Shown: positions 1-46,595 of the stretch, one piece after another
Numbering within the stretch: the stretch's first letter is position 1
Layout of the letters: every line of letters begins with the position of its first letter
Source: Fimbriimonadales bacterium
GTDB lineage: Bacteria; Armatimonadota; Fimbriimonadia; Fimbriimonadales; JABRVX01
Assembly: GCA_045862955.1 (NCBI GenBank)
Contig: BTVI01000025.1
Coordinates: forward strand, 1 to 46,595
DNA: 46,595 bases
Direction of reading: 5' to 3'
The notes under the pieces: model-generated
What the model saw: only the letters and a program-made list of their open reading frames with translations
Told to the model about the DNA's origin: nothing
Databases searched by the model: none
Translations under genes and position numbers: made by a program

Positions 1-35
1 TGTGGCAAGAGACGGTAGGGGTACGGCAGGCGAGG

Positions 36-450
36 GCACGCTTCGACAGGCTCAGCGTGACGATGTGGCTGGGCCCCGAGAGCCATCCCTAGCCCGGCAG
101 CTCGAAGTACAAGCTTAGCCGGGACGGAATCACCGCCTCCTCCTTTCATGCCTCGGCGTTTCGGCTGCCGGTGCCGCGAGCCTTCCGACCACCGCTGACC
201 CCTGCAGCCGAACGGCGAGGCTCCCAGACGCCCCGGCGCGGTCCCTTGCTCTGCGGCCGCCCATCCGGGAGGCAGTAATCGACGGGACGCGGGCCGGGGC
301 ATGGAACGGCGAGGCTCCCAGAGTGCCCCGGCGCGGTCCCTGGCTCTGCAGCAGCCGATCCGAGTGGCAGTAGCCGACGGGACGCGGGCCGGGGCATGGA
401 AACAACAAGCCCCCCGGCTCCGCAGACCCTCCCCTCCCCGCGCCCGCGAG
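36..450. repeat. Mosaic cluster of REP-like palindromes: family B (36-64), family C (148-221), two family A copies (230-302, 324-397), family D-like (~412-450)
   Basis: Each motif recurs elsewhere: B GCAYGCTTCGACAGGCTCAGCRTGAC at 21411 and 21603; C TGCCTMG..TTCGGCTGC...GCAGCCGAAC..CGAGGC at 37692, 37792, 38086; A at 10284, 12356, 21268; D matches the reverse complement of ~37980-38010. Confidence 0.85.
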
Positions 451-587
451 GTCAAGCTGATAGTAGAGTTGATAACTCGCATAAGCAAGCCCTCCCCGTG
501 CCCGTGAGGACAAGCTTCCGAATCCCTCCAAGGGGACGGGCCCCGAGTACTCCACCGCGGGAGCGGGGGTGCTGTGCGAGGACGGTC

Positions 588-1706
588 CTACCTCAGATTC
601 TCCGGATTCAGCGGTTGGAGCTCGGGGAGCACGAAGAGGCCGTCTTTGCGCACCAGGACGTCGTCGAAGTACATCTCGCCGCCGCCATAGTCCGCACGTT
701 GGATGCACACGAAGTCCCAGTGCACCGAAGACTTGTTGCCGTTGTCCGCCTCGTCGTAGGCGTTGCCAGGTGTCAAGTGGAACGACCCCGCAATCTTCTC
801 GTCGAACAGCGTGTCCTTCATCGGGTGCAGCACGTAGGGGTTGAAGCCGATAGCGAACTCGCCGAAATACCGGGCTCCCTCGTCGGTGTCTAGAATGGAG
901 TTGAGCTTGTCCGACTTGGACTGTGCCTCGGCCTCCACCACCTTGCCGTCCTTGACCACCAGCCGGACGCCGGAGAACACGGTGCCATCCCGCAGGCTCT
1001 CGGTGTTGAACGTGATGACCCCGTTGACCGACTCCTTGACTGGCGCAGTGAAGATCTCCCCATCTGGAATGTTCATCTCACCGCAGCAGGGAACGCAAGG
1101 GATGTCTTTGATGCTGAATGTTAGGTCCGTACCCGGTCCCACCAGTCGGACGCGGTCGGTCTTGGACATCAGTTCCTGGAGCGGCTCGACCGCCTTGGCC
1201 ATCTTGGCGTAATCCGCCGTGCACACCTCGAAGTAGAAGTCCTCGAACGCCTCGGTACTCATACCGGCCTGCTGCGCCATGCTCGGCGAGGGCCAGCGCA
1301 GCACCACCCACTTGGTCTTGGGTACCCGGGTCTGGAAGTGGACCGGCTGGGCGTAATGGGTCAGCCACATCTTCAGCGTCTCGTCGGGCACATCGGAGCT
1401 CTCTGCGTAGTTATGGCCACCTCGCAGACCGACATAGGCTTGCATGTGCTCCATACGAGCTTTGTCCCACTCGGCCTGCGCCTTGGTTACGCTCTCGTTC
1501 ACTCCCAACAGGAACCGCCGTTGAACGACGGCATGGTAGGTGTCCACGAACACGTTCGCGCCGGCCTCCTGCGCCACGCGCACCAACTCCGCGGTGCAGT
1601 CAGGCGGAATGTCGAACGCCTCGACCAGCACGTTCTCGCCCGGCTGAAGCCGGGTCGAGTGGCGGACCAGCAGCTCTGCTAGCCTAGTCATCCTCGGGTC
1701 TTTCAT
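588..1706 (-). CDS. Aminopeptidase, peptidase M29 (AmpS/PepS, aminopeptidase T) family
   Basis: Motifs NIPDGEIFTAP, GEFAIG, LFDEK, H...G.AY, SSVHWD; ATG at 1706 follows GGAGG, so the ORF-track start at 1871 is too long. Confidence 0.9.
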   Translation of the reverse strand: MKDPRMTRLAELLVRHSTRLQPGENVLVEAFDIPPDCTAELVRVAQEAGANVFVDTYHAVVQRRFLLGVNESVTKAQAEWDKARMEHMQAYVGLRGGHNYAESSDVPDETLKMWLTHYAQPVHFQTRVPKTKWVVLRWPSPSMAQQAGMSTEAFEDFYFEVCTADYAKMAKAVEPLQELMSKTDRVRLVGPGTDLTFSIKDIPCVPCCGEMNIPDGEIFTAPVKESVNGVITFNTESLRDGTVFSGVRLVVKDGKVVEAEAQSKSDKLNSILDTDEGARYFGEFAIGFNPYVLHPMKDTLFDEKIAGSFHLTPGNAYDEADNGNKSSVHWDFVCIQRADYGGGEMYFDDVLVRKDGLFVLPELQPLNPENLR

Positions 1707-1983
1707 CCTGGCTCCTCCCTTTCCGCGGATTCTACCGGCGGGTGCGGACGGCCGAACGTGGAAACCCCGCCCTTGGACCCTGTACGCGTTCGTGGAGCAC
1801 TCGAGTACCTGTCGCGTCTCACCTTGTCTCGGGAGCCGTGAGACGAGCAGGATTGCGGGGTTCCACGGCAACCCGAAAACCCAGTTCAGGTTCTGGTCAC
1901 TCTGGCAGCCGGCCTGTCCGACAATCCTGGGCGAAGGCAGGGACAGGATGTCCGCGCCGTGACCGAACAGGGAGGTCGTAGGA

Positions 1984-3195
1984 ATGCCACGCTTTGCCTA
2001 TAGCGCGGTGGACCCCGCGGGACGCAACGTCCGAGGCGTGATCGAAGCCGACTCGGAGGAACACGTCCTGAGCCGTCTGCACGAGCAGCAGATGCATGTA
2101 ACCAGCGTCAAGCTGGCAAGGGGCGGAGCGGGTGCCCGCAGTGCCCTCTTGAAGCCCAAGAAGCCCAAGCTGCAGTCGCTCGTTATCTTCTCGCGTCAGT
2201 TCGCTACGATGATCAATGCAGGCATCCCCATTCTTCGCTGCTTGGACATTCTGGCGGGGCAGATCAAGGACCCGGCTCTGCGCGAGGCCCTCGAGCAGGT
2301 CCGCGCGGACGTGAAGGGAGGCCAGTCCCTCAACGAGGCGATGGCCAAGCACCCGATGGTGTTCAACCGCCTGTACGTCAACATGATCCGTGCGGCCGAG
2401 GTGGGAGGCATCCTGGATACGATCCTGGATCGACTCGCGCAGTTCCTCGAGTCGGAGATGGAGATTCGTACCAAGATCAAGTCCGCGATGATGTACCCGG
2501 TGATGGTACTGATAGCCTCTGCCTTGATGTTGTTCGCCCTCTTCACCTTCGTGCTACCGAAGTTCAAGGACATCTTTGCCGGCATGGGTGTGGAGATGCC
2601 ACCTGTCACTGCCGCGCTGTTTGCGATGGGTGACTTCATGAAGGCATTCTGGTGGGTCATCATCGGGGCAGGCTTCGGGATGTTCTTGGCGATGAAGTTC
2701 TACGGGCGCACGAAGAAGGGGCGCTACCAGTTCGACTATATGAAGCTGCGCATGCCCATCGTGGGCGAACTGAGCCTCAAGATGTCTCTTGCGAGATTTG
2801 CGAGGACGTTCGGCACCCTAATAGCCAGTGGTGTTCCGATGATGCGCTCTTTGGAGATCGTCGGTGAGACCACTGGCAACGCGGTTCTCTCCAGCGCGAT
2901 AGATGTGGCAAGAGGCAGCATTCGGGAAGGCAAGCAACTCAGTGCGCCGCTCGCGGCCAGCGGCCTCTTTCCTGCCATGGTCACGCAGATGATAGACGTC
3001 GGCGAGGAAAGTGGGCGTCTCAACGAGATGCTGGTCAAAGTGTCGGACTTCTATGACACCGAGGTAGCGCAAGCCGTCAAGGGTCTCACCTCGATGATCG
3101 AGCCACTGCTCATCGTGGTCATGGGTGGCATCGTCGGCTTCATCGCAATCTCGGTCATGACACCTATCTTCAAGCTGGTCAACTCGGTTCAATAG
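1984..3195 (+). CDS. pilC: Type IV pilus / T2SS inner-membrane platform protein (PilC/GspF family)
   Basis: FSRQFATMINAG, AAEVGG.L, IKSAMMYP, GEESG.L, IEP.LIV; two T2SSF repeats. Confidence 0.93.
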   Translation: MPRFAYSAVDPAGRNVRGVIEADSEEHVLSRLHEQQMHVTSVKLARGGAGARSALLKPKKPKLQSLVIFSRQFATMINAGIPILRCLDILAGQIKDPALREALEQVRADVKGGQSLNEAMAKHPMVFNRLYVNMIRAAEVGGILDTILDRLAQFLESEMEIRTKIKSAMMYPVMVLIASALMLFALFTFVLPKFKDIFAGMGVEMPPVTAALFAMGDFMKAFWWVIIGAGFGMFLAMKFYGRTKKGRYQFDYMKLRMPIVGELSLKMSLARFARTFGTLIASGVPMMRSLEIVGETTGNAVLSSAIDVARGSIREGKQLSAPLAASGLFPAMVTQMIDVGEESGRLNEMLVKVSDFYDTEVAQAVKGLTSMIEPLLIVVMGGIVGFIAISVMTPIFKLVNSVQ

Positions 3196-3285
3196 CGACC
3201 TGTTACAGCTCAGGCGTGCACAGGAAGTGTGCGCCGAGGCCCAACAGACCCCGGGCTAGCCGGGGGACCAAGGAGGAACATCACG

Positions 3286-4572
3286 TTGGGGGATTGCGCT
3301 CGAATCAGGATGGACCCTGAAGAGATGGTAGCGCTGTATTCACGGACCAAAGAGCCCGACTTGAGGGACGCCGTGACCTTGCACTACGCAGGGATGGTTG
3401 AACGCATCGCTCGTCGCTTCGCAGGATCATCGGAGCCGATCGAAGACCTGGCGCAGGTCGGTTTCATCGGCCTGCTCAACGCACTGGAGCTTTTCGACCC
3501 CAGCAAAGGGGTCAAGTTTTCCACCTACGCCACACACCTGGTGGCAGGAGAGATCAAGCACCACCTACGTGACAAGGGAAAGATCATCAAGGAGCCCGCT
3601 TGGTTGCAGGAGCTGAACCAGCGGATCAACCGTATCATCCAGTCTCTCGCGCAGGAGCTGGGACGTCAGCCAACGGCCGCGGAGATCGCCGCGAACATGC
3701 GCATGACCGAAGAGGCGATCACCGAGGTACTGATGACGCGGGACGTGTTCAAGGTGCTCTCGATTGACGGTGCGACCGACGAAGACGACAGTGACAAGCC
3801 CTACGACCTAGACAAGATGGAGCCTCATGAAGAAGCTACCTTTCAGCTTCCTATCGAGGACAAGATGGTTCTCGAGACCGCCGTGATCCACCTCAAAGAG
3901 GTGGAGCAGAAGGTGATCCATCTCTTCTTCTACGATGGTCTCAACCAGACGGAGATCGCCGCTGCGTTGGACATCTCCTGCAACTACGTGTCACACATCC
4001 TAAGGCACTCCGTTCAGAAACTGCGCAAGATCCTGGTAACAGAGGACCTCAAGGATCGTCAGTTGCGCATCCGTCACGCACCCGACAGCGAAAGCGACGT
4101 GATGGACGACCAGACCGGCCTCTACGGACCCGACTACTTTCGCTCGCGGCTGTCCGAGGAGATCCAACGCGCTTCGCTCGATGGCTCCAAGATGTCGGTG
4201 GCGATCGTTCGGTTCCACGGACTCGAACAGCTGCGCAGTTTCTACGGGGATATGACGGTTGGGGAGTTCCTCACGCAAGCGGGCACCGTGATCCGCGGCA
4301 ACATCCGGAAGCTCGACGTGCTGTGTCGCGAAGGCGAGTTCGCCTTTGGCGTCATCCTCCCTCACGTCGAGCGTATGCGGGTGGAGATAGACGCGCTCTT
4401 GGAGCAGAAGCTGGCCGAGTGGCTCGACCGGCTGTTTTCTGCGAAGGGGCAGGTCGGTTTTCGCGTCGGACGCGCGGACTTCCCAGACGACGGCTCGACC
4501 CTTCGCGAGTTGCTCGACACCGCCTCACGTGCGGCGGACTGGGAAGCCAGCCTCCTGCGGCAGGCAGCCTGA
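3286..4572 (+). CDS. SigB/SigF/SigG-family sigma-70 factor fused to a C-terminal degenerate GGDEF domain
   Basis: Region 2 EDLAQVGFIGL..A...FDP.KG.KFSTYA....GEIKHHLRD; region 3 ELGRQPT; region 4 LNQTEIA..L.IS...VS; then D..TGLY...YF...L.EEI.RA and RKLD...REGEFAF. TTG start after AGGAGG (ATG 3310 is an alternative). Confidence 0.88.
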   Translation: MGDCARIRMDPEEMVALYSRTKEPDLRDAVTLHYAGMVERIARRFAGSSEPIEDLAQVGFIGLLNALELFDPSKGVKFSTYATHLVAGEIKHHLRDKGKIIKEPAWLQELNQRINRIIQSLAQELGRQPTAAEIAANMRMTEEAITEVLMTRDVFKVLSIDGATDEDDSDKPYDLDKMEPHEEATFQLPIEDKMVLETAVIHLKEVEQKVIHLFFYDGLNQTEIAAALDISCNYVSHILRHSVQKLRKILVTEDLKDRQLRIRHAPDSESDVMDDQTGLYGPDYFRSRLSEEIQRASLDGSKMSVAIVRFHGLEQLRSFYGDMTVGEFLTQAGTVIRGNIRKLDVLCREGEFAFGVILPHVERMRVEIDALLEQKLAEWLDRLFSAKGQVGFRVGRADFPDDGSTLRELLDTASRAADWEASLLRQAA

Positions 4573-4615
4573 CAACCGGAACCTGGATGGCAGGACCGCG
4601 CCACATGGCGCGGTC

Positions 4616-5602
4616 CTATCTTCTTGTCTTCTTCACGAACCCGAAGGACGCAGGTATCCATCCCATGCGCGGCCAAAAGCGGCTGGAGAGCGGGTTCCAC
4701 GGACAGTACACTAGCTCCCAGCGCTGTGCACCCTTCTTGGCCAGCTCGGCTGCAAGGGCGAGGCAGAGCGCCCGGCCAACTCCCCGTCCGCGATGCTTCG
4801 CGGTGGTGCCCACGGACCGCAGGAAGCCCATCCTGGCCTCGGGCAGCAGCAGGGACGGTCTAAGCATCGCATACCCGACCCGGCCATCGGCAACCGCGAT
4901 CACTTGACCGTCTTCCTCCGCATATAGCGAGACGCCGTTCACGTCGCGGATCACCTCCTCGCAACCTTTGAGTTGGCGTTCGCGCACGTTGGGATAGTCC
5001 GTACGTTGGGATGGCGCGCACTCGGCGTGGTAGCGCAGTTCCTCCAAGTGGCAGTCCACCACACGTTGGCCGTCTCCCGGTTTCGCAATCCGGATTTCGA
5101 CTCCCATGGGCGGTGCTGGCAGGTCACCGAGCGGCTTCGTGCGTACGCAGTGGGCATACGCGGGGTCGAAGCCGTGGCGGGCCACTAACGCCGCGGTCTC
5201 GGCATCACAGGCATGGAAACAGACGTAGGTAGCCTCTACCCTGCGTGCCCTCGCCGCCTCGTCCATGGCATCGAAGAGCTCCCGAGCGTCGCAGCTATCG
5301 GTCGGCCGAATCCACGCGACGTTCCACACGAGGCTCGTGCGAAACACGATCTCTTGGGCCGGATCGTCTTTGCGGAGGTTCCAAACGATGCCCTGAGCGA
5401 TAATGCGCCAGCCTGCGGAGTCACGAAGCGCGAGGGCAAGCCCCCCTTCATCCACGGATCGCAGAATCTGCGATTCGAAGTATTCGGTCAGTTCCGGCAG
5501 CACGACGAGGCGAGGGTCGCGTGCGGCGAGAGCCGATGCATAGGCGGTCCACTCCACCGCCGGTTCACGGGCCTGTCTCGCCGTGATCCGGACGAGTTCC
5601 AT
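4616..5602 (-). CDS. GNAT-family acetyltransferase, probably tandem GNAT domains
   Basis: C-terminal V.T...HRGRGVGRAL acetyl-CoA motif and N..S.RFW...G; a degenerate N-terminal GNAT ends in RHGF. Confidence 0.75.
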   Translation of the reverse strand: MELVRITARQAREPAVEWTAYASALAARDPRLVVLPELTEYFESQILRSVDEGGLALALRDSAGWRIIAQGIVWNLRKDDPAQEIVFRTSLVWNVAWIRPTDSCDARELFDAMDEAARARRVEATYVCFHACDAETAALVARHGFDPAYAHCVRTKPLGDLPAPPMGVEIRIAKPGDGQRVVDCHLEELRYHAECAPSQRTDYPNVRERQLKGCEEVIRDVNGVSLYAEEDGQVIAVADGRVGYAMLRPSLLLPEARMGFLRSVGTTAKHRGRGVGRALCLALAAELAKKGAQRWELVYCPWNPLSSRFWPRMGWIPASFGFVKKTRR

Positions 5603-5603
5603 G

Positions 5604-6992
5604 TTATGCCAGCGCCTTGCGCAGTAGATTCTCTCCCTCGGTGGCGAGACGTGCCGCTACCGACGCCTCTTCTGCCTCGGCGTAGATGCGCACGACCGGC
5701 TCGGTTCCCGAAGCTCTCAGCATCAGGAAGCGTCCCCCTTCGAGCTCGAAGAGGGTCCCGTCCATGCGGTTGGTTTCGAGTACTCCGAAACCACCCACTT
5801 CGGCAAGGCTCAACCCGTTTACAACGTCCCTCAGCGCCGCCATCTCCGAGCGCTGGAACTGGGCGTCGATCCGGTGATACCAGTGCGGCCCGACTTCCGC
5901 AAACACCTCCTCCACGAGCTGGCCGAGGGTCTTACCGCTCATCACGATGGCTTCCATCAGCAGCAGTGCCATCAGCATCGCATCACGCTCAGGGAGGTTC
6001 TGCGTAACACCCATGCCGCCCGATTCCTCGCCACCCATCAGCACCCCGCCCTCCAGCATCTTCTCCACGATATGCTTGAAGCCGACGGGGGTCACGTAGC
6101 AGCGGACGCCGTAGCGAGCGGCCAACTTGTCGATCATCCGGGTGGTGGTAAGGGTCTTCACCACGTCGCCGGTTTGCCCCCGCCGCTCGCGCAGATGTTT
6201 GAAGGCAATGGCGAAGATGCGATGGCTGTCCACGAAGGAACCGTTCTCATCGATCGCAGCCAACCTATCGGCGTCCCCATCGAACGCGATTCCCAGGTCC
6301 CTTCCCTTGGCGGCTTCCACCAACGGGCCCAACATCTCGAAGATGGGTTCGGGGTGAATGCCCGGGAAGATGGGATTTCGCTCCTCGCGTATCGCGACGA
6401 TGTCCATCTTCGGCAGAAGACGCGCAAAGTTGCCGGCCCCCGCGCCATACATCGCGTCGAAGGCGAGACGCAAGCCCGAAGCCTGGATTCGCTCCACCTC
6501 CACTTGGCGCCCGAGCCGTTCGAAGTAAGCGGGCAAGAAGTCGACTACTTCCGTGGTCCCACTGTCGGAACCATGGGGGTCGCCCTGATACAGCTTCTTC
6601 TCGATGGCGTCCGTGATCTCCGTGATCGCCGCGCCGCCGTAATAGGGCTTGAACTTCAGACCGTGGAAGATGCCGGGGTTGTGGCTGGCGGTGAACACAC
6701 AGGCGCCTTGGGCCTGGTGTGCCAGCACTCCCGCGGACAGGGCGGGTGTGGCAGTCGGCTTGTCGTTCAGCACCACGTCGAAACCGAAGGAGTTGAGCGT
6801 CCGGGCGCACGCTTCGGCGAACTGCTCGGACATCATGCGGCAGTCGTGACCTACCACGACGAGTCGCTTGCCAGGGGGATTGGCTTCGAGAAGGTAACGG
6901 GCGGTCGCTGCCGCCACGATCTCTACATTCGCGATGGTGAAATCGTCTGCAATGACACCGCGCCACCCTTCGGTGCCGAACTTGATCCTCAT
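5604..6992 (-). CDS. Phosphoglucomutase/phosphomannomutase family
   Basis: FGTEGWRG, TASHNP, DGDADR, GEESGG, RASGTEP. Confidence 0.95.
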   Translation of the reverse strand: MRIKFGTEGWRGVIADDFTIANVEIVAAATARYLLEANPPGKRLVVVGHDCRMMSEQFAEACARTLNSFGFDVVLNDKPTATPALSAGVLAHQAQGACVFTASHNPGIFHGLKFKPYYGGAAITEITDAIEKKLYQGDPHGSDSGTTEVVDFLPAYFERLGRQVEVERIQASGLRLAFDAMYGAGAGNFARLLPKMDIVAIREERNPIFPGIHPEPIFEMLGPLVEAAKGRDLGIAFDGDADRLAAIDENGSFVDSHRIFAIAFKHLRERRGQTGDVVKTLTTTRMIDKLAARYGVRCYVTPVGFKHIVEKMLEGGVLMGGEESGGMGVTQNLPERDAMLMALLLMEAIVMSGKTLGQLVEEVFAEVGPHWYHRIDAQFQRSEMAALRDVVNGLSLAEVGGFGVLETNRMDGTLFELEGGRFLMLRASGTEPVVRIYAEAEEASVAARLATEGENLLRKALA

Positions 6993-7011
6993 GCTGTCTC
7001 CCGGAAAGATG

Positions 7012-8376
7012 TTATGCGCGCCTGCGCCGACTGGACAGGATGTTCAGCCGCTCGCGGTACTTGTTGATAGTTCTACGAGCGACCTGGATACCCTGCTCCT
7101 TCAGCATCTGGGAGATGCGTTCGTCGCTGAGAGGGCAGCCCGGGTTTTCATGCCGAAGAATCTCTTCGATCGCCTTCTGCACGCGGAGTGCCGGCTTGAA
7201 GAATACGTCGAACGGCACCACTTCCTGACTGGGGAGCTGAACGAACTTCCCCATCGTTGCGCGGGAGACCGTGCTTTCGTGCACGCCGATCTCGCGAGCA
7301 AGCTGCATGCGCGTTAGCGGCCGGAGGAAGCGATAAGACCCGGTGGCAATGAAGCCAGACTGCGTTTGCAGCAGATAGTCCACGATACGACGCACCGTGC
7401 GACGCCGCTGCTGTATGCTCGCGATGAAGTTCTGTGCACGGTCGACATATTGCACCACGTGTGATCGCTCTTCACCGGATAGACGCGCCCGTTGCTGGTG
7501 GAGCCTGCGGTACCTCTCGTTGATGGTTAGCGCAGCGGGATCGAACCCTCGAATCTCTACCTCGTAACCTGCATCGGTTCGGCGAATGACGACGTCGGGT
7601 GTGACGCTGGGTGCTGGCGCGGAAGAGAAATGCTCCCAATCGGCTCGAAATGCCTCGCCCGGGAACGGATTGAGACGCGCGATCAGGGATGCTGCGGACT
7701 GCACGACGAATGGCCGCGCCCCATAGCGCCGACCGATCCGGGCGTATCGTTGCTTGGTGAACTCCTCCCAGCACTCTGAAATCATGTGTATGGCCAGGTC
7801 TCGCACCGGCTCGGCAGGCATCTGCCTGAGCTGGATAAGAAGGCACTCGCGCAGGTCACGTGCGCCCACTCCCGCCGGCTCGCACTGGTGCAGCTTCTCG
7901 AGCACCTCCTCGACGTCTTCCATCGTGGCGCCGAAGGTGAGCGCCAGCTCTTCCACCTGCATGTCCAGGTAACCCCGGTCGTTGACGGCATCCACCACGT
8001 TCGCGCCGAGGCTTTGAAGCCGCTCCGGCAGCATCGGCAGAAGTTGCGCGCGAAGGTGGTCGGCGAGCGACACCGGGGCGACTACGAAGTCTGTCCAGTC
8101 GTGACTGTCCTCGGGGTCATACGGCTTGGTCGGGACGGTATCCTCGGCGAAGGAGAAGCGCGCACCGGCCCTCATCAGCAGCTGGTCCGCGATGGCGCCT
8201 TCGTCGAGGGGCTCCTGCTCTTGATCCACTATCTCTAGAGCAGGGTTTTCGGCCAGCTCGGCCTCGACGGCCTGCTCGAGTTCGGCCTGGGTCATCTGTA
8301 GTAAGGTGCTGGTAAGCACCAGCTTGGGGTCTACGCGGGTGGAAACCTGAACTTCGGCTCGCTGCGTGTTCTGCAA
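7012..8376 (-). CDS. rpoN: RNA polymerase sigma-54 factor
   Basis: ENPALE, EPAGVGARDLRECLLIQL, HESTVSRA, RpoN box ARRTINKYR; TTG start 9 nt after AAAGGAG. Confidence 0.95.
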   Translation of the reverse strand: MQNTQRAEVQVSTRVDPKLVLTSTLLQMTQAELEQAVEAELAENPALEIVDQEQEPLDEGAIADQLLMRAGARFSFAEDTVPTKPYDPEDSHDWTDFVVAPVSLADHLRAQLLPMLPERLQSLGANVVDAVNDRGYLDMQVEELALTFGATMEDVEEVLEKLHQCEPAGVGARDLRECLLIQLRQMPAEPVRDLAIHMISECWEEFTKQRYARIGRRYGARPFVVQSAASLIARLNPFPGEAFRADWEHFSSAPAPSVTPDVVIRRTDAGYEVEIRGFDPAALTINERYRRLHQQRARLSGEERSHVVQYVDRAQNFIASIQQRRRTVRRIVDYLLQTQSGFIATGSYRFLRPLTRMQLAREIGVHESTVSRATMGKFVQLPSQEVVPFDVFFKPALRVQKAIEEILRHENPGCPLSDERISQMLKEQGIQVARRTINKYRERLNILSSRRRRA

Positions 8377-8513
8377 GGGCCCGTGCTCCTTTCCCGATAA
8401 GCCGCAAGAGCATGCTTGCACAGATCGTATGCCCTACCGCGGCTCGAAGCTAATATCGTGCTTTGCCGGTTTGCCCGACGCGAATGCTAGAATCACCGGG
8501 TTGGGAGGCGCAG

Positions 8514-8813
8514 ATGGCCCTGAGCATCGAACAGGTACGTCACATAGCTAAGTTGGCTAGGTTACAGATGACGGAAGAAGAGATGGAGGCAATGCTTCCG
8601 CACCTGCAGGAGATGGTAGATTTGTTCGGTCGCCTCAGCCAGGTGGATACCGAGGGTCTCGAGCCTACATCGCATTCCGTGCCCGTGGAGAACGTGTGGC
8701 GGGAGGACGAACCGGCCCCGCCGAGCGATCCTGTTCCGATCTTACAAGCCGCCGCCGAGGCTCGTGACGGCTTGTTCCTAGTACCTGCCATCCTGACCCA
8801 GGACGAAGCATGA
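8514..8813 (+). CDS. gatC: Asp/Glu-tRNA amidotransferase subunit C
   Basis: V.HIAKLARL, VDTEGLEPT, REDEP, F.VP.I; GGAGG RBS. Confidence 0.93.
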   Translation: MALSIEQVRHIAKLARLQMTEEEMEAMLPHLQEMVDLFGRLSQVDTEGLEPTSHSVPVENVWREDEPAPPSDPVPILQAAAEARDGLFLVPAILTQDEA

Positions 8814-10276
8814 ACCTCTGGGAACTCCCTGCTTACCGACTAGCCGAGCTTTTGCAGGGTCGGGAGGTCTCTGCGAGGGAGGTCGCCGACGCATTCCTGC
8901 AGCGGGCCGAGAGTCTAGACGGCAGGATCGGCGCCTTTACCTATCTCGAGCCAGACGAGGTGCGGAGACAGGCCGCCGAGGCGCAGCGCCGGCTGGATAC
9001 GGGTGAGCGCACTCCCCTTCTGGGTGTCCCTGTGGCCATCAAGGACAACATTTGCGTGAAGGGCGAGCCCACGACTTGCGCCTCGAGGATCCTGAGCGGG
9101 TACCGACCGCCTTACGACGCGACCGTGGTGGAGAAGCTGCGTGCCGCGGGATCGGTTCTGTTCGGCAAGGTGAACTGCGACGAGTTCGCGATGGGTTCCA
9201 GTACCGAGAACTCTGCATGGGGTCCTACGCGCAACCCCTGGGACACAAGCCGCGTGCCGGGCGGGTCCAGTGGCGGTTCCGCCGCCGCGGTGGCCGCTAG
9301 CTTAGTGCCTTCGGCGCTAGGCTCGGACACAGGCGGCTCGGTTCGGCAGCCTGCTGCTATGTGCGGCGTGGTGGGTCTGAAGCCTACCTACGGCCGCGTC
9401 AGCCGTTACGGCCTAGTGGCGTTCAGCAGCTCCTTAGACCAGGTCGGCCCGATCGCGCGCGAGGTGCGGGACGCGGCTCTGCTGTTCGAGACCATCGCGG
9501 GTCACGACGGGCGCGATGCGACAAGCGTGGATGCCGCAGTGTCTCCGACCGAGCTAGACCCCAGCAATGGTCTCCGCGGACGACGGCTAGGCCTGCCACG
9601 CGAGTTCATGGGCGAAGGCGTGGACCCGGAAGTCGCGGAGGTGGTGCGGAGCGCAGTTAGGGTGCTGGAGGATGCAGGAGCTACCGTCGAGGAGACGAGC
9701 GTGCCGAGCGTGCAGTACGGTGTCGAGACCTACTACATCATCGCGCCGGCAGAGGCATCCTCCAACTTGGCGCGGTACGACGGCATCCGCTACGGGCACC
9801 GTGCTGAAGGGGGCATGGGTCATGTCGGCCTCGTCGAGCAGACGCGCGAAGAGGGCTTCGGGGCAGAAGTGAAACGCCGCATTCTATTGGGCACGTATGC
9901 GCTGTCGGCGGGTTACTACGACGCCTACTACCTGAAAGCCCAAAAGGTCCGAACGCGGATGCGACGCGAGTTCGAGGAACGGCTACGAACTTATGATTAC
10001 CTCGTGGGCCCGACCAGCCCCGTCGTGGCGTTCGGGATCGGGGAGTTGCAGGACGACTTACTGGCTATGAAGATGGCCGACATCCTTACCATACCAGCGA
10101 ATCTTGCCGGCCTCGCCGCGATCAGCGTGCCCTGTGGCTTCGCACACGGTCTGCCAGTTGGGCTGCAGTTCATCTCGCGACCGTTCGACGAGGCGGGACT
10201 GCTGCAAGTAGCCTATGTTTATGAGCAGTGGACGACATGGCACCGGCTAAGACCACCGGAGCCCCCAACAGCATGA
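8810..10276 (+). CDS. gatA: Asp/Glu-tRNA amidotransferase subunit A
   Basis: Amidase signature GGSSGGSAAAVA, GSDTGGSVRQPA, YY.KAQKVR; overlaps gatC by ATGA. Confidence 0.96.
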   Translation: MNLWELPAYRLAELLQGREVSAREVADAFLQRAESLDGRIGAFTYLEPDEVRRQAAEAQRRLDTGERTPLLGVPVAIKDNICVKGEPTTCASRILSGYRPPYDATVVEKLRAAGSVLFGKVNCDEFAMGSSTENSAWGPTRNPWDTSRVPGGSSGGSAAAVAASLVPSALGSDTGGSVRQPAAMCGVVGLKPTYGRVSRYGLVAFSSSLDQVGPIAREVRDAALLFETIAGHDGRDATSVDAAVSPTELDPSNGLRGRRLGLPREFMGEGVDPEVAEVVRSAVRVLEDAGATVEETSVPSVQYGVETYYIIAPAEASSNLARYDGIRYGHRAEGGMGHVGLVEQTREEGFGAEVKRRILLGTYALSAGYYDAYYLKAQKVRTRMRREFEERLRTYDYLVGPTSPVVAFGIGELQDDLLAMKMADILTIPANLAGLAAISVPCGFAHGLPVGLQFISRPFDEAGLLQVAYVYEQWTTWHRLRPPEPPTA

Positions 10277-10404
10277 CCACTTCATGCCCCGGCCCGCGTC
10301 CGGCACTTGGCAGCACCGAAGGTATGAATCCAACCCGAGGACCGCGCCGGGGCATGTGGACGACATGGCACCGGCTAAGACCACCGGAGCCTCCAACAGC
10401 ATGA
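10228..10404. repeat. Family A palindrome (10284-10355) flanked by a 49-bp direct duplication (10228-10276 / 10356-10404)
   Basis: GTGGACGACATGGCACCGGCTAAGACCACCGGAGCC(C/T)CCAACAGCATGA occurs twice, 48/49 identical. Confidence 0.92.
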
Positions 10405-11153
10405 GCGAGAGAGAACGGGCAGAGCTGAAATTGTTTCTTCGCACGCTGGGCCGAGCCGGGCCGATTGTCGTCGGGCTCTCGCTTACCCTCTTATCCGCTG
10501 GCTGTCTCTTGCCCATGATGGTGGTGCAGTTGGGAGGTTCTGTCGCGGCGTTGCTCGTCCCTGTCGCGCTCGGCTTCGCAGGCTGGACGCTCAGCGCGCT
10601 GCTCAGCAGGGCAAACTACCGCTTCCAGAACTCTCACTACAAGGTGCTCTGGGACAGAGTCCAAGATCGTGTGCGGCGCTTCGAGCGGGCGTACCGGAAG
10701 AGCCCGCGCGTTTTGAAGGAGACCTTAAGCGAGACCCCCGACTCCGTACACCGCTTGGTAGACGCGATGTACCTCGCCCTGCTCCGTGCCGATGCGGTGC
10801 GCCACATGCTGGAGGGGCTAGAGCCTTGGGACGCACCGGTACGAGGCATGCGCTTCGAGCCGCCTGCGCTGGATGAGCAGGCCAGAACTCTCTACGACCT
10901 CGCACGCAAGAGCCGAAGCGACTACCGCGAGCAGTATCAGAAGATGCTTGCGGGTGTCGAGCGCACCGAAGCACAGGTGGACCTGCTCGTCAGCTCCTTG
11001 GACAATCTCCGACTGCGCCTTCTGGACCACCGTGTCACTGGTTCCAAGGTCGAAATGCCCTCGGACGAGCTGATCGAGAGCCTGCAGCGACACCAGTCGG
11101 AGCTGACCGCTCTGGAGAAGGCCGTGGACGAGGTGGACCTGCTCACTCGGTAA
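10401..11153 (+). CDS. Hypothetical membrane protein (two N-terminal TM helices, helical/coiled-coil C-terminus)
   Basis: Hydrophobic N-terminus and heptad-rich C-terminus; the ORF-track extension to 10284 reads through the repeat. Confidence 0.7.
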   Translation: MSERERAELKLFLRTLGRAGPIVVGLSLTLLSAGCLLPMMVVQLGGSVAALLVPVALGFAGWTLSALLSRANYRFQNSHYKVLWDRVQDRVRRFERAYRKSPRVLKETLSETPDSVHRLVDAMYLALLRADAVRHMLEGLEPWDAPVRGMRFEPPALDEQARTLYDLARKSRSDYREQYQKMLAGVERTEAQVDLLVSSLDNLRLRLLDHRVTGSKVEMPSDELIESLQRHQSELTALEKAVDEVDLLTR

Positions 11154-11212
11154 AGCCGGGTCTCTCGATAGCCCATAAGTAGATTAGAGAGCCATCGAGG
11201 AGAGACGCCCGA

Positions 11213-12289
11213 ATGTCCGAGTCCATCGTCGCGCCCTTCGTGAGCGTGGTGCTTCCTGCGCGCAATGAAGAGCGGTTCATCGAGCCTTGTCTGCGGTCTT
11301 TGCTGTCCTCCGACTACCCCTCGGAGCGGATGGAGATCATCGTGGTGGACGGCGCCAGCGAAGATCGCACCGCGGAGATCGTGTCGGACCTGGCAGCCGA
11401 GGACGGGCGCATACGGCTGCTCGAGAACCCCAACAGAACCGTTCCGTATGCGATGAACCTGGGCATTCGGGCCGCACGAGGAGACATCATCGTGCGGGTG
11501 GACGCCCACGCTACGTACCCTCCGGACTACGTTGCCCGCTCGGTCCAGACGTTACAGAAGACAGGGGCGTGGAATGTCGGTGGGGTGTGGGTGACGCAAC
11601 CCGGCGGCCCAAGTGCGTGGGCGAGGGCGATTTCGCTGGCACTTACTCATGGCTTCGGTGTGGGTGGTTCGGCGTACCGGACCGGATCGAAGTCGGGCTG
11701 GGTGGACACAGTACCCTTCGGGGCCTTCCGGCGCGAAGCGTTCGAGCGCGCGGGGCTGTATCGAGAGTGCCTCACACGCCACCAAGACTATGAACTGAAC
11801 GCGCGCATCCGCTCTTCGGGGGGCGGCATCTATCTGGACCCCGAAATACGGTGCGAGTACTTCGCTCGGCCCTCGCTGTCGGCGCTTGCGCGGCAGAAGT
11901 ACGCTGATGGCAAGTGGTGCGTGTACTCGTGGCTGGTGTGTCCCGAGGCGTACGCATTTCGGCACGCTGCACCTGGGATCGTGGTCGCGGTCGTCGCGCT
12001 GCTTGCCGCGGGCTCGGCGCTATCCCCGGTGCCTCTGGGGGCCCTCGCCATGCTTGCGGCCCTCTATTCGCTGGGCTCCGCAAACGCCGCAGTCGAACTA
12101 TTGGCGACCAGCAGGCGATGGGAGGCGCTTCTGACACCCCTCGTGTTCCCGATCCTGCACTTCGGCCACGGTATCGGGGTGATAGCGGGCCTACTTAGCA
12201 GCAGAAGGTGGGGTGCGGTTGGGGCTGCCTCGCGGCCCGCGCCGCGTCTGGCTGCCCGGGCGGCTGCCATCGAGGAGGTTGCCGCCTAA
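11213..12289 (+). CDS. Glycosyltransferase family 2 (ExoA-like)
   Basis: VSVVLPARNEE, VVDGASED, RVDAH, VDTVPFG.F, QDYELN.R; C-terminal TM helices. Confidence 0.9.
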   Translation: MSESIVAPFVSVVLPARNEERFIEPCLRSLLSSDYPSERMEIIVVDGASEDRTAEIVSDLAAEDGRIRLLENPNRTVPYAMNLGIRAARGDIIVRVDAHATYPPDYVARSVQTLQKTGAWNVGGVWVTQPGGPSAWARAISLALTHGFGVGGSAYRTGSKSGWVDTVPFGAFRREAFERAGLYRECLTRHQDYELNARIRSSGGGIYLDPEIRCEYFARPSLSALARQKYADGKWCVYSWLVCPEAYAFRHAAPGIVVAVVALLAAGSALSPVPLGALAMLAALYSLGSANAAVELLATSRRWEALLTPLVFPILHFGHGIGVIAGLLSSRRWGAVGAASRPAPRLAARAAAIEEVAA

Positions 12290-12319
12290 CAGGCGGCGCT
12301 TGCCCGGTATGAGGACGCT

Positions 12320-12427
12320 ATTCAGGCCCCGGCCCACGTCCGCCCCTTGGCATTCATGCCCTGGCCCGCGTCCGCCACGCGGCAGCACCGAGCGCATGAG
12401 GCCAGCCCAAGGACCGCGCCGGGGCAT
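12320..12427. repeat. Partial (12320-12352) plus full (12356-12427) family A palindrome
   Basis: ATGCCCTGGCCCGCGTCC...GGACCGCGCCGGGGCAT, preceded by a truncated left-arm copy. Confidence 0.85.
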
Positions 12428-12517
12428 AGGCGCACCGGAAGCAATTCAGGAATTCCCCTGCTCCAAGCCGTCTGAGTCCTCACACCGACTCGCCCCCTTG
12501 GGAAGGGAGACGGGGGA

Positions 12518-13219
12518 ATGAGGGCGATGTCCTACTCGGTACTCAAGCGGCTCATAGACTTGGGTGTGGCGGCGCTGGGGCTACCCCTACTCGCGGTGCT
12601 GGTGCCGCTGGTGGCGGTCGCCGTGAAGTTGGACTCGCCCGGGCCGGTGTTCTACAGCCACGTGCGGTGTGGCAAGGCTGGGCGGCGGTTCCGAATGCTG
12701 AAGTTTCGCACTATGCAGACGAACGCCGACCGGATCGGGGCTGCCGTGACCACGGCCGACGATCCACGAGTTACGCGCGTCGGCCGGTTGCTCCGGAAGA
12801 GCAAGCTAGACGAGCTGCCGCAGATCTGGAACGTGCTACTGGGCGACATGAGCCTGGTCGGGCCGAGGCCGCAGTCGCCGCACTACATCCGCCACAACTA
12901 CCCGGACGAACAGCGGCGGGTCATTCTGAGCATCCGGCCCGGCATCACCGGCCCTACGCAGATATGGTGTCGTAACGAAGAGGAGGTGCTCGCTGCGTCC
13001 TCCGACCCCGATGCATTCTACAAACACGTGTTATTGCCGAAGAAGATTGCTTCCGATGTAGCCTATGCTCGACGTCCGAACCTGCTTACGGACCTCCGCT
13101 GCCTCCTACTTACGCTACTCATCTGCTTGCCGCTTCGCCCTCTGAAGGGCTATTCGGCCACAGCGGCCGACGTCGCCGACCTAGAGATGGCCGAACCGTC
13201 CGCGGTACCGATCCAGTAG
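12518..13219 (+). CDS. Sugar transferase (undecaprenyl-phosphate phosphoglycosyltransferase, Bac_transf family)
   Basis: KR.ID, F.M.KFRTM, DPRVTRVG..LRK..LDELPQ.WNVL.GDMSLVGPRP, RPGITG. Confidence 0.93.
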   Translation: MRAMSYSVLKRLIDLGVAALGLPLLAVLVPLVAVAVKLDSPGPVFYSHVRCGKAGRRFRMLKFRTMQTNADRIGAAVTTADDPRVTRVGRLLRKSKLDELPQIWNVLLGDMSLVGPRPQSPHYIRHNYPDEQRRVILSIRPGITGPTQIWCRNEEEVLAASSDPDAFYKHVLLPKKIASDVAYARRPNLLTDLRCLLLTLLICLPLRPLKGYSATAADVADLEMAEPSAVPIQ

Positions 13220-13915
13220 CCTGCGGTTCCACTCGTCACCTCCCTCCTCGTTCGCCGAGCGGAACACTGGTGGCTCCAAACCTTTGGCGATCAGCACCTC
13301 CCACGCCGCGGCAAATATCGAGTGCAGGATGGCGATGCCGACAGCGGAGGAAAGCGGGCAGCAACGCACCGTCATGCCCTGCAGACTCACACACGCATCA
13401 CCTGGCGGAACACAGTTGTCTATCACCAAGTCTACGACGTCCAGCAACCGGGCCCCCATGGCGCTGCGCGGTGCGAGGGTCCTCGCCCACTCCGCACTCA
13501 GGATGCCCACGGTTCTCGCCCCACGGCGCTTGCCCTCCTGTGCCACTTCCACGGGTGCTGGGTTGCGGCCCGACACAGAGTGCACGACGAGAACGTCACC
13601 AGCATGTACGGGCACCGCCGCCATCCGCTCCGCTGCATAACCGTCACGTCGTTCGTTCTCGGTGGTGAGGGTGATCGGCTTGTCCGTAGTCAGTAGCCCC
13701 GGCAAGTGAATGGGCCCCGCGCACGCCGGACCACCCGCCCGATAGAAGCTCTCGTCCGCCATGATGCCCGCATGTCCCGAACCGAACACCCACACGAGAT
13801 GATCCTGCTCGACCGCCTCCGCCACCCAATCGCCAGCGGTGCGGATCGCCTGCGCACTCCGGCGCTCGATCTCACCCAGAGCTCTCCGCAACTCCTCGAA
13901 GTAAGGCAAAGGCAT
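13181..13915 (-). CDS. SIS-domain sugar isomerase-like protein (SIS_2 / UPF0309-like)
   Basis: VFGSGH, FYRAGG, SVSGRN, IDN..P.GD, PPVFRSAN..GGD. Confidence 0.88.
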   Translation of the reverse strand: MPLPYFEELRRALGEIERRSAQAIRTAGDWVAEAVEQDHLVWVFGSGHAGIMADESFYRAGGPACAGPIHLPGLLTTDKPITLTTENERRDGYAAERMAAVPVHAGDVLVVHSVSGRNPAPVEVAQEGKRRGARTVGILSAEWARTLAPRSAMGARLLDVVDLVIDNCVPPGDACVSLQGMTVRCCPLSSAVGIAILHSIFAAAWEVLIAKGLEPPVFRSANEEGGDEWNRRLLDRYRGRFGHL

Positions 13916-13916
13916 G

Positions 13917-14660
13917 CTAGAACCCACGCTCCGTTACTCGCTTCCTTTCCTCGGCATAGAGCGCAGGGCCGTTCGGCAGATTGATGCTCGGGTAGACGGT
14001 GGGGTCACTACCCTGCTGTACCATCCGCTCGCACACTTCGGCCACCAGCGCCCACATGCACAACACCGCACCCAGCCCCGAGAAAGGACAGCAAGGATGC
14101 CGAAGTCCCTCCATGCTTAGCATGGCATCGCCGAAGGGCGCCCCGTTGTCCAGGGCTAGCGCAGTCACCTCGCGCAGCCGCTTGCCGCTGGGGTGCCTCG
14201 GCTCCAACCGGTCGCTATACTCGAACGAGGTCAGCGCGACGGTCACCACCTGCATCGCGCCCGCCTGCAGCGCCAGTTCCACGACCACCGGCGAGACGCC
14301 CGACACCGACCCGAGGATCAACACATCTCCGGCTCGCAGGTTGCTCTGCCCCAGGGCCGCTCGCACCAGGTCCCCAGTCGCGGGCTTATCGCCTCGCAAG
14401 TCCGCCTCGCTGCCTCGGGCCGGATGGGGATTGTCCACAGTGAGCGTGAAAGCCAGTGGAACGAAGGCCGCGAGCCCACCCGCTCGGTTGATCAGTTCGC
14501 GCGAGACGAGGTGGCCCGTGTCGTACACGTGCACCGCGCCTCCTGCGAGCAACGAGCGAACGCACGCATCGGCTACCTTCTGGATTCCCTCGGAAGACTT
14601 GGCACGCAACGACGCGACACGCTGCATCACCGTGTCGAAGTAGATATCCAGTGCGCTCAC
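13917..14660 (-). CDS. Second SIS-domain sugar isomerase-like protein (paralog)
   Basis: DTGH, RAGGL, SVSG, DNG.P.GDA, P.V..S.N; GTG start overlaps the upstream stop (GTGA). Confidence 0.85.
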   Translation of the reverse strand: MSALDIYFDTVMQRVASLRAKSSEGIQKVADACVRSLLAGGAVHVYDTGHLVSRELINRAGGLAAFVPLAFTLTVDNPHPARGSEADLRGDKPATGDLVRAALGQSNLRAGDVLILGSVSGVSPVVVELALQAGAMQVVTVALTSFEYSDRLEPRHPSGKRLREVTALALDNGAPFGDAMLSMEGLRHPCCPFSGLGAVLCMWALVAEVCERMVQQGSDPTVYPSINLPNGPALYAEERKRVTERGF

Positions 14661-15574
14661 TGCTTCCTCCAATCCACCATCGTCCTGATCGCCAAACCGT
14701 GCGCCGGCGAGCGCTGTTCGGAGACGAACCGCGCAAGCCCATACCTAACCCGCACCAACTCTCGAAACGTCTCGCGGAGTAGCTCGCCAGCCTTCCACAC
14801 ACCGCCGCTCATCGCGAAGGTCAAGGGCTCGCTCTTGTCGTACAGCTTCGCCGCTGCCGCCACCGCCACGGCTGCCAGGTCGGCCGCGGCTCGAGAGAAC
14901 AACCCTGCGATCACCGGGTCGCTCTGTTCTGCGGAGAGCCGCTCGCAAAGCGCCGCGATCCGTGCCCTGGGCACCCCATCGCGATACGCCAGCCGAACCA
15001 GGTCCCACAAGTTGCTCACGCCGAAGTGCTCCTTCACTGCCCGCTCCAGAGGCTCGCTTTTCGGCCCGGCGCCATCGTGCGAGCGTGTGGCTGCCCGCAG
15101 CGCATTCACGGCGATGTCCCATCCGCTTCCCTCGTCTCCCAGCAACGAGCCCCAACCGCCTGCACTTACGTGGCGACCGCCCCGGTAGGCGACTGCGCTG
15201 CTGCCGGTGCCGGCAACCACCGCGACCCCCTCGTCTTCATACAAGCCACACGCTGCCAGCGCAGCCTGGTGCTCGGCATACCGGACGATGTGCCCGCACC
15301 GTCCCGAGAGACCCTCACCCGCCGCTTGCGATCCGGGGGTTTCCTCGAAGAACCCACCTGCCACCGCCACACCCGCAGCGACGCACGGGCCGACGGACGC
15401 AAACGCCTGAGCCACGGCCTCCCGAACTGCGGCACTGGCTTCCGACTCCATCACGAAGTTGGTGTTACACGGCCCAGCGCGCCCCACACCAACCGCCTCG
15501 CCGAGTGCGTCGCACACGACGCACTCGGTTACCGACCCGCCCCCAACTAATCCGGCGAACAACTCCTCACTCAT
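14657..15574 (-). CDS. BadF/BadG/BcrA/BcrD ATPase family sugar kinase (GlcNAc/MurNAc kinase-like)
   Basis: GGGS.T.C, G.AGP.N, VVAGTGS, GGWG.LLGDEGSG, SGGV. Confidence 0.85.
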   Translation of the reverse strand: MSEELFAGLVGGGSVTECVVCDALGEAVGVGRAGPCNTNFVMESEASAAVREAVAQAFASVGPCVAAGVAVAGGFFEETPGSQAAGEGLSGRCGHIVRYAEHQAALAACGLYEDEGVAVVAGTGSSAVAYRGGRHVSAGGWGSLLGDEGSGWDIAVNALRAATRSHDGAGPKSEPLERAVKEHFGVSNLWDLVRLAYRDGVPRARIAALCERLSAEQSDPVIAGLFSRAAADLAAVAVAAAAKLYDKSEPLTFAMSGGVWKAGELLRETFRELVRVRYGLARFVSEQRSPAHGLAIRTMVDWRKQ

Positions 15575-18095
15575 TGCTCGACAGATCTCGGACCGTGAAC
15601 AACGCTCCCTCAGGGAGTGACCGCACGCCTGCCTTTACGGCCTGCACGTTCAATCCCAACGTCCGGCGCAAATCCAGTCTGTTGCCGCTCCTTCCCCGGG
15701 GCCGCCCCAGACTCAGCACCAACTTGTCCCTGGCCCGAGTCATGGCAACATACAGCAGACGCCACTCCTCCTCCTTTTCACGCGCACGCTGTCTGCGTTC
15801 CATCTCGCGGAACATGGCACTCGGGTCATCGTCAAGGTTCACTGCGAGCAGCCTCGCGGCAGGCTCCACTAAGGCTCGAGTGGTCTGGCCTCCGGGCAGA
15901 CTCCCCGCGTCCGCAACCACTACGACTGGGAATTCCAGACCCTTGGCCGCGTGAATGGTCATCAGACTCACGGCGTCCACCCCTTCGTCATGAATCGGGG
16001 CGTCCCCCTCCCGGTGGGCTATGCGCTCCATCCTGTCGAGCCGGCGCACGAACGACGCGATGCTCTCATCCCTTGCCGCGAATGCCAAGCTCTGCAGTTT
16101 TCGCACGTTCGCCAACTGCCTCACTCCGTCGGGTCTGCAGAGGAGCTTCGGCCGGTACTGCGTGCGAGTAAGCAGCTCTTCCATCACAGCCCCAGCCTCG
16201 CGTCGATCTACATAGCGACTGAGCAGATCGAACCATTCGAGCAGCCTCTCGACTTTCTTCCTGTCCTCCTGCGGGAGATTCACGGACCCGTCGGTTAGCC
16301 GCTCGAACACGGATGAGCCCTTCCTATCTGCGCATAAGAGAGTCAGGGCATCCAGTGAGAGGCCTACCATCGGCGACCGGAGCAAGCATGCCAGCGCGAA
16401 GTCGTCGTGCGGGTTAGCCAGTGCGGCCAGGCCGTTCCGCACGTCGCGCACCTCCTGTTGCGCCCAGTACCTCCGCCCCGCACCGACGATCACCGCCCGC
16501 ACGCCGGCCCGTATCAACGCATCCCTGTAGGCGGCTATCGGCGACGTGACACGGAATAGCACCGCAACGTCGCACGCTTTCACTGGTTTGCGGTCCGGCC
16601 CATCACCCACCATCTCGCCCGACGCCAGCAGTCGTCGAACGCCTCTCGCCACCACCTCCGCATCCCGCAAGTCCTCCCGTCCACCGGTCCATATCTCGAC
16701 CTCGCAGGCCGCGCTCTCGTCGCTGGAGCGTCTAGCCTGCAGGCGGCCGAAGTCCACGCCGCACCCTCGCCGCATCGTCTCCGACACGAAACGCAGGATG
16801 CCTGGCCTGGAACGGAAGCTGTCGGTCAGGGGAATGTGCAACGCTAGAGGGGCCAGCCGCTGCGTCTGCGCCGCCCACTCCGAAAACTGTCGCACGTCTC
16901 CATGCCGGAACCCGTAGATGGCCTGCCGCGGGTCGCCCACGAAGCACACGTTCTCCACTTCGGCAAGGCCTCGGATCAACCGCGCCTGCAGGGGGTTCAC
17001 GTCCTGGAACTCGTCCACGAGGATCTGCCGAAAGCGCGATCGGTATCGCTCTCGCACCGGTTCACAGGTCTCCAAGAGTCGCACCGATAGCGATTCGAGG
17101 TCGGAGAAGTCGAGTGCCGCGGCCCGCCTCTTGGCCTCGTCATACGTCTGCCATGTCCGCAACGTCAGTCGTAGCACCGCAGCGGACCGTCGAGCGGCAA
17201 CCTCCTCCCGCTCCGGGATCACATCAGCCAGCGACTTGCCGAGCGCCGAGGCTACTCGCCGAAGCTCGTTGTGGCGCGGCTTGTCGGCTGCGGGCACATC
17301 GCGAGGCTGCACTGCCAACACCTGTTCGAGGAACTTCTCGAGCGCCTGTCGTGAATCCACTGCCTCCAAGGAGGCGGGAAGCAAGGCGGTCAGTTGCCGA
17401 AGTTTCTCTCCCTCCGCGTTCTGCAGATCCTCGCGCATTCGGTTCAGTGGCGTCTCTGCCACTAACCGGATAGCCAGCAGAGCCGCGTCGCCTGCGGTCG
17501 CTTCCGCCTGCTGCACCCACGCCTCTACCTCCTCCGGCGTGAGCCCATAGGAGCGGATGCGGTCGAGCAAGTCGTGCACTTGGCGCCTCAGCACTTCGAA
17601 AGGCTCTCCAGCGCTGCGCCAGTCCTGGAGAGTGCTGCCGTGGCGTAGCAGGTCCCCGAGTGGGTCGAAGCCACCAAGGGAGGTAGCGCAGGCGGCGCGA
17701 AACGCTCGCTCCGACTCCCGCGCAGCATCCGTAGAGTCCAGCACGGTGAATCGCGGGTCGACTCCAGCGTCGAAGGGATTCTCGCGAAGGAGCCGCTCGC
17801 AGAACCCGTGAATGGTGTGGATGTAGCCGGCCTCTACCTCACGGCGAATGGTGCCGAGCCCGACCTCTGCCAAGCGGTCCAGAATCCTTCGCTTCATCTC
17901 CTGAGCGGCCTTACGCGTGAACGTGATGGCCAGAATGGCCGACGGATGAAGTCCACGCTCTCGAAGGAGGTGAAGGTAGCGCTCCACGATCACCGCGGTC
18001 TTGCCCGTGCCCGCACCCGCTTCCACGCACACCAGGCCGCTCGGTCGTGTCACGGCGAGCGATTGCGGCTCGGTGAGCGCGACGTGCTTAGCCAC
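15567..18095 (-). CDS. addA: UvrD/AddA-type SF1A helicase lacking a C-terminal nuclease domain
   Basis: AGAGTGKT, ITFT.KAA.EM, TIH.FC, VDEFQD, VGDP.QAIYGFR, MTIHAAKGLEF, LLYVAMTRA; GTG after GGAGG overlapping the addB stop. Confidence 0.85.
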   Translation of the reverse strand: MAKHVALTEPQSLAVTRPSGLVCVEAGAGTGKTAVIVERYLHLLRERGLHPSAILAITFTRKAAQEMKRRILDRLAEVGLGTIRREVEAGYIHTIHGFCERLLRENPFDAGVDPRFTVLDSTDAARESERAFRAACATSLGGFDPLGDLLRHGSTLQDWRSAGEPFEVLRRQVHDLLDRIRSYGLTPEEVEAWVQQAEATAGDAALLAIRLVAETPLNRMREDLQNAEGEKLRQLTALLPASLEAVDSRQALEKFLEQVLAVQPRDVPAADKPRHNELRRVASALGKSLADVIPEREEVAARRSAAVLRLTLRTWQTYDEAKRRAAALDFSDLESLSVRLLETCEPVRERYRSRFRQILVDEFQDVNPLQARLIRGLAEVENVCFVGDPRQAIYGFRHGDVRQFSEWAAQTQRLAPLALHIPLTDSFRSRPGILRFVSETMRRGCGVDFGRLQARRSSDESAACEVEIWTGGREDLRDAEVVARGVRRLLASGEMVGDGPDRKPVKACDVAVLFRVTSPIAAYRDALIRAGVRAVIVGAGRRYWAQQEVRDVRNGLAALANPHDDFALACLLRSPMVGLSLDALTLLCADRKGSSVFERLTDGSVNLPQEDRKKVERLLEWFDLLSRYVDRREAGAVMEELLTRTQYRPKLLCRPDGVRQLANVRKLQSLAFAARDESIASFVRRLDRMERIAHREGDAPIHDEGVDAVSLMTIHAAKGLEFPVVVVADAGSLPGGQTTRALVEPAARLLAVNLDDDPSAMFREMERRQRAREKEEEWRLLYVAMTRARDKLVLSLGRPRGRSGNRLDLRRTLGLNVQAVKAGVRSLPEGALFTVRDLSSNE

Positions 18096-21000
18096 CGGAC
18101 ACCTCCGGGTAGGGTTCGCCATCGTGGAAACGACCCTCCGTCGTGCGGCACAAGTCCCCGTATGGGCAGGTAGGGCAATGATCGGGGCCCGGAATAGGCG
18201 TCACATCGGCGCGTTCCAAGCGCGCCACGAGGTCGAACACCTTCTTACGTGCGGCCTGCAGGACGGTCTCCCACTGACTGTCGCCCCATGTGTGGCACAC
18301 GCAGCCCTGCGCCTGGCTCGCAGGCCGCCAGACATCTCGTTGCGACTGCGATGTCCGCATCGTCCGTTCGGCTCCGCCCAGTGAGTCGAAGCCTACGCTC
18401 ACATCAGAGGCGCCGAGAAGCTCCCGGACAGCGAGCGCGTAGAGGGGAAGCTGCACCGACTCGCCGTGCTCAACGCGCTGTATGGGGCGACTGGAGTCCG
18501 AGCCCAGCTTATAGTCGAGTATGAGCATGGAGCCCCCCTTCGGGTCCACGTCGATGCGATCCACACTCCCAGCGAGGTCTACGTGCCGACCATCCGCTGC
18601 GTGCAGCCGGAGCGGCTTCGAGGTGGATCGGGGGTCCCGCTGCCGGTCTGCGGTCTCTTCTATCTCCGGCTCGCCGAATCGCCACTCGAAGAACTCGGGG
18701 CGCGCGGTCACGGCCTGCCGATAGGCGGTCTCTCGCTCTGCAAGACTAGTCAGCATCCCCAACGCCATCGCATACACCGCCTGAACTTCCCAATCCGGCA
18801 CGTCGAGCCGGATCGTTTCGAGGCGGCTCTGGAGTTCCGAGCAAAGTCTATCGAGGAGGTCGGCGTCGTCTGCGCCTCGCAGGGCGTCCCGCAGGATCTC
18901 GTGCAGGAGCGACCCGGTGTCTGCCCTGGAGAGGGCGCCTGCAGCACCTCGAAGTCCTGCGCGATAGCGAGCCCAATGCTGAAAGGCGCAGCGGTTGAGC
19001 GTCTCCAGCTCCGTGATGGGAATGGGTCCGGGCCTGCGACCGGCGAGCAACGCCGCCTCCGTGAGTTCGATCCGCGGGAAGCGGGGCATCACGCTCCACT
19101 CGTCGAAGGGTGCATCCGTCGAGCCGGTTTCCCTGCCCCGGCCCGCGTCCGTCGAGCCGGTTAGCGCCGCATGCAGCAACAGGTCTTCGTCCAGGAAGCA
19201 GAGCTCGCTCGACGGAGCTAACTGAGATTCCCCGTCCGGCGCCAGCGGCCTGCCGCAGGCCACCATCACGTCCCGAACCGCTCCAGGCGGCAGACAACGT
19301 CGGACCTCGTCTAGGTAGAGGCTCGGTAGGGCCTCACTGTCCTCCTCGGCCCTCGGAAAGAATGCATACAGCGTCTCGGTGGGCTGGGTGGCTGCCAAGT
19401 AGAAGCGACGACGCTCGTCCATCGCACGCTCATATCCCGTCGGCAGCAGGCAGCCGGTGATTCGCCGAAGTTCCAGCCGCTCCTCATCGGTCAGGAATGC
19501 ATCCTCCGATAGACGCCGTGGGAACACTCCCTCCAGCACGCCGAGGAGGAGCGCCACTCGTGGAGGATGCGTGTTTTCTTCGGGGCTTTCCACGACACGG
19601 ATGCCGGGCTTCGCTGGAGCGCGATAAGGGACGAGGCGACACATGCCGATCCATCGAGGAAGAAAACTTGCCAGCCTCGTCCTGCCATCACCTCGTGCCT
19701 TCGATACGCCACCCATGGCTTCGGCAACGCGGTAGGCCGCCGCCGTCGCCAGAAAGTCGTCGTTCGCGCAGGAGTCTCCCGCCTCGGTCGCGAGGCTTGC
19801 CCAGCCCATCTCCGTTGCCATGTTTCGGGTGAGCGCAGCGAAGTCAGCGGCAGTCAGCGGCTCCTCGAACCGGCGGGACCACTCTGCCAGCTCCACGAGT
19901 CTTTCCGAGCATTCCACCCCCTCCTCTTGCAGGTCCTTGGCGCGCAGCAGCCAGTTCGACAAACCTGCCCCCCTCGAACCCCCTAGCGCGCGGCGCAGCC
20001 GCCGACCCTCCTCCCGCCGGAACGCATAACTGCTCTCCAGGTGCGACAACACATCTTCCCGCTGCCAACCGCCTGCAAACAGCGTCAGCACGGAGAAGAG
20101 AAAGCGAACGAATGGGTTGTCCGCAATCGGACGCTCCACAGCGCGCGACGGGGTCAGACCGAAGCGCGGCCACACCGCCTCGAGCATCGGCCAGTAGGCT
20201 TCCACGTCGCGCACCACCACCTGGATATCCGGTAAACCCAGCGACTTCTCACGCAGGAGCCGCAACGCGAATCGCGCCGCGGCCTCCACCTCGGCCAGGC
20301 GGTTCGGGCAACTCACGAACAGGACCTCTTCGTCCCAGCCGGCGGCCTCTGACCCCTCCATGAAGAGCGTGTCTCGCAGTGTTCGCATCGTCCGGCTTCG
20401 GCGAACGCTGGGACCCGCCTCGATGTCCACGCGCACCACTTCGAAGCGCTCCTCCAGTCGCCGAAGCATGGCACTGGCGCCGGCAAACAACTCCTCACAG
20501 CCAGGCGCCCATGTGACGGTGATGCCCACCCGGGACCGCTCCGCAAGAGCACATAGCAGCTCCACTTGCAACTGCGACAGAACACCGAAACCGTCCAGCC
20601 ACACCTCGGGGAACGATAGCCCCCCGGCCCGGAGCACCGCGTCACACGCGGCCGCAGCCGCGGCGGAAGGTCCTCGCATGCCCATCTCCGCGAGCAGGGC
20701 GTCGTATCGCTCCCACAGACCCGCCAGCGCATGACACTTGTCAGGGAACCGCTTGTCTGTCACCTCCGCGCGCTCGCCAGCCTCCTGCAGGTCTTCCGGC
20801 GTCAGGCCCGACGAAGTCAGCTCCTCGATCACGTCTGCGAGGCGCTCCTGGAAGCCCAAGGTCTCGGCAACCTTCCCGAAGTAGCCGCTACGCGCCTCGC
20901 TGGCTACCGTTGCCGCGACCGCAAGGCGAGTGGAGCGCGAGGCTGGGAGGAACGGCTTTCCACGCGCGAGGTCCACGGCCGTGCCCACGAAGCGAGACCA

Positions 21001-21216
21001 ATCCTGCACGGAGTCGAGGTGGAACTCGTGTGCCTCACCGAACTCTGGTGCGGCGCGCAGCAAGGACTTGGCCGACTCGACGTGCCCCCGCCCCGGCAGC
21101 ACCAGTACGACATCCTCGGGCCGGTCGAGGAAGCGCTGCAGACAGTATCGCGTCTTGCCGGAGCCGGGTGGTCCGGCGGCGACGACCAGTGTTGGACGCG
21201 GGGCGAATGGGTTCAA
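18088..21216 (-). CDS. addB: AddB-like PD-(D/E)XK nuclease subunit with Fe-S cluster
   Basis: N-terminal GPPGSGKT; C-terminal G.VDRID...DYK and Cys pattern C...CxxCx5C; TTG start at 21216 is inferred because the longer ORF reads through the repeat array. Confidence 0.85.
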   Translation of the reverse strand: MNPFAPRPTLVVAAGPPGSGKTRYCLQRFLDRPEDVVLVLPGRGHVESAKSLLRAAPEFGEAHEFHLDSVQDWSRFVGTAVDLARGKPFLPASRSTRLAVAATVASEARSGYFGKVAETLGFQERLADVIEELTSSGLTPEDLQEAGERAEVTDKRFPDKCHALAGLWERYDALLAEMGMRGPSAAAAAACDAVLRAGGLSFPEVWLDGFGVLSQLQVELLCALAERSRVGITVTWAPGCEELFAGASAMLRRLEERFEVVRVDIEAGPSVRRSRTMRTLRDTLFMEGSEAAGWDEEVLFVSCPNRLAEVEAAARFALRLLREKSLGLPDIQVVVRDVEAYWPMLEAVWPRFGLTPSRAVERPIADNPFVRFLFSVLTLFAGGWQREDVLSHLESSYAFRREEGRRLRRALGGSRGAGLSNWLLRAKDLQEEGVECSERLVELAEWSRRFEEPLTAADFAALTRNMATEMGWASLATEAGDSCANDDFLATAAAYRVAEAMGGVSKARGDGRTRLASFLPRWIGMCRLVPYRAPAKPGIRVVESPEENTHPPRVALLLGVLEGVFPRRLSEDAFLTDEERLELRRITGCLLPTGYERAMDERRRFYLAATQPTETLYAFFPRAEEDSEALPSLYLDEVRRCLPPGAVRDVMVACGRPLAPDGESQLAPSSELCFLDEDLLLHAALTGSTDAGRGRETGSTDAPFDEWSVMPRFPRIELTEAALLAGRRPGPIPITELETLNRCAFQHWARYRAGLRGAAGALSRADTGSLLHEILRDALRGADDADLLDRLCSELQSRLETIRLDVPDWEVQAVYAMALGMLTSLAERETAYRQAVTARPEFFEWRFGEPEIEETADRQRDPRSTSKPLRLHAADGRHVDLAGSVDRIDVDPKGGSMLILDYKLGSDSSRPIQRVEHGESVQLPLYALAVRELLGASDVSVGFDSLGGAERTMRTSQSQRDVWRPASQAQGCVCHTWGDSQWETVLQAARKKVFDLVARLERADVTPIPGPDHCPTCPYGDLCRTTEGRFHDGEPYPEVSGG

Positions 21217-21218
21217 GG

Positions 21219-21778
21219 TATCGATCCCAATGTAACCGCTACGGGACGCGCCGCGCGAGGGTTTTCTATGCCCCGGCCCGCGTCCGCCAACGGGCAGCGC
21301 CGACGGTAGGAAGCAAACCCAAGGACCGCGCCGGGGCCAGAGTCGGGACAGCCGTGCCCTCGCCGTCGGCATGATGGCGGCATCCGATGCAACGCTCGCG
21401 GCTTGCGTTTGCATGCTTCGACAGGCTCAGCATGACGATCGGGGGCGGCTGTTTTCTCTATGCCCCGGCCCGCGTCTGCCAACGGGCAGCGCCGACGGTA
21501 GGAAGCAAACCTAAGGAACGCGCCGGGGCGAGAGTCGGGACAGCCGTGCCCTCGCCGTCGGCATGATGGCGGCATCCGATGCAACGCTCGCGGCTTGCGT
21601 TTGCATGCTTCGACAGGCTCAGCATGACGATCGGGGGCGGCTGTTTTCTCTATGCCCCGGCCCGCGTCCGCCAACGGGCAGCAGCGACGGTAGGAAGCAA
21701 ACCCAAGGACCGCGCCGGGGCACGAATGACGAAATATCGGTCCCAACGCAACCGCTACGGGACGCGCCGCGCGAGGGT
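21219..21778. repeat. 192-bp-period tandem array (three family A palindromes at 21268, 21460, 21652; two family B at 21411, 21603) flanked by a 44-bp direct duplication (21219-21262 / 21735-21778)
   Basis: Units are nearly identical; flanks TATCGRTCCCAAYGYAACCGCTACGGGACGCGCCGCGCGAGGGT match at 41/44. Confidence 0.93.
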
Positions 21779-23148
21779 CATTCACCGTGCAAGGCGCGGA
21801 GCATCCGCAGGGCGCCCTCTTTGTCACCCATCGCAAGTCGCCCGTCCAGCACAGCCTCTGTTAGCTCATCCTTGAGTCGTCCAACCTCGTCTCCCGGCTG
21901 GATGCCGAGCGCATCCATTATCTCGCGCCCGGTTAGTGGGCTTTTCGCGTCGGTTGCGTGAAAGTCGGTCTCTACTCTGCGAGCACGCTCCTCGAGACTA
22001 TCGAGGTCAGGCACTTCTATGTCATTCCTTCGTGCGGCGGCATCCGCACGACACAGGATGAGCAGGTCATCGAAGAGCTTCCCTGCATCGCGCAGCAGGC
22101 GGCGAACAGCCCCGTCTGTCCACTGTGGCGAGTACCCGCCCGGCCGCATATGCAGGCGAACGAGCTCCAGCGTATCGGCGATCACGTCGCTCGGGAACTT
22201 GAGCCTTCGCAGGAAAGCCCTCGCCGGGGACAGTCCGGCAATCTGATGGTCGAAAAAGCGTATCCTCCCGTCCTCGTCCACCGACTTCGTGAGTGGCTTC
22301 CCGACGTCGTGCAACAGTGTCGCCAGCCGCAGTGGCAGGGATGCATCGGGGGGAAGCGCCTCGACCGCCACCACGGTGTGTTCCCACACGTCGTGAACGT
22401 GCGCCCAGTTCTGCTCGCATCCGACCATTGCCTGAAGCTCGGGAGCGAAGGCTGCGAGCAGCCCCAGGCTCTCCAGTTGGCGAAGAGCAGTGCCGGCGGA
22501 TGGATGCGTGAGCATTTTCGTCAGTTCGTCGCGAATGCGCTCGCCGCTGATGATTCGCAGGCGTTCGGCCTCGGCTCGGATCGCTTCTTGGCAATCCTGT
22601 GCGATGGAGAAGTCCAGCCTGCACGCGAGTCGCACGGCGCGTAACATACGCAGCGGATCGTCGCGGAACGTACGATGAGGATCGAGTGGGGTGCGTAGGA
22701 CCCTCCGCGACAGGTCGTCCATGCCGCACCCCAACGGATCGGACACTTCTCCGGTGTGCAGGTTCTCCAATAGGGTGTTCACGGTGAAGTCGCGCCGCAG
22801 CGCATCGGTGGCCAAGTCGGTCTGCACTACATGCGGTTTGCGGCTGAACGGGTCATAGGTCTCGCGTCGGGCGCCGACGATTTCCACCGGCACTCCCGCA
22901 ACCTGAATTCGGGCGGTTCCGAAGCGCGGGTAGAGAACCGGAGCATGCGAGCTGACGCCCTTGCGGAACAAAAAGGAAGCAAGAGCGCAGGCGTTCCCCT
23001 CCAGCACCAAGTCCAGGTCTTCGGCAGGTGGTATCCCGAGCCGCTTGTCCCGGACGTATCCCCCAACAAGGAAGAGCGAGTTCTCGTACTCCGTGCCGCA
23101 CGTGGCATCACGGAGTCGCGCGATCGCTTCATCCAGAGCGGTGCTCAT
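21778..23148 (-). CDS. cca: CCA tRNA nucleotidyltransferase with HD domain
   Basis: VGG.VRD, DLD, RRDFTVN, DDPLRMLRAVR, ERIRDEL, LLHDVGK. Confidence 0.92.
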   Translation of the reverse strand: MSTALDEAIARLRDATCGTEYENSLFLVGGYVRDKRLGIPPAEDLDLVLEGNACALASFLFRKGVSSHAPVLYPRFGTARIQVAGVPVEIVGARRETYDPFSRKPHVVQTDLATDALRRDFTVNTLLENLHTGEVSDPLGCGMDDLSRRVLRTPLDPHRTFRDDPLRMLRAVRLACRLDFSIAQDCQEAIRAEAERLRIISGERIRDELTKMLTHPSAGTALRQLESLGLLAAFAPELQAMVGCEQNWAHVHDVWEHTVVAVEALPPDASLPLRLATLLHDVGKPLTKSVDEDGRIRFFDHQIAGLSPARAFLRRLKFPSDVIADTLELVRLHMRPGGYSPQWTDGAVRRLLRDAGKLFDDLLILCRADAAARRNDIEVPDLDSLEERARRVETDFHATDAKSPLTGREIMDALGIQPGDEVGRLKDELTEAVLDGRLAMGDKEGALRMLRALHGE

Positions 23149-23209
23149 TCCCAGATTGTAGCAGCCGGTGGGACCGACACCTGCAGCCAACCGAGTTCCG
23201 ACCGGCAGA

Positions 23210-23446
23210 CTACTCCTCGGTCCCCAGAATCTGGCTGTAAGCGACTGCCTCGGGGTTCACGTAGGTGACGCCCTTCGATCCCAGCTCGGTCTCCCCTTGC
23301 AGCTTTGCGTAGGTGAGGTGTGGGACCTTGACCAGATCTTTCCCCTTGAGCGACGCGAGCACTTGTTCCGCCTCTTCGCGGGAGTTCACAGGGCAGTCCA
23401 GCTCGACTCGGCTGGTAAGGCCGATGATGAGAGTAACCCTAGACAT
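23210..23446 (-). CDS. Small hypothetical protein (78 aa)
   Basis: Protein-like composition; ATG after GGGGTG; no recognised motif. Confidence 0.6.
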   Translation of the reverse strand: MSRVTLIIGLTSRVELDCPVNSREEAEQVLASLKGKDLVKVPHLTYAKLQGETELGSKGVTYVNPEAVAYSQILGTEE

Positions 23447-23806
23447 TTCGTCACCCCAGTAGAGTTGTAGATCGTACGAAACAGGAAGATACGGCATCGG
23501 AGCGAACATTCCTTGTTCCAACCGCGTTTTGCGCAGGATTCGTGTGATCGATTGCGAAAGCGGGCAGAGCCCCGAGAGGTGATCGGGGCTCTGCAGCGGT
23601 GGCGTTGGCAGTGCGTGTCGGCAGTGAGCCGGTTGGTGACTGGAGGACGCGGTCGCCGGTGCTGAGTGATCGCGTCCAGTGGGCTCATTCCACCGGGCGG
23701 AAGTGGCGCGTCATGCATTCGTACGGTCATGCGAAGCGAGCGACCGCAAACCGGCGCTCCTACGCGCGGAGCAATGCGAGACGGCAAAGCTATTAGAGGT
23801 GGCGCG

Positions 23807-24829
23807 ATGATAGCAGTACGGATCCATCAGTTCGGACCGGCAGATAATCTCGTTCTCGAGGAGGTCCCTGAGCCAACGCCCCGTGCTGGCGAGGCTCTGA
23901 TCAGAGTGCGGGCGTGTGCACTCAATCATCTCGATCTGTGGGTGAGAAATGGTGTCCCTGCCTACCGCACGCCACTCCCACACATCCTGGGCTCGGACAT
24001 CGCCGGTGAGGTGGTAGAGGACTGCGGGGAGTTCAAGGCGGGCGACCCCGTGATACTGCACCCGGTACTCAGCTGCCGTCGGTGCGACATGTGCATCAGC
24101 GGGCGCGACAACATCTGCAGGAACTTCGGCATCCTCGGGGCGCACGCTCCCGGCGGTTACGCGCAGTACCTAGCAGTCGACTCGATGAACCTGGTGCGGA
24201 AGCCGGAACGCCTGAGTTGGGCCGAGGCGGCATCGATTCCCCTGGTGTTTCTGACTGCGCACCACATGCTATTGGAGCGCGCGAAGTTGCAGGCTGGCGA
24301 GACGGTGGCGGTACTCGCAGCGGGAAGCGGGGTCGGAATCGCCGCCATTCAGATCGCCAAACTCGCCGGGGCGACGGTGGTCGCGATCGCAGGAAGCGAT
24401 AGGAAGCTGGAACGTGCGCGCGAACTCGGCGCCGACTTCTGCGTAAACTACACGCAACCCGACTGGGGCAAGCAAGTACGCTCCTTCGCCAAGGGGTTGG
24501 GGCCGGACGTAGTCGTGGAGCACGTGGGAGAGGCGACCTTCCCGGAGAGCGTGCGCATGATGCGCCCGGGCGGACGCCTGGTCACCTGCGGTGCGACCAC
24601 GGGAACGGACAGCGGCTTCGACATTCGCGTGCTATTCTCTAGGGAGCTGAACGTGCTCGGGTCTATGCTCGGTTGTCTGCGCGAGTCGCACCGCGTGGCC
24701 GAGCTGTTTGCCGCGGGCAAGCTGAAGCCCGTTGTGGACAGCGTGCTTCCACTGGCCGAGGCACAGGCAGCCCACAAGAAGCTGGAGGACCGTGCCGTCT
24801 TCGGCAAGGTGGTGTTGGAGATCCCCTAG
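23807..24829 (+). CDS. Zinc-binding dehydrogenase (MDR / quinone oxidoreductase-like)
   Basis: ALNHLD, ILGSD.AG, structural-Zn CxxCxxCx7C, A.SGVG.AAIQIAK, FGKVVL; ATG after GAGG. Confidence 0.92.
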   Translation: MIAVRIHQFGPADNLVLEEVPEPTPRAGEALIRVRACALNHLDLWVRNGVPAYRTPLPHILGSDIAGEVVEDCGEFKAGDPVILHPVLSCRRCDMCISGRDNICRNFGILGAHAPGGYAQYLAVDSMNLVRKPERLSWAEAASIPLVFLTAHHMLLERAKLQAGETVAVLAAGSGVGIAAIQIAKLAGATVVAIAGSDRKLERARELGADFCVNYTQPDWGKQVRSFAKGLGPDVVVEHVGEATFPESVRMMRPGGRLVTCGATTGTDSGFDIRVLFSRELNVLGSMLGCLRESHRVAELFAAGKLKPVVDSVLPLAEAQAAHKKLEDRAVFGKVVLEIP

Positions 24830-24847
24830 GACCCACCCCACTGTGGT

Positions 24848-24878
24848 AAAGAAAAAGCCCCGGTGAGGGTACCGGGGC
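24848..24878 (-). terminator. Intrinsic terminator
   Basis: GCCCCGGT-6nt-ACCGGGGC followed by TTTTTCTTT on the minus strand. Confidence 0.8.
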
Positions 24879-25111
24879 ATGCGGCGAAAGGGAGGGAGGA
24901 GTAGGAGGAATCCCATTCGTGGTCTCTCGACCACTGCCCCACTGCGCCCTGCTGCGGAGCCCGCATCCACTCCCCGCCGCTACGTGCGAGTTTCCTGTGC
25001 CGAAGCGTTGTTCCGCATCCAGCGCGATCCCGAGCCCGCACCGGTACGTGCTTGGCGTCGAGATGGGTCCGATCTAGCAGTCTTCGGGAGTTTCGCGAGA
25101 GGGGAAGAGAG

Positions 25112-25187
<76 letters not shown>

Positions 25188-25258
25188 GCGCGGCATCCGA
25201 TTATACCTAGACGCCGAATAGGATTATCGGCGACGGCTCGCGTATACTGGCTTCAGGA

Positions 25259-26239
25259 ATGAGAACCCCGAAGCTCCCATGGAGGCGAAGTGTGACCCGA
25301 TCCGCTCGACTGCTCTCCCTGTCTCTACTCGCTCCCCTTGCACTGGCCTCTTGCACAGCCCAGGCTCCAGCGCCGGCATCCTCCCAGGCGATAGGAGAAG
25401 CGCTCCTCGCCTACGACCGTGCCCTTCCCCTGAATGCCGAGGTGAAGGAGAAGAGCGTGGAGGGAGGCGTCCGGCTTCTATCCGTGAGCTACTCGAGCAC
25501 CCACGGCGAGCGCGTACCGGCGCTGCTGGCTCTGCCGGCCGAGGCGAAGTCTCCCCTGCCGTGCATCGTCCTGATGCACGGCCTGGGCGGTTCCAAGGAG
25601 GGCATGAAGCCGTTCTGGGTAGAGCTTACGAAGGCCGGTTATGCTTGCTTCGCGATCGACGCCGTGTTCCACGGCGAACGACCGAAGGGGCCGGGGGGCC
25701 AAGCACTGCTGCTGTACCCGTACTCCGGACGGGACGCCCTTGCCCAGACCGTGATTGACCTTCGCCGGGGGCTGGACTTCCTGCAGACGAGAGACGAGAT
25801 CGACCCGAAGCGTATCGGGTACGTGGGAGTGAGCATGGGGGCCATCCTAGGGAGCATCACGGCAGGCGTGGACGAGCGCATCGCCGCTGTCGCGCTGATC
25901 GTGGGGGGAGGCGACTGGAACGTGCTCCTGGAGAAGTCGGTGCTATCGCTAGCAGGCGACAAGAACCTGAAGGACAAGGCTGCACGTGCGCCCATAGCCA
26001 CCGCCCTGGACCCACTAGACCCCGTTCACTGGGTCGGCCGCATCTCGCCGCGCCCCGTGCTAATGATCAACGGCGACCTAGATAACATCGTGCCTGTCGA
26101 ATCCAACAAGGCCCTTCATACTGCGGCCAAGGAGCCGAAGAAGGTCGTCTGGTACTCCGGCGGGCACTTTCCCCCGCCCGACCTGGTACGGCGGGAACTC
26201 TTGTCTTGGTTTGCCGATCATCTCAGTAGCAAACCGTGA
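25259..26239 (+). CDS. Alpha/beta hydrolase, possibly a lipoprotein
   Basis: Signal peptide ending LASC; HGLGG, GVSMG nucleophile elbow, G..D.IVP, GGH. Confidence 0.85.
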   Translation: MRTPKLPWRRSVTRSARLLSLSLLAPLALASCTAQAPAPASSQAIGEALLAYDRALPLNAEVKEKSVEGGVRLLSVSYSSTHGERVPALLALPAEAKSPLPCIVLMHGLGGSKEGMKPFWVELTKAGYACFAIDAVFHGERPKGPGGQALLLYPYSGRDALAQTVIDLRRGLDFLQTRDEIDPKRIGYVGVSMGAILGSITAGVDERIAAVALIVGGGDWNVLLEKSVLSLAGDKNLKDKAARAPIATALDPLDPVHWVGRISPRPVLMINGDLDNIVPVESNKALHTAAKEPKKVVWYSGGHFPPPDLVRRELLSWFADHLSSKP

Positions 26240-26592
26240 AACTGGACCCTCTTCTGCTTGCGTTCGCTCTTACGTTCTTGCAGAGCCTCGGCTGGACGTA
26301 CTTCGACGGCCGAAAGCGTCGCAACCCGGCTTACCGTGACCGCGTGCTTGCGGGGATCAGCCGCATCCCCGAGCGGCAGCGCAAGATTCTGGTGGCGCTT
26401 TTCTACCCGCAGACGCTGCACGCTCGGTGGGTGCAAGCGACCGTGATCGGAACCTGCAGCCTCATCTTGGCCGTTCCCTTCTATTTGCCCCTGTGCTGGC
26501 TGCTGGGCGCGAATCCGTGGGCCTGTCTCGGTGTAATCGTTCTGACGAGCTACGTGGCGGCGAACGCCGGCGAGTTCCTGCTCAACTGGTAG
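26236..26592 (+). CDS. Hypothetical membrane protein
   Basis: Three hydrophobic segments; GTGA overlap with the upstream stop. Confidence 0.65.
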   Translation: MKLDPLLLAFALTFLQSLGWTYFDGRKRRNPAYRDRVLAGISRIPERQRKILVALFYPQTLHARWVQATVIGTCSLILAVPFYLPLCWLLGANPWACLGVIVLTSYVAANAGEFLLNW

Positions 26593-27409
26593 CCGCCAAC
26601 CGCCTCGCGAGCTCCTCGAAGGTGTCCACCGAGAGTGTCTCTGCACGTCTCTGCGGGTCCACGCCTACCTCCGCTAGCAAAGCTTCGGCTCGCTCGCGGC
26701 TGACGAGTGTCTGAAGGGAGTTCCTCAGGGTCTTTCTGCGCCCCCCGAACGCCGCCCGAACTATGTCACGGAGGCAGCGCTCTTCTCCTTCCGACATTCC
26801 CGACTGGCGCCGGTCCATACGTACCACGGCGCTTTCGACCTCGGGAGGCGGATAGAAGAGGCGGGGCGACAGGGTGAAGAGGCTGCGTACGACCGTGTGG
26901 TGCTGGGCGAAGACACTTAGCGAACCGTACTCGCGACTGCCGGGGGCGGCTCGCAGGCGGTCGGCCACCTCTCTCTGCACGGTCAGAACCATGCGCCGGA
27001 TGCGCCTCTCTGGCAGCAACCGCTCCAGTACTGGCGTGGTGATGCAATAGGGCAGGTTGCTGACCACCGACTCGACGCCCTTCGTGAGGGCCTCCTCCAG
27101 GTCATACCGCAGAAAATCCGCGTGCACGATCTCGAGCCCAGGGGCAGCCCAGGCGCGAAGGCTGTCCACGAGATGCGGGTCCCGTTCGACGGCAACGACC
27201 GAATGTCCCCGAGCCAGCAGCGCCTCGGTAAGAGCGCCCAGCCCGGGACCGATCTCCAGCACCGCTTCTCCCTCGGCCAATTCCGCAGCATCCACGATCC
27301 GCCGCAACGCGTTGCGGTCGCAGAGGAAGTGCTGCCCCCACGCCTTGCGTGGACGAATGCCCAGCTCGGCGAGGAGGGAGCGAATGTCGGAAGGGGAGGT
27401 TCGACTCAC
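26582..27409 (-). CDS. rsmA: 16S rRNA m6,2A dimethyltransferase
   Basis: GQHFL, VLEIGPG.G.LT, SNLPY.I, Q.EVA.R, P.P.V.SA, RRKTL.N, RAE.L. Confidence 0.95.
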   Translation of the reverse strand: MSRTSPSDIRSLLAELGIRPRKAWGQHFLCDRNALRRIVDAAELAEGEAVLEIGPGLGALTEALLARGHSVVAVERDPHLVDSLRAWAAPGLEIVHADFLRYDLEEALTKGVESVVSNLPYCITTPVLERLLPERRIRRMVLTVQREVADRLRAAPGSREYGSLSVFAQHHTVVRSLFTLSPRLFYPPPEVESAVVRMDRRQSGMSEGEERCLRDIVRAAFGGRRKTLRNSLQTLVSRERAEALLAEVGVDPQRRAETLSVDTFEELARRLAATS

Positions 27410-27413
27410 ATCG

Positions 27414-28082
27414 TCAGTCGAGAATATGCACTTTGACCTTCTTGCGGCCGAAAGCCTTGGCCTGCCGATACGTCGGGAAGCAGAGGTCGATGTCGTAGCC
27501 ATCCACCTTCGCACCCACATCGGCAGCGATGGCATAGCCGTAGCCCTCGACATACAGCCGGGTGCCCAGCGGGATCACCTTCGGATCCACCGCGACGACG
27601 CCGTATTCGGCCTTGATGCCGGTCGCGGTGTAGCCGGTCGCGTACTTCCCACAGCTAGCCGGCCCAGGGTCATAGCCTGTTGCGTTCATCGTGAGCACTT
27701 TGCGGCCGGAGAAGGAGCCTCTCGAGGTCTTGTACCCTTCGACACCTACTAGATACAGCTCGCTTTGGGGAGGGGTGATGCTCTCGTACACCACCTCGTT
27801 TCTCACAACACCCTTGGGCCCGATGAGTCTGCAATAGAGCCTGACGATCCGTCCGGGCTTCCCCTCGCGGTACTTCTTGATGCTTCCGCGTGGGATGTTG
27901 GTGTCGCGAATGTACTCTTTGATGAAGGGGATCTCCTTGGCCTCCCAAAGTAAGACTTGCACTGGGTTCCCCTTCGGCTTCGGTTCTGTTTTCGTCCCGC
28001 TTCCGCTGTTCACCGCGGATTTCGCGCTTGCGAGAAGTAGCAGAGCCGCCACTCCCAAACCAACCACTGTCGTCAAACGCAT
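27414..28082 (-). CDS. Secreted G5 + 3D domain protein (YabE-like)
   Basis: Signal peptide; G5-like segment; ATGY...TATG, VAVDP.VIPLG, A.DVG, IDL; AAGGAGG RBS. Confidence 0.9.
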   Translation of the reverse strand: MRLTTVVGLGVAALLLLASAKSAVNSGSGTKTEPKPKGNPVQVLLWEAKEIPFIKEYIRDTNIPRGSIKKYREGKPGRIVRLYCRLIGPKGVVRNEVVYESITPPQSELYLVGVEGYKTSRGSFSGRKVLTMNATGYDPGPASCGKYATGYTATGIKAEYGVVAVDPKVIPLGTRLYVEGYGYAIAADVGAKVDGYDIDLCFPTYRQAKAFGRKKVKVHILD

Positions 28083-28120
28083 TGGGGACACCTCCTTATT
28101 GCGTTGGCGCAAGTTCGGCT

Positions 28121-28150
28121 AGCCTACCCCGTCGAAAGCGAGACTGTCAA
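28121..28150 (-). promoter_or_regulatory. Sigma-70-type promoter for the 3D protein-rsmA operon
   Basis: TTGACA-N18-TAGGCT. Confidence 0.55.
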
Positions 28151-28202
28151 ATCCACGAGACAGGACCGTTACTTTCGTACCCGTCCCTGCCTGGCTTCAG
28201 GC

Positions 28203-28313
28203 AAAAGAAAGCGCCCTGTCGCATAGCTTACGATAGGGCTCGAATGCGGTGGTGGATGGCATGTGGAGGGTGGCGTGGCCAACATGCCTCGGATGAGTAG
28301 TTTTTCGTATGCT
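28203..28313 (-). ncRNA. Candidate ~110-nt sigma-54-dependent small RNA
   Basis: Upstream -24/-12 promoter; hairpin GGCATGT/ACATGCC enclosing CCCTCC; terminator GCCCTATCG/CGACAGGGC followed by GCTTTCTTTT. Confidence 0.55.
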
Positions 28314-28323
28314 CTGGGGATGC

Positions 28324-28340
28324 AGCACACGGCGTGCCAA
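28324..28340 (-). promoter_or_regulatory. Sigma-54 (-24/-12) promoter
   Basis: TTGGCACGCCGTGTGCT: GG-N10-GC spacing, one mismatch to TGGCACG-N4-TTGC. Confidence 0.65.
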
Positions 28341-28675
28341 TTCGGAGGGGGCGGTTCGTCACACGTGCGCGATGCCTCCGCCCTGGCCAGCAGTGAGCGC
28401 CGAAGACCCCATCGGCTTTCTGCGTACCGTGTAGCGCTTCGCCTGCGATTCGAACGCGATCCCGTACTCCAGTCTGAAGGCTGGAATGCATCACTTATGC
28501 ACGGCGGGGCCGGTCACGCAAAGTCCGCACAGGAGGTCGCCGAGAACACAGAGGTGCGAGAGGAAAGCCTCCCTCGTCACGCAAGAAAACGGCCTCTGCA
28601 GAACCCCACAGAGGCGAGAACCGTTTGGGTGGTTGAGAGTAGACCTGATCGTCTCTCTTCGATTGGCGATGTCTG

Positions 28676-31045
28676 CTATTGGTCTGCCGTGCTACCTGCA
28701 AGATGCGTGCCGGATCGGCCCTCTCGCTCCAGCAATCCCACGGCAAGCAGGAAAGATTCCGTGCTCTCCGACCGAAGCAACCGCCGTATCCACGGGCTGG
28801 CATCGGATGCTTCGGCGAGGGCTTGCAGCGCGCCCACCTCGTCGCCCTGAGCGTACCGTTGGGCAGCTATTCGGTAAGCAGGCTCTTGACGCCGCCTGGC
28901 TCGAAGCGCTTGCAGAACCGCCGCGTCGCGGTCCATTCCCCGCAGTACCAACAGCTTGTACAGCTCGCGCTCGACCCCCAGCAGCCTAGCCCAACCGAGC
29001 ACGGCTCGTTGTCTTGCCATACCGGGCGCCATGCGCGCGACGACATCACCGATCGCGTCGAAGTCCCTCGTGTCACCGACAACGCCGAGGGCATAGGCCA
29101 TTTCCGCTGCGACCGAACCCTCCTCGTCTGGCAGGCGCCGCCTCAGGGTGTCGGCCGCATCGCGTATCCCCAGTGTGGCTACGGCCTCTGCAGCAACTAG
29201 GCGGATGCTGGCCTCGGTGGCCTCTAGTCCTCTTCGTATGGCCGCATGGCCCTCGGGCGATTGCGTGTTACCGAGAGCCCGCAGCGCCGTCCTGCGGAGG
29301 TCCGGGTCCTCGGTGTTGTCCGCCACTTCGCTCAGGGCCTGTACTGCGACCGGCCCGCCCGCACGGCCAAGTGCGCGAGCTGCGGCAAGCCGAAGCCCTG
29401 GGCTAGGACTCGTCAGCAGGCGCGAGATGGTCTCTACCCCCTCTTCGGTCCCGATGTCGGCCAGTGCGGAAACTACGTCTTCGTCGGCATACTCGGGATG
29501 CTCTCGCATGTGCTGTAGGATCAGTTCGGACGCTTTGGTTCCACCGATCTGGCTCAGGGCAGCGAGAGCCTTCTTGCGCACGGACGGCTCTGGGTCGTCC
29601 AGGGCTACTGCCAGTTCCTCGACGGCCATTTCCATCTTCGCCTGGCCGAGCTGCTCGATAGCGGCCTCGCGGCTTTGCTTGTCATGGCGAGTGCCCAACT
29701 TTCGCAGTGCCAGCACCCCGCTCGGGCGCACTGCCCCTAGCTGCGACATCACCTCTCGCACCCGTGTCGCCCTGGGGTCACTAATCAGGAAGGCTGAGAA
29801 GAAGACCCCCATGCGCATCACCACGGTGATGAGGAAAATGGTCTCGTAGCGGAACTCGTCCAGGTAGATCCCTTTCATGGACTGCATGAGCGCTCCAGCC
29901 AACGCGGGGGCGATACCCATCGCCAGGGCGTTGACCGTGGACACCGCTCCCACGGCGACCGTTTGATGCTCCTTCGGCGCCGCCTCGATCATCAGTTTGG
30001 TGTGGGCGATACCGACACCCGCCCAGAACACCCCTCCCAAGACGTGCGCGATGAAAAGGTAGATGTAGGAGAGCTGCGGGTGATCCGGACTGCACGCGAC
30101 CCAGAAGAGCAGCAGCGGCGTGATGCCTGCGCAAGAGATGATTAGGATCGGCTTGCTGCCGAATCGGTCGCTGAGAAACCCCCACAGCTTCGTCGAAGAG
30201 ATGGATGCTAACGACGTCACCGTGCCGATCACCTGGATCATGGTGAAGGACATCTTGAGTTGCTTCAGCATGTAGTCGGCGAAGAACGCCGAGGGGAACC
30301 CAACTGCGAACGCGAACGCCAACGAGAATAGGATTACGCTGCGGTAATTGCGATCCAGAAACGCCGATCGGACGGACTCGGTGGCTTCGCGCAGGGTTCG
30401 CTTCACCTTGGTGGCACGCGGCGGCTCGGGAATACGCGCAAAGAAGTAGAAGGACATCAGGCTGGCGAGCGTTCCGATGCCGAAAGTAACCCCGTAACCG
30501 ACGGACGGTCCCTTCTCGCGGATGACCGTATCTACCAGTAGACCGGCGGGAATGGAAACCAACACTGCTACCCAGCCGCAGATGGCAGTTCTACGACCGA
30601 AGAACCACCCACGGTGTTTCTCGGACACCAGATCACCCAGCCACGCGAGGAACGTGGAGTTGATCAGTGTAACCGACAGCGCGGCCAACGTCATAAAGAC
30701 CATGAGCAACGCGCCGCGCGGAAAGTGCGCCGGCAGGAAGGGCAGAACGGCTATGCATGCCCAGAAGACCCTGTGCGCAAAGGCCATCGGTATGCAGAGC
30801 GTCCGCCTGCTGGGAAACATGTCGGCCCATATCGAGCCCGGCACGTGAAACAGGCCGACTAGCGCGGGCATAGAGATCAGAACGCCGAGCCAGAAGTCAT
30901 TGAGGCCTAGATATCGGGCGAAGCCGATGACGAACGCACCGGTGGAGAAGGCGATGAAGGCGGTATATAGCCCGGCATCCAGATTCGCCATCCGGATACC
31001 GCGCAGCACGTCGTGACGGTTGAGCGGCTGCGGCTCTGCGGACAC
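28676..31045 (-). CDS. MFS transporter fused to a HEAT (PBS-lyase-like) repeat domain
   Basis: About 12 TM helices with WGFLSDRFGSK motif A; then repeated L.D....VR..A..AL..IG units. Confidence 0.85.
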   Translation of the reverse strand: MSAEPQPLNRHDVLRGIRMANLDAGLYTAFIAFSTGAFVIGFARYLGLNDFWLGVLISMPALVGLFHVPGSIWADMFPSRRTLCIPMAFAHRVFWACIAVLPFLPAHFPRGALLMVFMTLAALSVTLINSTFLAWLGDLVSEKHRGWFFGRRTAICGWVAVLVSIPAGLLVDTVIREKGPSVGYGVTFGIGTLASLMSFYFFARIPEPPRATKVKRTLREATESVRSAFLDRNYRSVILFSLAFAFAVGFPSAFFADYMLKQLKMSFTMIQVIGTVTSLASISSTKLWGFLSDRFGSKPILIISCAGITPLLLFWVACSPDHPQLSYIYLFIAHVLGGVFWAGVGIAHTKLMIEAAPKEHQTVAVGAVSTVNALAMGIAPALAGALMQSMKGIYLDEFRYETIFLITVVMRMGVFFSAFLISDPRATRVREVMSQLGAVRPSGVLALRKLGTRHDKQSREAAIEQLGQAKMEMAVEELAVALDDPEPSVRKKALAALSQIGGTKASELILQHMREHPEYADEDVVSALADIGTEEGVETISRLLTSPSPGLRLAAARALGRAGGPVAVQALSEVADNTEDPDLRRTALRALGNTQSPEGHAAIRRGLEATEASIRLVAAEAVATLGIRDAADTLRRRLPDEEGSVAAEMAYALGVVGDTRDFDAIGDVVARMAPGMARQRAVLGWARLLGVERELYKLLVLRGMDRDAAVLQALRARRRQEPAYRIAAQRYAQGDEVGALQALAEASDASPWIRRLLRSESTESFLLAVGLLEREGRSGTHLAGSTADQ

Positions 31046-31060
31046 CGGCGAAGTCTAGCA

Positions 31061-32101
31061 TCAGAAGTAGTCGCAAGGGTATAGGCTGAAGATGCGCTTT
31101 GGCGGAAAGAGACCATGTGACCTAAGAGGTTCGCTCTCCACGCCGCAGAAGAGCGCGCGGGTGAGAGTGCTGATGGGAGTTCTCTCTCTGGCCGCGTCGG
31201 TCTGGACCACGGCTCCATTCGAGAAACGAAGGGGGGCCGTGTTACGCACGATGATGTCGTCGTCGGCTGCCACCAAGCCACTAGCGTGAGGGCGAAAGCG
31301 TGCCAGGCACCGTATCGCTTCTGGTAGGTCGAGGATGCGTGCCATGAAGTGATCCTCATATACCGGTGGCGCGAGCAAGTCGTAGCCGGCTCCAATCCAT
31401 CCGTCGAGGTCTTCGGCTCTCCCGGTGACCGAGATGGTCTGGTCGTCGAACAGAACGGGCGGGACTGCCTCTGGGACCGGGGGCATAACCTCCTTCACCG
31501 CCACGGCGCCAGGCTCTTCGGACAGGACTGCATAGCCGGCCGGCGGGTCGCCGAACAGCGCTATCTTCGGGTTCTGCCAGAGGATGTAATGCCATCGCTC
31601 ATCGCCCCGGAGCAAGGCTCCCAGTCGGTGTCCGCCGTACAGGTGGTAGAGACGAGCGAGCACCGGCGCGTCGCTCCATGATGCCCAAAGCAGGGGTCCC
31701 CCTGCGCGCGAGCGGGCAGGCTTCAGATTGGCACGGACTCTCCCGCCTACCATAACGAAGCCGAGACGCTCATAGATTGGCCTGCGGTTCGGTACGAGTG
31801 CAGCGGCGACATAGCCCATGTCTGGCAATGCAACTAACAGATCGCGCAGCAGCCTGCTCGCATATCCCCTGCCCTGCTGCGATGGGTCGGTGGCGACGCC
31901 TGCGATGCCAGCGCATCGCATGTACCAACCACCCATCTGCATCTCCAAGGGTATCACCGTGGCAGTAGAGACAGGTCGATCTCCGTCGAAAAGCAACCAC
32001 TTGTGGGACAGGTCGAAGAATGGGTCAGCGAAGAAAATGGGCTCTGCCGCCTGCCGGTCCACGTTGAAGGCCTTGCAGATGAGGTCTAGCACGGCGTGCA
32101 C
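31061..32101 (-). CDS. Eis-like GNAT acetyltransferase (start uncertain)
   Basis: AGIAGVATDP..QGRGYAS.L, IYERLGF, M.RI.D; C-terminal ...DYF. Confidence 0.8.
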   Translation of the reverse strand: MHAVLDLICKAFNVDRQAAEPIFFADPFFDLSHKWLLFDGDRPVSTATVIPLEMQMGGWYMRCAGIAGVATDPSQQGRGYASRLLRDLLVALPDMGYVAAALVPNRRPIYERLGFVMVGGRVRANLKPARSRAGGPLLWASWSDAPVLARLYHLYGGHRLGALLRGDERWHYILWQNPKIALFGDPPAGYAVLSEEPGAVAVKEVMPPVPEAVPPVLFDDQTISVTGRAEDLDGWIGAGYDLLAPPVYEDHFMARILDLPEAIRCLARFRPHASGLVAADDDIIVRNTAPLRFSNGAVVQTDAARERTPISTLTRALFCGVESEPLRSHGLFPPKRIFSLYPCDYF

Positions 32102-32142
32102 GGTGCCGGTCGTCGCGGGACGCGACTCGAGTCGAGAAGCGG

Positions 32143-33090
32143 CTATTCGGCACCCTCCGTCTGCTCGACGTCCACGCGGACCTCGACCGTGCTGGAGTCC
32201 AGGATGGTTACACCGATCGGTGTCGCGATGGGGACGGTCACCGTGCGACTGGATGTGATCCCCCAAAGGTCTATAGGCTCCGTGGCTAGCTCGTCCAGTT
32301 TTGCGAGTGCTACTCCCGGTCCGCGCACCAACGCCTGGCCAGGGGTGATGCGGAACCCTGTAAGCCGGTAGCCGAAGGGCAGCCGTCCCTTCCAACGCGG
32401 ACTCACTGCCACACGTTTGGTTCGCAGCTCGGTGGAGGCGGGGAGCACGCGCCCCTTCGCCGGTGAGACCGTTAGATCGCCACGCACCATGGCACCAGAG
32501 CGCGAGACCAACTCGATCGGACGCAGTTCCGCAGGACCCGTGGGGTCGGTCGGGTCGAAGAGGATCCTTGCGCGAGCAACGCGGTCCACATCGCGCTCGT
32601 TGCCAGAGACGATCACTTGCTCTGGCTCGGCGATCCAGTCACTCAGATCGACCCCGGCAGGCATTGGCTTGGTCGGTACCACCTCTACTGGTACCGTTCT
32701 ATCCGTCTCGGCTACCAGCGTCACGTCCACTCTTCGGCGATCCACCTGCCAAGTAAGGTTCTCCAGCAGGTCCGGCGGAATGGAGAGGGAGATGGCATAA
32801 GAGGCGGTACCACGCCTCCCGTTGCCGAGGGGAACGGAAACCTTGACGCTGTCGAGGTCAGAAGCGGTGATAGCATCTACGCTCGCTCGGTCGCCGGTAA
32901 CGGTCAACCGAACCGTGACATCATCACCGTGTACGACCTTCAGACCTTTCGGGACGTTTTCGTATTCCACGCGCTTGGTCAGCGACATTTGCCTGTTAGG
33001 CGTCTGTGCCCTATCCACGGTATAGAACAGCAGGAACGTCAGTGCTATGGCCATCAGCTTCTCGGCCAGGTTATGCCTGAGGAATCTCAC
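32143..33090 (-). CDS. cdaR: YbbR-domain protein, CdaA regulator
   Basis: N-terminal TM followed by three YbbR-like repeats (P..V.V.G); overlaps cdaA. Confidence 0.85.
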   Translation of the reverse strand: MRFLRHNLAEKLMAIALTFLLFYTVDRAQTPNRQMSLTKRVEYENVPKGLKVVHGDDVTVRLTVTGDRASVDAITASDLDSVKVSVPLGNGRRGTASYAISLSIPPDLLENLTWQVDRRRVDVTLVAETDRTVPVEVVPTKPMPAGVDLSDWIAEPEQVIVSGNERDVDRVARARILFDPTDPTGPAELRPIELVSRSGAMVRGDLTVSPAKGRVLPASTELRTKRVAVSPRWKGRLPFGYRLTGFRITPGQALVRGPGVALAKLDELATEPIDLWGITSSRTVTVPIATPIGVTILDSSTVEVRVDVEQTEGAE

Positions 33091-33943
33091 TTTGGGCTCC
33101 TTTCCTCAGCCACTTGCGACGTGCGGCCTGCAAGCGCACGCCTAACAGTGATGACACCTTACCGGCCGGCACTAGGTGCGCCAGTAAGTAGGTGCGGAGC
33201 GCGGCGATCGGCAGCCCACTCTGCATCTCCCCGTGCTGGGCAACCGAGATCCGGCCCGTTTCTTCGGACACCACGATGGACACTGCGTCGGTGCGCTCGG
33301 TAACCCCGATAGCAGCGCGGTGCCGCATGTGGTACTCGGGGTGTGGGTGGCTCTCCGGCATGGGCAGCTCGCAGGCCGCAGCCACGATCCGGGCGCCCCG
33401 TATAACCACCGCCCCGTCGTGTAGCGGATTGCCAGAGAAAAAGAGGCTGGCGATCGCCGGGGCGGACACCTTGGCATCGAGGGCCACACCGGTCTTGACG
33501 ACATCCGTGAGCTGGCTGGTGCGCTCCACGACGATCAGCGCACCCACGCGGTTCTTAGACATCTCGGCGGTGGCGGATACGATCTCCTCGACCACCTCCG
33601 CAGGCGTCTCAGTGCCGCTAAAAAGATGGCTTCCGGTCCACGGGCCGACGCTTCCGAACTGCTCGAGCGCTTGGCGAAGCTCTGGGAAGAACAGCACGAC
33701 TAGCGCCAGACCACCGACGACCGTAGCCTTCTCCAGGATGTAATGCAGGGTCGTCATCTCCAGGTAGGCGCTGAGTCCGTAGACGATGGCGAAGATCAGC
33801 AACCCCCCCATGATAGGCCAGGCCCGGGTGCCGCGAACGAGAAGCAGGAGGCGATAGATGACGTACCAGACAATCAGAAACTCCACGGCTCGCAGCAGCG
33901 ACCGCGTCCCAAGCCCCGTGATTGCTTCCCAGAACTCCTGCAA
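33071..33943 (-). CDS. cdaA: Diadenylate cyclase
   Basis: Three TM helices, F.PELR.ALE, GALIV.ER, LHDGA, RHRAA, VSEETG; TTG after GGAGG. Confidence 0.95.
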   Translation of the reverse strand: MQEFWEAITGLGTRSLLRAVEFLIVWYVIYRLLLLVRGTRAWPIMGGLLIFAIVYGLSAYLEMTTLHYILEKATVVGGLALVVLFFPELRQALEQFGSVGPWTGSHLFSGTETPAEVVEEIVSATAEMSKNRVGALIVVERTSQLTDVVKTGVALDAKVSAPAIASLFFSGNPLHDGAVVIRGARIVAAACELPMPESHPHPEYHMRHRAAIGVTERTDAVSIVVSEETGRISVAQHGEMQSGLPIAALRTYLLAHLVPAGKVSSLLGVRLQAARRKWLRKGAQSEIPQA

Positions 33944-34079
33944 ACCGCGCCTCCAATGCGCACCCTCGACCCATCCCGCCGCACCTGCGACGGATCGCCA
34001 GACGACGGTCTCCGGATGACTGCAAGTATATCCCGCACTAGGTTCGGATAGGGTGGGCGATGATGCGGCTTCGGATGGC

Positions 34080-34111
34080 AAAAAAAAGGCACACCAGCCA
34101 ACCGGTATGCC
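34080..34111 (-). terminator. Intrinsic terminator between jag and cdaA
   Basis: GGCATACCGG-TTGG-CTGGTGTGCC followed by T8. Confidence 0.85.
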
Positions 34112-34251
34112 GAGCACAGTTAGAGGTCGGGAAGAGCGAGGGGTCAACCTCACTCGCTGTGTCCCAATGTAGAACGCACCCTCTTTATAACCCGACTATA
34201 GCCTGCTCGCTAGCGGCAACTTTGCGAGCTTTGCTCGCCCGGTTCCCGCGA

Positions 34252-35088
34252 TTAGCCGCCGGAGAGGCTGCGTGGCGAGATTACGACGCGCCGATCCGGC
34301 TCCAGACCCTCGCTGTACGTGGTCACGGCCTGCTGGTCCCGCAGCACCCTGTGCACGATTCGGCGCTCATGGGCAGGCAGAGGCTCCAGCTCGGCCTCTT
34401 CCAAAGTCTGTGCCACCTGCTCGGCTAGCTCCAGTGCCAGCTTCCGAAGAGTCAGCGCACGCTTGGTGCGGTAACCATCGCCGTCCAGCACGAGACGCAC
34501 TCCAGCGTGCTCTTTGCAGAAAATGACGTTCGCCAAGTACTGGAGGGAATCGATGACCACTCCCTTGCGCCCGATCAGGTGCGGCACGTCAGGCCCCGAC
34601 AAGTTCAAGTGGATGTAGCGGCCCTCGGTCTTCAGGTGGCTGACCTGCACCTGCATCTCCGCAGCTTGGACGATGGCGCTGAGCAGCTCGACGGCCTCGT
34701 CCACGGCGGAATCCGGTATGGAGACGGGGGGCGCATCCTCGTCTGGGCCCAGTGCTACAGCAAGGAGTTCCTGAATCTCGGCATCGGTAGCAGGTGGCGG
34801 CTCCGACTTCTTGATTGCGGGCGCAGTCGGCTCGGGGGTGACCTTCGGCTCGCTGGGTCGGCGCGGCTCAGGGGTTTTGGGTGACGGGACGGCGGCTGTA
34901 GCAGTCTCCTTGGGGCGGGCACCGCCCACTGTCGCCTTGACGCGCTTGTGCACGAAGTTGAACAGACCCTTCTTGTCAGGTAACTCCTCGAAAACGACCT
35001 GTGATGGGTCGGTGACGCCGAGCAACTTCATCGCGGCGTTCTTCGCCTCTTCCAGGGTCTTGCCCGATGCTTCGACTGTTCGCTCCAC
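34252..35088 (-). CDS. jag: Jag/EloR (KhpB) RNA-binding protein
   Basis: Jag_N (GKT.EEA), KH (LIGRKG..IDSLQY), R3H (ERRIVH). Confidence 0.93.
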   Translation of the reverse strand: MERTVEASGKTLEEAKNAAMKLLGVTDPSQVVFEELPDKKGLFNFVHKRVKATVGGARPKETATAAVPSPKTPEPRRPSEPKVTPEPTAPAIKKSEPPPATDAEIQELLAVALGPDEDAPPVSIPDSAVDEAVELLSAIVQAAEMQVQVSHLKTEGRYIHLNLSGPDVPHLIGRKGVVIDSLQYLANVIFCKEHAGVRLVLDGDGYRTKRALTLRKLALELAEQVAQTLEEAELEPLPAHERRIVHRVLRDQQAVTTYSEGLEPDRRVVISPRSLSGG

Positions 35089-35111
35089 GAGAACCCTCCA
35101 ACCGGGCGGTT

Positions 35112-36311
35112 CTAGCGCCGCCTCTTCTTGTGCTGCTTGGGCACTCCCGTGCCCTTCCCGCCCCCTACGACTTCCGGCAACTCGAATGCCGGCACCGGCA
35201 TAGGCTGCTTATTGACCCACACCTGCTGTGCGGTGCTAAGGATGTTGAACGCGAGCCAGTAGAGCAGAAACGCGCTCGGCAGCCTCCAGAAGTACATCAT
35301 TACCAGAAAGACTACGCTGAATACCAGGGCAGTAACCTTCTGCTGTTTCTCTTGCGTCTTGTCCGTCACCATCATGCGCTGCGTGAGGTACATGCTGAAC
35401 GCATAGAGGATTAGCAGCAGGTTGTCGTGACTGCCTAGGTTGGGCCCCACCAGCCCGCCCGTCGCCTTCGAGATCGTCGGGTTGATCCAAAGGAACGTGC
35501 CCTGCTCGAACTCGAACCGATAGGCCCGCATGACGTGGTACACCCAGATCATGAAGGGGAGCGGGAGGAACATGGCGAGACAACCAGAGAACTGGTTGAC
35601 CCCATGTTGCCGGAACACCTCCTGCTGCTTCTCGAGCAGTTCCCTGCCCTCGTACCGTTCCTTCAGCTTCTCCAAGACCGGCTGCAGTGCGCGCATCTGG
35701 CGCATCATCCTGAAGCTCGACTGCGCAAACGGATAGGTCAACGCGCGGACCACGATGGCGATCACTAGAGTCGCGAAGGCGTAGGAGAACCACGGAATGC
35801 GCCCGGTCGCACGCACCACCCCGTCTATGAACTGGTACCCGACTCCGATTCCCCAGTTCGGCTCCGCACGATAGCGGCGATTCAGCTCCGCGTGCAGTTC
35901 CTCCAGCTTGCCTTTGGGCACCAGGCGCTCGTACTGCTCGGGCATCGCGTTCTTGAACTTGGTGTATTCCTGCTCGGCCAAGTCCAGGTAGTGGTTCCGC
36001 TTCGGGAGGTCTTTCAGGTTGCCCTTGTCCTCGAGGACCCGAGCGTACATGGACCAAGCCTCGGCGCGCTCCTTGCTTTCCGGGTGGTGCCGAGCCAAGC
36101 TGTCGAGCTGCTGTTTGATGACGAGATCGTCCGGGGCGGGCTTGGCGAACTCCTTTTGAACCGCCGTGAGCATTTCCTGCGCCGAGCGGGTCTCCTGCTG
36201 AGGCTGCTGGCGCCCTCCCACCAAGAGGGTGATGCCGAGATAGGCGACGATGAAGAAGAGCAGCATCGTCATCCAGTTGGGACCTTGTTGCTGTGGCCTT
36301 TGGCTCATCAT
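35112..36311 (-). CDS. yidC: Membrane protein insertase YidC
   Basis: VR.L..P, LQP.L..LK.RY, GVN..SGCL, FLWI, LYW...N; position in the rpmH operon. Confidence 0.92.
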   Translation of the reverse strand: MMSQRPQQQGPNWMTMLLFFIVAYLGITLLVGGRQQPQQETRSAQEMLTAVQKEFAKPAPDDLVIKQQLDSLARHHPESKERAEAWSMYARVLEDKGNLKDLPKRNHYLDLAEQEYTKFKNAMPEQYERLVPKGKLEELHAELNRRYRAEPNWGIGVGYQFIDGVVRATGRIPWFSYAFATLVIAIVVRALTYPFAQSSFRMMRQMRALQPVLEKLKERYEGRELLEKQQEVFRQHGVNQFSGCLAMFLPLPFMIWVYHVMRAYRFEFEQGTFLWINPTISKATGGLVGPNLGSHDNLLLILYAFSMYLTQRMMVTDKTQEKQQKVTALVFSVVFLVMMYFWRLPSAFLLYWLAFNILSTAQQVWVNKQPMPVPAFELPEVVGGGKGTGVPKQHKKRRR

Positions 36312-36323
36312 TCGACGACCGCC

Positions 36324-36539
36324 TCAGGGGACGGGGTCGTATCCTCCTTTGCCGAACGGGTGACAGCGCAGAATCCTGCGCAGTGCGAGATAGAGGCCCT
36401 TCCAAGCCCCATGCTTCTGGATGGCCTGCGCTGCGTACTCCGAACACGTCGGGCTGAAGATGCAGACGGGTGGCGTGAACCGGGAGACCTTCTGGTAACC
36501 CCGGATTGCAGAGGTGAGTGCTCGCTGGGCGAGGGTCAT
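36324..36539 (-). CDS. yidD: Membrane protein insertion efficiency factor
   Basis: [25 protein letters not shown]. Confidence 0.95.
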
Positions 36540-36880
36540 TCGCTTAATGCCCCCATCCGTCTCAGCAGGTCCTCTACCCCCGAGTCGATCTGCTCGAAGT
36601 CCGTCACGAGAATGGCCGGGCGCAGCACGAAGATCAGGTCCACCCCTGCTGCAATCTTGCTCAGGCGCTTTTCGAGCGCCGCCCTCACGCGCCGTTTCCA
36701 CAGCACCCTCCTGGCCAATTTGCCCAACCTCCGACTGGCAACGACCCCGATGCGCGGCCCCTCGTCATCCGCACGCCGGAGGACGTGAAGGGTAAGGATC
36801 GGGGAATGCGCGAACCGGCCTTCCGCATAAACCTTCGCGAAATCCGCCCGCTTCCGCAGACGAGCGTGCCGGGGAAGCAC
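36536..36880 (-). CDS. rnpA: Ribonuclease P protein component
   Basis: RL....DF..VY, RIGVV.S, KR.VR; synteny. The RNR motif is divergent. Confidence 0.88.
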
Positions 36881-36888
36881 AATGTCGC

Positions 36889-37047
36889 TTACTTGACGAG
36901 CTTCTTCTTGCGCACGACGGCGATCTCGTGCCGGCCTTTACGGCGCCGCGCCTTCAGGACGCTCTGCCCGTCTTTGGTGCGCATTCGCACCATGAAGCCG
37001 TGCGTGCGATGTCGGTGTCGGTTGTTCGGTTGGTACGTTCGCTTCAT
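36889..37047 (-). CDS. rpmH: 50S ribosomal protein L34 (missing from the ORF track)
   Basis: [52 protein letters not shown]. Confidence 0.97.
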
Positions 37048-37121
37048 ATTCCGCCCTTGCTTGCCCGCGCATTATACCCGTCCACCCAGCGGCGCGTTGC
37101 GAGGGCGCAGAGGGAGGAAGG

Positions 37122-37208
37122 TGGTGCCGACCGGGGGACTCGAACCCCCAAGCCCTTGCGAGCACTGGCACCTGAAGCCAGCGTGTTTACCAATTTCACC
37201 AGGTCGGC
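37122..37208 (-). tRNA. trnL: tRNA-Leu (CAG)
   Basis: GCCGACCTGGTGAAATTGGTAAACACGCTGGCTTCAGGTGCCAGTGCTCGCAAGGGCTTGGGGGTTCGAGTCCCCCGGTCGGCACCA, 87 nt with long variable arm. Confidence 0.96.
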
Positions 37209-37346
37209 GGGACTTAAGAAGGTACCCGACGGCGCTGTGGTTGTCAAGTGGGAGCGCCTCATCGAGCCGCTGGTGCGAGGCTGGGGTACACTGCTCCCTC
37301 GGTGGGCTTCTCGCCGGCAGACGGCAGCCCATTGTGGGAGCGAGAT

Positions 37347-37601
37347 TTGGCACAATTCGTCTACACCTTTCTTCTGTGGGTCGACGTCGTCATCGCGGTG
37401 ATCTTCACCGTCCTGGTTACGTTCCAGGGCGCGAAGGCCGGGGGGCTAACGGGCGCTTCGGCTGCAGTCAGGACTACGTACAAGGGCAAGCCCGGTTTCG
37501 ATGACTTCATTTCCCGCATCACGCTGGGCACCGGCATCGCGTTCATGGTGGTGACGCTGGTGATGCAGGTCATCGCCGCACGCATCAAGCTCGGCGCCTA
37601 G
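37347..37601 (+). CDS. secG: Preprotein translocase subunit SecG
   Basis: Two TM helices flanking Q..K.GGL.G...D.F..R.T; next to tRNA-Leu; TTG after GGGAG. Confidence 0.8.
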   Translation: MAQFVYTFLLWVDVVIAVIFTVLVTFQGAKAGGLTGASAAVRTTYKGKPGFDDFISRITLGTGIAFMVVTLVMQVIAARIKLGA

Positions 37602-37680
37602 GCGCCCTCCACTCTTTCGAGGACTGCGGCCGTCGGGTTTGCCGCCTTGGGACTGCCGTTTGGGACTGCGCGAGCCCGCT

Positions 37681-38179
37681 CGCGCTTTCCGTGCCTAGAC
37701 GTTTCGGCTGCCGATTGCACCAAGCCGCACATCCATCGCCGTCCCAGCAGCCGAACGTCGAGGCTCGTCTCATGCCCCGGCGCGGTTTCCATGCCTAGAC
37801 GTCTCGGCTGCCGATTGCGCCAAACCGCACGTCCATCGCCATCCCAGCAGCCGAACGTCGAGGCATGGACCGAGTGCAGCGGCTAGCCCCGGTGGTAGCG
37901 CTTGCCGTTCGGCGACGCTTGCCAGCGCGTGATCTGGTACGGTCCGTGGCGAGCCCCGACCCCTCCCCTTGGACCGAAGCGGAAGGGGGAGGGTCTGCGA
38001 AGCTGGGGTGGGGGTCGTATGCCGGCCCTTCGGTTGGCGCGCACCCTCTGTGACTCGCTCGACTCACGCCCCGGTCTGGTTTCTGTGCCTCGACGTTCGG
38101 CTGCTGGGGACGGTCTAGAGCGCAAGCTTCCCGCGACCCGCAGCCGAAACATCGAGGCATGGAACGCGGGCCGGGGCAT
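37681..38179. repeat. Mosaic palindrome cluster: family C twice at 100-bp period (37692, 37792), family D (~37958-38015), and an inverted family C nested inside family A arms (38066-38179)
   Basis: Direct reading of inverted and direct repeats; same motifs as 148-450. Confidence 0.85.
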
Positions 38180-38223
38180 AGACCCTCTTTTTCGACCAAA
38201 CGGAGGAGCGGGAGGGGCAGGCG

Positions 38224-38403
38224 TCAGGCGGCGCGCTTGGTGGACTCGGCTTCTAGTCCGAACTGGTCGGGCCACTTGGCATCGGCCGAGGACATGGCAT
38301 CCGGCTCGTGGGTGGCCACGCGCGTCAGAATCAGATAGAAGATGAACGCCGTTAGGGCGTATAGGACTACGGCAACCATCATCGCGGCTTCACCAAGCCT
38401 CAT
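38224..38403 (-). CDS. Small single-TM protein (start at 38403 or 38382)
   Basis: MMVAVVLYALTAFIFYLILTR...ESTKRAA. Confidence 0.5.
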   Translation of the reverse strand: MRLGEAAMMVAVVLYALTAFIFYLILTRVATHEPDAMSSADAKWPDQFGLEAESTKRAA

Positions 38404-38438
38404 TGTCGGCCAAACGGCGCGCGGATTGGAGCTTGCGG

Positions 38439-39005
38439 TTACTCGTCCGGGTCGCGGCGGATGAGGGACAGGAACTCGTTTCGGGTCGCCGAGTCGTCGC
38501 GAAAGACGCCGATTACGTGGCTCGTCATCACGCTGGAGTGCTGCTTCTCGATGCCTCGTGCCATCATGCACAGGTGCCTTCCCTCGGCTACTACAGCCAC
38601 GCCCTCGGGCCGAATGGCGCGGTCTATGGCCTCGGCGATCTGGGTCGTCATACGCTCCTGAACCTGCAGCCGACGGGCGAACACGTCCACGACACGCCCG
38701 ATCTTGCTGAGGCCGATGATTTTCTCGCGCGGGATGTACCCCACGTGCACGCGGCCGAAGAAGGGCAGCAGATGGTGCTCGCACAGGCTGAAGTACTCGA
38801 CGTTCCGGACGATCACCATGCCGTCTCCCGTGGCCTCGAAGAAGGCGTCGTTGAGCACTTCGCGCAGGTCCATCGAGTAGCCGCGGGTGAGGTATCTCAT
38901 GGCCTCGGCGGCCCTGCCCGGGGTCAGCATTAGCCCCTCGCGCGACGGGTCCTCTCCTACCTCAGCCAGCAGATTGCGGTAGAGCTCTTCTAGTTTGTCT
39001 CCCAT
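38439..39005 (-). CDS. folE: GTP cyclohydrolase I
   Basis: GEDP.REGL..TP, SLCEHH.LPF.G, GLSK, RLQVQER, H.CM..RG. Confidence 0.96.
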   Translation of the reverse strand: MGDKLEELYRNLLAEVGEDPSREGLMLTPGRAAEAMRYLTRGYSMDLREVLNDAFFEATGDGMVIVRNVEYFSLCEHHLLPFFGRVHVGYIPREKIIGLSKIGRVVDVFARRLQVQERMTTQIAEAIDRAIRPEGVAVVAEGRHLCMMARGIEKQHSSVMTSHVIGVFRDDSATRNEFLSLIRRDPDE

Positions 39006-39006
39006 C

Positions 39007-39834
39007 TCACTCGTCCCCTACGTACTCGAAGAAGTTGTTCGGCGTCTCTTGGATGCCGACCTTGTGCAGCCTGCCCGGGACTTTCTCCACTAGGCGGTCC
39101 CATATCACCCTGCAAAGGTTTTCCGTGGTCGGTACCAGGTCGCGGAACTCGGGTACTTCCATGTTCAGGTGGCGGTGGTCCAGGGGTTCGACAACCTCGT
39201 CGTGGACGACGCGGTCCAGTTCATCCAGGTCCACCATCAGTCCTGTCACCGGATCGGGATCCCCGGCCACGGTGATCTCGAGCAGGTAGTTGTGCCCGTG
39301 ACCGTAGGGGTTGTTGCACGGGCCGAAGATGGCGGCGTTCTCTTCGTCGCTCAGGGCCGGGTTGTGCAGCCGATGTGCCGCGCAAAAGTCGTACCTCCGG
39401 GTCATCAGCATTTTCTCCTCCTCGTGCGGGTAGTAGTCGAGGGACAGGTGGGGCGACTCGGCTAGTCGAAGCCGAGTGATGGCAAGTGATCCTACATTCT
39501 CGGCGAGGCAGGCGTAGAGGTACGCGGCAAGGGCCTCGAGCGACGGAGGGCGTCGCTCGAACTCGGGCACCTGCTTGTTTAGCCACTTGCCGTTCAGCGG
39601 GTTCACCACGCGCTCGCGGAGCAGGGCGTCGAGGTCCGCCAGGTTTACCACCATTCCGGTGTGGGAGCTAACGTCGCCTTCGACGGTGATCTCGACGCGG
39701 TAGTCGTGACCGTGCGGCCAGGGCGACGCCGTGGAGCCGAAGACGGCGCGGTTGTCTGACTCGCTAAGCGCATCGAGCCAGAAGTTGTGGGCCGCGCTGA
39801 AGTGCGCAGCACGTGTAACGCGGTGACTTGCCAT
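39007..39834 (-). CDS. Tandem-domain 6-pyruvoyl-tetrahydropterin synthase (PTPS-II-type C-terminal domain)
   Basis: Two T-fold domains: FSAAH...SPWPHGHDY (no Cys) and FCAAH...CNNPYGHGHNY, with DH..LN, TTEN, ET. Confidence 0.9.
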   Translation of the reverse strand: MASHRVTRAAHFSAAHNFWLDALSESDNRAVFGSTASPWPHGHDYRVEITVEGDVSSHTGMVVNLADLDALLRERVVNPLNGKWLNKQVPEFERRPPSLEALAAYLYACLAENVGSLAITRLRLAESPHLSLDYYPHEEEKMLMTRRYDFCAAHRLHNPALSDEENAAIFGPCNNPYGHGHNYLLEITVAGDPDPVTGLMVDLDELDRVVHDEVVEPLDHRHLNMEVPEFRDLVPTTENLCRVIWDRLVEKVPGRLHKVGIQETPNNFFEYVGDE

Positions 39835-39937
39835 TAAGAGAGCCTCGAACGCGGGCGGCGACTGATCGCGCGGCTTGCTTTCTTTCTTTTATTATGCTAA
39901 ATATTGTGTATCGTTCGCGAAGAGGAGGGCGACCACC

Positions 39938-40654
39938 GTGTACATCGAGCAGGACTACAGCGCGTACACCGACACACACCACCGCACTTGGGCTACGCTT
40001 TTCAAGCGCCGAATGGAGACGCTTCCGGACCAAGCGTGCTCTGCGTTCCTGCGGGGCCTCGAGATCATCGGCTTCGACCCGATGCATATGCCGCGGATCG
40101 ACGACGTGAATGCGAAGTTGGAGCCGTTGACCGGTTGGCAAGCTGCGCCCGTCGGCGGGTACCTCCCCGCGAAGGAGTTCTTCACGTCGCTCTCTGTTCG
40201 CAAGTTCCCCACCACCATCAGCATCCGCCCTGAGGAGCAGCTCGACTACCTGCCGGAACCCGACATGTTCCACGACGTGTTCGGGCACGTGCCGATGCAC
40301 ACGGACCCCGTTTTCGCAGACTTCCTGCAGAAGTTCGGCGAGCTGGGCATGGGCGACCTGAGCGAGGAAGAGCGGACGCGACTGGCGCGGCTGTTCTGGT
40401 TCACGGTCGAGTTCGGCCTGATTTCCGAGGGCGGGCGGATCAAGATATATGGATCCGGGCTTTGCTCTTCGCCTGGCGAGGGAGCGCACTCTCTGACCGA
40501 CGCGGTGGAGAAGCTACCGTTCGACGCGGAGCGCGTGATGAACCAGCCGTTCGAGATTGACCACTATCAGCCGCTGCTCTTCGTCGTCGATTCCTTCGAG
40601 CAGGTGTACGAGGCTCTGGAGAAGCAGCTGGCGCGGTTGTCAGCCGCACACTAG
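39938..40654 (+). CDS. phhA: Phenylalanine 4-monooxygenase
   Basis: LDYLPEPD.FHDVFGHVP, W.TVEFGL, YG.G..SS.GE, D.YQ; GTG after AGGAGG. Confidence 0.93.
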   Translation: MYIEQDYSAYTDTHHRTWATLFKRRMETLPDQACSAFLRGLEIIGFDPMHMPRIDDVNAKLEPLTGWQAAPVGGYLPAKEFFTSLSVRKFPTTISIRPEEQLDYLPEPDMFHDVFGHVPMHTDPVFADFLQKFGELGMGDLSEEERTRLARLFWFTVEFGLISEGGRIKIYGSGLCSSPGEGAHSLTDAVEKLPFDAERVMNQPFEIDHYQPLLFVVDSFEQVYEALEKQLARLSAAH

Positions 40655-40657
40655 CCG

Positions 40658-40987
40658 CTACAGCTTGCCGAGGTAGACGAAGCAGCGGACAACGGCCCAA
40701 CCGAGCGGCACCATGAGTATGCCCAGGGCGAGCCAGTTGACGATCTCGACGGGCAGCAGAAAGGCGAGTGGGAGCCCCAGTAGGGAGAGTGCAGCCGTCG
40801 CGGTTCCCGCTGCCGCCAGCGCCCGACCGGCATAACGATTGGCCGGGTACCACACGTCGTCCGACGACAGTGTTTTGGGTGTGCGGAACCCATACCACAT
40901 ATTGCGCTTGACGCGCCCCGCCGCGAGTGGAAGGCCAACGAGGCCGATCAGCACTCCGAAAGCCGCCGTAAGAAGCATCATTCCCAT
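40658..40987 (-). CDS. SdpI-family membrane protein
   Basis: N.WYGFRT..TL.....W..AN...G motif; three TM helices. Confidence 0.85.
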   Translation of the reverse strand: MGMMLLTAAFGVLIGLVGLPLAAGRVKRNMWYGFRTPKTLSSDDVWYPANRYAGRALAAAGTATAALSLLGLPLAFLLPVEIVNWLALGILMVPLGWAVVRCFVYLGKL

Positions 40988-41218
40988 GGCCGTTCTCCTC
41001 GGTAGAGAGACGGAACCGTCCCCTGATGCGCCTACGTGCGAGCCTGAACCCGCGTTGCACGTGCACCAGATGTTAGGGGATTGTTAGCTTTCGACTGCGA
41101 GCCCGTCAATCTGCCGGCAAGCGGGCTTGGACCGATGACGAGACGCCGTATCAGAGGCCATACTATCAGCAGCGCCGGAAAAGGCGCAGTCTTCTTTGGA
41201 CAGTTCATGGAGGACGAA

Positions 41219-42607
41219 ATGAGGGCTCGTCGGATTCTCGCAGTGCTTCTCGCGCTCGTCTCTATAGCCGTCTCGGCTTGGGCGACTCAGGTCAAGATTC
41301 TGGACTGGAATATCAAGCGAGCGGTGGGCGCAAACAACCCGAACTCGGGTGCTCAGCCGTATCTGGCACGCATCGTCAACTACTTGGATCCCGATATTTG
41401 GCTGATCCAGGAGCTCGGGGGCAACACCTCGGGCTGGAACTGGGTCAACCAGCGTGCTGCTCTGGACACTTTCATCCAAACGTATCTCACTATTTACGGA
41501 CCCTCGCCGCAGCGGGACGTGAACTACTACGTGTATGTCAACACCCGTTCGGACGGCTACACGAGCTGTGCCGTGGTCAGCAAGTACCCGTTTTTCTCTG
41601 CGACCGACGTGTACATCGGCTCTCCCGGGCGTGGGTTCACCTCTACGCGCATCAACGTTCCCGGGACCAACGGGCTACTGGTATTTACCGGCCACTTCGA
41701 CTCGGGTGGGACTACCAGCGATGCTCAAAACCGACAGGTTAACGCCGAAGGCGCTCGCGATACGGTGAACTACATGGCCTCTATCTACCCGGGGAGCGCG
41801 ATCGTCTTGACCGGCGACTTCAACGAGAACGAGGATGCCGACCTTCCCAAGGTGTATCCGCTCGGCACCAACCTTCCCAATGGCCATGCCTACTGGCCCA
41901 TCACTACAGTGCTGCAGACGCCGACCTACGACCTCGTACCGCTGCAGCCATTCGGGGACAAGCGAACCTGGCGTTCCACCACCCCATCGCAGCGATTCGA
42001 CTACATCATGGTCTCGTCGAACAACGGGGTCCGGGACAACCTGACGGTACTAAGCAAGGGCGTGTTCAACAGTGCGCAGAACACCCCGCCTGGCGTTTTC
42101 GCGGGAGACAGCGCGAACGCTTCGGACCATCACGCCGTGTGGGCAGTGCTGGACGTGAACGCGGGAGCCGGCCTGGCCACCGTGACCGGACGCGTGACAT
42201 TGGAGAGCTACGCGGGTCCCGCCGGTCTGTCGGCCCTGGTGCAGTTCCGCGCCCCCGGGACGCAGACGGTTCTCCATTCCGACCTAGCCACACTGAACGC
42301 ATCGGGTGACTACAGCCTAAACGGAGTGCCCGCGGGCACCTACGACATCGCTGTCAAGTTCCCGAACTGGCTGAGGCAGGTGCTGCCGAGTCGTACCATC
42401 ACCGGACCGACGACGACCGGAGTGGACTTCACCCTGCCCAACGGAGACGCAGACGGCAATAACTCGGTGGAGCTCGCCGATCTGAATGCGGTGCTCACCT
42501 ATTTCGGCAACCCGGGTGGAACGGGTGACCTCACCTGGAACGGCTCCGTGGACCTGGTGGACTTGAATATCGTGCTGACGAACTTCGGATTGCAGGGCGA
42601 TCTATAG
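41219..42607 (+). CDS. Secreted endonuclease/exonuclease/phosphatase (EEP) protein with a beta-sandwich and dockerin-like C-terminus
   Basis: Signal peptide; WNI, IQE, GDFN, FDYI, SDH; terminal GDADGNNSV...D and GDL..NG.VD..D repeats. Confidence 0.85.
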   Translation: MRARRILAVLLALVSIAVSAWATQVKILDWNIKRAVGANNPNSGAQPYLARIVNYLDPDIWLIQELGGNTSGWNWVNQRAALDTFIQTYLTIYGPSPQRDVNYYVYVNTRSDGYTSCAVVSKYPFFSATDVYIGSPGRGFTSTRINVPGTNGLLVFTGHFDSGGTTSDAQNRQVNAEGARDTVNYMASIYPGSAIVLTGDFNENEDADLPKVYPLGTNLPNGHAYWPITTVLQTPTYDLVPLQPFGDKRTWRSTTPSQRFDYIMVSSNNGVRDNLTVLSKGVFNSAQNTPPGVFAGDSANASDHHAVWAVLDVNAGAGLATVTGRVTLESYAGPAGLSALVQFRAPGTQTVLHSDLATLNASGDYSLNGVPAGTYDIAVKFPNWLRQVLPSRTITGPTTTGVDFTLPNGDADGNNSVELADLNAVLTYFGNPGGTGDLTWNGSVDLVDLNIVLTNFGLQGDL

Positions 42608-45600
42608 GCTTTCGCGCTCGCGCAGTAGCCGAAGCTTGGCTTGGACCCTGATCTTGTCGCCCGTGGCGAGACGGGTCCCTTCGCCATAGTTCTGGACCCA
42701 CTCCCCGAGGCGCGCACCGGTACCACCTGTCCACTGAAGTATGTGCAAGTCGATTCGGTCGGGCTCGACGGCGGCGCGGACCGATTGGGTGCCATCCGAC
42801 AACAGCGTGACGCCCCTGCCCGCCTCGGCATGCAGCGAAGCCCAGTACACGTTGCGCTTGGTGGAGCGGAAGTCGTTGCACCCCAGCGGGGTGTTGTCCC
42901 AGGCCCATGGCCTCTGCGGCGGCACGCCGTCGCCACCCTTGCGGAAGGCCGGCGACGAACCACGCGGCCGGCCGATGTGGTCCTGCGGGTAGTCTGTCCA
43001 CTCGGCCCTGCGCTCCCAATCCAACGTGTCGCAGTCGCGAGGGACGGACAGGCGCAAGCCCACCTCACGGGCTAACATCTCGGCACCCGAGTAGGTGAAC
43101 TCGGCGGAGCATTCGATGTCGCCGCTAGGCAGCACGAGATACTCGTAGCTACCGCTGAAGTCCGGATACTCCCCCTCGATTCGAATCCGCACTCCAGCCC
43201 CTTCCTGCGCCAGGCTCAGGTTGGAGAGTCGCCACGAATAACTGTCCGGCACTGGTGCGAGGGGCCTTCCAGACGGTAGCACGTGAAGGGCTGGAAGCTC
43301 TAGCATCACTGTCTCGCCGTCCACTGTACAGCGTCTGACGCGTCCACCCACGTAACCGTATGCACCAGGCGCACCCTTGCCTATCGCGAGATCGAACCCC
43401 TCGCCGGTAATGCGGTACGAGTCGCTATTCAGTGCGGCCTCTTCCGTCAGTGACAGGCGCTCGCCGAAGCCGCGCGTCGTCGGAGGCTTCGGCGTTGCCG
43501 CTCCGCCAACGGTGAGCGTGACCCGGTCTACCTCTACCGAGTCCTTTGTGAACGCGATGGTGATCGTCTCTCCCTCTTTCGGGCGCCGTGGCAGGTTTGC
43601 ACTGATTCGTCCGCGAGAGCGAGCAGGCAGATGATGAGTAGCTGTGACAACGTCCTCCCCCACCTGCCAACGGACTGTCAGCTCGGAGAGGTCGGTGAAG
43701 TCATACCGGTTTTCCACCTCGACTTCGACGCGGTTGCCTTCTGCCAGGTGCGGGCCGCCGAGGACGGCGATGGGTGAGTGGAGCTTTCGCGTGTGAAAGA
43801 ACTCCGGCTTCTCGCGCCGCCACCCGTCCACGACTCCCCACGGGGCGTCGCCGACGATGCCGCGCCCGGGCATCTTGTAGTCTGCATCGAGGAACAGCGT
43901 GGGAGGAGCGCCTCGACCATACTCGTAGCCGCGCCCCGGCACGCATGTTAGGTCGTCGGACCAACACCAGATGAAGGATCCCTGAGTCGTCTTGCTTTCC
44001 TGGAAGCGACGCATCACCTCGATCAGGGGTACCGTGTAGAGGTCGCGCAGCCCCGGGTCAATCCAGAGTTCCCCTGCATCGCCCCAGATGCCCTGGAAGA
44101 TGCAGAGGCTCTCGTCGAAGAAGAGTGGCAAGTCACGCCCTTCGTGCTCTTCGATGCGCTGGACGCTCATCGGGTTGTGCAGGGTAGCGATCTCGAGGTC
44201 GGCGCTGGTAGCCGCACCGCATGGGCGAGTGGGGTCCCACTTCTTCACCCATTCGTGAGCGCGCTCGAAGGCCCAGCCGAACCGGCTCTCGTTGCAAAGG
44301 GACCACATGAAGACGGATGGGTGATTCCGGTCGCGAGCGACCATCTCCGCCTCGAGCTGCAGAATACGTGGAGCGAGGCGCAGGTCGTCTGCGGCACCCA
44401 CCCAGCAGAAGGGTGCCTCAGCCTCTACGTACAGACCCAGTCGGTCCGCGATGAATGGGAGGGATGGTACGGGTGGGTAGTGTGAGGTGCGGACCGCGTT
44501 CAGGTTCGCCTGCTTCATCATGGTGAGGTCGCGTTCCGTGAGATCCTCGGTGACGGCGCGGCCCATCAGTGGGTGCTGGTCGTGATGGCAGGTTCCCTTG
44601 AATTTCACGGGCCTCCCGTTGATGAGTACCTCAGAGCCTCTCACCTCGGTTTGGCGGAAGCCGAACGGGATGTCGGTATGCGTTTCTCCGGGGCTCGAGG
44701 TGGCACGAAGCTTGTATAGGTATGGGTGCTCGGCGTCCCACTTGCGGGGCGCGCGAACGGGAATGCGGAACGTGGCTTCGGCTGTTCCCCAAGCAGCTAG
44801 CGTTAGTACCTCGGAATTAGCGCTGGTAGCCACTTCGGCGCCTCGTGCATCGAGCAAGGTGAGGGCGACCGTAGCCTTCGATTGAGCCGGCGAAGCATTG
44901 ACGAGGGCCACGCGCGCAATCACGGTTGCGTCTCGGTATGCATCATCGAACTCGGTGTGTGCTTCGATCCGGATGACGTGCACCTCCGGTACCCGGAAGA
45001 GCGAGACGCTGCGATAGATCCCTCCGAGCGGATAGCTCGCGTAGTAGCTCATGTGGTCCAGCTGGTCCGAGCAGGGTGTGTGCTCGGTTGCGCGCACTGC
45101 AATTAGGTTCTCTCCCTCGTGCACCGCCTCGGTGATGTCCGCTTCGAAGGGAGTAGCTCCTCCATCGTGCCTGGCGACGAGGGTGCCGTTGATCCACACC
45201 TCCGCACCGCTGTACACGCCCTCGAACCTCAGCTTCAGCCGCCCCTCGCCGCCGGGCGCACGAAAAGTCCTGCGGTAGCCTCCGACACCGGTCATCGGGT
45301 TGAAGCCCTTCATCACCCAGTGAGAGGGGGTCTGGATGTCCGACCACTTCGCGTCGTCGAACGACTCCTCCCAGAAGCCTTCGGGAGGATCGGGACAGAA
45401 GCGCCACGTGCCGTCGAGGGTGGCAACGCCGGAGGCGGGTAGCGGCGTCAATCCGTACTGGAAGTCGAGCGAGTCGAAAGACTGTTGGCGGCTGATACCC
45501 TGGTCGCGCACGGTGACCGTGATCGGTCCGCTCATGTGATATGGCATGGGTGCGGTGAAGATGCCGTGTTCGTCGGCGGTAGTCTGGTGCCGCCACGAAC

Positions 45601-46192
45601 CGTCCTTGCCGCCGCCGGTTAGGGTGACCTCGGCTCCCGGCACGGGCATCGCGCCGAGCGAGTCGGAGACAACGCCGACGAAATTGCCACGCAGGTCTGA
45701 GCCCAGATATGCCTGGACGGGGATTGCCATCGGGTCCGAGAAGACCTGAACCTCCGTGAAGCTGGGGCCGTGCGTGATGTTGGCGATGCGCAGCCTGCGA
45801 GTGGCCACGGGTTCGCACCGAATCACTACCACGCGTGGCAGGCTGTGGCCCTCCCGTCCTACGTGGCGAAGAGTGCGCCACGTGCTCTTTTCCTCGTCCC
45901 ACGCTTGCAGGTCCAATTCCCATACATACCGATCGTGTTGGTGGATTACCACCTGTGCGACCGTAACTTCGGAGGGCCATTCGAGTTGGTACCACACGCC
46001 TTCGTTGTGTCCCGGAATGGCCGACCAACGCGACTCCAATACGCCGTCGTTAGCTTTCTGCGGTGCTAGGTCCAGATACGTTTCCGAGGCGCTAGCAGTC
46101 GCCGAGCGCGCGAGGTTATCTTGTGCGAGTGCCGAGCACACAGCGATGACTCCTCCTACTACGAGCACGAGTAACTTCCCATTGACCACCAA
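42602..46192 (-). CDS. Secreted glycoside hydrolase family 2 with N-terminal F5/8-type-C (discoidin) domain
   Basis: A.AS...A.DG...RW; FEGV, GGIYR.V, FGFR, NAVRTSHYP, NHPS..MWS..NE; start may be GTG 46189. Confidence 0.9.
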   Translation of the reverse strand: MVVNGKLLVLVVGGVIAVCSALAQDNLARSATASASETYLDLAPQKANDGVLESRWSAIPGHNEGVWYQLEWPSEVTVAQVVIHQHDRYVWELDLQAWDEEKSTWRTLRHVGREGHSLPRVVVIRCEPVATRRLRIANITHGPSFTEVQVFSDPMAIPVQAYLGSDLRGNFVGVVSDSLGAMPVPGAEVTLTGGGKDGSWRHQTTADEHGIFTAPMPYHMSGPITVTVRDQGISRQQSFDSLDFQYGLTPLPASGVATLDGTWRFCPDPPEGFWEESFDDAKWSDIQTPSHWVMKGFNPMTGVGGYRRTFRAPGGEGRLKLRFEGVYSGAEVWINGTLVARHDGGATPFEADITEAVHEGENLIAVRATEHTPCSDQLDHMSYYASYPLGGIYRSVSLFRVPEVHVIRIEAHTEFDDAYRDATVIARVALVNASPAQSKATVALTLLDARGAEVATSANSEVLTLAAWGTAEATFRIPVRAPRKWDAEHPYLYKLRATSSPGETHTDIPFGFRQTEVRGSEVLINGRPVKFKGTCHHDQHPLMGRAVTEDLTERDLTMMKQANLNAVRTSHYPPVPSLPFIADRLGLYVEAEAPFCWVGAADDLRLAPRILQLEAEMVARDRNHPSVFMWSLCNESRFGWAFERAHEWVKKWDPTRPCGAATSADLEIATLHNPMSVQRIEEHEGRDLPLFFDESLCIFQGIWGDAGELWIDPGLRDLYTVPLIEVMRRFQESKTTQGSFIWCWSDDLTCVPGRGYEYGRGAPPTLFLDADYKMPGRGIVGDAPWGVVDGWRREKPEFFHTRKLHSPIAVLGGPHLAEGNRVEVEVENRYDFTDLSELTVRWQVGEDVVTATHHLPARSRGRISANLPRRPKEGETITIAFTKDSVEVDRVTLTVGGAATPKPPTTRGFGERLSLTEEAALNSDSYRITGEGFDLAIGKGAPGAYGYVGGRVRRCTVDGETVMLELPALHVLPSGRPLAPVPDSYSWRLSNLSLAQEGAGVRIRIEGEYPDFSGSYEYLVLPSGDIECSAEFTYSGAEMLAREVGLRLSVPRDCDTLDWERRAEWTDYPQDHIGRPRGSSPAFRKGGDGVPPQRPWAWDNTPLGCNDFRSTKRNVYWASLHAEAGRGVTLLSDGTQSVRAAVEPDRIDLHILQWTGGTGARLGEWVQNYGEGTRLATGDKIRVQAKLRLLRERESL

Positions 46193-46210
46193 TCTCTTCT
46201 CCTCCGCCCT

Positions 46211-46595
46211 TCACCAGCGATGCGTGCGGACTCCGGCCTTCGACATAGCAGCCAAAGCGAGCTTGCGCCGCCGTAGCCAGGTACACACCCAGAGCGTTAT
46301 GCCACCCAAGAACCCGATGTCGTACGCCATCTGATGGGCCCACCAATCCGCCACGAACGGTGCGTGCTTGCTTGCCGGTAGCTGCATCGCCACCCACTCG
46401 GGAGGCCAGGCCCAACCGTTCTTCGCGGCGATGTACCCAGCCAGCCCGGCCACCAATGCCCCAGCTGCCACGGCAACCATCAGCCAAGCGACTGGTCTGA
46501 CGAGGTCCCTTGCATGGAGTGCGGGGCGCGAGCCGAGGCGCGACACCATGGCCAGCGGAACGCCCAGCAACACACCCACCCCCCACGTAGCTATC
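46211..46595 (-). CDS. Hypothetical membrane protein, 5' end outside the window
   Basis: Hydrophobic open frame running to the window edge. Confidence 0.6.
   Translation of the reverse strand, partial: IATWGVGVLLGVPLAMVSRLGSRPALHARDLVRPVAWLMVAVAAGALVAGLAGYIAAKNGWAWPPEWVAMQLPASKHAPFVADWWAHQMAYDIGFLGGITLWVCTWLRRRKLALAAMSKAGVRTHRW

Follow-up and report, generated by a model that had tools for sequence, protein, structure and literature searches.

A single gene of a Fimbriimonadales genome encodes a group-3 sigma factor that continues in frame into a GGDEF domain, in which the active site has decayed and the residues that bind c-di-GMP in PleD are, across the fusion family, among the best-kept columns. 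We consider it moderately likely that the protein is the first known case of a sigma factor with a nucleotide second messenger as its own ligand, and that it belongs to a fusion family of single origin, found across the phylum, in which a dead GGDEF domain replaced an anti-sigma factor. The protein would form the middle tier of a cascade running from a FliA/WhiG-type sigma through the gated sigma to pilin and a GerE-like regulator, with a promoter class of its own, TCTCA-N15-RTGGAA. That c-di-GMP gates these proteins in some form throughout the family is very probable. The particular mechanism we propose, a one-component sigma for pilin and the GerE-like regulator that is switched off when c-di-GMP cross-links two copies, is only marginally favored, and the off direction is its weakest step.

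An in-frame sigma-GGDEF fusion

The gene lies in a stretch of DNA of 46,595 nucleotides (the window). Its parts, in window coordinates, are as follows.

3286..4572, + strand: fused sigma-GGDEF gene, a single frame of 428 aa with a TTG start and AGGAGG at 3271-3276
3382..3582, + strand: Sigma70 region 2 (core binding and -10 recognition), SigB/F-type (PF04542, 69.8 bits)
3610..3795, + strand: Sigma70 region 3 (PF04539, 50.8 bits)
3889..4029, + strand: Sigma70 region 4 with the family-specific recognition helix ISCNYVSH (PF04545, 45.5 bits)
4030..4101, + strand: helical stalk and linker (AlphaFold2 model)
4102..4533, + strand: catalytically dead GGDEF domain (Pfam, domain model and structure matches)

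The Pfam matches to Sigma70 regions 2, 3, and 4 and to GGDEF (residues 33-99, 109-170, 202-248, and 273-416, respectively) are all above cut-off, that to GGDEF scoring 60.4 bits against a cut-off of 23.8, in agreement with the initial annotation, which had read the gene as a complete group-3 SigB/F/G-like sigma continuing into a GGDEF-fold domain. The fold of the C-terminus was checked by profiles and by AlphaFold2. Modelled alone, the GGDEF domain gave a pLDDT of 94 and matched GGDEF structures at Z 18-19 (top Z 19.4), PleD (2wb4) being matched at Z 18.6 with an rmsd of 2.4 over 144 aligned residues. In the full-length AlphaFold2 model (pLDDT 86, pTM 0.45) a helix spanning residues 232-264 is predicted to start at the -35 recognition helix and to extend without a break in the direction of the GGDEF domain, and no fixed inter-domain packing is seen. 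Among homologues, region 2 is rich in invariant columns and the region 4 recognition helix ISCNYVSH is invariant across 89 aligned sequences.

The protein has sigma regions 2, 3, and 4 and lacks region 1.1. Its best NCBIfam family is SigB/F/G (TIGR02980), with a score of 193.1 bits that is below the curated cut-off of 234.35, and we therefore assign it to a divergent SigB/F-like clade and not to a named group. The best specific NCBIfam match, cyanobacterial SigF (PRK07408), was also below its cut-off (167.5 bits versus 261), and SigB structures were the first structural matches of the sigma model. The FliA_WhiG model scored 125.9 bits versus a cut-off of 189.6, and the FliA/WhiG protein of this genome is encoded by a separate gene.

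An independent DNA study (run X4) gave one contig across the whole locus with no indel and with RKLD and Leu371 unchanged. An alternative ATG at 3310 is altered by a strain variant (run X11). Two RNA runs (X17 and X18) covered part of the gene including the sigma-GGDEF junction; owing to their low depth and to the availability of contigs only, they were not taken as proof of expression.

Distribution and origin of the fusion

The fusion extends well beyond this assembly. Strong matches (E<=1e-90, counted by hand) occur in 188 of 301 Armatimonadota genomes, and those examined are full-length fusions except for two truncated matches. At E<=1e-60 the count is 222/301. The weaker matches are one family of 21 genomes (f6) having a divergent domain that kept RxxD in 4/6 examined, another of 12 genomes (f34) in which 5/5 examined were unfused, and one further unfused match. 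A GGDEF family assignment was present in all of at least 120 homologues among the matches listed. Of 272 genome-collection loci, 80 were kept, of which 73 are titled as Armatimonadota, six only as 'bacterium', and one as a betaproteobacterium, and named distant members and Atlas clusters are also Armatimonadota. The locus titled betaproteobacterium (L070) has the gene order pilC-sigma-RibD-like-ABC, as in Fimbriimonadaceae loci, and is probably a mislabelled bin.

In a quick tree, 70/70 fused rows fell within one clade (SH-aLRT 98). The same clade holds 20 rows scored as unfused, which are fragments or secondary losses. A single origin of the fusion is likely. A search of the openly accessible literature yielded no description of a sigma-GGDEF fusion; the parts are of known kinds and their combination appears to be undescribed.

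Loss of the active site and retention of c-di-GMP ligand residues

The positions that bear on catalysis and on the predicted ligand binding are given below.

4210..4218, + strand: R-F-H replacing the metal-binding D-x-D (Asp at both positions in 30/30 active controls)
4333..4347, + strand: GEFAF, a decayed GGDEF motif (sequence and fusion family comparison)
4306..4317, + strand: RKLD, the RxxD primary I-site (PleD R359/D362; gapless PleD map)
4168..4170, + strand: Arg295, equivalent of PleD R313, a secondary, cross-linking I-site residue (gapless PleD map)
4396..4398, + strand: Leu371, equivalent in position to PleD R390, where the family has Arg (homologue alignment)
4378..4380, + strand: Arg365, candidate compensation for the lost Arg371 (close-homologue comparison)

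R-F-H, GEFAF, and the RKLD that precedes GEFAF by five residues lie exactly where they had been annotated. Residues 272-361 align gap-free to PleD 290-379, such that R295 corresponds to R313, R341 to R359, and D344 to D362, and column 371 corresponds to R390 after a one-residue insertion. In the cross-linked dimer of PleD, c-di-GMP is bound by these four residues (PMC7288161).

Conservation was examined in 314 fusions drawn from 419 sequences, which upon dereplication to below 50% identity left 94. GG[DE]EF is intact in 0/314 fusions, and the active site is therefore dead, as annotated, whereas RxxD is kept in 310/314 and the R390-equivalent arginine in 304/314. The initial annotation had argued for a receptor from the RxxD placed five residues ahead of the decayed motif. 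Conservation of RxxD among homologues was borne out, but the argument itself does not discriminate, since RxxD is the default in the active cyclases of the phylum (30/30 controls, which are the top Pfam scorers and hence consensus-biased). RxxD was therefore rejected as sufficient proof of a receptor.

The pattern across the whole domain is more informative. In the dereplicated set the five best-kept GGDEF columns are D344 (92/94), R295 (91), R341 (90), E292 (90), and R371 (89), and all four ligand residues occur together in 84/94 fusions versus 17/30 active cyclases of the phylum. Columns that are invariant in the controls (D-x-D, GG[DE]EF, and R348) decay in the fusions, R348 being kept in 76/94. 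Such selective retention of the ligand arginines in an otherwise drifting domain argues well for a receptor, and the comparison supports the view that the I-site of the fusion family is kept under selection.

The description of the I-site as intact thus fits the family, but not this protein, which has Leu at position 371 where 115/121 close homologues have Arg. Arg365 is found in exactly the 6/121 close homologues that lack Arg371, all of a single clade, and might possibly compensate for the missing residue. Sequence comparison gives WspR from P. syringae a Lys in the R390 column, and DgcR binds c-di-GMP without an R390-equivalent arginine (PMC8041772), so Leu371 weakens but does not exclude c-di-GMP binding. 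Active cyclases and HD-GYP proteins are both present in the genome: four of its proteins have GG[DE]EF, one has SGEEF, and three are of the HD-GYP kind.

Two matches are found in several genomes. Three fused copies (P0179, P0185, and P0187) have lost RxxD entirely and are possibly constitutive paralogues. The fused sigma at one locus (L220, G287:C1:2834314-2835294) is interrupted by an in-frame stop codon immediately ahead of the I-site and is a pseudogene or contains a sequencing error. A protein of 1274 aa with about seven tandem GGDEF-like domains (P0217) was also met in the profile search.

RsbW-type anti-sigma genes

The statement that no anti-sigma gene lies nearby can be broadened: a search of the window and of the genome, which is 97.6% complete, gave no RsbW-type gene (E<=1e-14), and the PF13581 matches in this genome are partial and lie within long frames only. 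None was found in the sampled genomes of four families, all of them fusion carriers (f2 0/4, f9 0/3, f16 0/4, and f28 0/1). RsbW-type genes are present in 44/61 sampled genomes, including many fusion-positive families, and several unfused relatives of the sigma lie directly downstream of an rsbW-like gene. The lack of RsbW in this genome and the four families, taken together with the position of the unfused relatives behind rsbW, suggests that the fused domain may have replaced RsbW control.

The probable pilC-sigma operon and its inferred promoter

Two features upstream of the fused gene concern its own expression.

1984..3195, + strand: pilC, type IV pilus platform protein, the first gene of a likely two-gene operon
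1918..1925, + strand: CCGACAAT, inferred -10 box of sigma-28 (FliA/WhiG) type for the pilC-sigma operon

The adjacency to pilC noted in the initial annotation is widespread, pilC being directly upstream of the sigma gene in 58/74 informative close loci (six loci that were too short were excluded) and in 30/52 distant loci. All 16 close loci that lack an upstream pilC bear titles beginning Chthonomonad-. Some loci have the order secretin-pilB-pilT-pilC-sigma. In the present genome the cognate pilB and pilT are on another contig, with an HDOD gene between them.

The motif CCGANAAT was found upstream of 43/62 cognate pilC genes, near-duplicates and pilT-preceded pilC genes having been removed, versus a mean of 1.3 and a maximum of 4 in shuffles and 0/15 for paralogous pilC genes. 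Some loci read TAAA-N16-GCCGATAA upstream of pilC, which matches the flagellar consensus quoted in PMC8325347. FliA/WhiG is present in 60/60 genomes, and in this genome CCGANAAT is also found upstream of flagellin. Here it precedes as well genes that we read as flgM, cheC, cheW, PilZ, and pilB. The possibility that CCGANAAT is the fused sigma's own promoter was rejected, since the motif is enriched in four fusion-less genomes (318-424 sites versus 69-146 for the reversed motif). Because it persists where the fusion has been lost, it belongs to another sigma, most likely FliA/WhiG. Autoregulation through RTGGAA before pilC was also rejected (15/62 versus 8.4 +/- 2.9 in shuffles, not significant).

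The form CCGABAAT is 2- to 9-fold above its reversed control in 16/16 Fimbriimonadales genomes, and in the genome studied it is found, in addition, ahead of polysaccharide synthesis genes and of genes taken to be clpP, trxB, and tyrS. The regulon of the FliA/WhiG-type sigma may be unusually broad, or CCGABAAT may in part represent housekeeping -10 boxes. Note that in three fusion-less genomes (G142, G237, and G242) FliA/WhiG is more divergent (E about 1e-56 versus 1e-70).

Association with one pilus system

The association with pili was followed within one genus (g2, 11 genomes). The sigma is present in 6/6 genomes that have the cognate PilB, and these six share the sigma, the PilB orthologue (61-63%), and the pilin. 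Four genomes without the sigma also lack the cognate pilC (40-41% versus 65%), an orthologue of the unlinked PilB (46%) or of the pilin (35% or none), and a PilT orthologue (55-58% versus 66%, with one fusion-positive genome as reference). By parsimony this co-loss represents at least two losses, and related genomes are not independent in this or the other gene and motif co-occurrence counts. In one g2 genome (G232) the sigma is intact and the pilus absent; a pseudogene was considered and rejected, as the stop is the normal end of the gene. Likewise, in families f9 and f28 the cognate pilC is absent in 5/5 tested genomes that keep the sigma.

In the searched genomes the pilus thus never occurs without the sigma, and the sigma does occur without the pilus. 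Since it is kept in genomes without that pilus, pili are not the only role of the fused sigma. The annotated link to pili is supported for one pilus system, but not as a sole role. The cognate PilB (L245:955-2718; C5:83954-85720 in this genome; also L015, L024, L056, and L080) has an MshEN domain. It lacks the RLG start of the MshEN c-di-GMP-binding motif, whereas the PilB encoded on contig C1 of this genome has an RLG start.

Candidate target promoters

RTGGAA precedes 22/36 pilin genes (four mid-gene matches and duplicates were dropped), versus 3 on the reverse strand and 5.6 +/- 2.1 in shuffles (maximum 13). In this genome it also precedes a GerE-family gene of 91 aa at C2:39394, located 2 kb from pilA (C2:41175), which was one pick from 90 motif matches and the only one tested. 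The most marked association came from this gene: RTGGAA lies 40-90 nt upstream of the GerE-like orthologue in 32/35 fusion-positive genomes (19/21 + 13/14) versus 2/12 fusion-negative genomes (0/4 + 2/8), for which absence of the fusion was confirmed. In a comparison of five families (E<=1e-24) the gene itself was present in 13/14 fusion-positive genomes versus 0/21 fusion-negative genomes. The exceptions are two genomes that keep RTGGAA without the fusion (G154 and G118) and three fused genomes without an exact RTGGAA (G282, G004, and G158).

A TCTCA-like box is found 14-16 nt upstream of RTGGAA in 16/32 GerE promoters (3 and 1 at control spacings) and is unclear before the pilA of this genome. 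A second conserved element 15-21 nt downstream of RTGGAA allows other parsings. The SigB promoter is RGGXTTRA-N14-GGGTAT (PMC2758279), and TCTCA-N15-RTGGAA, our candidate for the promoter class of the fused sigma, has its geometry and spacing; the different -35 may be explained by the recognition helix peculiar to the fused family. Alternatively, a co-lost transcription factor could own the RTGGAA site.

Sigma-54 and ECF parsings of RTGGAA were rejected by inspection because the spacing does not fit. Exact ATCTCA-N14-16-RTGGAA occurs 0-14 times per genome and gives no clean split between fusion-positive and fusion-negative genomes, and a scan of this genome with the SigB-type GGGTA[AT] gave noise that overlaps housekeeping -10 boxes. 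A PWM scan of this genome at score 14 gave 18 matches versus 7 on the reverse strand and no full regulon. Its second-best site (score 20.3) is upstream of a gene read as plsX (C7:93980, - strand).

Proposed mechanism and alternatives

One further feature enters the mechanism.

4564..4569, + strand: C-terminal Ala-Ala, likely ClpXP degradation tag (close-homologue count versus genome background)

Ala-Ala ends 113/120 close homologues and the proteins of 75/80 loci, versus 43 of 2727 genes in this genome (1.6%). It is found in 7/54 distant fusions, 16/57 representatives, and 0/10 unfused relatives. The genome has clpX, and the terminal Ala-Ala is presumably a ClpXP tag.

We propose that a FliA/WhiG-type sigma transcribes pilC together with the fused sigma gene, a step that has a good probability. 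The fused sigma would then recognise, as seems fairly likely, TCTCA(A)-N14/15-RTGGAA upstream of the GerE-like gene and also of pilins, where the -35 is weaker. By analogy to inhibited PleD, dimeric c-di-GMP would be held by RxxD and the R390 equivalent of one chain and by Arg295 of a second chain, which is highly likely for the family and appreciably less so, though still favored, for this Leu371 protein. The cross-linked dimer would be unable to serve RNA polymerase, the fused domain standing in for the RsbW anti-sigma of the unfused relatives, with a slight leaning toward this direction over its reverse. The C-terminal Ala-Ala would keep the pool of fused sigma short-lived in this lineage. 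Elements of the scheme have precedents. WhiG, for which promoters are predicted within a pilus cluster, is held in check by c-di-GMP (PMC8325347), and SigF drives pilA within a sigma cascade (PMC6495340).

The reverse sign, in which the sigma is kept inactive by its GGDEF domain until c-di-GMP releases or activates it, would turn pilin on at high c-di-GMP, as in surface attachment. Pili are often stimulated by c-di-GMP, and the lack of the RLG start in the cognate PilB suggests that the point at which c-di-GMP acts may have shifted to transcription. In ECF sigmas, too, a fused extension can be necessary for activity and can be activated by a ligand (PMC8999054). However, the conserved Arg295 points to cross-linking, which inhibits PleD, DgcR, and WspR (PMC7288161, PMC8041772, PMC2270323), and the model has no fixed packing of the GGDEF domain on sigma regions 2-3 (pTM 0.45). 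We regard activation as unlikely. Proteolysis or localisation, and not polymerase binding, could instead be what c-di-GMP gates, with a built-in PopA-like receptor handing the sigma to ClpXP through Ala-Ala. PopA and CtrA reportedly provide a precedent for c-di-GMP-gated proteolysis, and the abundance of Ala-Ala in close homologues and the presence of clpX are in keeping with it. Yet the I-site is kept throughout the family, including the many distant fusions and representatives that lack Ala-Ala, which leaves this route quite improbable.

Alternatively, ligand gating might be absent, with the GGDEF domain serving for dimerisation or for binding a partner, or with the I-site decaying in this lineage. 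Leu371 in this clade and the three paralogues that lack the whole I-site fit such a reading, and degenerate GGDEF domains can be adaptors, as exemplified by FimX (PMC7288161). Against it, the I-site disappears from degenerate GGDEF domains where there is no c-di-GMP (PMC9239204), and the best-kept columns here are ligand residues and not a hydrophobic patch. We consider the absence of gating about as improbable as gated proteolysis.

Relation to known systems

PopA is a degenerate GGDEF receptor with a dead active site and a retained RxxD I-site. PelD combines the same two properties (table in PMC7288161). The outputs of PelD and PopA are polysaccharide synthesis and proteolysis, whereas in the fusion the output domain is a sigma factor. 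PleD, WspR, and DgcR share the fold (Z 17-19), a helical stalk ahead of DxxTG, and all four ligand positions (PMC7288161, PMC2270323, PMC8041772), but are active product-inhibited enzymes, whereas the fused domain is without any catalytic motif.

A close regulatory parallel is the RsiG-(c-di-GMP)2-WhiG switch of Streptomyces and Rubrobacter, in which c-di-GMP also controls a group-3 sigma and for which the predicted Rubrobacter targets include type IV pilus genes (PMC8325347). There, a separate anti-sigma binds the nucleotide with an E-S-R-Q-D motif and the sigma belongs to the flagellar clade (PMC8325347), whereas here the predicted receptor, a GGDEF I-site, and the SigB/F-type sigma are parts of one chain. 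Cyanobacterial SigF resembles the fused protein in being a SigB-related group-3 sigma that acts late in a cascade on a small pilA-centred regulon, but it has no fused domain and its promoter is TAGGC/GGTAA, versus the candidate TCTCA/RTGGAA here (PMC2758279, PMC6495340). ECF41, ECF42, and CorE are one-component sigmas in which a fused regulatory domain replaces the anti-sigma, but they are group-4 proteins with SnoaL, TPR, or cysteine-rich extensions (PMC8999054). The fused sigma does not fit the ECF class, which has only regions 2 and 4, as it has region 3. The accessible part of that ECF review (PMC8999054) makes no mention of GGDEF or c-di-GMP.

In the literature examined, c-di-GMP controls sigma factors through a separate anti-sigma (PMC8325347). 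A sigma with its own c-di-GMP pocket, if real, would be a new and minimal means of tying promoter choice to a second messenger, could be used as a c-di-GMP-responsive switch made of one gene, and would supply a first regulatory circuit for the numerous pili found in the Armatimonadota.

Other sequence elements

In Chthonomonadales, a leader element, GCGTACGATGGGAACGAAGGCGC, lies just upstream of the sigma gene in seven loci (L023, L027, L031, L037, L045, L052, and L062), and a variant of it is found in five others (L009, L019, L032, L061, and L074). The leader core was present in 12/16 versus 0.2 in shuffles. An Rfam search with the element gave no match; it is possibly an RNA regulatory element. 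In the window, short repeats at 1-560, 10280-10330, and 21213-21836 yield repetitive spurious frames.
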